Shown here piece after piece: positions 1 through 64,000 of a stretch of 64,000 nt of DNA; the first letter of the stretch is position 1; every line of letters starts with the position of its first letter. The position numbers were made by a program, and so were the translations under genes. The DNA lies in assembly GCA_963514005.1 (NCBI GenBank), contig OY740808.1:6572001-6636000 (forward strand), in the 5' to 3' direction. The DNA comes from Raja brachyura (taxonomy: Eukaryota). The notes under the pieces were generated by a model. It made no database searches. It was not told where the DNA came from and saw only the letters and a program-made list of their open reading frames with translations.

Positions 1-227
1 GCAACCTAAAAAGCTGTCAAGATTGCCCTGCTGGCAACAGGGTAAAAAAGTTAAGTGAGAGCCCTGGACAGTAAGCAAATAAATGTCAATGGGAATTGGT
101 TAATAGAAGAACAAGATTGTGTTAGAATAAGCCACAATGGCCAAAGTCCTGAAATAAATCGAGTTGTTGGTATATACCAATCCACAACTCGGTGAGGATG
201 ATATTTAAATATCGAATGTGGAAATAG

Positions 228-928
228 TTCAAGTTGCAGTTCACATTTATTTGTCACATGCACCAATTAAGGTGCAGTGAAATTTGAATTACCATGCAGC
301 CATACAACCAAAAAGAACACAATACACAATAGAATTCAACATAAACATCCACCATAGTGGAATCAACATTCTTCACTGTGATGGAAGGTACCAATGTTCA
401 GCCAATATTCATCCTTTGTTCACCCGTGGTCGGGGCCACAAACCCTCCGTAGTCGCTGCTACGGACGATCCGATGTACAAGCCCTCTCGTCGGGATGAAC
501 GAAACTCCAACGTCGGGATGGATCAGAACACACACTCTGCGGCTTGGAGTTCCCGAATCGCCCACTTTCTAACCGGAGACCACAGCTTCACAATGTTATA
601 GACCGCAGGCCGGCGGTTCAGAGCAGTTCTTCTGGCTATTTCTGACAAGGGATCGCCCCGTTCCGCGATAATAAAGTCAGCGCCACGCCTGCTGCTGAAG
701 CTCTGGGCCGGTCTCCGAGAAAGGCTGCACCAATCCAGTTGTTAGGTCTCGAGGGGTGCGAAGATTCGACAAAGAGAAAAGTCGCATCTCCGTTGAGGTA
801 AGTGATTGAAAATGGTTTCCCCCTATCCCCCCCCCCCCCCACACACTAAAACATACATTTAGACATACCAAAAAAACGAAAAAAGTCAAAAGGATGAACA
901 CGCTGTTGGCCAGGCTGCCGCTCGCTCT
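228..928 (-). mobile_element. Non-autonomous element with a Rex1/L2-type 3' tail and CpG-rich body
   Basis: Reverse complement of the tgacaaataaa..tgaacttg tail seen at 6540 and 57750. Confidence 0.5.
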
Positions 929-3540
929 ATAGCAAATATAAATAATTATCACAAATTAAGATATTGTTTTCAGTGGAAGTAAAATATGAGGTAAAAGGTG
1001 TTTTTAAGGTAGATGTTGAAAAGTTCACGCTGGGGTTGGATGTGAAATTAAATAGCTTTCAGATTTAAAAGAGGATACGGAGTTTGTGCACTTCCAGATT
1101 GGAAAGAGATGAATGGGGATGAAGCTGTTGGCTATGATACCAAGTTGCCAGCAGAAGGCAACAGATGGCTTTGATCTTGCCAATGTAAATTGCACAAAAA
1201 AAAACAACGCCTCATCAACAATTTAATGTGCACCAACAAAGCAACAGGCTTCAGGTTGGGTGTCATCAGTAGGCATGTGAAGACTGGCCTCAAGTCTTTC
1301 AACAATTTCAAATGAAAAATCACCACCCATGTAATGTCAGTAAGGGTGGGGTGGGGATGTTTCAGATTAAAATCTCTCTTTCATTGGATTCATTATTTCT
1401 AAATGTGAAATGGGACAGATTTTCCCCGCCATGTTTAGTGCTCATATTACATTAAAAAACAAACACTTTGGGAACAATTTTCAAGCAACATGACAGGTTC
1501 TAAATTAAGTCATAATCATTGACGGACAAACACCGGGACCTACTTATGTAACTTTACAACACTACTGTAGCTCCGGTCTACTGACACACATTTCCACCTG
1601 CAATCTTTAGTAATTTTCTTCCTTGGTCAATGCCCCACTGCAGGCATGCTAACTCCTATCAGATCTGCCACCTAGCAAAGAGGCATTAAACCTGTGTTAA
1701 TTAGCTGTTTAGGTGTCTAAAATGTGTGTGATTGTGGACAGTAATGATTTAAACTAATAGTGTTCCTGGTAGATCAGGCAGCAAAAGAAGAACAGATGGG
1801 CAATCCAACTGCACAATCAACAATCACTCACAAACACCGCCATTGAAACAGACCACTATTTTTACTTGTTTCTGGCTTATTTGCTATACAGCAGTAAAAT
1901 CTCTGTACAGGATAAACATGCTTATAATTCAAAAAGCATCAATATCTATTAAATGTTCTGGGACACATTTGTTATATAGGCTGAGGACAGGCAAAGATTT
2001 ACTACCATATATAGTTATATCATGATTACGGAGTCAGTCGAAGTACCACATTTCCCCACAACACGCCACTTTGAAAATGGCAATCTTTCTGATCCTGTAT
2101 GGTATTAAATGCAATCTCATTTGATGCGCTGATGTGCCTACAGCAATTTGGCAGAGAGTTAGAAACCCCATCCCGTCTAATATATTGACATTTTTGTTGA
2201 ACATCCAGTACGGTACTTTTTGATCAGTGCGAGTTAGTCCAGAACAGCTGCATTAGACTAAAGGAAGGAAACCAGTTTACTTCAGACAATCAAACAATTT
2301 ACTTAAATAAAAAACAGAAAATGTTGATTAGACTATCGACTAAAAAAATAATTCAAAAATACAGAAAGCCATTTGTTGATTTCTGTCAGTTAATGAAACC
2401 ATTTGACCTAGACATTACAAAAATGTAATCGTCTTCCAATAAAGTTTGCTAATATGGTTAATGTTGTTCAATATATGTTCTGGTTTTGCAAGTTTAGAAA
2501 ATAATCACACGTTTATATGAGTGCAATTCAGTATTTTTATAATCTCCTGTCTCTAAGTCTCAACATGTTTCTTGGGTAGTCTTGTAACGAGGAGGCACAT
2601 GATGCATTTTTAAAGACCCCCGGCATAATTTATTTATGATTATGGGACAGGACAGGCAGCATGTGAAATAAATTCTCTTTCCAGAAACGCTGCCTGGTCC
2701 TAGTGTTTCCAGCATTGTCTGTTTTCATTTCAGATCTCAATCATCTGCAGTTGTATTTAACATTTGCACTCATGAATTATCACATCATTTGAAAACAAAG
2801 AAGCTGTCTTCACAATTTACTGGTACCGTTTGGATTTACAATAAAAATAAATTCTAGATCTTCAAGCCAAGGTGTAAAATATTAATCTTGGAAATTGAAA
2901 AATACAAGAGTTCCAAACCCATTTTTTTGAATGAAACTTCAACACTCTAATCTCCCAAATACCTTAAATCTAACCCCCAATTCCAGATGTCACTGCTGCG
3001 TTAAATACCTCCATCATTAACTCATCCTAAGGCTCTCGCTGTTCTAGTCAATTATTCCTTCCCTCGGCTTAATATGTTTTACAGAACATAGACCCAATCT
3101 TTATTCACAATTGTATTTCTCCAGCCCTAAACCCCCTCAAATCTCAACTGTACAATATTTAGTACTATCGCATTAGAACTGTATGCCATATTACAGTTTC
3201 GTTTATTGTCATGTACTGAGGTACAGGGAAAAGCTTGTGTTGCGTGCTAACCAGTGAGCAGAAAGCCAATGCATGACAATATTTCAGCTCTGGGCTAACA
3301 TGTTAAACAGTTCAAGCACAGCATTCCTGCTCTTAAATTATAAAACTCAGGCCAAGAGAACAATGCTATGCTCCCTCAACATATTTATCTGTCTTCTATA
3401 TTCAAGGATCTCTGGGCATGCAATACACGGTCCTTTATTCCTCCAAACATATCAGCATATCATAGTTTGAAAAAAAATTATCCTCAGTACTGAGTTTGCT
3501 GGCTACAACTTATGTAGGCAGTAGGAAACGAAGAGTATAT

Positions 3541-3790
3541 AGAAACATAGAAATTAGGTGCAGGAGTAGGCCATTCGGCCCTTCGAGCCTGCACCGCCAT
3601 TCAATATGACCATGGCTGATCATCCAACTCAGTATCCCGTACCTGCCTTCTCTCCATACCCTCTGATCCCCTTAGCCACAAGGGCCACATCTTAAATATA
3701 GCCAATGAACTGGCCTCAACTGCCCTCTGTGGCAGAGAGTTCCAGAGACCCACCACGCTCTGTGTGAAAAAAGTCCTTCTCATCTCGGTC
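3541..3790 (-). mobile_element. CR1 3' fragment
   Basis: FFTQSVVGLWNSLPQRAVEA plus CR1 3'UTR. Confidence 0.85.
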
Positions 3791-4469
3791 ATATGTTGTA
3801 TATCTTGAATATTTTATACAAAGGTATTTCCCATTTTGAAAGCTCATTATTCATATAGTCACATCTTCAATTTTAAATCTTTAATTTGAATTACAGATCA
3901 AATTTGCAACAGTAATTAAGCGCAGAATATTTGAATAGCAGCTTGTAGCCCTAGTCATTAAAACTATTTACATCCATGGTTAAATAAACACCTTAATATG
4001 TTTAAAAATAAACAAGACCACCTTTAATATAAATACATTACAAGATAAACACAGCATCTTGGTTACAAGACAACTTGAGAAACATGCAGAGCCTTAGAGA
4101 GAACAGGTAATGTAAATATTGAGTGTGGCTCACAATGTGTTTGATTACCTATCTAGCCACAGCACAATAACATTGATTATACACCAATGGCCCCAACAAA
4201 TCAATAAATCAACATGCTTTTCTATATTTTTGAAATATTTTATGTAGTTTGATCAACAACAGCAAAATAGAATTTAGAAACTAGAACCAGTGATGAGGCA
4301 ATACCCCTTTTGAAATTAATATACTGATGTAAAGTGTTCATTTTTTCCAAGTCAACATATTTTCTAAAGAGTACCAGATATACTACTTTTTGCGAAATAC
4401 ACAAATGGTCAGAAATTGCCCAGTTGTTCAATTTACCCAGCCACTTTCATCCATCAGAAAAATAACACA

Positions 4470-5335
4470 AATGGAAAGGTGACATTTTGGATCAGCACAT
4501 TTCTCCAGTCTGATTGTGATGGGGTGGCGGTGCAGGGGGAGGGGAGGGGGACAAATGGGGGAGGTGAAAGCTGGATGAGATGGGGGAAAGACAAAGCCTG
4601 GCAAATGATAGGTAAATACGGGTGAGGGAGGTCTTTGATTGACAAATGGTTGGACAAGGGCTGGAGATTAAAAAACAAAGTGTGAGATAAGGATAGAAGT
4701 GTAAATTGTGAAGTGAGAGGATGGAATATAGATGGAAGGGGACAAGGGGATAAATGAATGGGAATCCAGGTGGTGCACAATGAAGATGGGGATGAAAAAA
4801 ATGGGGAAGGGGAGGGGGTTGAGTGTGGGGTTGTTTGCAGATTAGTTACCTGTAATTGGAGGAATCATTGTTCATACCATTAGGTTGTAAGCTACCCAAG
4901 CGGAATATGAGGTGCCAATTCTCTAGATTGAATGTGGCCTCCCTCTAGCAACGAAGGTGGCCCAGGGCAGCAAGGTTAGTATGGGAATGGGAGTTAAAAT
5001 GGTTAACTCCAGGAGGTCCAACAGGCCTTGGTGGACCGAGTGCAAGTATTCGGCGAAAGGGTTGGCTGGTCTATTCTTAGTCTCGCCGAGTTAGGGGAAG
5101 CCACATCGAGAATACTAAATGCAGTAGACAAAGTTAGAGGTGCATGTGAAACTGTCTCACCTGGAAGGACTGCTGGGGACCACCAGCAATTGCATATTCC
5201 CTTCCCCACTGCTTCCACCCTCCACAGAGGCCACTCCCTCCGCAACTCCTTGGTTCACTCATCCCCTCTCACCCAAACCACCTCTTCCCCAGGTAGTTAC
5301 CCTTGCAACACCTCTCCCTATACCTCCTCCCTCAT
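4470..5335. mobile_element. Penelope-like element 3' (GIY-YIG) fragments: - strand at about 4470-5160, followed by an inverted + fragment at about 5165-5335
   Basis: Similar to the GIY-YIG region at 30270-30670 (SLRNSLVHSS..PG.YPC) and to the terminal repeat. Confidence 0.7.
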
Positions 5336-6948
5336 GAAGTGCAATTCTCTGTGTTATACCAACTATGAGGACACCAGATGTTATTTGGTTACTCTACTTT
5401 TGTTGCTGCCATTAAAAGTTTCCGAGAGTCCAGGTGGTAGTATTGTCAATGGGATTATTTAGTGCAGTGCAACTAAGCAGCAGAGTTTTCTGAATGAAAT
5501 AAGTGACTCAAAGGGAAGATATATACTCAATGTTCAAATTTATATTTGTGGAAAACAATTCACAGCTTCAAAATATTTCCAACAATTATAATGACAGACT
5601 TCTTACTAACAAATATTTCTTGTTGAATTACAATCACTCCCTCTATCTGACGAACATCTTGATAGATGTAGATAACTATTGCTTAAGTTCTTTCACAATA
5701 CAGGTATATGGTGCACAAAGTTCATATATTCAAATGCACATAGAAGGAATTAAACACTGGAGTAGCAGTAGCACTAATGAATTAATTAATAAGCAGAATA
5801 GAAATGATACAAAAGATTCACAGGAAGATACTCAACATTAACTAATAGTCTTACATGGATTATAATGAGGTATCCCACTAGAAACAGAATTGAAAAGAGC
5901 ATATCTTTTTAATATTTACACAATGCAAAAGAAAATAAATACATATTTAATCAGCACAATGTTTGCTGGAAGTAAATCCTTTGATTTAATTTGTACAACA
6001 AACATCAAGATGAGTTTATACTTCAACTCTTGCCCTCTGCCAGTGGCAGTCTTATAAATTGATTACAGGATTTTTTTAGGCTCCCAAAACCAATTTTGTT
6101 TCATTCCTTTCCAAACAGCCTGAAGATAATCATTGTTATATAATGGTGATGCCACAACACTGAAGGCAACCACAGTAAATGATCCCAAAAATCAAAATAC
6201 ACTGCAGCTATACATGGTGGATTCAAAAAATCAGAGTACAAAGTTATTTAATACTGTGATAAAAGTGCAGAAAATCAAATTATCTTTTGTCCAAATGAAA
6301 GAAACTTCATAAAAGATAATATATTGCAATTATTGCTCGGGGAGGCCCTGACCATGGGTGAACATTGGGGAACATCGGGAAGAGACTGACTTTGGTGCCT
6401 TCCCTCACGGTGGGAAATTTTGATCCTGCTGTGAGGGGATGTTTTATGTTGAATTTCTATCTACTCTGTGTTGTGTTCTTTATTTTTTTTCCTGTATGGC
6501 TGTCTGGTGACTTCATTTCACTGTGCCAATTGGCACATGTGACAAATAAAATGTATCTGTATCTGTAATTAAGTCTTTCTCCTCAGACTCTTCATTGCAC
6601 CCAAGTTTATTTTGTAATTAAGCACTTTCTTGAGATTTTGCAAGTATTAGAGCATAGGCAAAAAAGGCAAACAACAAATTCTCATCTAACTACACTACAC
6701 AATGGCACTATATTGTCAGTGCTATTGTTGGTATGGGGCACTGACAGACAAGATGCTGAAAATTAAGCAAGCGCTTTGCAAATGACAATAGATTTATTTT
6801 AAAAAACTTGTCAACCAAAACATTGACAATGTTTCATTTACTTGGGTAGATTCTTTCCAAAGCATTATTCAGAGTGATGCAATTTATATAATGTGGTATA
6901 TATAATTACTAATACTTGTTACATGTTGCGCAAAACCAGCACTTGTTA

Positions 6949-7246
6949 AGGGCCTGTCCCAGTATACGAGTTTACCCAAGAGCTCTCCCGAGTTTAAAAA
7001 AAAACAGACTTGTGGTAAGTACGTAGAATGTATGTAGTGGGTACGTCGGAGCTCGGGACGTCTCTTAGCGGCTCGTAACGCTAACAGCAGGTACTCGGGA
7101 AACGCAGTAAGCTTGTGAAGTTTTTTCAACATGTTGAAAAATGTCCACGAGAGACCCGAGTACTTACGAGCGGCAAATACCGTAATTCTCCGAGTTCGAA
7201 TCAGGGGAAACACGGGAGAACTCTTGAATGACCTCGTACGGGCCCT
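6949..7246. mobile_element. PIF/Harbinger-like MITE, TTA TSD
   Basis: Left TIR agggcctgtccca...tacgag; right end ctcgtac(del)gggccct; TTA on both sides. Confidence 0.7.
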
Positions 7247-7714
7247 TTATTTTTTTACAAACTCTCTAGTATCTAAAAAGTAGTATCAACTACAATAAGG
7301 AGATACAGAGTTTCTTACAGAAAATTAGTGTCTTTTTAAAAAAATATAAGGCATTAATATCAGTTATGTCCATTTATATTGGAAGGACCATCAATAATAG
7401 AGTATGCATGGTATCACTCACAACAAACAGTACATATCACCACATAAAATGTGAAAATCAACAAACTGCAAATGGTGGAAACCTGGAACGGTCAGGCAGC
7501 ACCAGTGGAATACATAGAGTTAACACTACAGGTCAAAGATCATTTGTCAGACTTGAATCCCAGCATTTCTTAACATCTTGAAAACATTTCAGTTGAAGAT
7601 CCGAGCTCTGATGCTGCCCGACCGGCTGAATCTTTCTACCAATTTACTCATATTGGTTGAGAGCTTCAAGTTTCTAATGTAAATATCACCAACAATTTGT
7701 TCTGGTCTAACCAC

Positions 7715-9180
7715 ATTAACACTATGACCAAAAGTACACCAATGTCTTTACTTCCTCAGAAGGTTTAAGGAAATTCAACATGTATCCAAAGATTCTTACT
7801 AATTTTTACAGATGCACCAAAGAAAGAACCCTATTGAGATGCATCACAGCTTAGTACAGCAATCGCTTTTCCCAAGATCGCAAAACAATTGCAGAGTATT
7901 GTGAATGCAGCCCATGTCATCACACAAACCAGCCTCCCTCACTTTTCCTATAGACTGCATCTATACTTCATGCTGTCAGGCACGCAGTCAATCATTATCA
8001 CTTACACACAGGCCATTCTCTCTTCTTCAGGTTTCAGGTAGAAGATATAAAAGCTTCAAGAACAGCTTCTTCCCCAATGTCATCACACTCTAGAATGGAC
8101 CCTTTGTATACTAGGTATGAATTCACTATCTTCAAACGTACCTCACTACTTCCCTTGCACTTTTTAAAATCTTCATAGATATACATTAATGATTTAGATG
8201 AAGGGATTAAAAGTAGCATTAGCAAATTTGAAGATGACACAAAGGATAAGTGTGAGGTTATCCACTTTGGTGGCAAAAACAGGAAGGCAAATTATTATCT
8301 GAATGGAGTCAAGTTGGGAAAAGGGGAAGTACAATGACATCTGGGGGTCCTTGTTCATCAGTCAATGAAAGTAAGCATGCAGGTGCAGCAGGCAGTGAAG
8401 AAAGCAAATGGCATGTTGGCCTTCATAACAAGAGGAGTTGAGTATAGGAGCAAAGAGGTCCTTCTGCAGTTGTACAGGGCCCTATTGAGACCACACCTGG
8501 TGTATTGGGTGCAGTTTTGGTCTCCAAATTTGAGGAAGGACATTCTTGCTTTTGAGGGAGTGCAGCGTAGGTTCACGAGGTTAATTCCCGGTATGGCGGG
8601 ACTGTCATATGTTGATAGAATGGAGAGACTGGGCTTGTATACTCTGGAATTTAGAACGATGAGGGGATCTTATTGAAACGTATAAGATTATTAAGGGTTT
8701 GGACACGCTAGAGGCAGGAAACATGTTCCCCGATATTGGGGGAGTCCAGAAACAGGGGCCACAGTTTAAGAATAAGGGGCAAGCCATTTAGAACAGAGAT
8801 GAGGAAAAACTTTTTCACGCAGAGGGTTATGAATCTGTGGAATTCTCTGCCTCAGAAGGCAGTGGAGGCCAATTCTCTGGATGCTTTCAAGAGAGAGTTA
8901 TATAGAGCTTTAAAGATAGCAGAGTCAGGGGATATGGGGGAGAAGGCAGGAACGGGGTACCGATTATGGATGATCAGCCACGATCACAGTGGATGACGGT
9001 GCTGGCTCGAACAGCCGAATGGTCTACTCCTGCACCTATTGTCTTCACTTCCACTGTAGTTGTAACACCATATTCTAATTATCTTGTCTTTTACACTACC
9101 GGGTGTATGGTATGATTTGTCTGAATATCACAAAAGTTTATTCCTGTACCTCAGTACACATGACAATAATAAACCAATAG
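7715..9180 (+). mobile_element. Decayed Rex1/Babar-like LINE 3' fragment, split by a CR1 insertion at about 8178-9043
   Basis: Similar to 57170-57775; the tail tgacaataataaa resumes after the CR1. Confidence 0.6.
8178..9043 (+). mobile_element. CR1 LINE 3' fragment (RT C-terminus plus 3'UTR)
   Basis: KKANGMLAFITRGVEYRSKEVLLQLYRALLRPHL, NFFTQRVMNLWNSLP, and a CR1-type 3'UTR. Confidence 0.92.
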
Positions 9181-10101
9181 ATGGGCAAAACACAGGCTGG
9201 CTGTCTGCAGAAAAGCCTCCATTCAGTTTGTAAATGTGACTGAGAACTTTCACCAGCATCATTTCAACAATATTCAAACTAATCATCCATCTGATGGACA
9301 TCCAGATTCCATTTCAAATAAACAGCTTTTCCATTTCCATCAGTGTTTTTGCCAAGTGATTTCATTTGATCTCTCATTTCTCCCCTTCCAATCTTTTGTT
9401 ACACAAAAATATTTTTAGTGCCTCTTTCCTGGTACTTTCAAGTATTGCCCTGTCAGTTTTACCGTTTAACTTTTCCCAGTTTCAATTAAAGTTTATCACT
9501 CCCTCCATTGACAGTTTCGTCTGGTGAGTACCTCTAACATTTCCTGTTTCTTTCCTGTCATTCACTCGTGGGCTCCAAGCTCCACAGGACTTTGTTAACC
9601 CATATCCATAAATAACAGGAAATTGTGAAGTGTTGGAGCGTTTGATTTACGCGCACTGGATGCATGCAACCCGCATCTTTATACAACTCAATTGGTGCTA
9701 CTTGAAGGAATATTACCCCATAGCAAATGGGTGATTGATGGTAGAAGAAAGGAGAGTTGGAAGTGCCAGAAATAGGGTGGTAGAGAAATCAGTGAGTAAC
9801 AAAAGACTGGCTGTGGATAGAAGCGAGTGAATAGTTCCACGCGATATAGGATATAGTGTTACAGCTACACTGGAAGTGAATATAACCAAGTGCAAGGGCT
9901 GCAGAGAAGCAAGTTGGAATTCATGTTATGTTATGTTGAACTTCCCTCACTTCCTCTGTGATCTCGCTTGCTTGCATTTCCTCTCTCAGTTGCCCGACAT
10001 GTTTGAGAGTGCCAGACACGGCGAAGCACTAACGTTTGAGAGGAGCTAGATCTTTTCTGGAGACCCTGCTCCCCTTCCCCACACTGTTCGCCTCCCCTTA
10101 C

Positions 10102-10153
10102 CGGCGACACTGCAGTCGGCGCAGATGTCGATGCTCCTTAACCTCTTCGACAT
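10102..10153 (-). CDS. GIT2: GIT2 (ARF GTPase-activating protein GIT2) coding exon 1, MSKRLRSIDICADCSVA; remaining exons not found in the window
   Basis: ATG at 10153 and a 52-nt phase-1 exon ending at a gtaagg donor. The peptide matches the recalled GIT2 N-terminus (MSKRLRSSEVCADCS, start of the ArfGAP zinc finger). Head-to-head with ANKRD13A as in human. Confidence 0.92.
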
Positions 10154-11079
10154 GGACAGCCGGGAAGATCGCGCCCCAAGTTCAGAGTTAGTTTTTTGTT
10201 TTGTTTTTTTTGGCGGGGGATGTTTTCCGTCGAGAGATGGTGCGGAGCGAAGTTGGAGGTTAGCGAGGAGCCGCCATCAGGGGCTGGAGCTGTGCTGGGG
10301 CTGGGGCTGGCGAGCGGGAGCGGAGTTGACGGCGCGCTCGAGCCCGGCCTCCGGCTGCCTGGAGACGCCTGGCGAGCGGGATGCCGGGATAGTGGAGGAC
10401 CGCCAGGCGGGGCGGGACCCTCCTGCGCATGCGCTACTCCCAACCCCCCCCCCAGCCCTACCACCACAGCCCTCCTCGGAGGGGGAGTCACTGCCAATAA
10501 TACATATCAATCACCACCCTGGGCCTTTCAAACACGGGTGGTTGTTGACGATGTGAGGGAAAAATACAGAATGTATGTACTTTACATTGAAAAAAAGACA
10601 CAGGCCAGGTTGGTTTCACCCTGGAAATTGTTCGATGCCACCCATGTTCCCTGCTGTGGACACATGCGACCAACGTGGAACTAACCACAGCAACAGGGAG
10701 GAGAGGGGGGCGGCGATGGTTTCCACATAACCGCCGTTTAAATTCATTAAATCAACGTTTCTGGGCCCCTCAAGGAGCCAAGGGTGGTGATATTTTATGA
10801 TTTGTTTCTTTGTGGACGCCTAGGTCGCCAGCGGCGGCTGGAAGGGGCGTCGAGGCGCCCGCCCGCCCGCGCTCTCTCTCTCGCCCGCCCGCCCGCCCAG
10901 TTGTGCGGCAGCATTTCCTTGTTGTTGTGTTGTGCGGGGAATTCTTCCCCTGTGAAGTTTTCGGAAAGTTTGAAAGTTTTTATTTCCCCCGCTCTCCACC
11001 CTTGCTGCAGCTCGTTGTAGAGGAGGCGAACGAAGGGGAGGTTTGCCCCCTCCCTTCCTGTATGGATGGTGAGGCTAGG

Positions 11080-11172
11080 ATGTGTACACTGGAAGACATC
11101 AGGAACAAATACAGGCTCCATCAGCTCGTGTGGCACAACCGGTACAGAGAGGTCGAGAAGGAACTGAAGCAG
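11080..11172 (+). CDS. ANKRD13A: ANKRD13A exon 1 (MCTLEDIRNKYRLHQLVWHNRYREVEKELKQ); alternative in-frame ATG at 11062
   Basis: Matches the ANKRD13 YxLHxLVWxN motif; CAG|gtaagt donor. Confidence 0.88.
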
Positions 11173-13544
11173 GTAAGTTACTGCGAGAGAAAGTCTCCAT
11201 TTACACCATGTCGTCCCATCAGTACGAACGGAAGTCGTCTTTGCAGTTGTTGTTGTTGGGGAAATCCCAACACCTTCCTGGATTGTTTTAACTGACTTTG
11301 AGGTAGCTACGTTATAAAAATAAACTCTTACCTAAATTACTGATCCTAGCCAAGGCCTGATTTTCCAGTCATCGCTATGGTAGGGACAGATTGTGAGTGA
11401 ATACAGTTGAAGCTGAATTGATCATATAACCATATCACAATTACAGCATGGAAACAGGCCTTCTCGGCCCTTCCAGTCCGTGCCGACCATTTATTTTCCC
11501 CTAGTCCCATCTACCTGCACTCAGACCATACCCCTCCATTCCCTTCCCGTCCATATACCTATCTACTTTACTTTTAAATGTTAAAATCGATCCTGCCTCC
11601 ACCACTTCTGCTGGAAGATCATTCCACACAGCCACCACAGGCATTCCTCAATTCCCAATCACTTAATCAAAACGCTAACCTGTGGTGTTCTTATCAGAAA
11701 ACAATTCAAAGTTAATAAATGGAGATACAAGGAACTGCAGATGATGGAATCTTGAGCAAAACAAAGTGCTGGAGTAACTCCATGCGTCAGGCAGCATCTG
11801 TGGAGGGAATGGATAAGAGTGACGTTATGCATCAGGAGAAAATGTTCTTCAGACTGGAAGGGTCCTTATGTCTTGATACCTGGTTAAGATGCTGGGGATG
11901 ATTAATCGAAACATGGGTTGAATAAGTATTCATGATGGGGACACGAGAGAATGCAGATGCTGGAATCTTGAGCAAAAATCAGGCTGCTGGTAGAACTTGG
12001 GGTTATGTAGCATCTCTGGAGGGAAATGGTCAGACAGCATTTGTGGTTGGGATTCGTCTTCATACTCCACCTGTCCTTCCTTTCTTCTTAGGTTCCACAA
12101 TTTGTACCCTTTTGTCTTCACTCATCATCACCCGCGGTGATTACTATCTCCACCACCTGACCTGTCTGGCAACCAACACCTCCAGTAGACACAAAATGCC
12201 AGAGTAACTCAGCGGGACAGGCAGCATCTCTGGAGAGAAGAAATGGGTGATGTTTCGGGCCAAGACCCTCCACCTGGATCCACCTATGACATTGGCAGTT
12301 CTTGCCCCACCTCTACCCCTCTTGTCTCTACCAGCTATCTCGTTCTTCTCTAGTCTGAAGGAAGGTCCCATCTCAAAATTTTATCAGCTGTCCATTTCCC
12401 ATCACCGATGCTGCCTGACCATTGAGTTCCTCCAGCAGTCTGGTTTTGCTAATGTATTCATGATACTGGATACTGATTACTGGTTGTATGAGCAAATAAA
12501 TGACACAATGGATGTAAGTTCATAATTAGTCACTGAGGTTACCGTGATTAACAATTTAATTGATGGTTTAAGCAAGACCTTTTGGAATTAAGTGGGGGGA
12601 AACAAAACAAAAAAATATAGTTACGATAAGAAAATTATTCAGCACAGAAGTTGCACATTCTGTCTTTTGTGGTTGTGCCAAATTTTCACTCCATTTTCCC
12701 AAATGCCACGTAAATGTTTCCATCCATTTCCACGTTAAAAAAACCACTGTTAAACTACACTTGCAGGTATTACGTCACAGAATGTTACAATTTGCTGTTT
12801 CAATCTTTGCAAATTAATCACCCCCTGGGTTTTGCTAACTGCTTTCACAGTTTGCATCATCTGGTTAAGGAAATCCCTTAGAATGGAAACAATTTCTTCC
12901 TACTTAATTGAGTCCCTTTGCAATCCTTTGCTCTATGCAAAACAACTTGGGTCTCTTCAGTCCTTCATGCCTATTAGTATCCTAATGACTCTTGCCTGGA
13001 AAGCACTTGACATCCTGAAGTGCAGTGCACAGAATTAAAAATACAGTTTCAGCTGTTCCGAAACAGGTATTTTGTAAAGGCTTTGCGATCTATAAAGTCG
13101 ACCATTCTTTTCTAACATTCTAATATAGTCACTTTCAAAAATTTGTCTTAAAATACAGTCCCATTCTTGTATTTTGAATGTAAGCAGTTAATTTTCTTTA
13201 AAATGCACTGCTTCACATTTCTCTGCATTCTCCCCATTTTTATCTCCCCCCCCCCCCCCCCCTTTCCTTCTACCCACTATCCTTGCCTGCATTTCACTCC
13301 CCACCTTCAGATTCCACCATTTGCATAATTTTTAGACTTATTGCCTCCAGTCTTGGTTTTGTATCTCCACCCTTCTACTCCTCCCCCGATTATCTGCCAC
13401 CTAATCACTCCTTACCTGGATCCACCCATCAGTCTGACCTGAAATGTCACCTATCGATGCTCTCCAGAGAAGCTGCAGGACCCTCTGAGTTACTACAGCA
13501 TTCCTTGAATCCACCTATCATTTGCCAGCTCTTGCTCCACCACT

Positions 13545-15110
13545 CGGGAGGGTTTAAACTATGGAGACAAGGGTGGGAGCCAGAGTAGTAGGTCAGCAAT
13601 TGGAACTAGTGATGGGGAAAGTAGAGATTAGGACCAATATGTTTCAAAGGAAAGACATGCAGGGAGAGGCGAAAGAATATCGTGAAGCTGATGGCCTGAA
13701 GTGAGTTTATTTCAATGCAAGGTGTATTGTGAAGAACGCGCAGGAACGGTGCTTGGGACTGCGATGTTGTGCCCATTGTGGGAATGTGGTTGCGAGAGGG
13801 ACATGACAGACAGTTCAATGTTCCAGGGTTTCAATTTGAGATGTGATAGAGAGAGAGAGACTCCCTGTTGGATTGCAACCTTGTCGTGGTCGGGGAGCTT
13901 GTGTGTCTCAGTGACCTCTGGAGCTACGCCAGTGGGAGATTCGACTCCTGTTAGGGTCTCCCATGCTGGACAGGTCGAAGGGTAGAGGCGAGACGAAGAG
14001 CGATCCACTGGTCCTCCAGGTTGGAGGTTGAGCACAGGGCTAACAACCCTGTCCCGTAAAACAAATATGTTACGGAAACAGCAAGTGAAGGAATCAACAC
14101 TACTGGGCGTGATGGACTTCCAGGGCTATCAACAGATGCTAGGATGAATGTACCAGACAGCATCCCAAGAATAGCCCTGCACTGGACACTGGAAGGGAAA
14201 AGGAAAAGAGGGAGACCCAAAACCACCTGGCGTCGAACTGTAGAGGAGGAAATGAAAACAACGGACCTGACCTGGGGTAGTGTCCAGAAGGTAGCCCAGA
14301 ACAGACAGGAGTGGTGGACCTTCTTTGCTGCCCTACATGCCAGGAGGCATAATAGGCAGTAAATAAGAGAGAGAGAGAGAGAGAGAGAAGGAATGGAGGT
14401 GGAGGAGTTGCTCTCCGAACAAGGGAGAATATCACAGAGAGGTCATAAGAGAAAATAAGAAAGATGCAAGCACTCTAATGGGATTCCCTCCTCCTCCAGC
14501 GGTAGATGGAAAAACATATATTTAGACAGATTGCTGGATTGTCCTAGTGGATAAATTTAACTTTCCCAATATTGACTGAGACTTGCTTAGTGCCAAAGGC
14601 TTAGACGGGGCAGAATTAGTGAGGCGTATTCAAGAGAGTTTATTGGAACAGAAAGTGGATAGTCCAACCCAAGAAGGGAGCATACCTGACCTAGTGCTGG
14701 GAAGTGAGCCAGGCCAGGTTACTGGTGTTTTAGTGGAAGAACATTTTGGGGGATAGTGATCACAACTTCATAAACTTCAAGATTGTTGTGACTAAGGTTA
14801 AGTTACTAAATTGGAGTAAGGCAAATTACAACTCACGAAGGGTCCCGACCCAAACTTCGCCTATCCATATTCTCCTGAGATGCTGCCTGACCCGCTGAGT
14901 AACTCCAGCACCCTGTATATTTTACTGTTTATTTCAGGCAGGAGCTCGGGAGGTTACATTGAGACCCGTTGTTAATGAGCAAATCTGACGTGGAAGTAAT
15001 TTGAAGTCCAGGTGATCAAAATTAAGGTCCGGCATGTTCCAGTAAGGAGAAGGGGTTAAACATGGCAAAGTAAGATGACCAAAGAAGTTGTAAATTTGGT
15101 CAAAAAGAAA
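13545..15110 (+). mobile_element. Old CR1 endonuclease-region remnant hosting nested RTE and Penelope-derived inserts
   Basis: Decayed YFNAR and FNFPNID-like motifs, plus an LDLVL/SDHN-like region. Confidence 0.6.
13861..14366 (+). mobile_element. Internally deleted RTE-clade element (5'UTR fused to ORF end), inserted in (GA)n inside a decayed CR1
   Basis: RTE-type 5' motif ccttgtcgtggt..gagcta; C-terminal peptide ALHWTLEGKRKRGRPKTTWRRTVEEEM; GA runs on both sides. Confidence 0.75.
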
Positions 15111-15777
15111 ACGGAGGTGTTATTTCTAAAATGCATAAATCAAACCTGCGTAAAATGCATGTGCCTATATTTTCAATCCTCCTGCCTTCAAGCAACACTC
15201 TCATCTCCAAGAAGAATTGTAAGAATGAATATGTAGGAAGGAACTGTAAATACTGGTTAATACCGAAGATAGATGCAAAATGCTAGAGTATCTCAGTGGG
15301 TCAGGCAGCATCTCCAGAAAAAAGGAATGAGTGGTGTTTCGGGTTCGGAATCCTTCGATAGACCAATATTATGTGTCTATCTTCTATAAAAAATGAAGCT
15401 GATCTCCGCCATTACTGCTCTTGCTTCCCTCAATAATATGATATTTCCTATTCAATCTTTGAAAACTTTGACCCTCAAGTATATCCCAAAGAGTTATTTT
15501 GTACATGGGTTAAAGCAATGAGTAACAGCACAGTATTGATCAGTGAAGGGACTTGTGCCAAAACATGGTCAAACCTCTGATCAGACGCACATGCTTTTTT
15601 GAACAAGATCAACAGAGCAGGGATCAAAACAGAACTTTTGGATTCTCGCTTTAAATACCCTTGCTTGGAGCAGTCAATTGTGTTCCTGTCTCCCACAAAA
15701 GAGATACCATTGTCTTATTTAACATCTCCTAAATAGCCATGGGTAATGTATTGAAACCAAAACATTCCAGATCTGTT

Positions 15778-16098
15778 GGGGCGGCACAGTGGCAGCAGCA
15801 GCAGCGGCGATAGAGTTGCTGCCTCTTTGCGCCAGAGACCCGGATTCGATCCTGACTACGGGTGCTGTCCATACAGAGTTTCTATGTTCTCCCCGTGACT
15901 GCGTGGGTTTTCTCTGGATGCTCCAGTTTCCTCCACACTTCAAAGACACACAGTTTGTAGCTTAATTGGATTCGGTAAAGATTGTAAATTGTCCCTACTG
16001 TGTAGAATAGTGCTAGTGCACAGGGATCACTGGTCGACACGGGCACGGTGGGCTGAAAACTCTGTTTCCGCGCTGTATCTCTAAACTAAACTAAACTA
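15778..16098 (+). mobile_element. tRNA-derived SINE (HE1/V-SINE-like)
   Basis: A/B-box head, V-domain-like core, CR1-like tail, (ctaaa)n end. Confidence 0.85.
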
Positions 16099-16272
16099 TA
16101 GTACCCTCATGTTCCTGTTGGGAGAGTCTACGACTAGAGGTCATAGCCTCAGAATTAAAGGACGTTCTTTTAGGAAGGTTGATGAGGAGAAATTTATTTA
16201 GTCAGAGGGTGATGATTCTGTGGAATTTGCTACAGAAGGCTGTGGAGGCTGTCAATGGATATTTTTAAGGCC

Positions 16273-16463
16273 TCCTGTTTCGTGTCCATCTTGTTACAAA
16301 TGTTGGCCTCGTTGTCATCGTCCGTCCTGAAAAGGACGCAAGCTTCCGGCGACAATCAGTGGGAGCCATCACTTGCCGCAATAGATGATGGTGGTAGCAG
16401 AATTAGCTCGGGATTCTTCCCGTTTCCAGCCCCGCGACGTGGACGCTTCTGCCAAGGGGCCTC
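16273..16463 (-). mobile_element. 191-bp non-autonomous Vingi/Ingi-like retroelement with 9-bp TSD, nested in a CR1 fragment
   Basis: tttaaggcc at 16264-16272 and 16464-16472; 5' HDV ribozyme; short ORF start MAPTDCRRKLASFSGRTMT; 3' end ...GGACACGAAA. Confidence 0.7.
16395..16461 (-). ncRNA. HDV-like self-cleaving ribozyme (predicted, 67 nt)
   Basis: Minus strand reads GGCCCC U UGGCAGAA GCG UCCACGU CGC GGGGCU GG AAA CGGGA AGAA UCCCG AG C UAA UUCUGCUA. This gives P1, P2, P3, L3, P1.1, P4 and J4/2 with the catalytic C. Confidence 0.9.
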
Positions 16464-16703
16464 TTTAAGGCCGAGATTGATAGATTCTTAATTAGTGCAG
16501 GTGTCAGAGGTTATGGGGAGAAGGCAGGAGAATGGGGTTAGGAGGGAGAGATAGATCAGTCATGATTGAATGCGGGAGTAGACTTGATGGGCCGAATGGC
16601 CTAATTCTACATTCCTTATGACCATCTGATGAGACATACTGAGCCATTTTATAAATGGATTTTTTGTACTTCATGTGGGTTAATCATCACTTTTCTCCAA
16701 CAG

Positions 16704-16839
16704 CATGACGTTGAAACTGTTGATCCACGAGGCCGGACACCATTGCACCTCGCCGTCTCTCTTGGACACTTGGAATGTGTGGAAGTGCTGCTTCAAAACA
16801 ATGCTTCTGTCGTCAAGGAGAATGCCAAGGGATGGACAG
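16704..16839 (+). CDS. ANKRD13A: ANKRD13A exon 2 (ankyrin repeat, [18 protein letters not shown])
   Basis: ttttctccaacag acceptor, gtcagg donor, 136 nt. Confidence 0.95.
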
Positions 16840-18649
16840 GTCAGGAATATTTAACAATCGGATCCAACGTAGGGTACAAAATCAAATACAGGCACCTCTC
16901 GTTTTAGACAGGAGTTACGGGCTTAAAAAGCAGTGTGTAAGTCAATCGTAAGCCACCTGACTTCACTGCCTACACTACACTACTTCTAGATGAGGGTAAA
17001 TCTGCCTACACTGACTACACTACAATGAGGGTAAATCACATCACACTACATTATAAAGCTTTCCCTTCCATCTGTACCTGAAATGCTTGATGTTAACCGT
17101 CGGAGCATAAAACTGAGAAAATTACCCGTGTGTGAGCCATGATTGGAAAATATGGCAGGCAGATAGATTTAAACATGTGATCTACTAGCTGCAGACAATC
17201 ATTTGAGTTTTTGTTCAGCTATGCAAAAGCAAACTTGCAAGATCTCAGGCCATGGCCTCAGCATAAACGGACATGCATTTAGGAAGGGGATGAGAAGGAA
17301 TGTCTTTAGTCAGAGGGTGGAGAATCTGTGAAATTCATTGACACAGATGTCTGTGGAGGCCAAGTCAATAGATATGTTTAATGGGGCGTTTGACAGATAC
17401 TTGATTAGTACAGATGTCATGGATTGTGGGGCAAACGCAGCAGAATGGGGTTGAGAGGGAAAGATAGATCAGCCATGGTGGAATGGCGGAGTAGACTTGA
17501 TGGGCCGAATGGCCTAATTCCGTACCTAGAATGTATGAACATAATATTGAAAGCTGACGTGCAAATTTGCCAGGCATAAATTTGAGTGCGTTATTTGAGA
17601 AAATAGGAGCACATAAATTAAACTTGGGTAGTAATTAGACAAGCACGTTATTATAAACATGTGTAAAACTAGCGCAGGCAAGATGGATAAAAGGAGCATG
17701 TACAATCTTTGGGCGGCTGGGAGAACCTGGGGTGGAAGAATGAGATGGACAAACAGAAAGATTAATAAAGACGATGAGTTGGGGCATTTGTGGCTCGAGC
17801 GGACACTTGCCCAACAGTTCGGCCAGATGAGCTTCCTTTTTAGATTAAAAACATTTTTTTTCTCTTCCCAATTGGTGAGAAACAGCAAGCGTTTGTCAAC
17901 AAATGCAACGCTGACACCTTGCAGTGTGAGGAACAGCACTTTTTACACCACACCCTCGCAGTCTGTGGTCAAGTTGCAATGAGTAGCAAAATGCAGCCAA
18001 GGCGGAAGAGGAAGTTTTATTTTTAGCAAACCAGGCACTAACTCAAAACGCAAACAAAGTACAGGGAACATGATCTTATGGCCTGGCTGGGTGTTCCCCA
18101 AATTAACACCCAATTATTTTCCGTCTTTGTATTTATTAAGAGAAAAATGTTGAAATCAGGAAGAATTTTATAAGTGGTGCACAAAAATTAAACATAACTT
18201 TTGAAGTTTGAAACTAAATACAAGTCTGACGATGTTTGGGTCTCCCTTCATGTATCACCACTATTGGCTTTCCATTTCATTTTTCCTTATCTGACACCTT
18301 TTTGTCTTATTTTTACCTCCAGCCTTTGTCACTGACTTCACCCATTGGATAATCATCCCTTCACCCCCCCCCCCCCCCCCCTTCACTTATCCACCTATCA
18401 CTCGCCAGGTTTTGTCCCACCCCCACCTCTATTTTCAGGTTTTCTCTCATCAATGGAAAATCCAGAATTCTTGCCTTTCAGTTAAAGGACACTCATTGAT
18501 AAAGCAGCTGAAGACGGATCTTCTTCTGAAGATGGGTCTCAAACTGAAACATCACCTACCCATGCTCTGCAGAGATGCTGAGTTACCTCAGAACTTTGTG
18601 TCCTATTGTGTATCAACCAGCATCTACACCCTTTTTGTGTCGAGTCTGA

Positions 18650-19420
18650 TTCCAGCCAGCGAAGGATTTTCTCCTGGATTCCCTTTGACTCTAGTTTAGC
18701 CAAGGCTCCTTGATGTCATTCTTCATCAAATGCTGTCATGGGCCATTGCACTCATTTTGCCTCTGGATTTTACCTCTTTCGTCCCATGTTTGGACTAAGG
18801 TTGAGTGACTTTGGCGGAACCCAAGCTGAACCTGTGCAAGCATGTTGCTTCTCAGCAAGCACCACTTGATAGCACTTATGATTATCCCTTCTGCCAATTT
18901 GCTGATGATCAAGTGGAGAGGTAATTGGTTGGTTGGATTTGCCCCAGGAGGGGTTGGATTTGTGGGCAAGACGTTCCTGAGCAATTCTCCACATTGTTGG
19001 CTGGACGCCAGTATTGTAGCCACACTGGAACAGCATGTACCAAGGCATGGCAAGTTCAAAAACACAGGTGTTCGGTACGATTGCTGGAATGTTATCGAAG
19101 TCCACAGCCTTTGATGTATCCATAGTCATTTCTTGACATCACATTGAGTGAATGAAATTGGCTGCTGCTTCTTGCGTATGGCGTGCACAGCCTAAAGTTG
19201 TGGAACAATTTGTTCTATTTGATCTTATTAGATTGTGCACGCCGGGTTGATTGCATTTGTCGAAACAAGCGGACCACGTGAAGGTTGCAATCTTCCACCC
19301 CATCAAATTTCTGTTTGCACTGATGTGCTGAGCTCCCCATCTATATGAGTGAGGATATTTGTGGGAGCCTTGTCCTCCAGTGAGCTGTTTAATTGTTCCA
19401 CACCAAGCATGACTGGATGT
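18650..19420 (-). mobile_element. Decayed CR1/L2-group RT fragment
   Basis: Frameshifted DNIPAIV, PTMWRIAQ and QLGFRQSHS motifs. Confidence 0.65.
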
Positions 19421-19580
19421 GGCATATTTAACAATTTTCCTGTGAAACAAGTCATGCTACATTTAAATACGCTAAGTAAATCTTGTTGTTGTTGTTGTTA
19501 CATTGGAAGATTACAGGCAAGTCGTCTAATAAGTGTATTACCAGTCGTTAATCATGGCTTAAATGTTTCCTTCACTCCAG

Positions 19581-19705
19581 TTCTACAGGAGGCAGTCAGC
19601 ACAGGAGATCCTGAGTTGCTGCAGAAAATTCTTCAGCATCGGGACTATATCAGAATAAACTCTCATCTAAATGGAGTTCCAGAACTACTCAACATGATAC
19701 AAAAG
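19581..19705 (+). CDS. ANKRD13A: ANKRD13A exon 3 (VLQEAVSTGDPELL...)
   Basis: ag/gt boundaries, 125 nt, conserved peptide. Confidence 0.95.
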
Positions 19706-20439
19706 GTAACGACTGCCCTAGCATTCTGAACAAGTTAAATAAAAATATAATTTTAATATATATCCGTTCCGTTCAAATATTTCATTTGCATCATGATTCT
19801 GTCTAGAATCCTATTCAGAACATTAATTGGTATGTAACCTTTTTTGTCATGTATGTACTCTGCAATTCTCCTAAACTCCGACTAGTTAGTTTCCAACTTG
19901 ATTCAAATCCATCCAGTTCTGTTCAAACCAAAAGCCAGCCAAATAATTCTCAAAATTAGTGGTTCTTGCATTCTAAGTTTCTGTTTGCATAAGTTAAGAA
20001 AGGCAATAGGGATGATCCCTTATTGTTATCATCTGGATTTATCATTATATAACTTCCCACCTCTTTCGTTCTCACTTACAAAGCATACCAAGCCTCAGAA
20101 GCCTAAGGCAACTTGGCGTGTATCAGATAACTAGTCATTTGTGGTGGGTACCACAACTGAAATATTCCCTTTTCTTGATGATCTGTGAAACTAAGCTTAC
20201 TAGATTGTAATTGGGAACAAAAACCAAGTCCTGGGATGTTGAGAAAATGATGACATTTAATCAGCACTGCATGCACTGGGGATATTCCTGATCTGTGAGA
20301 CTCGGCTCAGTTCAGCTCCAAATTGAATCATCCGAGGAATTAGTTAATGATTTAACTCTTAACTCCTTACTTAGGATAGTAATCGATTAATGTTGTTTCT
20401 ATCTCTTTTATTACTCTTGTCTATTATGTTCAATTTGGA

Positions 20440-20720
20440 GGGCAGCACAGTGGCGCAGCGGTAGAGTTGCCGCCTTCCAGCGCCAGAGACCCGAGTTTGA
20501 TCCTGACTACGGTGCTATCTGTACAGAATTTGTACGTTCTCCCTGTGACCACGGGGGTTTCCTCCCACACTCCAAAGACATGCAGGTTTGTAGGTTAATT
20601 GGCTTCTGTAAATTGTCCCTAGCGTGTGCGATAGCGCTGGTGTATGGGTGATCGCTGGTGGGCATGGACTCAGTGGGCCGAAGGGCCTGTTTCCACTCTG
20701 TATCTCTAAAGTAAAGTCTA
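20440..20720 (+). mobile_element. tRNA-derived SINE (HE1/V-SINE-like)
   Basis: Same family as 15778. Confidence 0.85.
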
Positions 20721-22254
20721 AGGAAGCTAAACTTTTCACTGTAGTTCAAAGCACTCGGCATTGGGATCACTCCTCCTGCCATTTTTTTGCCTTTCTATAT
20801 ATTCTCTGTGAAATCTTCAGAGATTTGATTTTTTTTTAAATTGCATCCCATAGATAGATTCCACTAATAAAACAATTGTCCTCAATGTTAAATTATTGTC
20901 AATCACTACATGAGAGAATGCTAGGTTAAAAATTAAACAATGAATAACTTTGCACTCAGCTATCTTTAGAGACCCCCAGTGGGTTTGAATGAAAAATACG
21001 CCATAATTAACCAAAATTTAAGCTTGACTAATGTAAGAAAGTGGAAATTTGGTTCTATGTATCTAAGTTTGTCCTAAAATGCACTATTGGGATGGACAAT
21101 AGGTGCAGGAGTAGGCTATTTGGCCCTTCGAGCCAGCACCGCCATTCAATGTGATCATGGCTGATCATCCCCAATCAGTACCCCGTTCCTGCCTTCTCCC
21201 CATATCCCCTGACACTGCTATCTTTAAGAGCCCTATCTAACTATCTCTTGAAAGTATCTAGAGAACTGGCCTCCACTGCCCTCTGAGGCAGAGAATTCCG
21301 CAGACTGTGAAAAAGTGTTTCCTCATTTCCTTTCTAAATGGCTTACCCCTTATTCTTGGTTCTGGACTCCCCGAACAATGGTGCAGAGGAATCGTTATTG
21401 CCTAAAAATTTCACCCCTGATGGGCAGTACTCCCTCTTCTCCCTTCAGGCAAGAGGTGCCGAATTGTGAAAACACTAACCTCCAAATTCAGGCACAGTTT
21501 CTTTCCAACTGTTATGAGGCATCTGGACCATCCTATCACCAACTAGAGGGTGGTCCTGTGCTGCCACCTGCCTCGTGGAGAACCCTCTGACTAGCTTTAA
21601 TCAGATTTTACTGGACTTTAACTTGCACTAAACATTATTCTCTTTATCACGTACCTGTGCGTGACAATAAGCTAAACTACGTAACACTTCAATGGCATCA
21701 ACTTGTTGTACTGTGTCTCTAAATTATCTTTGATATTGCCTTTGTGAAACAAATTTTGTTAACAAAGGATATTGGTCCAACTGACCTGCACTTCAACAAT
21801 ACTAACTAGGATGAATTTTTATGTGATTCAAATATCTTTGACTTGAAAAGTTAAATCTGACCACTGAGTAATTTTAGATTTTTCTCACCCAAGAAAACCT
21901 AATGCTAAATTAATGAACTTCTAATTTGCTTCCCTTTCAACAAAAAATCTAACTAATTTAAAAAAAGGTTATTTATTTTAAAAAAACAGAAGGGTATGAT
22001 GCGAAATCACCTTTTATATTCCAGCACAATTGTACCGTTACCCATTCCTTTACTAATCTCTCACTGATTATTTAAATTAAAAATAAACTTTAATAAAGAA
22101 TATTACACTAGGTTGTAAATACAATAGCTAGTTTGGGTCTTTTAGATATTTGATCCAGTACTGAGGGATTAATTGTGCTATTTTGTTTTTCATACTATCT
22201 TCGAACTTTTGATTTGACGTACTTAACCCACCTTTTAAAAACATTTCTTAACAG

Positions 22255-22300
22255 ACTTCTGATTTCTATGTGGAGATGAAATGGGAGTTTACCAGCTGGA
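22255..22300 (+). CDS. ANKRD13A: ANKRD13A exon 4 (TSDFYVEMKWEFTSW)
   Basis: 46-nt exon, acag/gtaagt boundaries, highly conserved motif. Confidence 0.95.
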
Positions 22301-23434
22301 GTAAGTGTACTTGTTTTCAAAATAACTCGTTCTATATCCCTGTATTGGCAATGATCCTTTTCAGATGGCTTTTGTTCTATTTTAAGGATGATTTACTCCA
22401 TGCTGGGAAGCACTGATCATGAGATACCAAGATGTATTAGAAGGTTTAGCCAAATATTTTTTATTTGTGCTGCTTATGGTCAGCATAGATGTCCTATTCT
22501 GTTTTAGTCTTGCCTCAAATTTCCTAATTGATATTGCGAGGTGCCAGTCTGAAGATACGCTCGTATTCTTTACTCCATTTTATGACGCTTATAATAACAT
22601 TTTGCATTTGCCTATTGTTTTATAATGAAGTAAAGTATTGCAAAATATTCCAAGGTGTTTAACGCAATACAGGTCATGTCCAGGTTATGAATGCCTGAAT
22701 GACATATGATCGAGTATTTGGGAGACCGTCGGAATGGATTTGCTATCTGCTGCAGCTGCTGCAGACATTTTCAGCAAGGTGGGAACCTGGATCATGGCAG
22801 TAACATTGCATGGTGCAGAGAAATCTGAATAGTTGAGCTAAACAACCTGGCTTAACCACACTTTGCCCTTGGTTGACCAATGTTTGTACGGGTGTCGGAG
22901 GTTATGGGGAGAAGGCAGGAGAATGGGGTTAGGAGGGAGAGTTATATCAGCCATGATTAAATGGCGGAGTAGACTTGATGGGCCGTATGGCCTAATTCTA
23001 CTCCTATCACTTATGATCTTATGATGATTTAAATATATTGCTGAGTGGCCACATTTTGAACTTACAAACTCCTCAGATCCCTGTCGTAACCTGAGGAAGA
23101 ACTGTAAGTGAAGGAGATCTATTCAAAAGAAAATATCATCCTGAAGGAAGTTATTAATAAGACTAAGAGGCTTTTGCATCCAGTAGGGAATTGTTGCTTT
23201 TACACGTGAACCTATTAGTTGGTTTCGCTCATTGCTTGGTTTTAAGCCTACGTCACCGCTTTTACACACTTGAATTCATTCTAATTTTAAAGAGTTTGTG
23301 TAAACAAGAGCAAAGTGGTTTTAAATCCTCTCTTTTTTTAAAAAAGCCACTGCTATCTGTCATTTGAAGTAATCAAACATTTATCTTTGAATTATATGGG
23401 TTGCATCCTTTTCCCAGGCTGCTGTGAGTCTTAA

Positions 23435-23672
23435 AGGGCCTGTCCCACTTGGCGATTTTTTTTTCGGCGACTGCCGGCATCATTAACTGTCGTCCCGGGT
23501 CGCCAAAGGGTTTTGAACATTTCAAAATGCAGCGGCGACAAAAAAAATGTTGCCACACTTGAGGAGACACCGCGCATCAATACGTCGTCACGCCACGACT
23601 TTGTCGGTGACCTGATACATCAGTCGATGATTCTAACAGTCGCCGAAAAAATCGGCAAGTGCGACAGGCCCT
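23435..23672. mobile_element. PIF/Harbinger-like MITE, TAA TSD, TIRs of about 37 bp
   Basis: agggcctgtcccacttggcgattttt..tcggcgactg / cagtcgccgaaaaaatcggcaagtgcgacaggccct. Confidence 0.82.
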
Positions 23673-23952
23673 TAACTCTGACAATAGCTTGCATGGCTAG
23701 TTGCAAATGTTGTATTGATATATGCTTGTGGAGGAATTAAATTGTATTTAAAACCTATGTAGTGAATATTTAAGTGGACAAGCATCAAATTACCTGTAAC
23801 ATATTTACATCAAGCACTTGCATGGTTCCGATATCCAAAGGTACAAAAATAAGGTGTTTTTATAATACGATTCCCTCCGCCACATTAAGGCTTAAATTTT
23901 TTATTTTATATTCTTCCCGTGCACATTTCTTTGATTTATCTCACTTTTCCAG

Positions 23953-24096
23953 TTCCCCTGGTGTCAAAGATGTGCCCAAGTGATGTCTACCGAATATGGA
24001 AGAGCGGTGCCAACCTACGGGTAGATACCACCTTGCTGAACTTTGAGAATATGAGATGGGAAAGGGGACATCGCAGCTACATTTTTAAGGGAAAAG
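23953..24096 (+). CDS. ANKRD13A: ANKRD13A exon 5 ([18 protein letters not shown]...)
   Basis: 144 nt, ag/gt boundaries, conserved peptide. Confidence 0.95.
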
Positions 24097-24253
24097 GTAA
24101 ATGCAGGAACTTCAAATTTGGATATCAAGGCTCTGTGAGTGTTTATTTTCTTCTTCCTCAGATTATATTCATCTTGAGGCAACCACATTGTAAATCAAGC
24201 AATTCATTAAGCAGAGCGATCTGAAAATATCTAAATATCCAATTTTTAATTAA

Positions 24254-24545
24254 GGGTGGCACAATAACGCCGCTGTTAGAGCTGTTGCCTCACAGTGTCA
24301 GGGACCTGGGTTCAAATCTGACCTTGTGTGCTGTCTGTGTGGAGTTTGCACATTCTCCCTGCGACCGCATGCGGTTCCTCCGAGTGCTCCGGTTTCCTCC
24401 CACATCCCAAGGACGTGTAGATTAATTGGCATCTGTAAAATTGACCCTAGTGTGTAGAGGGCAGTTGAGGAAGTGTGAACAGGTGATTGATCGGCATGGG
24501 CCGAAGGGCCTGCTTCAATACTGTATCCCTAAACTAACTAAAGTA
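24254..24545 (+). mobile_element. tRNA-derived SINE
   Basis: Same family. Confidence 0.8.
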
Positions 24546-25311
24546 ATCTGGAGACCTGGAAAATAATTTTGGCCTGACAAGATTATCATAATAGATTCAT
24601 CATAGTTTAGTGGGTAAACACAGTTTGGTGAAATGCTGTTATGTAATTCAGAGAGGCTTAATCTTGATTATGATGGTATTAGTGGTGTTACATTTGGTTC
24701 CTTCCATGCCCATTGCCTAGTAAATGGTGGAGAAAGTGGCAAGACTTGCACTTTTTTATCATTTTGATGGAAAATATACACAGTGGCACATGCAATAAGA
24801 ACAAATGTAACTCTGCTAACTCTCATTATCAAATTACCTGCACACACTGTCGAGATTTCCAGATGAAGACTGTGTCTGTTACAGTTTGGGCGCTTGCTCC
24901 TTCTGAATCTCCGATTTAAATCACTAATCAAACGGCTAACAATTGCCTATTCCCTTTATCATTATTCTTTTCCATATCTTTCATTCATTTGTTCTATATC
25001 TCTCGACATTGTAGTCTATATCTCTCGTTTCCCATTCCCCTGACCAGTCTGAAGAAGGGTCACGACCCGAAACGTCACCCATTGCTTCTCTCCAGAGATG
25101 CTGCCTGAGTTACTCCAACATTTTGTGTCTATAATTAAGTCAAGAACCTCGGTGTTGAGAATAATTCTTTTTTTTTAATTTAAAAAAAAAAGGTGCTCTT
25201 GCTAACTTAGTGTCTTCACTGTTTTATCTAAATATAATCGATTTTTAAGTTGCCATGATCTGTCCGTTTCTTCCGTTGTTAAGATTGTCATGATTTTGTT
25301 TCTGATGACAG

Positions 25312-25501
25312 CTGACAGGGCAGAGTTTATAGAGATGGACCATGATAACCAAGTCGTAGACCTGGAACACTTTGAGCTCTTGCAAGAACAACAAGGTCTC
25401 ACACTGTCGTCTGTAAGACCTACGGCGGATCAAGTTGCAAGTCGCCTTACTACCCCCATTGTTTCTACATACCTTGATACAAAAAACATATCATTTGAAA
25501 G
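25312..25501 (+). CDS. ANKRD13A: ANKRD13A exon 6 (...RLTTPIVSTYLDTKNISFER)
   Basis: 190 nt, ag/gt boundaries, phase-consistent. Confidence 0.93.
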
Positions 25502-25580
25502 GTAACCTTAACCTTGCACCCTGAATCTGAAATTCTAGTCATCACTATAGCTCGGTGTATGGATGTGATGATGGAATCTT

Positions 25581-25798
25581 AAGATAGATGCAAAATGCTG
25601 TGGTTACTCAGCGGGACAGGCAGCATCTCTGGAGAGAGGGAATGGGTGACCTTTCACTGACTGAGTCTGAAGAAGGGTCTCGACCCGAAACATCACCCAT
25701 TCCTTCCATCCAGAGATGCTGCCTGTCCTGCTGAGTAACCCCAGCATTTTGTGTCTATCTTTGGTGTAAACCAGCATCTGCAGTTCCTTCCTACCCAG
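25581..25798. mobile_element. Fold-back (inverted plus direct) copy of the Penelope-derived short element
   Basis: Inverted arms; ggaatctt at 25573-25580 and 25799-25806. Confidence 0.75.
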
Positions 25799-26121
25799 GG
25801 AATCTTGTGTAAGTAAGTGATCTGTTTAGCTGATAGGATTCTGGCATCAAACACAAATAAATAATGAAGGACCATGTGGTGCAAGTAATTTGCTACTGAT
25901 CATAAAGCAGCCTTGTCATTACAACTGATTTATCAGCTTAAATGACAATTCTATTTTGAGGTCTGAAAAGTGGTAAACTTACCCAATTATATGAAATTAA
26001 TGGAGCCTATGACAAAGACTGAATTCATCTAATAAAACTAGAGAAATTTGGAAATGTAATCTTGGACAGTAGACTGGAGTAGTTTAACTTCTATTTTTGG
26101 ATGTTTCAGTCTTTTCATTCA

Positions 26122-26506
26122 GGGGGGTGGCACACTGGTAGAGCCGCTGCCTAGGCACCAGAGCCCCGAGTTCAATCTTGACCTCTGATGCTGCTGGTGT
26201 GGAGTTTGCACGTTCTCCCTGTGACCACGTGGGTTTCTTCCGGGTGCTTCGCTTTCCTTCCGCATCCCAGTGACATGAGGGTTTGTCGGGTGATCGGCTT
26301 CTGTGAATTGCCCCTAGTGTGTAGGGAGTGAATGGAAAAAATGGGATAACATAGAGCTGGTGTGATTGAACCTGGGTCTCTGGCGCTGAGGCAGAGGCGC
26401 TACCAGCTGTGCCAGTGTGCTGCCCCGTGAATGGGTGATCGATGGTTGGCATGGACTCGGTGGGCCAAAGGGCCTGTTTCTGTGCTGTATCTCTAAGGTA
26501 AACTAA
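26122..26506 (+). mobile_element. tRNA-derived SINE containing an inverted SINE head
   Basis: Same family; inverted head at about 26366-26427. Confidence 0.8.
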
Positions 26507-27933
26507 AAGAACAAAAATAGATCGGATATGTCTACCCGTTTGTCTGAGCAGTGTAATCCTTGTGCTTGGAGTGTTCCCGTGACTGATTTATTTAGCCACT
26601 TGATTCATTTCTTGCGGTGCTCATGTAAAAGGTGCTGGACCATGAAGGAGATGATAGACCACCATGGAGTTAGTCCTTTCATCCACTTTGAGGTGGCTGA
26701 TCAATCCAAACTTTCCATTTTAATCTATTTTAATACTATAACCTTTTATGCAGTTAAGAAGAAGATATTTGTAGGTTTATGTTCAGCAATGCAAACAACA
26801 CAACAACGTGATCATGCTTAAAAATAATTAGAGGTTTGCAGCTTTACTTGGATTATAATACACAACAGAGCTAGTAATACATCTTGTTTGTTACTGCTCA
26901 TCGTGAGTTTATAATGTACTTTTTTATAAAACAGGAGACCAGAATTGCACAATCTGCTCTGCTGCTAGTTTTATTTTCATTTTTGAACCTCAATCTAAAT
27001 GCCGCTACGATTGATAAAACCAAGTCATTCTAAGTGACGCAGAGATTCCTTGAACTTCTTCCAGTCTCGTGTGCTCCATATAGTGGTCACAATGTGGTCT
27101 CGTCTTCATGAGAGAAACCAAATGCAGATTGGGCGACAATCGTCATGAGTGACAGGGGCCAGCAATAAGCTTCCAATTGTCTTCTGTTTTAATACTCTAT
27201 CCCATATTCTCTCTGGCCTGCACTGCTATAACATGGCTCAAGGTAACCTTGAGGAACAGCATTTCATCTTCTGTCTGGGCATGTAGATACATGACACATT
27301 CTACAACTTGAGGTAATGAGCTTTCTCCATCAGTTTCAGGCCAGGTCATTTATCCATGATATTGTGTAGGAAGGAACTGCAGATGCTGGTTTACACCGAG
27401 GATGGACACAAAATGCTGAAGTATCTCAGTGGGTCGGGTAGCATCTCTGGAGAAAAGGAATAGGGACACTTTGGGTCCAGCCCCTTCATCAGCCTTATTC
27501 CTTTTCTCCAAAGATGCTGCCTGACCTGCGTTACTCCAGCAGTTTGTGTCTATCATCCATGAAATTGGCTGTTTTCTCTCCTAATTAGCACAAGCTGACC
27601 TCTGGACATGTTCTACAGCTCTCCATTTCATAAATCTTTATTTTCACTTTCTAACATCCCTCATGGCTTTTATGAACAAGGAACTCCTTTTTGCTTTGTA
27701 CATGTCCCCATAATCCCGTTGAACAAATGACTTTGTTTACAAACAACCCTGGCCCCACCTCTTCAGACATATTCCCATTGTTCCATTATCACTTGCTCTT
27801 CATGGTCTGATATTAATTAGTTTTCTCTCCTTCCCAATCAGACAAGTGACTTTCGACCTGAAATTGTGATTTTTGTCTCTTTCTACGTGATCTGCTGAGC
27901 ATTTGCATATTGCCTGAATTTAACTGTTGTGTT

Positions 27934-28166
27934 NNNNNNNNNNNNNNNNNNNNNNNNNNNNNNNNNNNNNNNNNNNNNNNNNNNNNNNNNNNNNNNNNNN
28001 NNNNNNNNNNNNNNNNNNNNNNNNNNNNNNNNNNNNNNNNNNNNNNNNNNNNNNNNNNNNNNNNNNNNNNNNNNNNNNNNNNNNNNNNNNNNNNNNNNNN
28101 NNNNNNNNNNNNNNNNNNNNNNNNNNNNNNNNNNNNNNNNNNNNNNNNNNNNNNNNNNNNNNNNNN
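27934..28166. other. Assembly gap (233 N) in ANKRD13A intron 6
   Basis: Run of N; exons 6 and 7 are phase-compatible without a missing exon. Confidence 0.99.
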
Positions 28167-29088
28167 TTCCTCGTTATTTCTTCCTTCACTCAAAGGCTAC
28201 GGAACTTTAGGTCAGTCCATTAAGCTTTGGTGATGCATGCATGACACTGAAGTATTAAATTAATTAGGGATGTTTGAATATGGGGCACATGACAAACAAT
28301 TTGTAGAAACCACATGCATTCAGTCTGAAGTCTGAGTTGAGACGCGTCATAGTTTTTACAGTTTTTTAAAGGAGCTCCTTGTTTTAAGCTGGGAACTTTT
28401 GGTTGAGTAGGTTGGAAGCAAGATAAACTAGATTATGCTGAGTTACAATAAATTTAATGAAAATCTAAGTACTTTGACTTTGGAACTCGTTAAATGCAAT
28501 CTCTCCAGTTTGGCAAATAAAACGGGGGGGGGGGGGTAGAGAGAATGATAAGTGATATTACAACATGGTCTTATTACAATCTGCAGTCCATTGCCCTTCT
28601 TCCCCCCCCCCCCACGCCCCTTACTCCTCCACAACTCCTGTGCCCCACCTGAACTCGCACCAATTTCTCTTCCCCATCCACCACACACACTTCCTCCTAC
28701 ATTCCTTCCTCTGGCTTCTCAATGTATAACTTTTCAGTCCTTCTGTGTCATACCTTCTGCTTTAATCTCTTGCCTTTGTTGCAACCATCTGACTATCAGC
28801 GTCCTCCTTGTCTCTGTCCACTTATTGCCTGTGATGCTTTGCCTGCCTCTCTACTCTCCCAGCTTTTTCCGCTCTCCTCTACCACACAAGCAATTTGAAG
28901 AAGGCTTTCTTCAGACTGCTTGTTTTCGCTTGATTACCTTTCAGCTGATGAAATTGTATTGAATTTTAAATGTAACATTCTTTTTTTTTCCCCTCCACAT
29001 ATGCTGCCTGGCCTCTGCAATATTGTCTAGATTTTCATCTGTTCAGTTGGTGTGAGATGCTGTAATTAACTCTATGCTTGTCTGACAG

Positions 29089-29155
29089 GAATAAGTCTGG
29101 ATTTTGGGGCTGGCGGACGGACAAGACTGATGTAGTACAAGAGTATGAAGCGAAG
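29089..29155 (+). CDS. ANKRD13A: ANKRD13A exon 7 ([22 protein letters not shown])
   Basis: 67 nt, ag/gt boundaries, conserved KSGxWGWR motif. Confidence 0.95.
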
Positions 29156-29336
29156 GTATAGGAAGTTTTGTTTTTGAAAACTAATTTCATTCTTTTCATT
29201 GTTTATATATTCATGTTATGGACATGCTATGAAAACTCATGAGGAGACCTTCCTGAAAGAAAGCTCCACTCCCAACCCTTTTCTGGTCAGCTCCAAACAG
29301 CTCTCTGAAAATTGCAATGGAGGAAGATCACTTCTC

Positions 29337-29633
29337 TTAGTTTAGTTTAATTTAGTTTAGTTGGGAGATACAGCGTCCTTCAGCCCACCGAGTCCACACC
29401 GACCAACGATCACACATGCACTCATGCTGTGTTATCCCTCTTTCGCATCCTACACGCTCGGAGCCATTTACAGAAGTCAACTAACCTACAAATCATGTCT
29501 TTCCAATGTGGGAGGAAACCGTAGCACCCAGAGAAAACCCAAGTGGTCCCCAAGAGAATGCAAACTCCACACAGACAGCGTTGAACCTGGGTCTCTGGTA
29601 TTGTAAGGCAGCAACTCTGCCACTGTGCCGCCC
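29337..29633 (-). mobile_element. tRNA-derived SINE
   Basis: Reverse complement of the same family. Confidence 0.8.
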
Positions 29634-29949
29634 TTTTAGTTATAGTTTCTAACTCTGGGAAGGAGACAACTTGAGACGTGGTGTCCCGAGTCTTGGGGGA
29701 ATAAAAACCTCCCATTGAATTAATTCCACAGAATTAATTTATTTTTGATGGGAATCGAGTGCAGAACAATTTCCCAGTGTTATGGGAAATGTGAGCTGTG
29801 AATGCATGTATTGACAGTCCACTAGAATGGCGTGTTCTAGGGTTAAACAGTTCTATGGTTGATGAGCACAACCATTTCAACAAAACAGCAAAGGACTTGC
29901 ACGTTGTGAATCTCTGTCTTGAGGAGATACAAGGCAAGATTAAAAGCTT

Positions 29950-30116
29950 AGAAAGACACAAAAAGCTGCAGTAACTCAGCGGGTTAGACAACATCTCTGG
30001 AGAAAATGAATAGGTGATGTTTCGGGTCGAGAAGCTGTCCGACCCGGTGAGTTACTCCAGCTTTTTGTGACTATCTTCAGTTTAAACCAGCATCTGCAGT
30101 TCCTTCCTACACAACA
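29950..30116. mobile_element. Fold-back Penelope-derived short element
   Basis: TSD attaaaagctt at 29939-29949 and 30117-30127. Confidence 0.75.
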
Positions 30117-30142
30117 ATTAAAAGCTTTGTTGCTTTTCCTAG

Positions 30143-30224
30143 GTATTCACTGTGAATAATGTCAATGTGGTAACAAGGAGTAGATCAGAACATCTCACTG
30201 AAGATGAAAAGGCCAAATATAAAG
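30143..30224 (+). CDS. ANKRD13A: ANKRD13A exon 8 (VFTVNNVNVVTRSRSEHLTEDEKAKYK)
   Basis: 82 nt, ag/gt boundaries. Confidence 0.95.
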
Positions 30225-30269
30225 GTAAAACAAACTGTTCAAAACTAAGGTATGCAAAAATCAAAAGAG

Positions 30270-31862
30270 ACCAGGGTGCACTACTGGCCACATCTTCCCA
30301 TCTGCACTCCTTTCTGCAGAGACTGTTCCTTCCGAAACTCCCTGGTTAACTTGTCCCTTCCCAACCCAAACTACCCCCTCCCCAGGTATTTGCCCTTGCA
30401 ACTGCAGGAGATGCAACACCTGCCCTTTACCTCCCCCCTCGACTCCATCCAAGGACCCAAACGGTCTTTTCAGGTGAGGCAGAGGTTCACTTGCACCTTC
30501 TCAAACCTCATCTTCTGTATCCGCTGTTCCAGGTGTGTCAACTCCTCTACATTGACGAGACTAAGCGCAGGCTCGGCGATCGTTTCGTTGAACACCTCCG
30601 CTCAATCCGTCTTAACCTACTTGATCTCCCGGTGCCTCAGCACATCAACTTCCCCTTCCATTCCCAATCATATTTTGAGAGGTGGGGGACAATCTCCCCC
30701 ACCCCCCATGTTTTGTAATCCGGATTTTGAAATTCGGTGAAAATTTTTTTATTAAAATCTCCGCTTTCCACGAGGGGTGTCAATGTTAAGCGCTTGTTAA
30801 ATGTCTCTATTAACATTGTATTAACACGATGTGTCACCAATTGTGTTTTGACCTGCAAGTATTACTGAAGGTATTCACAGAGAATTTCTTAGAGGTCTCT
30901 GATGCGGGTACAATTACCATTTGAACTAATTGGATGTATTGGTGGATGGGAAAGATTTAAACGGGTATCTGATTTAAACGGGTCAGGTCATTAAGGGCTC
31001 CGGCCGAACGGGTTTCTTGGCTGGCTTGCAGGTAAGCCCATCATTCACGGTCACTCACGTTGGTTAGTATTTTTTTTGCTTCGTCTGTTTGCCTTTATTT
31101 GCTTCAGTTTTATTTGTTTAAGTGTTATTTATCACATTATAGCTCTTGAAAGATTCAAGCGGGTATCAGATGCTTTCTTAGGGCTGAATCGGCATGTTCG
31201 CGGGGCCCTTTCTTCGCCCGGCGCGGCTTCAAAACAAACTGGTGCGTCGAGGCGATCGAGGCTCCCGATGTTGAAGCCCCCGCCGGCTGATTATAAGCTG
31301 CGCCGGGTGATGAAAGGCCCCGCGAATGGGCTGATTCAAGCCCCACGATTCGGGGCGTACGAAGCTGCTGTTGCTGGAGTTCGGAGTCAGTCACCAACCA
31401 GGTCAGCTCCCGATGTTACCGTCCACAGGGCCGAAGCCTTGCGCGCCACCAAGAAATCGGGGTGTCTCTTCCCCCCCCCCCCCCCAATGTTTTGATAGTA
31501 ATTTCCGCCCCTGCTATCTTGGGCCTCCTCCATTGTCAGAGGCCCAGCACAAATTGGAGGAGCAACACCTTGTATTTCGCTTGGTTAAATTACACCCCAG
31601 CGGAATGAACATTGACCTCTAACTTCAGATGGCCCTCGCTTTCCCTCTCTATCCCCTTCCCAGTTCTACCCACTAGTCTCACTGTTTCCGACTACATTAT
31701 ATCTTTGTCCCGCCCCCTCCCCTGACATCAGTCTGAAGAAGGGTCTCGACCCGAAACGTCGCCCGTTCCTTCCCTCCAGAGATGCTGCCTGACCCGCTGA
31801 GTTACTCCAGCATTTTGTGTCTACCTTCGATTTAAACCAGCATCTGCAGTTCTTTCCTACAC
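30270..31862 (+). mobile_element. Penelope-like element GIY-YIG 3' fragment with terminal hammerhead repeat, interrupted at 30670-31513
   Basis: Frameshifted CIRCSRC/LLYIDETKRRLGDRFVEHLRSI; resumes with LEEQHLVFRL; hammerhead core at 31733-31760. Confidence 0.8.
30670..31513. mobile_element. hAT-like non-autonomous DNA element, left end apparently lost
   Basis: The right end ttccgcccctg resembles a CAGGGGCGGA-type TIR; the repeated subterminal motif is ccccc(a)atgttttg; it splits a Penelope fragment. Confidence 0.5.
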
Positions 31863-32299
31863 TCATTATTTATACCATTTATTTTAGTGTCATTTTAGTA
31901 TTTTAACAAACTTGCTAACCATGTGTGTTCCCTCCCTAACCACTCTTTTTACTCTGTGGAATGTCATGGGATTTTCTTTTACTTTGCCTGCCAGAGCCAT
32001 CTTGTGCCCTTATCTTGCCCTTCTGCTTTCCCCCTTAAGTGTACTTCTACACTCCCTGTACTCATCAAGGTTTCCACTTGAACCCGACTGCCTAAACCTG
32101 ATGTTATCCGCATTTTGTTAAGCAGAACCTCATTATCTCATCAAACGGAGTCCTCCTTGCCTTTCTCCCTTGCACCTGTAACACTACATTCTACATTCAT
32201 TTTAAATCCAACCCACATGTTGAGTATTCTTCTGGTTTTCATGGACCAGTGTCTCCAAGTGTGGTACAGAGCACAACAATCAATGTTCATAATGGAGCA

Positions 32300-33060
32300 C
32301 TAGGCCTTAATCTCAAACACCATTACTGATATCATCACTTTTTGCCTTCCACAGCCTCCAACCTTATCGTTTCCTAGCCCCGCACATCCCGTTTTTTACA
32401 TTCTCCCCAAAATCTATAAACGCAACTTCCCTGGCAGACCCATTGTTTCTGGTTGCTGCTGTCCCACGGAAATTATTTCCATGTACCTCAACTCCATCCT
32501 ATTCCCCCTGGGCCAATCTCTCCCGACCTATGTCCAAGACGCCTCACACGCCCTTCGTCTCTTTAATGACTTCCACTTTACGAGCCGCCACTCCAACTTT
32601 ACTATGGACGTTCAGTCACTCTACACATCCATCCCATACCAGGAAGGCCTTAAAGCCCTCGGTTTCTTCCTCAAACGCAGAGCCATCCAATTTCCCTCTA
32701 CTCCGCCTAGCGGAGCTGGTCCTCACCCTCAACAACTTCTCCTTTGACTTCTCCCACTTCCTCCAAGTCCAAGGCATGGGCCCCAGCTACAGTATGCCTG
32801 CCTCTTTGTAGGGTTCGTTGAACAATTCCTGTTCCAGGCGTACACTGGCCCTATCCCAGACCCCTATCTCCGTTACATTGATGACTGCATCAGAGCTACC
32901 CATGCAGAACTCATGGACTTCATCAACTTCACCACCAATTGTCATCCTGCACTCAAATTTACTTGGACCATCTCTGACACCTCCCTCCCCTTTCTTATTC
33001 TCACAGTCTCCATCACAGGAAATAGACTATTGACTCTCATCTATTACGAACCCACTGCCG
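32300..33060 (+). mobile_element. Degenerate Penelope-like reverse transcriptase fragment
   Basis: Frameshifted peptides FTMDVQSLYTSIP, LVLTLNNFSF, LRYIDD and HPALKFTW. Confidence 0.85.
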
Positions 33061-33125
33061 CCCACAACTATTTCGACCACCCAAGTCACACCAGCTTCTC
33101 GTTTTCAACCTACAAACAGCTTACA

Positions 33126-33165
33126 ATGGGTCTGAAGAAGGGTTTCGGCCCGAAACGTCGCCTAT
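33126..33165 (+). ncRNA. Minimal type-I hammerhead ribozyme motif (Penelope-type, dimer-requiring)
   Basis: AUGGGU CUGAAGA A GGGU UUCG GCCC GAAAC GUC^ GCCUAU. Stem I is 6 bp, stem II carries a UUCG loop, and stem III is the palindrome ACGU. Confidence 0.72.
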
Positions 33166-33260
33166 CTCCTTCGCTCCTTAGATGCTGCTGCACCTGCTGA
33201 GTTTCTCCAGCCTTTTGTGTACCCTCGATTCTCCAGCATCTGCAGTTCCTTCTTTAACAC
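33130..33260 (+). mobile_element. 131-bp Penelope-derived hammerhead-bearing short element with 15-bp TSD
   Basis: aacagcttacaatgg at 33115-33129 and 33261-33275. Confidence 0.8.
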
Positions 33261-34149
33261 AACAGCTTACAATGGCCTGTTTCCTTTATCATCGTTACTT
33301 TTTTGCATATCTTTCATTCATTGTTCTTTATCTCTCCACATCATCGTCTATATCTCTCGTTTCCCTTATCCCTAACCAGTCTGAAGACTTGAAACGCCAC
33401 CCATTCCTCCTCTCCAGAGATGCTGCTTGTCCCGCTGAGTTACTCCAGCTTTTTATGTCTATCTGCATAATGGAAGAGTCTGAAGAAGGGTTCCTATCCA
33501 TGTTCTGCAGGGATGCTTTCTGACCCACTGACTTACTCCAGCAGTTTGTGCCGCTCCTTGGTAAACGAGCATCCGCAATTTATTGTTCCTTCATAATGGA
33601 GTCCTTGATTAAGAGGAGCAATTTAGTAATTGCCAAATATGAATCTACAGGCCTCTGGATTGAATGAGAAGCACACCGAGGGAAGTTTAAGAATGTTGGT
33701 TACTTGATCAATGAGGCAAACTACTTGACTCATCGATGATTATATCATAGCACAACTGAAGATTTATAGTGCCAAGCAAAATTGAAAGTAAATCTAATGC
33801 TCGTTTTCTTTTGTGCTTTCATTTTGCCTTCAGAGTGTCTCAGAGCATTTTTTTAGGCTTTATTATAAGTATAGCTATTGTCACGCTCTGGAAAATGTAA
33901 CAAACACATTGTGCAGACCAAGCTCCCAGAAGTAGCAGGTTGATAGGAACATGATAATTTACATTTCGTGATATTGGATGTGGTTTGGATATAACTACTT
34001 TTCTCCTCAAATGCAAAACCCAGCATGAAACCCAATTTAATTTTTAATATCAATGATAAACCTTAGTTCTAACTACGGAAAAGTAGTTTTAATTCTTAAA
34101 ATCTCTGCTCGCATTAACTGACTTTGCATTGCCCTCTTTTATTTTCCAG

Positions 34150-34214
34150 ATGATAAAAACCCACTTGAATCTCTACTGGGAAAAGTAGAGGAACACATCA
34201 GCCCACAGAACGGA
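34150..34214 (+). CDS. ANKRD13A: ANKRD13A exon 9 (DKNPLESLLGKVEEHISPQNG)
   Basis: 65 nt, ccag/gtaagt boundaries; NPLESLLG as in ANKRD13A. Confidence 0.93.
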
Positions 34215-34259
34215 GTAAGTTGCAGTGAAACTCTGCAGCCGTGTTTTGTTTCCCCATTT

Positions 34260-34548
34260 AGGGCAGCGCAGCTGGCAGAGCCGCTGTGTCACTGCACCAC
34301 GACACCAGATATCTAGGTTCTATCTTGACCTCGGGCGCTGTCTGTGGAGTTAGCATGTTCTCTCTATGCCCGTGTGAGTTAATTAGCACCTCTAACATTG
34401 ACCCTACTGGGTAGGGGGTGATGAGAAAGTGGGATAATGGTGAACTTGTGTAAATGGGTGATCAATGGTTGGCGTTGGTATCTGTGGCCTAGCATGAGCT
34501 GGGTGAGCCATGGGACCTGTTTCCACGCAGTGTCTTTAAACTGAACTA
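34260..34548 (+). mobile_element. tRNA-derived SINE, degraded
   Basis: Same family. Confidence 0.7.
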
Positions 34549-34739
34549 GGCAGGGACACATAGAGCTACTTACAGAATAGTAATTTCAATAGTTTGAGTA
34601 TCTAATCAACCAAAATGTAAGGTAAACCATCCAGAAAAGGCCACATGTCCTTGTGTGTGCATTGGCACGTAATCATTTAAGCTGATATGTTTGCTTGTGA
34701 GACATTGCCTTGTATTCTTACTTTTTGTTTGACTTGCAG

Positions 34740-34870
34740 CACCTTGTCACAGAAACTGCGACCATTAATAACCCCACGTCAATCACGCCAGAAGAATATT
34801 TCGACCCAGAGTTTGACCTTGGAGACCGGGACATCGGTCGCCCCATGGAGCTCTGCGTCAAGTTACGCAA
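34740..34870 (+). CDS. ANKRD13A: ANKRD13A exon 10 ([26 protein letters not shown])
   Basis: 131 nt, gcag/gtaagg boundaries. Confidence 0.95.
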
Positions 34871-35100
34871 GTAAGGTCTTGGCAGTAGCCACACAGTTTT
34901 GGAGGGAATGTAGATCTGCTTACAGCAGAAACGGGTGAAAATAATGTAGGACATCCTTCCTTATCTGGCCATGGTCATGCTGATATTGGTCTGGGACAGG
35001 TGAGAGTGTTGCAATGTGTTGAAAGTGGGAAGAAATATCAATTTGTCAATGGGAAATAATACACGAATAAGTCGCACGCAAATGCAAAATATCATGATGT

Positions 35101-35520
35101 ACATCCGTGGATTGTCACCGTGTCGTGGTGGCGAAGCTTGTGTGGTCCTGAGAGCGATGCCGTCTGGAGCTATGCTCCTGGTATGGCTACCCATGGCAGT
35201 AAGGTCGGGGGGGGGGGGGGGGACTCTGACAAAGAGCAATCCAACCAACATCTCAACGGTGGAACAGGCGGAGGACGATGGATGACCTTAGTGGAGCGTC
35301 ACAATGGCTGGGAAGGCGGATGAAGTCTGCAGCAGAAAATGGTCTCCGGTCGTCTTGGACTTCATGCCGCTGGATCCCGACTGAGATCTGTCAAGGACCG
35401 TGTGGTGGCTGTCTGTGCACCAGTCTCCCCACGTTAAACAAAGTCACGCACAGGCGTCCTCCAACCCTGGAGACACCCATGGTCAGGTCAGCCATGACTA
35501 AGAAGAATAAAGAAGAAATA
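35101..35520 (+). mobile_element. Short RTE-derived element (RTE 5'UTR, AAG-rich tail)
   Basis: gtcaccgtgtcgtggtggcgaagcttg...ggagctatg is homologous to the 5' end of the 13861 element. Confidence 0.6.
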
Positions 35521-36042
35521 AAGACATCAGCTTATCAACTGAAACTAAACACTAAAAGAGTTTACCCATGCTCCATCCACCCCCTTATTTAAGTAAATCT
35601 AAACTATTAAGATTAAATAATTGAATGTCAACTTTGATTTTTTTTTTAAAACCTGCCCGTTGTGTACATTCTTAAAGGATAGAGCAAATTACTGGCGGAA
35701 ATTTGAACATTGCAGACCATTTCCACTGTCATTAGATAGTGCGTGTATTTCCCTCATTTTCAAGTCAAAATGGTACCTGTGTTTGGAATACTTGCTCTTT
35801 TGATGCTGGAGAACATGGACGGGTGACATTTCGAGTCATGACCCCTTCAGACTGAAGAACGGTCTCGACTTGAAACATCACCTATTTATGTTCTCAAGAG
35901 ATGGTGCCTGACCCCAGCACTTGGTGTTCTTTTGTGTCGAGTAGCATTTCTTTGTTGCTACTATTTGATCAAGCTCTTACTATTTGACCCAATATCTTAA
36001 GTACTTTTTTTTGGACTGAGAGCCAACCTTTGACCAATTACT

Positions 36043-36269
36043 AAAAAAAGACACTAAAGTGCTAGAGTAACTCGGCAGGTCAGGCAGACTCTCTGTTAAG
36101 ACATGGATGGGGAACATTTTGGGTCGGGGCCCTTGTTCAGACTCCTTATGACCAGGAGTGATCTCTCGGACTGACTGCTCAGTCTGAAAAAGGGTCTCAA
36201 CCCAATCCTTTTCTCCAGAGATGCTGCCGCCCGACCCGCTGAGTTACTCCAGCATTTTGTGTCTATCCT
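36043..36269. mobile_element. Fold-back Penelope-derived short element
   Basis: TSD tttgaccaattact at 36029-36042 and 36270-36283. Confidence 0.75.
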
Positions 36270-36393
36270 TTTGACCAATTACTGTACTGTGAAGCACACG
36301 GGAAGTGTTGCTACATTGATACATAATTTAAGTCACTGAGATCTAGAAATTTACAAAGCGCCTTATGCATTATATTTCTCTCCTGTTCACCAG

Positions 36394-36551
36394 ATTTAAA
36401 GCCACGTTGTGGCTCTGCGAAGATTACCCGCTGTCTTTTGCGGACCAGGTGATTCCAATCATCGATCTTATGGCAAGGAGCAACACGCACTTTGCAAAAC
36501 TCAAGGACTTCATCACTTTGCAGTTGCCACCAGGATTTCCTGTCAAAATAG
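36394..36551 (+). CDS. ANKRD13A: ANKRD13A exon 11 ([14 protein letters not shown]...LPPGFPVKI)
   Basis: 158 nt, ag/gt boundaries. Confidence 0.96.
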
Positions 36552-37227
36552 GTAAAAGTTGTACTACATTAGAATTGCCCATTTTTTTTTAATGTTGGTT
36601 TTGCTATCATAAAAGGTCTGATGTGGCAACATGTGGTGAGGACTATATCAGATTTGTCTTCCACAGCTAATGTGCTTTAAGCTCTCACTGCTTCAGCTCG
36701 GCAGTATGTCAGTGCCCACCTGCTATGAAGTGATGGAAGCATTGGCAACTGTGAAGCGGTATCTCTCCTAGCCTCAGTATCATCGAGGGAGGAGAAGAAA
36801 ATACCAGAGGTGGAGTTTGGAAGAAGAGTGGGAGAAAGTCTTTCAGCCTTGGGTCTATCGTAGTACTCCCACATAAAGTCACTTAATTAATCTCCCACTC
36901 CAGAAATCAGTTCATAATCCAGGCTGACAATCCATTGTAGATGGGGAACTACGGTACATTGATGTCTTTGGAGGACTATCTGTACTTTCAGGAGGAAAAG
37001 AAAAATACCTATGCAGCTAACTGTAAACATTTTGAGATGCTCAATGTTCATGGGATATAAATGTAAGGTGATTCAGTGCGCACGTGTTTGTATGTTCAGT
37101 TGCTAAGTTACTATAGTCATTTACAAGCCCATCAAAGTTAAATGTTGATTTTGATAACATTGCACCTCTGAACGATATCTTGTTTAAACCCACACACGCA
37201 CACGTGTACGTACATACGTACGTACGT

Positions 37228-37495
37228 TTAGGGTGAAGAGGAAGAGATTTAATAGGAATCTGAGGGGTAACTGTTTCAAACAAAGGGTGGTGGGTGTATG
37301 GAACAAGCTGCCAGAGGAGGTGGTTGAGGTAGGAACTATCCCAACATTTAAGAAACAGTTAGATGGGTACATGGATGGTACAGGTTTGTGGGATATGGAC
37401 CATATGGTGGGCAGGTGGGACTAGTGTAGCTGGGACATGTTGGCCGGTGTGGGCAAGTTGGACCCAAGGGCCTGTTTCCACGCTGTATGACTCTG
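37228..37495 (+). mobile_element. CR1 3' fragment
   Basis: RFNRNLRGNCFKQRVVGVWNKLP. Confidence 0.85.
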
Positions 37496-37562
37496 ACCTA
37501 GGTATCAGTTGGAAAGGTAATGTTTCTGTTTATTCAAAATCCTCCTGTTTTGTCTGGTCCAG

Positions 37563-37700
37563 AAATTCCGCTCTTCTATGTATTGAATGCACGAATTACA
37601 TTTGGTAATGTGAATACGTGCAACAGCCTCAAGGCTGCAACTCCTCAGACCAACCAAGGATCAGAGAGCAACTTAACAGTGCCAACAATGTCTATCACAG
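37563..37700 (+). CDS. ANKRD13A: ANKRD13A exon 12 (EIPLFYVLNARITFGNVN...)
   Basis: The 5' boundary is firm. The 3' donor ACAG|gttcgt was chosen for phase-1 consistency. Confidence 0.85.
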
Positions 37701-38428
37701 GTTCGTATGCTGCATTTGTTGCCCACCTCGGTAATTTTGCTCGGAGTTCTCAATTTAATTTTGATAAGTGGTTTGTGTGAGGGTTGCTAAGATTTGCCCA
37801 TTTTCGACAGAGATTGCACTGTTGCAAACATAACCTTGCAACGGGCAACTCCATCAAACAACTTTGTACTGACGCCTTTGAGTCTGTGTGGAATTCCATC
37901 TTTCTCATTGTACTGGAAAAGAGTTAGAAAAGGGTGGTTTTCTTGACGCCTGTAGGTAGCACCATCATAACTTAAGTTCATAGTCATAGGAGCAGAATTA
38001 GGGCATTCGGCCCATTGAGTCTACTCCGCCATTCATTCATGGCTACGCTATCTTTCCCTCTCAACCCCATTCTCCTTCCTTCTCCCAATAATCCTTGACA
38101 CTGGTAGTAATTAAGAATTTGTCAATTCTGCCTTAAAATATTCTATGACTTGGCCTCTACATAGTTAAGAAAGGTCGAGGTATATGTGTCAGATGGAAGG
38201 GATCAGTGTAGATGGGCATATTTGACAGTGTGGACCTGTTGGGCCGAACGGCCTGTTTTTGTTATATCTATATCCACTTTTTTTGTTTATGTTTACATAT
38301 TCTATTGTGCTGCTGCAAGTAAGAATTCTATTGTTCTCTCTGGGACATGACAAAACTCTCTTGACTCATTGCACATTTACTACGCCGAATTGCTGCATTT
38401 GAGAGTTAATCTGTTCTACTGTCGTTAG

Positions 38429-38595
38429 ACTCTAGCTTTGAAGTGGACCCATCCGTTTTTGCCATTCCTGAAAATTACCACGTCCGTGGAGGCCGACGGA
38501 ACGTGGTGAGTCGAGTGGATGGGGATGAGAATGACCAACTGATCCAGCTTGCAATCCAGCAGAGTCTGCTGGACTCCCATTCCGACGGCAATGAA
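38429..38595 (+). CDS. ANKRD13A: ANKRD13A exon 13 (FEVDPSVFAIPENY... UIM DQLIQLAIQQSLLDS)
   Basis: 167 nt, ttag/gtgagt boundaries, UIM consensus. Confidence 0.9.
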
Positions 38596-38694
38596 GTGAG
38601 TTTGGCATTGCGGCCTGATATTTAATGAGGCGCTTCCTCATTGCACTTGACTTAAGATGTTAACTCTTGGTTGGATATGATTCCTTAAATTACC

Positions 38695-39065
38695 AAATAG
38701 TGAGAGGCATGGAGAGAGTGGATGTGAGGAGGATGTTTCCACTAGTGTGAGTGTCTCGAACCAGAGGGCATAGCTTCAGGGGGAATAAAAGATCGTACCT
38801 TTAGAAAGGAGATGAGGAGGAAATTCATTAATCAGAGGTTAGTGAATCTGTGGAATTAATTACCACAGACGGCTATGGAGGCCAAGTAATTGGGTATTTT
38901 TAAAGCGGAGGTTGACCGGTTCTTGATTAGTAAGGGTGTCAAAGGTTATGGGGAGAAGGCAGAGGAATGAGGTTAAGAGGGAATGATAGATCAACCACGA
39001 TTGAACGGCAGAGTAGATTTGATGGGCCGATTGGCCTAATTATGCTCCTATAACCTATGAACTGA
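38695..39065 (+). mobile_element. CR1 3' fragment
   Basis: Similar to the tails at 16100-16625 and 17250-17540. Confidence 0.8.
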
Positions 39066-39546
39066 TGAACCATTGAGTGAATTTTATCGCGTCCTTTGTT
39101 TTTCTTGAATATTAAAGAGCTTTAAAACAGTGAATTGTCTGAGTTCTATTCATAGTTAGTGGAATGTAATAGCCAAGGTAAGTTTTAAAAAAAAAACACA
39201 ATGAGCAAGTGAATGATTAGTGATATTGAGTGAACAATATCAGCAAGGCTGTTAAGGGATATCTTGCATCTGTTTGAACAGCTCTACGGTACTTACAAGC
39301 CAGATGGTAGTATCGGCCTGAATTAAAGTGGGCAGCTTGGCATTAATTTAGACTATCCTAACAAGAATCTGATATAATCTGCTGAGCCATGTCTCCATGC
39401 AAACACTGTGGTCAATTGTCTCAAACACAGCAGTGCCTCGCATTCTGCGGCTCTGATACGCCAATAGAATTTGCACGGTAAATGCACATAACAACTGCGC
39501 AGTTGTGAAAAATATAAAATTATGTTTCTGGATTTTTACCTTTTAG

Positions 39547-39614
39547 GCTGCATGGGAAATGGTTCCCAGCAGGAGTTTGTTGTCGGAACAGAACTTGAAC
39601 CAAGAGAGTGAGAG
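39547..39614 (+). CDS. ANKRD13A: ANKRD13A exon 14 (AAWEMVPSRSLLSEQNLNQESE)
   Basis: 68 nt, tttttag/gtaaag boundaries; phase 0 to 2 bridges exons 13 and 15. Confidence 0.82.
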
Positions 39615-40771
39615 GTAAAGGAATTTTACTTTACAGAAATGTTATTTTGCGTACAAAATAATATTTGTCCCCTTATTTCTTTTGCTTTTATGTTTTGTAT
39701 TGAAAGATCTGAAGATAAGCTGTGATAAAGCAAATATTTTTTGGAGACAAGGGGATTATATTACTGTCCGATTTGGGATCAAAATATTTAAGTTAAAGAT
39801 AGATGGTTTAATTGCACAGCAATTGTACAACAATTTAAATATTTATTGAAACACTAAATTGTCCTCTCACCATCCTTGAAATCTGGTTAACAGCGCCTCA
39901 TAATATTTTGGTGCTTGTTTTTCCATATGTGTATGAGCAGTTTGAAAGACAAATTGACCTTTTATTGCAAGAATTTCACTGTTCCATTGTCGGTACATAT
40001 GACAATTAAACCCTCTTGGCCTCTGCAAGGAAATCGGAAGAGAAAGAAAGATTTGCTGCAACTGGTTTGATGACACCACATCTAGAATACTGTGGTACAA
40101 CCTGACCAAGGAGAGAGGCAGAATAATAAAAGGATTCTTACGAGTTTGAAGAGGCTTAAGAGGATGGGTCGATGCTTCTGAATGAGAGATCTCCTTCAGA
40201 CATCAATTTCAAAGAGGGCTGCCCAGACTAGAAGCTGAGAGGATGATTTTTTTTAACTGGAGAACCTAGAATCAGGGCTGTAGTCTTGGGATGAGTGGTT
40301 AACAAGCTGGGACTGAGAAGGAAAGGTATACGTACTGAGGATTGGGACTGTTTGAAATTCTCTACCTTTGATTGTTATGTGGATTCAATCATTGAGTATA
40401 TTCAAGGCTGAAAATATTTTTGGACTCTTGGGGGAGTACGTGATCAGGTGGGAAAGTGCAGTTGAGCCAAAGGTTCAGTTGTGATCTTGTTGGCAGAGCA
40501 TGTGGACTCCCTCCAGGTATTTTTCACCTTATTTTACAACGGGGGGCCTTATGATTAACAATCCCTTTCTGTTTCTTTCTCATTTTTCAAAAAAACCCAG
40601 CACTGCTCTGCTGGGGAGCCGCTGCCTAGAATGTGAATAGGTGGAGATGAGTGATAGGCACCCAGGGTCCAACCTGAACTGGGCTGCAATTGGAAGGGTA
40701 AACTACCCTTAAATTGGACTGTGCGAATACTCCTTAAATGTAACTAATCTTTAGTAATGTGACTCTTCCAG

Positions 40772-40961
40772 GGCGATCAGCGAGAGCATTATAGCTGGCT
40801 CTCCCAGCTCTCCATACATAAGCCAGTTCTCCACCTACAACACACAGTTGCAGTACGCCATGGAGCTTTCTGCCAAAGATCTTGAGGAGCAAGAGGAAAG
40901 ACAGAGAGAGGAAGAGACGATGCTGAAGCATATTTTGGAGCTCTCTCTCCAGGAGCAGTGA
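40772..40961 (+). CDS. ANKRD13A: ANKRD13A exon 15, terminal (AISES... QLQYAMELSAKD... LELSLQEQ*)
   Basis: UIM motifs, TGA at 40959-40961, AATAAA near 41046. Confidence 0.93.
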
Positions 40962-42650
40962 AGGCTCCACGTTAGCCATTTGAAACGGGTGCACAGCACT
41001 TTATTAACCAGTTACAACCGTGAAATTAATCGGACTGTTTTAAAAAATAAAAGGCTTTTTTTCTCCATGGTTTTGACATTTCAGTGATCAGTCTGCATGG
41101 CCAGCAGATTGTGTCGATGGGTTCTTTCCTTCCCCGATGCAGTGATATGTAGCATTCACCAGCACTGGCTGTAAGCCTTCTTCCTTGCACAGTCCAAATG
41201 TCCTGGAAACCACAATATTATCTAATGCCTACTTTACAGATCAAGAAATTCAGTCAATCTTTTGACACAATTTTGAGCTTACTTTGATGCTGTTTTATTG
41301 CATTGTTTTTCTAATGGCCAAATTGCCCTGGCATTAAAATACATTTCTTAAGCAACTGGCAAACCACAGACAGGTTTTATAAAAGAGACTCCAATGTTCT
41401 GCCATTTCCACTCAGTTCGCCCCTTTAGAGATTGCATTTACAGCCATACTAAGTTCTTTGCAGGCTGCATTTGAACTCTGCATCAGGATTAAAGCAGGCG
41501 CAGTTGTACAACTTGCCCACACTTCGTTGCCTGTGTAGGTAGTGTTGGCACACCACTTTATTTGGGGAAAGGCCAAATTGCCTAGTCTTACATAGCAGCT
41601 GCTCGCTTCATCTCTATGGTTGCACGATTTTTCCTCCAGGGATTGCTGATTAGTGGCCAGTAGGAACCCTATCTGATTATTGCCCCCTCACCACCGTTCC
41701 CACACAAGCTAAGACCACCATCCGAGGATCAACATTAGGACCGTTTCATGTCATAGCAAGATATTGTGATGCACTCAGACCCCAATGCAAAAGACTTTGA
41801 ATGATGAATGTCATTTGGTCTAAAATGAAAAACAAAAAACTATATTTTTTTGCTTTTTGAGCATTTAATTTTGGTCTGCAGAAGTGAATGCCCGCACTCT
41901 GATTCTGGTGAAATGTGAAATTACTTTTCTCCATTTATAAAGGGAGGAAGAAATAAAATAAGAGCAATGTTAATCATTTCAGATATCTTAATCTTTGTAA
42001 AAAGGTTTAACTTATACTTTGAAATGAGACTGTACACTGTAGTTTTGCAGAAGTGTGCTTTTACTCTTTTCTCTGAATTATGTAAGTAAAAAGAAAACTA
42101 AACCTGGTTTATTTGTGAGTTTAATTTAATGAATAGTTTAAGAAACTATTTCCCTGTAGGTTCCCGCTCGGTATCATAGTCTTCTGGTCATAGACTATGT
42201 ATCATTACAATTAAGGTTTCCAGATAAATTATTATTGGTTCTCAAGGCAATCAATAAGAATGTATGTAGGATTGCAATCATTTTAAACTCCCATCGATTT
42301 GAGGTTTTCTTAAGAACATGGAGATCTCTGGAGAAATGGATAGATGACATTGTTCAATCTATAAAAGGGTCTTGACCTGAAACCTCACCTATCCATGATC
42401 TCCAGAGATGCTACCATGATCTGTATAATTATTCCAGCACTTTGTCCTTTGGTGAGTGGTGAACCACTTTGGAGATAGTAATCATGCAAATGATTGTTGC
42501 TTCTCCCAAAGGCCAAAATAGCAGTTGGAGGTGTTTCTACATACAACTTTTATGCTCTATCAATGCTACTTTGCAACACTGATGGTATCACAGTGCAGAT
42601 GTAACTGTCTTTATCAGCACCATGAAGTTGTTACATTGATCCCCTCACCA

Positions 42651-42880
42651 AAGGACACAAAGTGCTGGAATAACTGAATGGGTCAGGCAGCATCTTTGGA
42701 GAACATGGATAGATGACATCTCTGGTCAAGGCTCATCTACAGTGTGAAGAAGTGTCTCAACCTAATACATCACCTCTCCATGTTCTCCAGAGATGCTGCT
42801 TCACCTGTTAAGTTACTCCAGCACTTTGTGGGCTTTTGTGTATAAACCAGCATCTGCAGTTTCATGTTTCTACATTTTAG
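42651..42880. mobile_element. Fold-back Penelope-derived short element
   Basis: TSD tcccctcacca at 42640-42650 and 42881-42891. Confidence 0.75.
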
Positions 42881-45441
42881 TCCCCTCACCATTTAAAACC
42901 CAGCATGTTAGCTAAATTCTTCACCACTTCATTAGTTTAATCAGTAATGATGCTTATTGAAGTTCTTCACCTGGAAAACATGCTTTCTTGCAGAAATGCT
43001 GTGGGGGAGCATTTACTCAATGTTAGAGGACAAGGGAGGTTTTAAACAAATGTTCAAGACCAGTGCAATTGCCAGAAATGTTTCCACACTTGCTCAAACT
43101 AAATTTCAGTCAATTGGACACCATATTAAATGTAACATGAGTGCATATAATTTCTGTAATATCTATTTTAAAAATTTAGTCTGAAAACTGGGAAACTGCT
43201 ATGAATTCAAAACTTAAATTGTACATTCCATGTCTGTCTTTGATTAAAAAGACTGCAAATCATGGATGTGAAAGCAATCAAAATGTAGTTTATAGTTAGA
43301 TTTATACAGTACTTTCAATGATGTGGGACCTTTCAAATCAATTACTGACAGATGAACTGTTAGTTTAGTTTAGAGCTGCAGCGCAGAAACAGGCCCTTTG
43401 GCCCACCAAATTCACACCGGCCAGCGATACCCACACACTATCCTACATCCACTAGAGACAATTACACTAAAACCAAGCCAATTTACCTACATACCTGTAT
43501 GTCTAGTGTGTGGTAGGAAACCGAAGATCCACGAGGGCACAGGGAATTTGTTAATTTGTAGGTAATTAAAACACCTAATTAGCAGTCGCAAACAAGCAAT
43601 CCAACTGTTTACTTAGCATTGCCAGACTAAAAATTACCTTTCATTTCAATGCTATTATGGGATTTTCTTTATCAGAATCTATTTGAGTAAAGATTCAATA
43701 GGTATATCTAAAATCTCTGACTATGCAGCATTCTAAAAGTGTTCAGTTTAAGCCTCGGCCTGTGAACTTTCCACATGTGCTAATATTGTTGCAAACACTA
43801 AATGAGTCCCAGGCATATCTTCTTATAATTCCCTGAAAAAAAATGCTGAATTATAAAACGGCATCATTAGTATATTATTGGAAGTGTCTGGTCAGTATAA
43901 ATCCCGTACCACCAAGATAACAATAGACAGACAGTGTCATTGAACACTCCTGGGTAAAATGTAACAAATGCCAAAATAAGTCGGGCAGTGTTGGGCAAAA
44001 TAAGCTTGTAAAATATTTCAGTAGTGCATCAATGCTTGTTTTTAGAAGACCAATACCAGGCAGTGGTTTGCAAATATTTTAAAATATTTTTGACAGGGTT
44101 GACTTGATTTTTTTTTCCCCCAGTCAAACTCAGTGAGATTCCATTCTGGAATTTCAATTTTAAATCTTATAACAATAACAAGATACACCAGGAAGGAATA
44201 ATATAGTAAAACAAGAAAATCTGTGCAAAGTTAACGAATGCTACCATTTATTAAAGTGACTAACCAATTTTCTGAGCATACTAAGAACATCAACAAAAAC
44301 ATTACATCTGTACTTAACTGGCAGCAAAGATCATACAGAATTTGTTCAATTCTCAACAAGAGTCAAACAGTCTTCAAAATGGAATGAGTATTTCAAAAAA
44401 GGTGTACATACAGGTTCTGTTTAATTGCACTGTTACCTTACAGCATGTTTTAGAAGTGGTAGGTGGCTTGAAGTATACAATTTTTACCATTATACAATAA
44501 CCATTTTTAAAATATAAAATCACCATTGCCCCAAATTTTATTGCCTGTCCTTTACTAGACTAATTGACCACACCAAGTGCAATTTTATCAGCACCAATAT
44601 GGCTGGATTGGTGATGCAATCATGGAAAAGAGAAACCTATTCCAATTAATCTTTGTGTGGATAGCAGGTATCAAATGAAACCATAGAATGTATTGGTTAA
44701 ATGATTTGCAAATCCTCTAATTAAATAATTACTTGTCCTCCTTCAAATAGCTTGATAGAACCAGTATCCTTTTGGAATCTGGTCTACCTTGTTCATAGAT
44801 TTGTAAACTATTCACTATTTTAAGTGCAAAACACCTTTCCAATCCTTGCATAATCCTTCCATTTCATTCAACACCTTGCACTTAACACTTCAATAGTGCA
44901 ACGATGTGCACAGCAGTGGCGAGCCATTATATAGCATAAGGACACAAAAGAAGAACAAGTTGATTACTATTTTGTCCCCATCTAAGCTTGCATGTTACTC
45001 CTTAAAAAAAACTATTGTATTTAAACTTTAACTGTATTTAAATATTTTCCACATCTAAGTTAACTTTCATCCATATAACACAAACAGAAATCCTTTGCTT
45101 TTACAGTAAAACCAAATAGCTCTGCAGTAACTTCACATTACAAACACTGGTTGAGTGAGATATCCTTTTCTAGCTAGAAAAGGGCCTTGTAAATCAAATG
45201 GTTGCTGGATGATATTGTTTGCTTGGAATAAAACATTACCCTTAACCAAAATGAATTTGGAGAATGAATTCCAACATTCAGTTCCTAATTGGGTAAAAGT
45301 ATGTGACGTTCTGCCTTGACCAAGTTAACACACTGAGTTGCCTCAACATTAACAAAGATGTAACATTTTTAATTTTGTACATTTAGACTCTACCTGCTCA
45401 ATTAGCGGCAGAAAAGGACATACATAGAACATACAACAGTA

Positions 45442-45573
45442 GAGTCTGCAGAAGGGTCTCGATCTGAAACGTCACCCATTCCTTTTCTCCAGAGATGATG
45501 CCTGACCCGCTGAGTTACTCCAGCTTTTTGTGCCTGCCTTCGGTTTAAACCAGCATCGGCAGTTCCTCCCTAA
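45442..45573 (+). mobile_element. 132-bp copy of the same short element with 11-bp TSD (core mutated to CUGCAGA)
   Basis: atacaacagta at 45431-45441 and 45574-45584. Confidence 0.8.
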
Positions 45574-48500
45574 ATACAACAGTACGGCACAGGAACAGGC
45601 CCACACTATCCATGCCGAACATGATGCTAAGTTACACTAATCTCCTCTGCCTGAACGCGATCCATATCCCTCCACATCCAGGTGACTCTCCAAAAGCTAC
45701 AAATATCTGCCTCTACCACCAGCCTGGCAGTGTGTTCTGAACACCTACCACTCAGTATAAATAAAAAAAACTTGCCGCAAAATAGACTGGAGGAGCAATG
45801 CAGGATGGTTCAGCAGTCATTAAAATTGGAGCAGCAATAATTTAATCAAAACTTTTCATCATACTGAGAGGCAAACCACTGTGACAGAAAAGGAAAGCTC
45901 TTGGGGCTAAAGGAATCAAGGGATATGGGGGGGGAGCAAGCAGGAACAGGTTACTGGTTTTAGATGATCAGCCATGATTATGGTGAATGGCAGTGCTGGC
46001 TCGAAGGGCCAAATGGCCTACACCTGCACCTATTTTTCTATGAAAATAAGTGCAGCAGTACTATACATGTACATTTCACACATTCAATTAAAGAAATTTA
46101 AAACTTAAAAATAAATAACTTGTCCAGTGTGCAATAAAGATTAAGGAAAAATTCCAGTTCATCTTTAAAACAATAACTAGTGCAAAGTCAAACTGTGCGC
46201 ATTATTAGCAGTACTAAAAACAGACCTTACTGTAGATTATTTTAAGTACAGATGTTTGCAAATGGTAAAGCTGGGCCAAATATGGTACACAGCTTTCAAA
46301 TTGTCAGGTCTATAATACCCTCAACTGGTTTCTTAAAAAGGTACAAGTACACAAGCCAGATTGTAAACAGTGCATATTATTACTAACATTGATTAGAGTT
46401 TCTCTCAAGACTTAAGAACTAACATCCTGCTGTCTGCATTAAGAAAGTTCACTGCCTTGTTTCACATTTCAAAACTTTTTTTAAATATTCGTTTCAGTAA
46501 ATAGATGCCATTGCCCATCTCCAAAAGACCTTGGTGGTGAGCTGCTTTCTTTAACTGTTGCCGTTATTGTGTTGAAAGTGCTCCCTCAATGCTGTCGGAC
46601 TTCCAGGATTTATATTGTGTGATGATGAAGGAGCAATTTATTTCCAAGTCAGGATGGTGCGCGATTCAAAAGCGAAACCTACTCATGAGTCTCAACCCGA
46701 AACGTCACCCATTATTTCTGTCCAGAGATGCTGCCTGTCCCGCTGAGTTACTCCAGCTTTTTGTATCTACCCACAGGGGATGAATTTCCAGTGAAGCTGC
46801 TTCCCTTGTTCCACTAGGTGGTAAGCAGTCATATGCTTGCAAGATGAAAGCAATTGGTTCCGAGAGAAACAATATCGCTTGCCGTCTACCAGAAGTGGGC
46901 ATTCACCCTTCTGCACCTTCTCTACCATTCAATAGGATCATAGACTGATCTTCCTCCACAGCTCCATTTTCACTTACTAACTCCATATGCTTTCATAACC
47001 AAAAATCAAACCCACACTGAATATACACAGCAGTCTCATCTCCACAGCCCTCAAATAAAGTAAAGTAGTCCAAAGATTCATTTCACTCCCCATCAATTAA
47101 GAAATGTCTCTTCCGTCAAGTTCAGAATGTCCCTTATTCAAACTGATCTTTGATCTGTTGAGAAGGCCCTATGAAGAGACATGATCTACATCTATCCTGA
47201 CAAATCATTAAAAAACTTTGTGCATTTCAATTAGATCACTTTCCTTCTTCCAACCTTCGGAGAGTAAAAAATTAGTCTACTTAATTTCTCCTCATAAAAC
47301 AAACATCTCAGAAATTAATCTTTGCTGCACACCCTCCATCATAAGTAAATCCCTTCATTAGGGTAGAGAGGCAGATCTATACACAATATTCCAGTGGCCT
47401 CACCAGGGTTATGGGGAATGTAACCTTTTGGTAACAGGCAAGGTAAAATCTGCTTTTAATCTGAATATATAACATAAAAATATAAATAAGTCAAGATGTT
47501 TAATATCCTTAACCAGGTGCAGGATATTGAGTTTCCCTGGTACTATCCAGCTTGATGTGAAAGATTATCATATCAGCAGCATCAATAATTAATTTAAAAA
47601 AAATTAGTGTCATTATTTAATTGCCATCAATTGTCTTCAGTACACATAACATGATTAATCTGGTCAAATGGTTTTGAAGTATCCAGTTCAGACAGGAGAT
47701 AGATAGATAGTAGCTTTTCATATCTTTGCCTGACCCACCAAGTTCCTCCAGCAGTTTGTTTTTTTTTGTTCCAGATTTCAGCATCTGCAGTCACATTCCC
47801 TCTGTAGTTGCCGATTTGTTTTTGAAATCGTTTAAAGTTAAAAGATTTACCTACAGTTACTTATGAAATCTCCAATCAGTAATTTCAAGATTTCTCATTA
47901 TTTAGCACGTTAAAACATGAAAATCCTGGTTTATCCTGATGTGGACTTTAGATTTTAGGGAAACAGGCCCACCGGCCCACCGACTATGTGCCGACCAATC
48001 TACTGACAAATTGAATATTAGATAAAATAGATAATAATTGCACCGTTCTATTACAGAATTCTTGAAAAATAGTGTTTTCTCGTAACAAAAAAATGTCAGT
48101 TTGTTAATTTTTTGTTCTCCAAGACTGATATTATTTGATGGGAGTGATGGAAGTTTATCAGACTATTAATGCAGGTTGTAATTGTTATTGTGCAGTAGAC
48201 TGCACTAGAACAATTTCATGCACCAGCCAGATTGGTCAAAAACACAATCCTTGATAGGCGAGACAGATTTCGCAGTTAGAAATACTCCTGTCAGTTAAGG
48301 AATGTCAGCTCTAGAAAAAAAAGTACCAATCTGAAACATGAACTCGGCTTCTTTCTTCACAAATGCTTTGCGAATAACAAATAATTTCCAATGCGTTCCC
48401 CCCACCATTTCCCCAAATCCATCCGGAATATCTTGGATCGATCCATGATCCTGTCTTGAAAGTTTATTGAATTTCTAAACTTAACCCACCCCTGCATCCA

Positions 48501-49187
48501 GAACAACCCTCCTAGCAAGTGGAAAGTAAGTAAATACATAATTAAAAATAGCACGTATAGTCAGTCAGACCACATGCTAGGTTTTGGAGTTCCTGCTATC
48601 TTTTCACCGTGAGATAACTCTTGGACTTTTGCTACAATTTACTAAACAAGCAGAACAGATACCCTACTACTACTACTACACACATACACACAAGGAAGGT
48701 TACAAAAAGATTGCTATCTATCCATGTGTGGCACTCTGGTTAGTGCCCATCTGCTACCGAATGTTTAATGCGAAGGATGAGGGAAGTGAAGGATAATGCC
48801 AATTTTGTCACAAAAGGATTTCCGACAGTTCATTGCACAGTATAATATCGCAGTTATGTCTCACTTTGCACTGTATATAAATTATTTGTAGATGTTAAAT
48901 GAAGATCTGGTGGCAGGCCACTTCTTCCCACCTTTTCAGATGTAGTTCGGAGTACATTTAACTGCACAGGACTTTCACAGGCCAGTCAGAAGCCAGATCT
49001 TCACATTGACTCGCATATTAGTCCATTAACAGTGTTCCAATCCTTTGGCAAAGTTGTCAAACGGAAGGAAAGTGCCAAAGTGATTGGCTTCACATGCACC
49101 TGGGGTGCCAGCAGGAAAGTAAACCACAATATTGAAGAAAAAAAATCTCTATTCAGCTGAACTTAAATGAAGAACTCCCAAACACTT

Positions 49188-49273
49188 TCACCGCCGACGG
49201 ATTGGTTTGTACACACAGATCACCATTATAATCATGATAAGAAGCAGAACGCTCAGGACACTGACGGTCAGAA
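49188..49273 (-). CDS. C12orf76: C12orf76 homolog exon 2 (VLTVSVLSVLLLIMIIMVICVYKPIRRR*)
   Basis: Polypyrimidine tract plus cag acceptor; transmembrane helix followed by CVYKPIRRR, as recalled for C12orf76 orthologs. Confidence 0.9.
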
Positions 49274-49456
49274 CTGTAAGAAGAAGATAAAAAGGAGCAT
49301 GTTAACAATTTAATGTATATTTACTGGAATGAGGTAGACAACATTATCCTATGTGGATTCAAGGAACTGCAGAAGCTGGTTTACAAAAAAAAGATACAAA
49401 AGTGTGGGAGTAACTCATGGAGAATGCGGATAGGTGACCGTTTCGGGTCGGGACCA

Positions 49457-49734
49457 TTTAGTTTAGAGATACAAAGCGGAAACAGGCTCTTCAACACACT
49501 GAGTCTACGCCTAACAATGATCACCGCGTACACTAGCTCTATCCTACAAACTAGGGACAATTTATAGAAGCCAATTAACCTACAAACCCATACATCTTTG
49601 GAATGCGGGAGGAAACCGGAGCACCCGGAGAAAAACCCACGTGGTCACAGGGAGAACGTACAAACTCCGTACAGACAGCACCCATTGTCTGGATCAAACT
49701 CGAGTCTCCGATGCTGTGAGGCAGCAGCTCTACC
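49457..49734 (-). mobile_element. tRNA-derived SINE
   Basis: Reverse complement of the same family. Confidence 0.8.
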
Positions 49735-49749
49735 AAAAGTCACTGGGCC

Positions 49750-50120
49750 ACCCTTCCTCAGACTGATTGTGGTGGTCAATGGGAATATAAAGCTGGAAGA
49801 GAGGTGCGGTAGCAAAAAGCTTGGTGAGGGATAGGTGGATACAGTTTAGGAGAGGTTTTTGACAGGAAGCTGGTTGGACAAAGGCCAGAGCTGAAAAGAC
49901 AAAAGGTGTGAGATCAGGATAGAAAAGGTTGAATAAAGGTAAATAAAGAGAAAGGAAGGGGAGGAGTAGGTAAGGAAGCAGGTGGGGCAGGAGCAAAGAG
50001 GAAGGAAGGATTGTTTGTAGGTAATTACCTACAATTGGAGAATTCAATACCCATCCATACTATTGGGTTGTAAGCTACCCGAGAGGAATATGAGGTGCTG
50101 CTCCTCCAGTTTCATGTGTG
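49750..50120 (-). mobile_element. Penelope-like 3' fragment in the C12orf76 intron
   Basis: Similar to 4600-4950 (gttgtaagctaccc...gaatatgaggtg). Confidence 0.65.
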
Positions 50121-50269
50121 GTTTGTATTCTCTGTTCAATGGGGGGAAAACTCATCTGGCGGGCCCCACGACTCGAACCCCCGACCTCCAGTGCTTCAAG
50201 CTTCAAGCGCCAAATGCACCAAGCCACAGGGGGCTTCCCTTCCCCTTTAATTCGTCCCTTAAAGGTTAA

Positions 50270-50600
50270 CTGCCCGCCGACATTTAGGGGGTACCGGGGC
50301 GTGAGGTGAAGAGAGGCGGTCAGAGCAGCGACGCGGCGGGCCCGGTCCCCGCCCCCGCGGGTAGGTCGCCCGGTCTATCCTCACCGACGTTCTGGTACTT
50401 GAGCACGCTGTAGGGCCGCTCCTGGACCCCCGGTGCCCCGTCCCGGTCCTGGCCCAGGGCGAGCCAAGGTAAAGCGGCCAACAGGCCGAGGGAGAGAAGA
50501 GGGGCCATTGCGCGGCGGCGGCGGCGGCGGCAGTGCCGGGTCCTAGTGCCCGCCGCCCGGCCGTCACCGCACGCAAGCCTATGGCATCATTCATTGGTCC
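50270..50600 (-). promoter_or_regulatory. CpG island / promoter of the C12orf76 homolog, with a CCAAT box near 50593-50597
   Basis: High CpG density, (GCC)n in the 5'UTR, and attgg on + (CCAAT on -) about 85 bp upstream of the ATG. Confidence 0.7.
50385..50508 (-). CDS. C12orf76: C12orf76 homolog exon 1 (signal peptide ... ERPYSVLKYQNV)
   Basis: ATG at 50508, 124 nt, phase 1, gtgagg donor, RPYxVLxxQN motif, within a CpG island. Confidence 0.9.
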
Positions 50601-50618
50601 ACACATCTGCCAGTCAAC

Positions 50619-51692
50619 TTCCTCCCTCCCCCCCCCCTCTCCCTCCCCCTCTACCCCTCTACCCCTCCTCCCCCTCCCCTCCCCCTTTCCTCCTCCCTCC
50701 ACCCTCCTCCCTTTCCTCCTCCCCCCCTTTCCCCCTCCTCCCCTTTCCCCCTCCTCCCCTTTCCCCCTCCTCCCCTTTCCCCCTCCTCCCCTTTCCCCCT
50801 CCTCCCCTTTCCCCCTCCTCCCCTTTCCCCCTCCCCCCTTTCCTCCCTCCTCCTCCCCTTTCCTCCTCCTCCCCTTTCCCCCTCCTCCCTTTCCTCCCTC
50901 CTCCTCCCCTTTCCTCCTCCTCCCCTTTCCCCCTCCTCCCTTTCCTCCCTCCTCCTCCCCTTTCCCCCTCCTCCCCTTTCCCCCTCCTCCCCTTTCCCCC
51001 TCCTCCCCTTTCCCCCTCCCCCCTTTCCTCCCTCCTCCTCCCCTTTCCTCCTCCTCCCCTTTCCCCCTCCTCCCTTTCCTCCCTCCTCCTCCCCTTTCCC
51101 CCTCCTCCCCTTTCCCCCTCCTCCCCTTTCCCCCTCCTCCCCTTTCCCCCTCCTCCCCTTTCCTCCTCCCCCCCTTTCCCCCTCCTCCCCTTTCCCCCTC
51201 CCCCCCTTTCCCCCTCCCCCCCTTTCCCCCTCCCCCCCCTTTCCTCCTCCCCCCTTTCCTCCTCCCCCCCTTTCCTCATCCCCCTTTCCTCATCCCCCTT
51301 TCCTCATCCCCCTTTCCTCATCCCCCTTTCCTCCTCCACCCTTTCCTCCTCCCCCCCTTCAACCGCCTCCTTCTTCCACCCCCCCCTTGCACCCCACCTC
51401 TCCTTCCCCCCCTCTCCTCCGCCCCTCTCCCCTCCTCCCCCTCACCTCCCCTCCTCCCCCTCACCTCCCCTCTCCCTCCTCCCCCTCCTTCTCCCCTCTC
51501 CCTCCTCCCCCAACCTCTCCTCTCTCCCCCCCTCCCCTCTCCTCCTCCCTCCTCTTTCCTCCTCCTCCCTCTCCTCTCCTCCTCCTCCCTCCCCTCTAAC
51601 CCTCTCCCCCTCCACCTCTCACCCCTTCCTCCCTCCCCTTTCTCCCCTCTCTCCCCCTCTCCCTCCACCCCTCCCATCCTCACTCTCCCCTC
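50619..51692. repeat. ~1.07-kb polypyrimidine/polypurine low-complexity tandem repeat (core ~16-mer ccctttccccctcctc)
   Basis: Almost exclusively C/T on the + strand. Confidence 0.97.
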
Positions 51693-51944
51693 TATGCACA
51701 AATCATAATACTTCTCATCCCATTGCCAACATCATTTAATCTCAGGTCTATGTACAAAGTCAATAAATCTTTCATTAAAAACATTTGAAGAGATGCAACA
51801 AAGTAATAGTAGGGGGAAGGTTCTGTGCTGGTGTGTCTTACAGGAAGGTATGACCTTAACCTCCTAACCCATTTCAGTTGCCAAAACTAGAATTGTAGAA
51901 TAATTGTATTGTTATGACATAGACCATTTGGCCCATCTAGTTAG

Positions 51945-52360
51945 TCATAGAGTGATACAGCGTGGAAACGGGCTCTTTGGCCCAACTTGTCCATACCGAC
52001 CAACATGTTCCATCTACACTAGTCCCTCCTGCCTGCGTTTGGCCCATATCCCTCTAAATCTGTCCTATCCATGTACCTGTCTAATTGTTTCTTAAACGTT
52101 GTGATATTCCCTGCCTTAACTACCTCCGGCAGTTTATTCCATACACCCACCACCCTTTGTGCGAGAAAGTTACCCCTCGGATTCCTATTAAACCTTTCCC
52201 CCTTTACTGTGAACCCATGTCCTCTGGTTCTCGATTCCCCTACCTTGGGCACGAGACTCAGTGTTTACCCTATATATTCCTCTCATGCTTTTATACACCT
52301 CTATAAGATCACCACTCATCCTCCTGCACTCCAAGAAATAGAGTCTCAGTGTGCTCAACC
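51945..52360 (-). mobile_element. CR1 3' fragment
   Basis: GESRTRGHGFTVKGERFNRNPRGNFLAQRVVGVWNKLP. Confidence 0.85.
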
Positions 52361-53423
52361 TGTTAATCAGCATTCCTTGTTATTCCATCAATCACTTGCC
52401 AGGTTTGTCCTGCCACCACCTCTTTACCAGCTTTCTCCCCCTACTATAATCAGCCTCATGAAGGGTCCAGACTGAAACGTCACCTTTTCCATATCCTCCA
52501 GATACTGCCTGACCCACTGAATTAGTCCAGCACTACATTTCCTTGTGTCCATCGGTCATTTACCAGGTTTTGCAGCCCACCCCCCCCACCCCCCAACTCT
52601 CTTCCAGCTTTCTCTCCCCTGCTACAATCAGTCTGAAGAAGGTTCCGTACCCGAAACGTCCCTTCCCTCCACAGATGCTGCGTGAAACTTGTTGGTCTCC
52701 CAGCACAGCGAGATGTCCATCAGGGAATATTGCCGACTGGCCCATTCCACACCGCAGCAGTACATACCGCAGAACTCAATGAAGTTTGCTGCATCCAACA
52801 CCAGGGCTCTGTGTGGTAGGACTTACAATGTTATGCCTTGTGAAATTGTTTTTTTAGTGTTCAGGCATGCGGTTAATTTTCAGAGATTGCATTAACACAG
52901 ATGGTGTGAGTGCCTGGAACGTGCTGCTGGGGGTGCTGGCTGAAGCAGATGCGAGAGTGGCATTCAGGATGCTGTTAGATAGTCATGTGGATATGAAGGG
53001 ATATGGATTATGTGCAGGCAGATAAGAGCTGGTCTTGGCATCATGTTCGACACAGACATTGTGAGCTGAAGGGCCTGTTCTTGTGTTGTACTGCTCCATG
53101 TTCGATGAATAGAAAAATATGCAATATATGACTGCACCTTTTTTACTAAAGAATCTTTTTTTCAAGTGGTTCACCGCTAAAATGCACAAACTGCTGCAAT
53201 ACCAAGCCATGAAATTGGAAAAGCTTCATTGTATGAATCAACATTGTGGCATTTCTACAACCACACAACGTTCAGGCAATAACAATGTGATTATCAGTAT
53301 ACAAATTGCTTTTCATAGTTCAGTGCAAGTTCCTTTTTCAAGATGCTTGTGTGGACTCATGAGTGGTTCTGACTTGGAAATATATTGTACGAGTATATGT
53401 ACCAGAACGTCTGCAGTGGTTCA

Positions 53424-53985
53424 AGGGCAGCACGGTGGCACAGTGGTAGCACAGCTGCCACACAGCGCCAAAGAAATATAGAAACATAGAAAATAGGTGC
53501 AGGAGTAGGCCATGGCTGATCATCCAAAATTAGTACCCAGTTCCAGCTTTTTCCCCATATCCCTTGAGAGCTAAATCAGTGCCACAGAAGGCTTCCATTG
53601 CCTTCTGTGGCAGAGAATTCTACAGATTCACAACTCTCTGGGTAAAAAAGTTTTTCCTCATATCAGTACTAAATGGCCTACCCCTTACTCTTAAACTATG
53701 ACCCCAGGTTCTGGACTCGCCAACATCAGGAAGATTTTTCCTGGGTTCGATCTGACTACAGCAGTTGCTGTGTGTGCAGAGTTTGTACATTCTCCCTGTG
53801 ACCCGGGTGGGTTTTCTCCCGGTGCTCCGGTTTCCTCCCACACTCAAAAGGTGTGCAGGTTTGCAGGCTAATTGCCCGTAGTGTGTAGGATGTGAGGGTG
53901 GGATAAGTGTACAGGTGATCAATGGTCGGTGTGGACTCGGTGGGCCAAAGGACGTGTTTCCACGTTGTATCTCTAAACTAAACTA
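53424..53985 (+). mobile_element. tRNA-derived SINE split between its A and B boxes by an antisense CR1 3' fragment (about 53473-53739)
   Basis: The head stops at cagcgccaaaga and resumes at cctgggttcgat. Confidence 0.75.
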
Positions 53986-55259
53986 AGCAGGTCACCACTA
54001 TTTCTCAGATAGTTTTTTTAATAATCCATGGGCATCATAATGATGTACATTTTGTCCATTCCTTCACTCATTAGGATTCCAAGACATGCCAGAGACAACT
54101 GCCCTGGCTTTTGATTAAGGCATGTCACTGTATAAAACTATATAACTTTCTTTGCTTTGATCAATGTTTCACCACTATCCTTTTAATGCCATGGTGAAGA
54201 ACCAGATTGAGAAAAAAATGATCATAAGGTCATAAGTAATAGGAGCAGAATTAGGCCATTCGGACCATCAAGTCTAGTCCACCATTCAATCATGGCTGAT
54301 CTATTTCTCCGTCCTAACCCCATTCTCCTGCCTTTTCCCCATAACCCCCTCACCCGTACTAATCAAGAATCTATCCATCTCTGCTTTAAAATAATGTCTG
54401 TGCAAGGAATTCTACAGATTCACTACCCTTCATGATCTCTGGCTAACGTCTCTCCTTCTCACATCTCTCTACTTACATCAATCGTGCATAAGCCTGTTCA
54501 CAAGGTAATCTGAACCCACCTTAACTGTGGTCTGATGGAGATGTATTTATCAAAAGCCACACTCAAAGTCAGGTGTATTCAAATTGCTCTTTGTACATGA
54601 AACACAAGACTGTTGGACATGCACCTATATCTGAAACGTCACCCATTCCTTCTATCCAAAGATGCTGCCTTTCCCGCTGAGTTACTCCGGCATTTTGTGT
54701 CAACCTTCACCTACTGTACATCTTGCAACAGTTTGATATAACCAGTTGTCACTTTACATTTTATTCATTATTTCAGAATGTTAACAACAAAGGGAATGGA
54801 TGGATTTAACTCGATACACTCTTCAAAGTTTACAAAGATTATATCTGTTATTTTACAAAATCTTTGTTAAAAAATATTCAGAACCTGCAACTTATTTTTT
54901 AAGAACACGTCTCCAAAAAAAAAAAACAGGATCTTACTTATGTTAACCTGTGTCAACTTGCATTGGTATAATGTTTTGAGTTTTGTAATTGGTTAATGAC
55001 TTTATAATTATAGTATTAGTGACATTGAGTTCCTTCAAGCTAACAAGCCAGATTTAATTTGTTTCCTTACTCCAATGCATGAAGTCGATGTATTGTTCAC
55101 GACAGTTGTTAAAATGGGTACCGTAATTTGTGGTTAAATGGCGTAACTTTTATTGTTCATGTTTACCCCCTTCTTTCAAACATGCTAGTTTAATTGGTGC
55201 AGTATTTCACCTGAGTAACTGTGTTTCATATGTGAATCAAGACAAGAACAGTCTTCTAC

Positions 55260-55789
55260 AGGGGCTGTCCCACTTGGGCGACCTAATTGGCGAGTTTAGA
55301 AGAGTTTGAAAAAATGACAGGTTGAAGACCTTCGACTGTGTGGGAGACCTCCTTCGACCTCCTTCGACAGTGTTGAAGACCATTTTCGACTAGCTACGAC
55401 TAACTTCGGGAACATTGGACGCCATAATAGTGGAGAGTGAAGACGACCTCCTTAGATCACCTTCGACCTCCCTTCGACTACGATGAAGACTATCTACGAC
55501 TACCCTCGATTACCTACGACTAACATGCCGACCTATTACAACTAAACCTACGAGTAAAAAAGGTATCGTTTTTTTCCATGGCGACCTTTTTTTACTCGAG
55601 GGCATTTTTCAATATATTGAAAAAAACGGCGCGACCTAGCTGAGGCCTTGAGTACGCGGAGACCATTCTCGAGCATGAAGGAGAGTTACGAAGACCTCCT
55701 ACGACCTCCTGTCGACCATGCTGCGAGTATGAGTCGAGGGCAAACTCGCCAGAACTCGCGGATTAGGTCGCCCAAGTGGGACAGGCCCT
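55260..55789. mobile_element. PIF/Harbinger-like MITE with internal (t/a)cgac repeats
   Basis: TIRs aggggctgtcccacttgggcgacctaat / attaggtcgcccaagtgggacaggccct; TSD not preserved. Confidence 0.8.
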
Positions 55790-56122
55790 TTGCAACTTAA
55801 TTTCCAAGGGACTTGCAGTAAACATATCTTAGACAGCTGCTCGCTGCAATATCACTGTCCAAACACCAGGTGACAGTACTGTTCTTCGAACCCCTCACTT
55901 TGAGAGGACTTTGCTTAGACTGTTACAAAGTTTGAATCTTGGGGTGTGACAGGTTGCTGAGATTCTGATTCTGAAAGCTTTCGTTACAAACTTTTCAAGT
56001 TCTCAAAGGCAGCACAGAGGCACAGCTGGTAGAGTTGCTGCGTCACAGCGCCAGAGACCCGGGATCGGTTGTGACCTCGGGTGCTGCCTGAAACCCCTTA
56101 AAATGTAAAGCATGGTCTTTCG

Positions 56123-56413
56123 ATTAGATTTTAGACTTTCGAGATATGGTGCAAATGCAAGCCCTTCGGCCCACCGAGTCCAGTGATCACCCCATAACTA
56201 GCACAATCCTACATGCTAGGGACAATTTACAATTGTAACAAAGCCTATTAACCTATAAACCTGTTGGTCTTTGGAGTTGTGAGGAAACCAGAGCACCCGG
56301 AAAAAACCCACATGGTCACAGGTAGAACGTACAAGCTCCGTACGGTCAGCACCCGTAGTCAGGATTGAACCCGGGTCTCTGGCGCTGTGAGGCAGCAACT
56401 CTACCGCTGCGCC
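56123..56413 (-). mobile_element. tRNA-derived SINE
   Basis: Reverse complement of the same family. Confidence 0.8.
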
Positions 56414-56728
56414 GATACTTTGAGATATAAGTTCAGGTGGCAACAGCTAATTTAAAATTTGAACGCATGGGTCATGTATCAGAATTTATCAGGGACAAAT
56501 TCAGTTGGGAGAAAAAAATATTATTTTGTGCACCACAGGAATTACAAAGGAATAAAGTGAAAGGTCCCACTATCTATGTCATTTACTAATAATGTATTTA
56601 TATATATCCTGCTCTTTTCTGAACTATCCTCAGATTTCCTTGATCCAGTTCATATTTTTGTTCTCGCTGAAGGCAGAAGGTTAAGTTTATCAACAGAAGT
56701 TACTCCATTTTCCAGATCCCACCTGGAA

Positions 56729-56935
56729 GATAGACACAGAATGTTGGAATAACTCAGCGGGTCAGGCAGCAGCCCTGGAGAAAAAGAATAGGTGACGTTT
56801 CGGGTCGGGACCCTTCTTCAGGCTCAACACGAAACGCCACCTTTTCTCCAGAGACGATGCCTGACCTGCTGAGTTACTCCAGCTTTTTGTGTCTATCTTT
56901 GGTGTAAACCAGCATCTGCAGTTCCTTCCTACACA
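56729..56935. mobile_element. Fold-back Penelope-derived short element downstream of the slc6a4b stop
   Basis: gatagacaca...tgtgtctatc inverted arms; hammerhead core on - at about 56791-56822. Confidence 0.75.
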
Positions 56936-57013
56936 TTTCTGTAATGGGACTTTGTTTTAAAATTCCATACAAATAAATAAAGTTTAGTTTTGAAATATGA
57001 TGTGTACAAGGAA

Positions 57014-57094
57014 TTACGGGATGGCATTCATGCAGAGGGAGTCGGGCTTCTCGTCTTTGATTGGCTTCTCTGGGCGAAGACAGATTGCCAGACG
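57014..57094 (-). CDS. slc6a4b: Serotonin transporter (slc6a4b-type) terminal exon RLAICLRPEKPIKDEKPDSLCMNAIP*
   Basis: ttttctccacacag acceptor, TAA at 57014; resembles the recalled fish slc6a4b tail RLAVCLRPE. Confidence 0.85.
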   Translation of the reverse strand, partial: RLAICLRPEKPIKDEKPDSLCMNAIP

Positions 57095-57169
57095 CTGTGT
57101 GGAGAAAAGAAAAGTAACATATAAATATCACAAGACCAGAAATGAAGATAGTTATTAATAGTTTAATTA

Positions 57170-57775
57170 CACACACTGCCGCACTGGTGAGTAAGGCCAG
57201 GCAGCGCCTTTACCACCTCAGGCAGCTGAGGAAATTCAGAGTCTCTCTGTGGATCCTTCAGTGCTTCTACTCTGGGGCTGTAGAAAGCATCTTGTTCGGC
57301 AACATCACAAACTGGTTTGGGAACAGCTCTGCCCAGGACAGGAAGGCTCTGCAGAGAGCAGTGTGTTCAGCCGAACGCACTATGGGAACTTCACCCTCCC
57401 CCCTACAGGACCTATACACCAGGAGGTGCAGATCCAGAGCCAGCAACATTATGGGGGACCCTCACCACCTCAGACTGTTCCAGCTGCTACGGTCAGGCAA
57501 ACGCCTCCGCTGTCACGCTGTGAAAACAGAGAGGATGAGACGGAGTTTCTTCCCACAGGCCGTCAGGACTGTAAACTCTTATCTCACCAGGGACTAATTT
57601 ACTGTACTAGTTTACTGTTGTGCTGTGTCTTTTGTAAAAAAATATTTTCTAGCATATAAATACCGATTCTGTTCTATTCTGCGCTGTAGTTTTTGCACAA
57701 TCCGCAGGCATTGCCACTTTCATTTCACTGCACATCTTGTATGTGTATGTGACAAATAAAGTTGACTTGACTTGA
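57170..57775 (+). mobile_element. Rex1/Babar-like LINE 3' fragment in the last slc6a4b intron
   Basis: KARQRLYHLRQLRKF..FYSGAVESIL..RRSFFPQAVR; tail tgacaaataaagttgacttgacttga. Confidence 0.85.
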
Positions 57776-59724
57776 ATTAGACAAAATGATGCTGGTAATG
57801 TGGCGACGTGTACAGTATGTATACAAACAAAGTAATTCCACTGTACCCCGGTCTGTACATGTGACAATAAAGTACCACTGAACCTGTAAATGATCTAGAA
57901 AGTTTGCTTCTTTACGTTAATATTGGAACCTTGTATCGTACAATACCGTGCAAGGTGCCAACATTGTGAATAGGAATAGAGTTTTAATGGATATAAAGCA
58001 ATTTTGGAAACATGTGGGTAATATAATGAATTGGGAACATCCGGTTGATGTAGCAGACACGACAAGTTAATAAGCGATAGGAGCGGAATTAGGCCATTCG
58101 GCCCATCAACTCTACTCCTTCATTCATTCATGGCTGATCTATCTTTCCCTCTGAAACCCATTCTCCTGCCTTCTCCCCTTAACTCCTGACATGATGGGCT
58201 GAATGGCCTAACATTGCTCCTTCGTCTTATGCTGCCTTGAAAATGTTCGATGCCTTCAGGTTTTATATTGAGTCAGTTGAGCTGTCTCAGCACAATTCCT
58301 ATAGACCAAGTCCGAGTGTGAAATAATCCATCATTTAGAAACTAAACTGCCCATTTCACTCAGATGGGCAACATTGTAGTTAGTTTTGAATAATTCCAGC
58401 GCAAAAGAAAATCCAGTTGCACAGTTAGACTGGAGAAGCTGCAATTTTCCCCTTGGAATAACGAAGGTTGAGAGATTATTTAAAAACAAAGGAACTGCAG
58501 ATGCTGGTTTACACAAAAGGACACAAAGTGCTGGAGTAACCCAACGGCTCAGGTCGAGTCTCTGGAGAACATGAATCGGTGACGTTTCAGGTTGGGACCT
58601 TTCTTCGGACCGAAGAAGGGTCCTGACCTGGAGCATCACCTATTCATATTCTCCAGAGATGCTGCCTGATCCGCTGAGTTACTACTCCAGCACTTTGTGT
58701 CCTTTTGAGAGAACATTTAATGGATGTGTGGAAGATTACGATGGATTTTGATAGGATGGACAGAGAGAAGTGGTCTGCATTAGTGAAAGATTTGAGCACT
58801 AAGGGAGTAGCTCCAAAATGATGAGAACTGGCATATTTAGACGTAGAGTGGTGGTGATGCAGAGTTTGCAACCTGCAAGAGGAGTGATCAATAATCAATC
58901 AGGGCTTTCAAAAGGGAAGTTACAATTTAAGGGAAGATTAGCAGTGCCAGTGGGACTGAATGCAGGGACACAGTATTGATCAGATGCGTCAAAATGCAAT
59001 AATAATCATTCTACAATCCTACTGGGAGAAACCTGTCGTTTCAGATCACAGCTTTAGGTTAGGCTTTCAAAATATTGCTAATATTACAAATTACTTGGTT
59101 AATATCAAATTGCTGTTTGAGAAAGATTACTATGGGGAAAAAAGATACATGGTGCTGGAGTTCCTCAGCAGGTTAGGCAGCATCTCTGGAGAATATGAAG
59201 AAAGGAACTGCAGGTGCTGGTTTATATCAAAGATAGACACAAAATGCTGGAGTAACTCAGCGGGTCACGCAGCATCTCCGAAGAAAAGGAATAGGTGGCG
59301 TTTCCGAGCCTGAAGAAGGGTTCCGACCTGAAACATCACCTATTGCTTTTCTCCATAGATGCTGCCTGACCCATTGAGTTACTCCAGCATTTGGTGCCTA
59401 GCATCTCTGGGGAACATGGATAGCTGACAATTCGGGTTGGGACCCTTCTTCAGACTGAAAATAAACTAGCTGTCACATTTCTTACATGAAAAGAACTTAA
59501 AAGGCATCTCTTTTTTTCTACTTAACGAGATTACATAAATTATGTTGAAATTTGGAAACTGGCTTCATAGATCTTGTAATAAGGGATGCTAGTGATCAAG
59601 AACACAATAGTTTTCAATGAGTTGTCAACATAAACTAATCCCAGGTCGATGTATAAAATAAAGACTTTCAATCAGATCGTTGAATGGTCAACATCCCTTG
59701 GCTTAGTTTGATCCATAAGATGAG

Positions 59725-60085
59725 TACAAAATCGTGAGAGGAATAGAGTGGGTAAACACACAGAGTCTCTTGCCAAAGGTATGGGAATCAAGAAACAGAA
59801 GGCATAGGTTTCAGGTGAGGGGGGAAAGATTTAATAGGAACCTGAGGGGTGACATCTTTACACAAAGGGTGGTGGTTGTATGGAACGAGCTGCCGGAAGA
59901 GTTAGTTGAGGCAGGTATTATTGCAATCTATAATGAAACATTTAGACAGGTACATGGATGGGATAGGTTTAGAGGTATATGGGCCAAACGCGTGCAGGTG
60001 GGACTAATGTAGATTGGGACATGTTGGCTGGTGTAGGCAGGTTGGGGCAAAGGACCTGTTTCTACGCTGTAAGATTTTATGACTC
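59725..60085 (+). mobile_element. CR1 3' fragment
   Basis: RFNRNLRGDIFTQRVVVVWNELP. Confidence 0.85.
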
Positions 60086-61032
60086 TGTTTAGATTTATTA
60101 TTGTCACTGTGTACCGAGGTACAGTGAAAAGCTTTGTTTTCACGCTATACGGACATATCAGATACATCATACATGAGTACAGTCAGTTCAAATTTAAGTA
60201 CTGTGAGAAAGAACCGCAGATGCTGGATAAAATCGAAGGGCAAACACAAAAATGCTGGATTAACTCAGCGGGTGAGGCAGCATCTATGAAGAGAAGGAAT
60301 GGGTGATATCACCCGCTGAGTTACTCCAGCATTTTGTGTCTGCCTTCAAATTAAAGTACGATAGAGCAAAGGGGAATATACAGAAGTTCTCAATATACAT
60401 TGTCGGCTTCAGTTCCATAAACCTTTACTATTAGGTAGGAATTATGGCAGCCAGTCTTTGCACAGTAGCTTCCTCAAAAAACAATGTGATAATAACCAAA
60501 TAATCTGAGAAGTTTAATATATTAAAAATAATTTGTAATATTTAGTCAGGGTTAAGCATTATCCAGGACACAATGGACAACCACGACGCTCTGCTTTGTA
60601 ATTGGGGTATTTTATTACTTCCAGGCGAGAGGGCAGATGACCGAGACCTGGGTGACATAGAGGTGCAGCGGGTAGAGCTGCTGCCTCACAGCGCCGGAGA
60701 TCAGGGTTAGATTCTGACCTTGGGTGCTGTCTGTGTGAGGTTTGCAAAGTTTAAAGGAGATACGCTGGGCAAATGTTTTCCACAGATTGGCGAGTGCCTG
60801 GAACACGCTGCCAGGGGTAGTGGTCGAGGCAGATGCAATAGTGGCATTTACGAAACTTTTAGATAGGCTTATGGATGTGCAGGGAATAGATATGGATTAC
60901 GTGCAGGCAATAAGGGTCGGTATTGGCATCATGTACGATGCAGACATTGTTGGCCGAAGGGCCTGTTCTTGTGCTGTAGTGTTGAATGGTCTATGTTCTA
61001 TGAGGGCAGTGGGGAAGTTAGTACATTCTTAC

Positions 61033-61200
61033 CTGTTTAAGAGATCCTGGTGTCCATACCAGTTTATACACCATGTATATTGGGATCCACATAAAGGATG
61101 AAGCTCCGATCAAATATCCTGCTGTTATAGTCCAGTCTGGATAATCATAGCCAAAGAGACTGAGAGGGGGCTGGTACACAATGGAGCTCACTGTAATGAA
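61033..61200 (-). CDS. slc6a4b: slc6a4b-type exon (TM11-TM12, FITVSSIVYQPPLSLFGYDYPDW...WIPIYMVYKLVWTPGSLKQ)
   Basis: 168 nt, cag/gtaag boundaries; SSFMWIPIYMVYKLVWTPGSLKQ resembles slc6a4b. Confidence 0.9.
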
Positions 61201-62189
61201 CTGAAATCAGACACAAAATGGACATTGTAAATCCATATCAAATAAATAAATAAATGCATGTAAATGGATGGGTGGTTTTGATTTTCCAGTCTTATTGTAG
61301 GTCTTTTTAAATAACTGCTCTCCCTGGCAAAAAATATCACTCACTGTTCCTAATCTGGCACTGATGACTCTTTCAAATCAACGACCATTTGAGGGTGTAT
61401 TAGAAGATAGACACAAGAAGCTGGAGTAACTCAGTGGGTCTGGCAACATCGCTGGAGAACATGGTTCGGGTCAGGACCCTTCTTCGCACGGGGCACGGCT
61501 GGAGTGACTCAGCGGGAAGTTGCAGAGAATTGTGGACGCATCCCTTCCATTGACTCCATTCACTCTTCACATTGCCTGGGTAAGGCCACCAGCATAATCA
61601 AGGATGAGTCCATTCTCCCCTCTCCCATCAGGCAAGAGGTACAGAAGTGTGAAAACTCACACCTCCAGATTCAGGGACAGTTTCTTCCCAGCTGGTATCA
61701 GACAACTGAACCATCAGGGGTCTTGAGCTGCTATCTACCTCATTGCAGAAACCTTGAACTATTTTTAATCGGACTTCACTGAATTTTGTCTTGCACTAAA
61801 CGTTATTCCCGTTATCATGTATCCATACACTGTCGATGGCTTGATTGTAATCATGAATTGACTCTCCACTGACTGGTTAGCACACAACAAAAGTTTTTCA
61901 CTGTACCTTGGTATATGCGACAGTAATCTAAACTAAACATTTGTGGAGAACATGGCTAGGTGACGCTTCTTCAGCCCGCCCAGTCCATAGAAGTGTCCTG
62001 ACCAAAACGTCACCTATCCATGTTTTCCACAGATGCCGCCCGACCCGCTGTGTTAATCCAGCACTTTGTGTCCTTTTGTGTGAACTTTTTTGTTTCTACA
62101 TGGAGCGGGGGGGGGGGGGGGGGGGGGGGGTAGCCCTTAGAAGGAAACAAGGGGGTACTTTTCTCATGGGCAACAGCTTTGTTACTCAC

Positions 62190-62290
62190 GGCAAGAAAGG
62201 CAGGGCTAATGCCCACCCAACAAATCCTCCAATACAGCCCCGGTGAGAAGCCCAACATTGTCTTGATGTCGTCGCAGAATTGCTGGACCC
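62190..62290 (-). CDS. slc6a4b: slc6a4b-type exon ([33 protein letters not shown])
   Basis: 101 nt, cag/gtgagt boundaries, [16 protein letters not shown] motif. Confidence 0.9.
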
Positions 62291-63244
62291 CTGAAGGTAA
62301 ATCAGAGAAAGAATGGGAACTGTTAGAGCAAGTACATGTGATGACAATAGAATATTCTCAGTTGATTTGGCAATGGTGATATTTCTTGGTGTACATTTTG
62401 CAAAGCAGTAATGAACTATATACACATATATAGTACATGTATACATCCAGTATATGTACCACACACACATATATATATATATAAGTATATTTATATGGCA
62501 TGCAAGGAAGGGGTGGGGCTGGGTCTTTATCTTGCAATGATACCTGGCTTAAGATGCATGGGAAAATCTGATTGCAAGTCCTCCCCAGCTTATGAATGCC
62601 TAACTTATGTACAGCCCGGACATACAACTGAGAGTATGGGAGACTGGTGGGATGGTTTTGCCCAGTGCTGTGTGGCTGCTGGCATCTTCTGCCATGTGGG
62701 AACTCAGTAGAGCCCTGAGGATCATTGTAGAAGAAAGAGACCTCGGGGTTCAAGCACATTGTTCCCTGAAAGTGGTCACACAGATAAACAGGGTGGTGAT
62801 GAAAGTGGTTGATCAGTTTGTCTTCACCGGTCAGGGTATTGAGTAAAATAGATGGGAAGTTGTTAAGGTTACATTTGAGGTACTCTGCACAGTTCTGGTC
62901 ATTCTGCTATAGGCACGCGCTGATGTGTTTAGCAATTGGACAGGCTATTTCAACCAAACATTGCAATTTAGGAGCTTCATCTCTGCCTTGTGTGCTATCT
63001 ATTCGCTTCTGGTCAAAAAGATATCCAAAAACATTAACATTGTATTTTAATCTGGCCCAATAGTCCTTCTGGCAGCTCCAAAATACTCTGAAGGATTTGG
63101 ACATCTGTTGACCATCTGCCACACCCGTTGCAAGGGTCAAAACTACAAACTTGACTGAACTTATCGCAACATTTTTTGCTTCATTTTGTAAGCGTTTATT
63201 TAACCTTACGAATATAAAAAATGAAATTAAATTGGATCCCTTAC

Positions 63245-63344
63245 CATAAAACCAAGACACGGCTATAGATTCTAATAGTACCACAGCAATAAGGCAGGAT
63301 CCAGATCCAAAATCTTCCATTAATTTGACCACATAGGCTCCTCC
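63245..63344 (-). CDS. slc6a4b: slc6a4b-type exon (GGAYVVKLMEDFGSGSCLIAVVLLESIAVSWFY); upstream exons lie beyond the window
   Basis: 100 nt, cag/gtaag boundaries, SERT-specific GGAYVVKL. Confidence 0.9.
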
Positions 63345-63719
63345 CTGAAAAATTGAATTACATTTCATATCAGCCAGGATTATAAATTAAAATTGTCACG
63401 GGACTTTGGGGGATAAAGTTTGATAACACACCGTTCTTTCAACTTTGAGGCAAAGCTTTGAATGCAGCACAATTGGGGATGATCAGCCATGATCACATTG
63501 ATTGGCGGTGCTGGCTCGAAGGGCCGAATGGCCTACTCCTGCACCTATTGTCTATTGTCTACAATCTGATGTCTCTGAGCCACTTCTGCTGTCTATGTGG
63601 AAATATTTTAGTACATATCAACCCAGCAAATAATTTGGCACAAATATAGTTATGGGTAGCTCTGCACAAATTGTCAATTCCACACAAAAGATTTTAAAGA
63701 CCGAAACTAAAAAATGGCA

Positions 63720-64000
63720 CCCTAATTTGAGGAAGGACATTCTTGCTGTTGAGGGAGTGCAGCGTAGGTTTACAAGGTTAATTCCCGGGATGGCGGGACT
63801 GTCATATGCTGGGAGAATGGAGCAGCTGGGCTTGTACACTCTGGAGTTTAGAAGGATGAGAGGTTGTCTTATTGAAACATATAAGATTGTTAAGGGTTTG
63901 GACACGCTAGAGGCAGGAAACATGTTCCAGATGTTGGGGGAGTCCAGAGCCAGGGGCCACAGTTTAAGAATAAGGGGTAAGCCATTTAGAACAGAGACGA
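63720..64000 (+). mobile_element. CR1 RT fragment (same subfamily as 8178-9043), runs off the window
   Basis: Near-identical to 8523-8800. Confidence 0.9.

Follow-up and report, generated by a model that had tools for sequence, protein, structure and literature searches.

A 67-nt stretch of Raja brachyura DNA, lying in an intron on the strand opposite to a protein-coding gene, can be drawn in the fold of HDV-like ribozymes. The questions raised by this locus are whether the fold is a genuine ribozyme, what it belongs to, and whether it is related to ribozymes known elsewhere. The window below is the whole stretch of DNA analysed, 64,000 nt of contig OY740808.1. As set out in the following sections, the fold is very probably the 5′ end of a 184-bp non-autonomous derivative of a Vingi-type LINE, whose RNA it likely excises at G1.

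The fold and its locus

The first-pass annotation had placed all elements of the HDV fold on the minus strand, and every helix was found there (Table 1), with a C at the proposed position of the C75 equivalent in J4/2. P1 consists of a G.U pair followed by 5 Watson-Crick pairs; a P1 of 6 or 7 bp is normal for HDV-like ribozymes (PMC4908430). J1/2 is 1 nt long and P2 includes one G.U. The helices P1, P1.1, P2, P3 and P4 form a nested double pseudoknot in the correct order, and the core bases are present, namely the G1.U wobble, the U, C, C and G of L3, and the catalytic C of J4/2 followed by two purines.

The Rfam model of the CPEB3 ribozyme (RF00622) scored 36.4 bits at this fold (gathering threshold 35, E 4.6e-6), its sole gathering-level match in the window. 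A custom HDV descriptor matched the window at two positions (16461 and 19300) versus one match in 5.1 Mb of shuffled sequence, and these counts rule out a chance fold as the source. Nested folding of the ribozyme was unremarkable (z -0.54), in line with a double pseudoknot.

Table 1. Features at and around the ribozyme locus (window coordinates)
Feature	Position	Strand	Remarks
ANKRD13A coding exon 1	11081..11173		
Older high-copy repeat hosting the F1 insertion	16091..16630	plus	Other copies of that repeat lack the insertion
TSD, 3′ copy	16262..16272	minus	
Short degenerate (AAG)n tail remnant	16273..16277	minus	
Body of bipartite non-autonomous LINE, family F1	16278..16461	minus	184 bp
3′ part: parent LINE last codons, stop, 3′ UTR	16278..16308	minus	Sequence match
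First 19 codons of parent LINE ORF	16313..16369	minus	Retained up to start of endonuclease motif
HDV-like ribozyme fold, first 67 nt of element	16395..16461	minus	G1 at 16461, C75 equivalent at 16406
P1	16461-16456/16433-16428	minus	6 bp
P2	16454-16447/16402-16395	minus	8 bp
P3	16446-16444/16436-16434	minus	3 bp
L3	16443-16437	minus	7 nt
P1.1	16442-16441/16427-16426	minus	2 bp
P4	16422-16418/16413-16409	minus	5 bp
TSD, 5′ copy	16462..16472	minus	11 bp, one mismatch; predicted 6-bp hairpin with G1-C4 (16472-16458)
ANKRD13A coding exon 2, ankyrin repeat	16704..16839	plus	F1 copy about 240 bp upstream, antisense
Family F12 short element	19165..19301	minus	P4-less minimal HDV fold 19300-19249, C75 equivalent 19259, AAG tail

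The fold heads an element assigned here to family F1 (the labels F1 to F12 were coined in this study), the 5′ part of which stops at element position 150 (16312). Cleavage had been predicted 2 nt away from the boundary defined by the target site duplication (TSD). A duplication flush with G1 fits better (16472-16462 versus 16272-16262), and this reading is preferred because TSDs in the family are 10–16 bp long. The repeat into which the element was inserted presumably has a CR1-type 3′ end.

The placement of the fold in intron 1 of ANKRD13A, antisense, was confirmed by the two flanking coding exons. The best named matches of one exon of the host gene were chondrichthyan ANKRD13A; ANKRD13D, first suggested by motifs, was dropped on this ground. 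A divergent gene start at 10100-10152 (minus), which we take to resemble the N-terminus of GIT2, lies head-to-head with ANKRD13A in a CpG island. Since the ribozyme belongs to an element with thousands of copies, its location in ANKRD13A is incidental.

Family F1 and probable cleavage by its ribozyme

A search of the genome, which had been proposed for copy number, showed that the fold heads a repeat with 2801 first-look candidates; 40 of 40 scored matches were near full length, with 92–100% identity. The 36-nt core from P1 to P1.1 occurred in 143 exact copies genome-wide, and its reversed control in none. Sampled words were present at 63–75% in DNA runs of 7 organisms, one of them possibly the source species; no RNA run was recorded as containing them, which has no bearing on cleavage.

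An unbiased sample for the 5′ boundary was obtained by choosing 30 loci by the 3′ 66 nt alone, from 40 scored of 1982 candidates. The element started at G1 in 24 of these loci, within 2 nt of it in 3, and was shorter in 3. TSDs were flush with G1 in 22, 1 nt off in 2 and not detected in 6, as judged by a finder that tolerated one mismatch and favoured the longest match, which biases it toward offset 0. Among 50 unique F1 copies, a TSD was detected in 39, and the tail was (AAG)n. No tRNA-derived head was found in F1, and identity as a tRNA-SINE was thus ruled out. The copy in the window is an ordinary member of a ribozyme-headed bipartite LINE family.

The catalytic C75 was invariant in the 43 ungapped F1 copies. 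All pairs of P1, P2, P3 and P1.1 were intact in 24 of the 43, and the core bases as well in 20; the copies examined were the best-scoring ones, so that these shares are upper estimates. P4 had been described as a perfect helix. It is present with 5 bp in the window, and its perfect pairing is private to this copy, resulting from a change at 16421 seen in 1 of 43; 37 of 43 copies pair 4 of the 5 positions. Non-CpG divergence was 1.4% in the ribozyme versus 2.8% in the remainder of the element, and shared non-CpG variants within the ribozyme were confined to J1/2 and L4. Two of 5 other F1 copies scanned passed the RF00622 threshold, the range in F1 being 26–38 bits. Covariation of the pairings, another check proposed earlier, was found between families only and not within F1, the copies of which are too young; conservation of pairing among F1 copies is therefore no test of the ribozyme.

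The life cycle that we propose would begin with transcription of the element within longer host read-through transcripts. The ribozyme would then cut 5′ of G1 in a Mg2+-dependent reaction through C16406 and free the element RNA, the 3′ end of which would be recognised by the protein of the parent LINE, so that full-length copies would be re-inserted through target-primed reverse transcription. As for the window copy, it would be a passive insertion, antisense in intron 1 of ANKRD13A, and would not cut the host pre-mRNA. Cleavage by the F1 ribozyme is likely by analogy with L1Tc/NARTc/SIDER and R2; the L1Tc/NARTc/SIDER ribozymes cleave in vitro (PMC4035085). No pile-ups of read starts or ends were found at the element in four sequencing runs mapped; a polyA RNA-seq run of another organism, a library type unsuited to this purpose, covered the element on both strands with no such pile-up.

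It is possible, though we rate it somewhat below even, that in its native context the window copy cleaves slowly or not at all while the family ribozyme is functional, the TSD hairpin capturing G1-C4 before the 3′ strand of P1 has been made. This hairpin is predicted at a probability near 1 in the nascent RNA, and the probability of P1 fell from 0.5 to 0 in a nested model on adding 20 nt of flank. However, the nested model takes no account of the pseudoknots by which the native fold is stabilised, the hairpin and P1 are about equal in energy (-8.6 versus -9.2 kcal/mol in a pseudoknot-free model), and C5-C6 would stay free as a toehold. Strong pairing of the flank was predicted in 10 of 44 F1 copies in the nascent-RNA model. 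For the window copy, the earlier term "probably active" is accordingly less sure, because its TSD is predicted to form a hairpin with G1-C4 of a stability near that of P1; the construct proposed for an in vitro assay (16380-16490) includes this hairpin. Inactivity of this kind concerns this locus only and is compatible with the ribozyme as the 5′ end of a self-excising element RNA.

The precise 5′ start could alternatively be due to an internal promoter, as with Pr77. The motif would then mainly be a promoter, or an element for translation or protein binding, with RNA starting at G1 by transcription and cleavage being secondary. The uniform start at G1 fits promoter and cleavage alike, the first 77 nt of L1Tc act as both promoter and ribozyme (PMC8256844), and IRES-like roles have been proposed (PMC6765202). 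We nevertheless regard this account as improbable: no tRNA head was detected, and stem sequences change between families while the pairing and the catalytic C persist, which indicates that selection acts on the RNA structure and not on a motif in the DNA.

The parent LINE and its ribozyme-headed relatives

Two long copies, L139 and L151, open with the ribozyme and UTR of F1, continue through an APE endonuclease, a reverse transcriptase (RT) and a C-terminal Cys/His motif, and share the 3′ end and tail of F1. L139 is approximately 3.1 kb once two nested inserts are removed, and all long copies found are broken. With the LINE-specific part as the query, 11 loci were obtained, of which L160, L167 and L168 also share the F1 5′ junction. 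F1 consists of the ribozyme, the UTR minus about 40–50 nt and 19 codons, followed directly by the last codons of the LINE and its 3′ UTR. Both ends are thus LINE sequence with the middle deleted, and TSDs and a simple-repeat tail are present, as in bipartite non-autonomous LINEs of the SIDE type. F1 is therefore an internal-deletion derivative of an APE+RT LINE of about 3.1 kb without RNase H. The earlier reading of the motif as an HDV-like ribozyme heading a non-LTR retroelement is supported by the family, by its 5′ boundary at G1 and by this parent.

Pfam domains were read from intact relatives because, of four pieces of the F1 long copies, which have broken frames, three gave no match. Seemingly full-length relatives of about 900–1010 aa had APE and RT domains, with no RNase H listed. 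The closest proteins of L139 and L151 include one of Strongylocentrotus purpuratus (62–66%), a species for which there are reports of HDV-like ribozymes. Three other searches led elsewhere. With PF14529, the 30 loci taken from 150 scored matches were of another LINE type and none matched F1. A pattern requiring a non-SINE continuation, in which the junction was assumed one base off, gave only 2 internally deleted short copies. A pattern for the endonuclease motif gave 10 matches, 7 of them by chance and 3 leading to family F2. Loci L061-L090 belong to a young and abundant LINE family, presumably of Nimb/I type and unrelated to F1, in which long endonuclease frames are open.

A single ORF, APE and RT, absence of RNase H and a length of about 3 kb are the architecture of Vingi, and the parent LINE fits this type, a label based on architecture and on motifs and not on a reference tree. 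Affiliation with RTE or another single-ORF clade is improbable. RTE elements likewise have a single ORF, bipartite derivatives and 5′ HDV-like ribozymes (PMC5786205), and bipartite derivatives are reported there solely for RTE, Ingi, Vingi and R2. However, the size, single ORF and lack of RNase H match the description of Vingi (about 3.1 kb, single ORF, APE+RT, no RNase H; PMC13708176). The close relative P0021 (51%) is from Anolis carolinensis, host of Vingi-1_Acar. The long copies were retrieved through an endonuclease motif that we associate with Vingi, and their Cys/His motif, which we take to be I-group-like, was also counted against RTE and other clades.

The Vingi-type parent is one of a larger set: HDV-type folds, with differing stems, stand at the start of about a dozen Vingi-type families of this genome. 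One representative of each of 12 families was parsed and 8 fitted the HDV descriptor; the descriptor itself requires pairing, and the evidence lies in the diversity of stems and the position at element starts. Between families, P1 positions 3–7 showed 2–5 pair types, P3 a flip between G-C and C-G, and P1.1 a change from C-G to U-A. The descriptor failed on single decayed copies (F4, F6 in 3 of 3, F10, and one each of F2, F7 and F11), the folds of which were assigned from Rfam scores or by visual reading.

F2 (L093, L095, L099, L104/L108) comprises bipartite elements of about 310 bp and a 2.9-kb long copy. F7 (L191, L193-L199) comprises short elements of about 120–170 bp with a P4-less HDV fold, an AAG tail and TSDs. 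F12, with 1116 first-look candidates and TSDs in sister copies, has, like F7, only 4 nt in place of P4; both are known here as short elements only. The F12 copy at 19301 is unrelated to F1, and one base is missing from the 3′ strand of its P1. Two such different ribozyme-headed elements, antisense in successive introns (16461 and 19301), might suggest a ribozyme recruited to regulate ANKRD13A or an antisense transcript, which is very unlikely as each is an unexceptional copy from a family with more than a thousand candidates, and the F1 copy lies inside another repeat on the non-coding strand and is 4.9% from the column majority versus a mean of 2.9%.

Three further families showed individual features. 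In F9 (L147, L152), P1.1 has U-A in place of the usual C-G, with a C.C neighbour. In both copies of F5 (L144, L145), RT-region sequence precedes the ribozyme, perhaps as a tandem or rearranged insertion. The F4 protein (L153:1883-3616, minus) is 86–89% identical to eel and cyprinid proteins, and horizontal transfer between bony and cartilaginous fish is suggested by this similarity.

Orientation of the ribozyme was surveyed in the 22 non-F7 loci among the best 30 RF00622 matches. Vingi-type coding sequence 5′ of the ribozyme was on the opposite strand in 11, in forward orientation only in 5, and without protein match in 6. In inverted units, the ribozyme and 20–200 nt downstream are reversed relative to the LINE body (L167, L168, L176, L177, L182-L184, L187, L206). 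TSDs enclosing the inverted unit were seen in L168, L176, L177, L182, L184 and L187, and also in L183 and L206; a credible TSD was counted in 6 of 15 inverted copies, two more 7-bp matches being discounted. These copies look like 5′ inversions by twin-priming.

The CPEB3 ribozyme and other known systems

Of 59 candidates scored with RF00622 in this genome, 41 matched, whereas 14 control genomes yielded no match. The best scores of the genome were in F2 (56–66 bits, up to 65.8), followed by F6 (41–60.0) and F11 (up to 54); F7 reached 35–37, F3 24 and F10 22, and F4, F5, F8 and F9 had no match at E 1. Contamination by mammalian DNA was excluded, as F2 and F6 are multi-copy, flanked by TSDs and joined to LINE coding sequence.

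F6 (L173, L175, L181, L183, L186, L205, L206) is an old Vingi-type family. Despite decay, 54 of the 67 positions in L173 and 55 in L175 agree with the Rfam consensus (counted by eye). F6 shares both P4 strands and a weak one-pair P1.1 with the CPEB3 ribozyme, and one P2 pair is changed on both sides; about five core positions and the L4 loop differ from the Rfam consensus. P4, a helix under no catalytic constraint, varies freely among the other families, so that convergence of F6 and CPEB3 in this helix is unlikely. A forward bipartite copy with a TSD, L181, links the family to a Vingi-type ORF, as do inverted F6 copies, the bodies of 3 of 4 of which match P0019/P0020 at 54–66%; 2 of the 4 have a TSD.

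From these data, we consider it likely, with reservation, that Vingi-type LINEs as a rule start with an HDV-like ribozyme and that the CPEB3 ribozyme is a domesticated copy of one. Judged from the ribozyme itself, such a retrotransposon is the likely source of the CPEB3 ribozyme. Inverted 5′ fragments of 90–125 nt, common among the Vingi-type elements here, may be the route to an orphan intronic ribozyme. According to a 2021 paper, the CPEB3 ribozyme is "not found outside of mammals" (PMC8233481), and human DNA holds traces of Vingi, X12_LINE (PMC5753468). A co-option of conserved vertebrate ribozymes from mobile elements has already been proposed in general terms, the source being unnamed in the text available (PMC7761336).

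Among the literature matches listed, there was no report of a Vingi ribozyme or of a source element for the CPEB3 ribozyme, although supplements of ribozyme and Vingi surveys, Repbase, Dfam and patents may list such motifs, and no match joined CPEB3, ribozyme and Vingi. Neither did those matches contain such an HDV-like ribozyme from a cartilaginous fish, in agreement with the first-pass annotation. In the portions available, PMC5035012 (on R2) mentions ribozyme and shark once each, a 2026 ribozyme screen has neither "shark" nor "SINE", and PMC10274809, PMC3391268 and PMC3277949 hold nothing further on such ribozymes. The mechanism is not new, as trypanosomes and insects are known to have LINE derivatives headed by a ribozyme.

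The value of the locus lies in its leads: ribozymes in several Vingi-type families, P4-less forms heading short elements of a vertebrate and a likely source of the CPEB3 ribozyme. If true, Vingi, a clade that gene-writing platforms now employ (PMC13708176), would generally carry a 5′ ribozyme, hundreds of copies of it being intact in a single vertebrate genome, and abundant short elements of vertebrates would start with minimal HDV folds that lack P4. The CPEB3 ribozyme, which has a link to memory in mammals, would gain a concrete source, and families of the F2/F6 type would supply the outgroup hitherto lacking for its evolution, making its origin testable.

The closest parallels are NARTc/RIME/SIDER and L1Tc/ingi, in which short internally deleted LINE derivatives keep the 5′ HDV-like ribozyme and the 3′ end of the parent; Ingi is the sister clade of Vingi (PMC4035085, PMC5786205). 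F1 is different from these trypanosomatid systems in its vertebrate host, RNase H-less parent, (AAG)n tail and 6-bp P1. With Vingi-1_EE and Vingi-1_Acar, the parent LINE shares a length of about 3.1 kb, a single ORF, APE+RT, the lack of RNase H and bipartite derivatives. The available text of PMC5786205 names six clades that have 5′ ribozymes, and Vingi is none of them, whereas about a dozen Vingi-type families carry one here. R2 and its SIDEs likewise have a 5′ HDV-like ribozyme that defines the element end and internally deleted derivatives. However, R2 is site-specific for 28S rDNA and uses a restriction-like endonuclease, whereas the Raja elements are at scattered sites with TSDs of 10–16 bp. 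F7 and F12 resemble the theta ribozymes, which are P4-less minimal HDV-like forms described from gut phages; F7 and F12 head vertebrate short retroelements, and the element at 16461 has a normal P4.

The window element shares P2, P3 and 6 of 7 L3 bases with the CPEB3 ribozyme. It differs in P1, which has 6 bp, in P1.1, which is complete with 2 bp, and in P4, whereas P1 of CPEB3 has 7 bp and its P1.1 one pair. Unlike the Raja families, which are dispersed repeats, the CPEB3 ribozyme is single-copy, sense in its intron and conserved. The F1 ribozyme is thus a homologue of the CPEB3 ribozyme and not a member of it.

Follow-up and report, generated by a model that had tools for sequence, protein, structure and literature searches.

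The window, a stretch of 64,000 nucleotides of the Raja brachyura genome (contig OY740808.1, positions 6,572,001 to 6,636,000), carries several copies of a short unit that belongs to Penelope-like elements (PLEs; Table 1). The copy of main interest is a 131-bp insert bounded by a perfect 15-bp target site duplication (TSD). It starts 2 nt 5' of the sequence CUGAAGA-A-[stem II]-GAAAC-GUC, a hammerhead core whose cut is predicted after position 33159 (core definition: PMC4209133). In the numbering used below nt 1 of the unit is the G at 33130 and -1 is the base preceding it. The insertion target is the 3' UTR of another, broken PLE copy. An empty version of this target, with the TSD sequence present once between contiguous flanks, is found in 33 of the 281 loci fetched (at most 6 mismatches in 40 nt; locus L081 among the 33 is the window itself). 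The 15-bp repeat is a true TSD because the uninterrupted target exists in these loci. The earlier note, which described the direct repeats and a start 2 nt before the hammerhead core from the window's letters, is confirmed on both points.

Table 1. PLE-related features of the window
Feature	Position	Strand	Remarks
Left TSD, 15 bp	33115..33129	+	Its last four bases happen to be able to lengthen stem I of the hammerhead
Solo PLE 5' leader / terminal unit (nt 1-131)	33130..33260	+	96% identity to the corresponding part of L220, a full-length element in a tandem array
Minimal type-I hammerhead core	33132..33159	+	CUGAAGA, extra A, 4-bp stem II with tetraloop, GAAA, loopless CG, UC
Inner of the family's two 3' end points (nt ~91-99), putative inner RT start site	33220..33228	+	
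Tail of ~35 nt, present in some copies and ending at the putative outer RT start site (nt ~126-131)	33226..33260	+	PMC11167929
Right TSD, 15 bp	33261..33275	+	
Host PLE copy: broken RT fragment and its 3' UTR, joined via an internal deletion	32304..33114	+	
Remaining host PLE 3' UTR and the host's own short-ended unit (stem II deleted)	33276..33470	+	
Second solo copy (45442-45573, 132 bp) with 11-bp TSD	45431..45584	+	
Tailed unit closing a GIY-YIG fragment	31731..31862	+	Fragment 30252-30688 and 31517-31619; tblastn match 30252-30688 and 31536-31619
Head-to-head pair: short inverted arm and tailed direct arm	25581..25794	.	

The second solo copy has the 11-bp TSD, and nearly the length and start point, that the earlier note attributed to it. 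It begins G-A-GTCTG, 4 nt before a core altered to CUGCAGA, and its leading G is foreign to target and element alike. The claim that the unit also terminates a GIY-YIG fragment is supported by tblastn for the tailed copy at 31731. This fragment is split by an unrelated insertion of ~830 bp (30690-31515). A Pfam search of the broken ORFs of the window found no domains. Two further features lie elsewhere in the window. The segment 25420-25505 resembles a coding exon with GT directly after it, suggesting that the repeats of the window may occupy introns of a host gene. On the minus strand, positions 16396-16473 match the Rfam CPEB3/HDV-like ribozyme (36.4 bits for a gathering score of 35, E 4.6e-6) and adjoin a different multi-copy repeat (16464-16630).

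Full-length PLEs have the unit at each end, as 5' leader and as 3' terminus. With the host RT fragment as query there are 10,744 candidates, of which 150 are scored matches. The unit closes most RT/EN copies in a set of 20 larger loci chosen largely for their long ORFs, and a search with the 5' body finds it running straight into body and ORF in full-length and tandem elements. About 7 of the 30 loci with 5' body begin at the unit and have non-PLE sequence upstream, as judged by eye. Four full-length PLEs are arranged head-to-tail at C18:46361391-46373530 (L219-L222) with a period of 3965 bp, three of them identical over 3245 nt; they represent a young array or a collapsed assembly. The single ORF of L220 codes for RT motifs, IYCIRCSRCQLIYIG and two downstream H, an organization of RT plus carboxyl terminal GIY-YIG with CCHH. 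The Pfam GIY-YIG score of the L220 protein (E 3e-4, 21.3 bits) is slightly below the 22.6 cut-off and Pfam RT has no match on pieces of this protein. The L220 linker CNRKRCHTC is a CX4CxxC form of the CX2-5CxxC motif before EN, which characterizes Neptune, is missing from Penelope/Poseidon and has a similar counterpart in Nematis according to PMC8557442. By that definition the translated sequence assigns the source element to a Neptune type, not to Penelope/Poseidon. The earlier attribution to Penelope is corrected on this ground; its recognition of a minimal type-I hammerhead in terminal sequence of a PLE holds. The hallmarks of EN+ PLEs are present, namely tandem and inverted pLTRs and an optional tail (bimodal 3' ends, 68 inverted pairs). 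Just beyond the tail of L220 (1505-1520) a splice-donor-like CAAG|GTATG overlaps the first ATG. One unit variant is found behind differing 3' UTR types in L187, L223 and L219-L222, which suggests template switching between PLE subfamilies.

A profile made from 59 near-full copies of the unit has 712 matches that occupy 4.9% of the 1.364 Mb sampled (~520 per Mb). The sample is non-random, being composed of the window and of chosen blocks on 13 contigs, with 464 kb on the window's contig, C30; its extrapolation to the 2.70-Gb genome, subject to that non-randomness, yields ~1.4 million matches. An exact 65-mer of the insert's subfamily occurs 147 times in the genome. The young set used below comprises the first 70 loci listed, with 71 of these 147 matches, which heuristic rules class as 41 solo copies, 22 with PLE sequence upstream and 8 inverted. 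Among 269 5'-intact copies, 79 have an inverted partner and 190 do not. A TSD is detected in 51 of these 190, compared to 9 of 190 shuffled pairs, and its left repeat lies within -6..+3 of nt 1 in about 27-28 of the 51 and in none of the 9 controls. In the young set 25 of the 41 solos have a TSD of 9-19 nt (0-2 in five shuffles). That the unit is deposited on its own, as had been proposed, is borne out by the solo copies, by TSDs exceeding their shuffled controls and by the fixed 5' boundary analyzed below.

The 3' ends are bimodal, 307 of the 712 matches ending at model 88-106 and 241 at 126-131. Most young solos (32/41) end near nt 95 and 9/41 are tailed. The ~131-bp length given in the earlier note is thus true of the insert but is a minority length. 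The segment between the two end points (nt ~95 and ~131) is the PLE tail. By analogy with the anole PLE, whose tail is bounded by two internal RT start sites (PMC11167929), the end points would be RT start sites.

A SINE-like family would account for such a population if solos with an internal promoter and both RT start sites were re-transcribed and re-mobilised in trans, most copies then deriving from solos. The very high copy number, the 41 young solos versus 22 PLE-linked copies, the internal promoter of D. virilis Penelope (PMC2377424) and a sequence cluster of 27 old copies, the only one of seven to lack PLE-linked members, all agree with this reading. However, PLE-linked members are found in 6 of the 7 clusters, and the exact 65-mer and variants near nt 81-97 are common to solo and PLE-linked copies. 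Only 3 of the 16 young solos that have no near TSD have a distant one. The copies carry no poly(A) or simple-repeat tail, their ends being PLE sequence, and Rfam gives no tRNA or 5S match over the unit (nor a match to a hammerhead model). An independent SINE-like origin of most copies is considered unlikely.

The 5' ends show a sharp boundary. Their histogram, like that of the TSDs, had been suggested as a check and it is clearly non-random: 364 of the 712 matches start at model 1-4, a share of which (40/177 in one subset) continue into PLE 3' UTR. The end is fuzzy at the scale of single bases (-3..+2) and many junctions have up to 32 extra bases of locally copied sequence. In L185, L204, L210, L253 and L270 the 5' junctions include short segments of target or unit, copied again or inverted, such as repeated jumps of the RT would leave. 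Young PLE-linked copies have 5' ends scattered from about 30 to >1200 nt upstream. This spread is the pattern expected if copies were randomly truncated at the 5' end, and solo pLTRs could also be left by recombination, a process to which rotifer solo pLTRs without TSD are ascribed (PMC3846280). The pile-up of solo ends and the TSDs abutting nt 1 nevertheless contradict truncation, and events between pLTRs would retain part of the upstream 3' UTR. Random truncation is refuted for the solo class by the boundary histogram, and truncation and recombination together are left with a negligible probability as the origin of solos.

The hammerhead core is invariant in the consensuses of all seven clusters (249 copies), in which 41 of 64 downstream columns are also invariant. 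Its features are those of the minimal type I: CUGANGA, an extra base, a helix II closed by G-C, GAAA, a palindromic 15.2-16.2 and UH. The invariance of the core in the seven consensuses suggests that the hammerhead mattered in the source elements. Individual copies decay, with the core motif kept in 73/249; core A and U positions decay about as other invariant positions and core CpGs at 25-32%. A per-copy excess of core conservation (3.9% versus 7.0% divergence) was rejected: the set had been chosen for intact 5' ends and base-matched rates leave no clear excess.

Stem I contributed by the element itself has 2 bp in 22/22 PLE-linked copies, short of the 4-5 bp that are usual. The insert at 33130 has a 6-bp stem I, four pairs of which are added by the TSD; the caution expressed in the earlier note about the outer pairs was well founded. 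Elsewhere the flank adds at most 2 pairs in the 41 young solos and none in the 22 PLE-linked copies, and the 6-bp stem is a chance product of the flank. A preference for targets that complete stem I was also discarded, at least 4 added pairs being present in just 2 of 48 sampled solos, among which the 33130 copy may itself count, and in 0 of 41 young solos. For the 33130 copy with its flank the predicted hammerhead-like fold has -11.2 kcal/mol, compared to -33.6 kcal/mol for the minimum free energy structure. The 5' strand of the core is predicted to pair with the tail in the insert's subfamily and not in the 31731 copy. Fold z-scores reach only -0.87 and -1.36. Solo monomer hammerheads are probably inactive, because the source stem I is limited to 2 bp and the predicted fold competes with the ribozyme.

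These data bear on whether hammerhead self-cleavage, or a retrozyme-like circular RNA, delimits the unit. The invariant core of the seven consensuses would fit, as would the derivation of animal retrozymes, which have monomer copies, from PLE pLTRs (bioRxiv 10.64898/2026.07.22.740005). Yet the cut sets neither end: 16/712 starts lie at 29-33, at the cut site, compared to 20 and 21 in the adjacent bins, and no match among the 712 ends at model 28-32. A second 5' peak at the cut site, suspected from BLAST starts at 36-45, is gone under the profile search. The short source stem I and the decay of the core positions also argue against it, and same-strand pairs within 300 nt are just 18 among 712 matches, irregularly spaced. 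The hammerhead or retrozyme reading of the genomic ends is largely refuted, and as an account of the unit it is very improbable.

The base at the 5' junction provides evidence on how the boundary arises. In 22/22 young PLE-linked copies the source has CCA or TCA immediately 5' of nt 1, and the YCAGTCT at the unit start fits an initiator consensus. The base scored in solos is the first departure from the source CCA/TCA, excluding copies that match through -3 (4/41 young, 41/117 sampled). It is G in 24/37 young copies (12.6 expected) and in 39/76 sampled ones (22.3 expected). A split by TSD origin, in which 63 of the 76 sampled rows entered, places the excess where the base lies outside the TSD (11/14 young with 4.6 expected, 9/15 sampled with 4.9 expected) or where no TSD is found (10/13 young with 4.7 expected, 20/39 sampled with 12.4 expected). 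There is no excess inside the TSD (3/10 young with 3.4 expected, 2/9 sampled with 2.8 expected). The 33130 copy is ambiguous in this respect since its -1 G falls in the TSD. The G excess is modest in older copies, with no significant excess at -2 alone (16/39, p 0.2), and could alternatively result from plain terminal addition or from remnants of inverted arms. Untemplated G was read as a cap mark for L1 and SVA (PMC4859970). Run-off at the RNA 5' end is favoured over truncation because of the untemplated G and because full-length elements share the start point. The earlier alternative of a SINE-like family or a stereotyped truncation product is thus retained for its stereotyped 5' boundary; no separate SINE lineage is seen, solo and PLE-linked copies having the 65-mer in common, and run-off is preferred to truncation. 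Public poly(A) RNA of a related organism gives a depth of ~570-670x over unit nt ~87-131 and the body, in either orientation, and read ends are loose where the tail stops. The reads over this region, at one locus, show no start or end pile-up, and the coverage agrees with genomic copies being transcribed by read-through.

The upstream context (pyrimidine tract, CTGAC/CTAAC, CAG) is also 3'-splice-site-like. The boundary might be a splice junction, with a CAG|TCTG acceptor joined to varied upstream exons, or an RT stop at a folded or protein-bound domain. The tract and CAG precede the core in all subfamilies, the ORF stop lies in a GT context, a D. virilis intron terminates at helix I (PMC4209133) and nt 4-13 are predicted to pair with nt 120-129 in L220 with a probability >0.89. 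Against splicing, a genome-wide count by exact pattern, covering the joined form alone, finds the ORF end joined to the unit just once, and the letters at -2 (A1, C13, G13, T2) reject donor-exon frequencies (p 1e-4). Against stalling, the 31731 copy has no such long-range helix in its predicted fold, the fold z-scores given above are small, and a G foreign to both target and template is left unexplained. A junction or stall of this kind is judged improbable. The idea that solos arise when the 3' UTR is spliced out was rejected as well; a microhomology deletion could likewise produce the one exact joined copy. In this copy (L181, C30:19476541-19476574) the ORF end runs straight into the unit and the whole 3' UTR is absent, through a spliced template or a microhomology deletion.

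Inverted pairs complete the picture. A TSD bounds 26 of the 68 pairs, compared to 1 control. The 53 pairs with two classifiable arms divide into 40 short+tail, 11 short+short and 2 tail+tail, the mixed class exceeding its expectation of 25.7 (p 6e-5). Together with the excess of G, this short+tail excess favours two primings on sense RNA over antisense self-priming.

Run-off is the reading we prefer: the insert is probably the first 131 nt of a Neptune-type PLE, integrated alone as a short, internally started cDNA that ran off an uncleaved and likely capped mRNA. A capped Pol II mRNA would start at about -2..+1 of the unit, with its 5' end at CA|GTCTG. Copying of this uncleaved mRNA would begin inside its 5' leader, at nt ~95 or ~131, and the RT would run off the likely capped end, adding an untemplated G. 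The short cDNA would then integrate by itself with a TSD or as a head-to-head pair. In the latter case both cut DNA ends may be primed, each at a different RT start site, with head-to-head joining of the resulting cDNAs, possibly assisted by a small palindrome around nt 2. The hammerhead would be carried along uncut. The geometry between start and hammerhead would differ from that of D. virilis Penelope, because the latter starts 46 nt before an intron whose end lies at helix I (PMC2377424, PMC4209133). A wider proposal, which we put forward tentatively and with slightly less than even confidence, is that a vertebrate genome holds about a million fossil strong-stop-like PLE leader cDNAs, that the capped start coincides with the 5' edge of the hammerhead, that a dimeric enzyme primes both broken DNA ends, using one internal RT start site for each, and that some solos may have given rise to a Pol II SINE-like class.

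The origin of PLE tails and inverted pLTRs and the role of the hammerhead are standing questions that these copies address. The copies, which can be counted in vivo, support RT initiation at internal sites of uncleaved RNA and suggest that capped transcripts begin at the edge of the ribozyme. They also distinguish sense priming at two ends from self-priming on an antisense template. If the proposal is true, tails and head-to-head pLTRs are explained without an antisense template or ribozyme cleavage. Under the run-off model about 5% of the genome may be by-products of PLE replication instead of active ribozymes, and so may many of the "single" minimal hammerheads and the retrozyme monomers counted elsewhere.

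Retroviral minus-strand strong-stop DNA is a short cDNA that extends from an internal, tRNA-primed start to the capped 5' end and is then transferred. The product proposed here would work alike without being a member of that class, cut target DNA being the primer and the product being integrated. Single minimal hammerheads, solo and inverted pLTRs, tails and internal RT starts are already in print. In the literature searched, outside of which lie most subscription papers and the Repbase/Dfam entries, no leader-only copies bounded by TSDs and bearing an untemplated G are reported; nor, with most subscription papers again outside the search, is the short+tail arm bias.

The closest known system is PAc, a Poseidon PLE of Anolis carolinensis (Frangieh 2024, PMC11167929), which likewise has a hammerhead at the pLTR-ORF junction and two internal RT start sites enclosing a tail of 30-40 nt. 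Counted from the first base of stem II, the outer RT start lies about 111-118 nt downstream in PAc and about 116-121 nt here. In PAc both DNA strands are cut and extended and the main template is uncleaved RNA, as proposed here (PMC11167929). The element here differs in its Neptune-type linker and in its first ATG, which follows the tail whereas that of PAc is at stem II. Solo TSD-bounded leaders, the 5' run-off point and the untemplated G are seen here and are not described for PAc in the available text of that study. The minimal hammerheads of metazoan PLEs (Cervera and de la Pena 2014, PMC4209133) have the same core, with an extra base after position 9, G10.1-C11.1 and palindromic 15.2-16.2, and are mostly single motifs, opposite-strand pairs being noted. 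In contrast to the reading favoured here, that study ascribes single motifs to truncated PLEs. Helix I usually has 4-5 bp in its set and 2 bp here, as in D. virilis, and the copy number here is about a hundredfold above its largest counts, if the sample extrapolates. Penelope of Adineta vaga (Arkhipova 2013, PMC3846280) shares head-to-head pLTRs, a tail on one arm and an Inr-like pLTR motif, and has TSDs of 8-10 bp; self-priming on an antisense template is proposed in that study, unlike the two sense-RNA primings favoured here. Animal non-LTR retrozymes (PMC7229834; bioRxiv 10.64898/2026.07.22.740005) are also short non-coding hammerhead repeats, related to PLE pLTRs and dispersed as monomers. 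They differ in their head-to-tail tandems, mostly canonical hammerheads and circular RNAs, whereas the family described here has few tandems and its ends bear no relation to the cut site.
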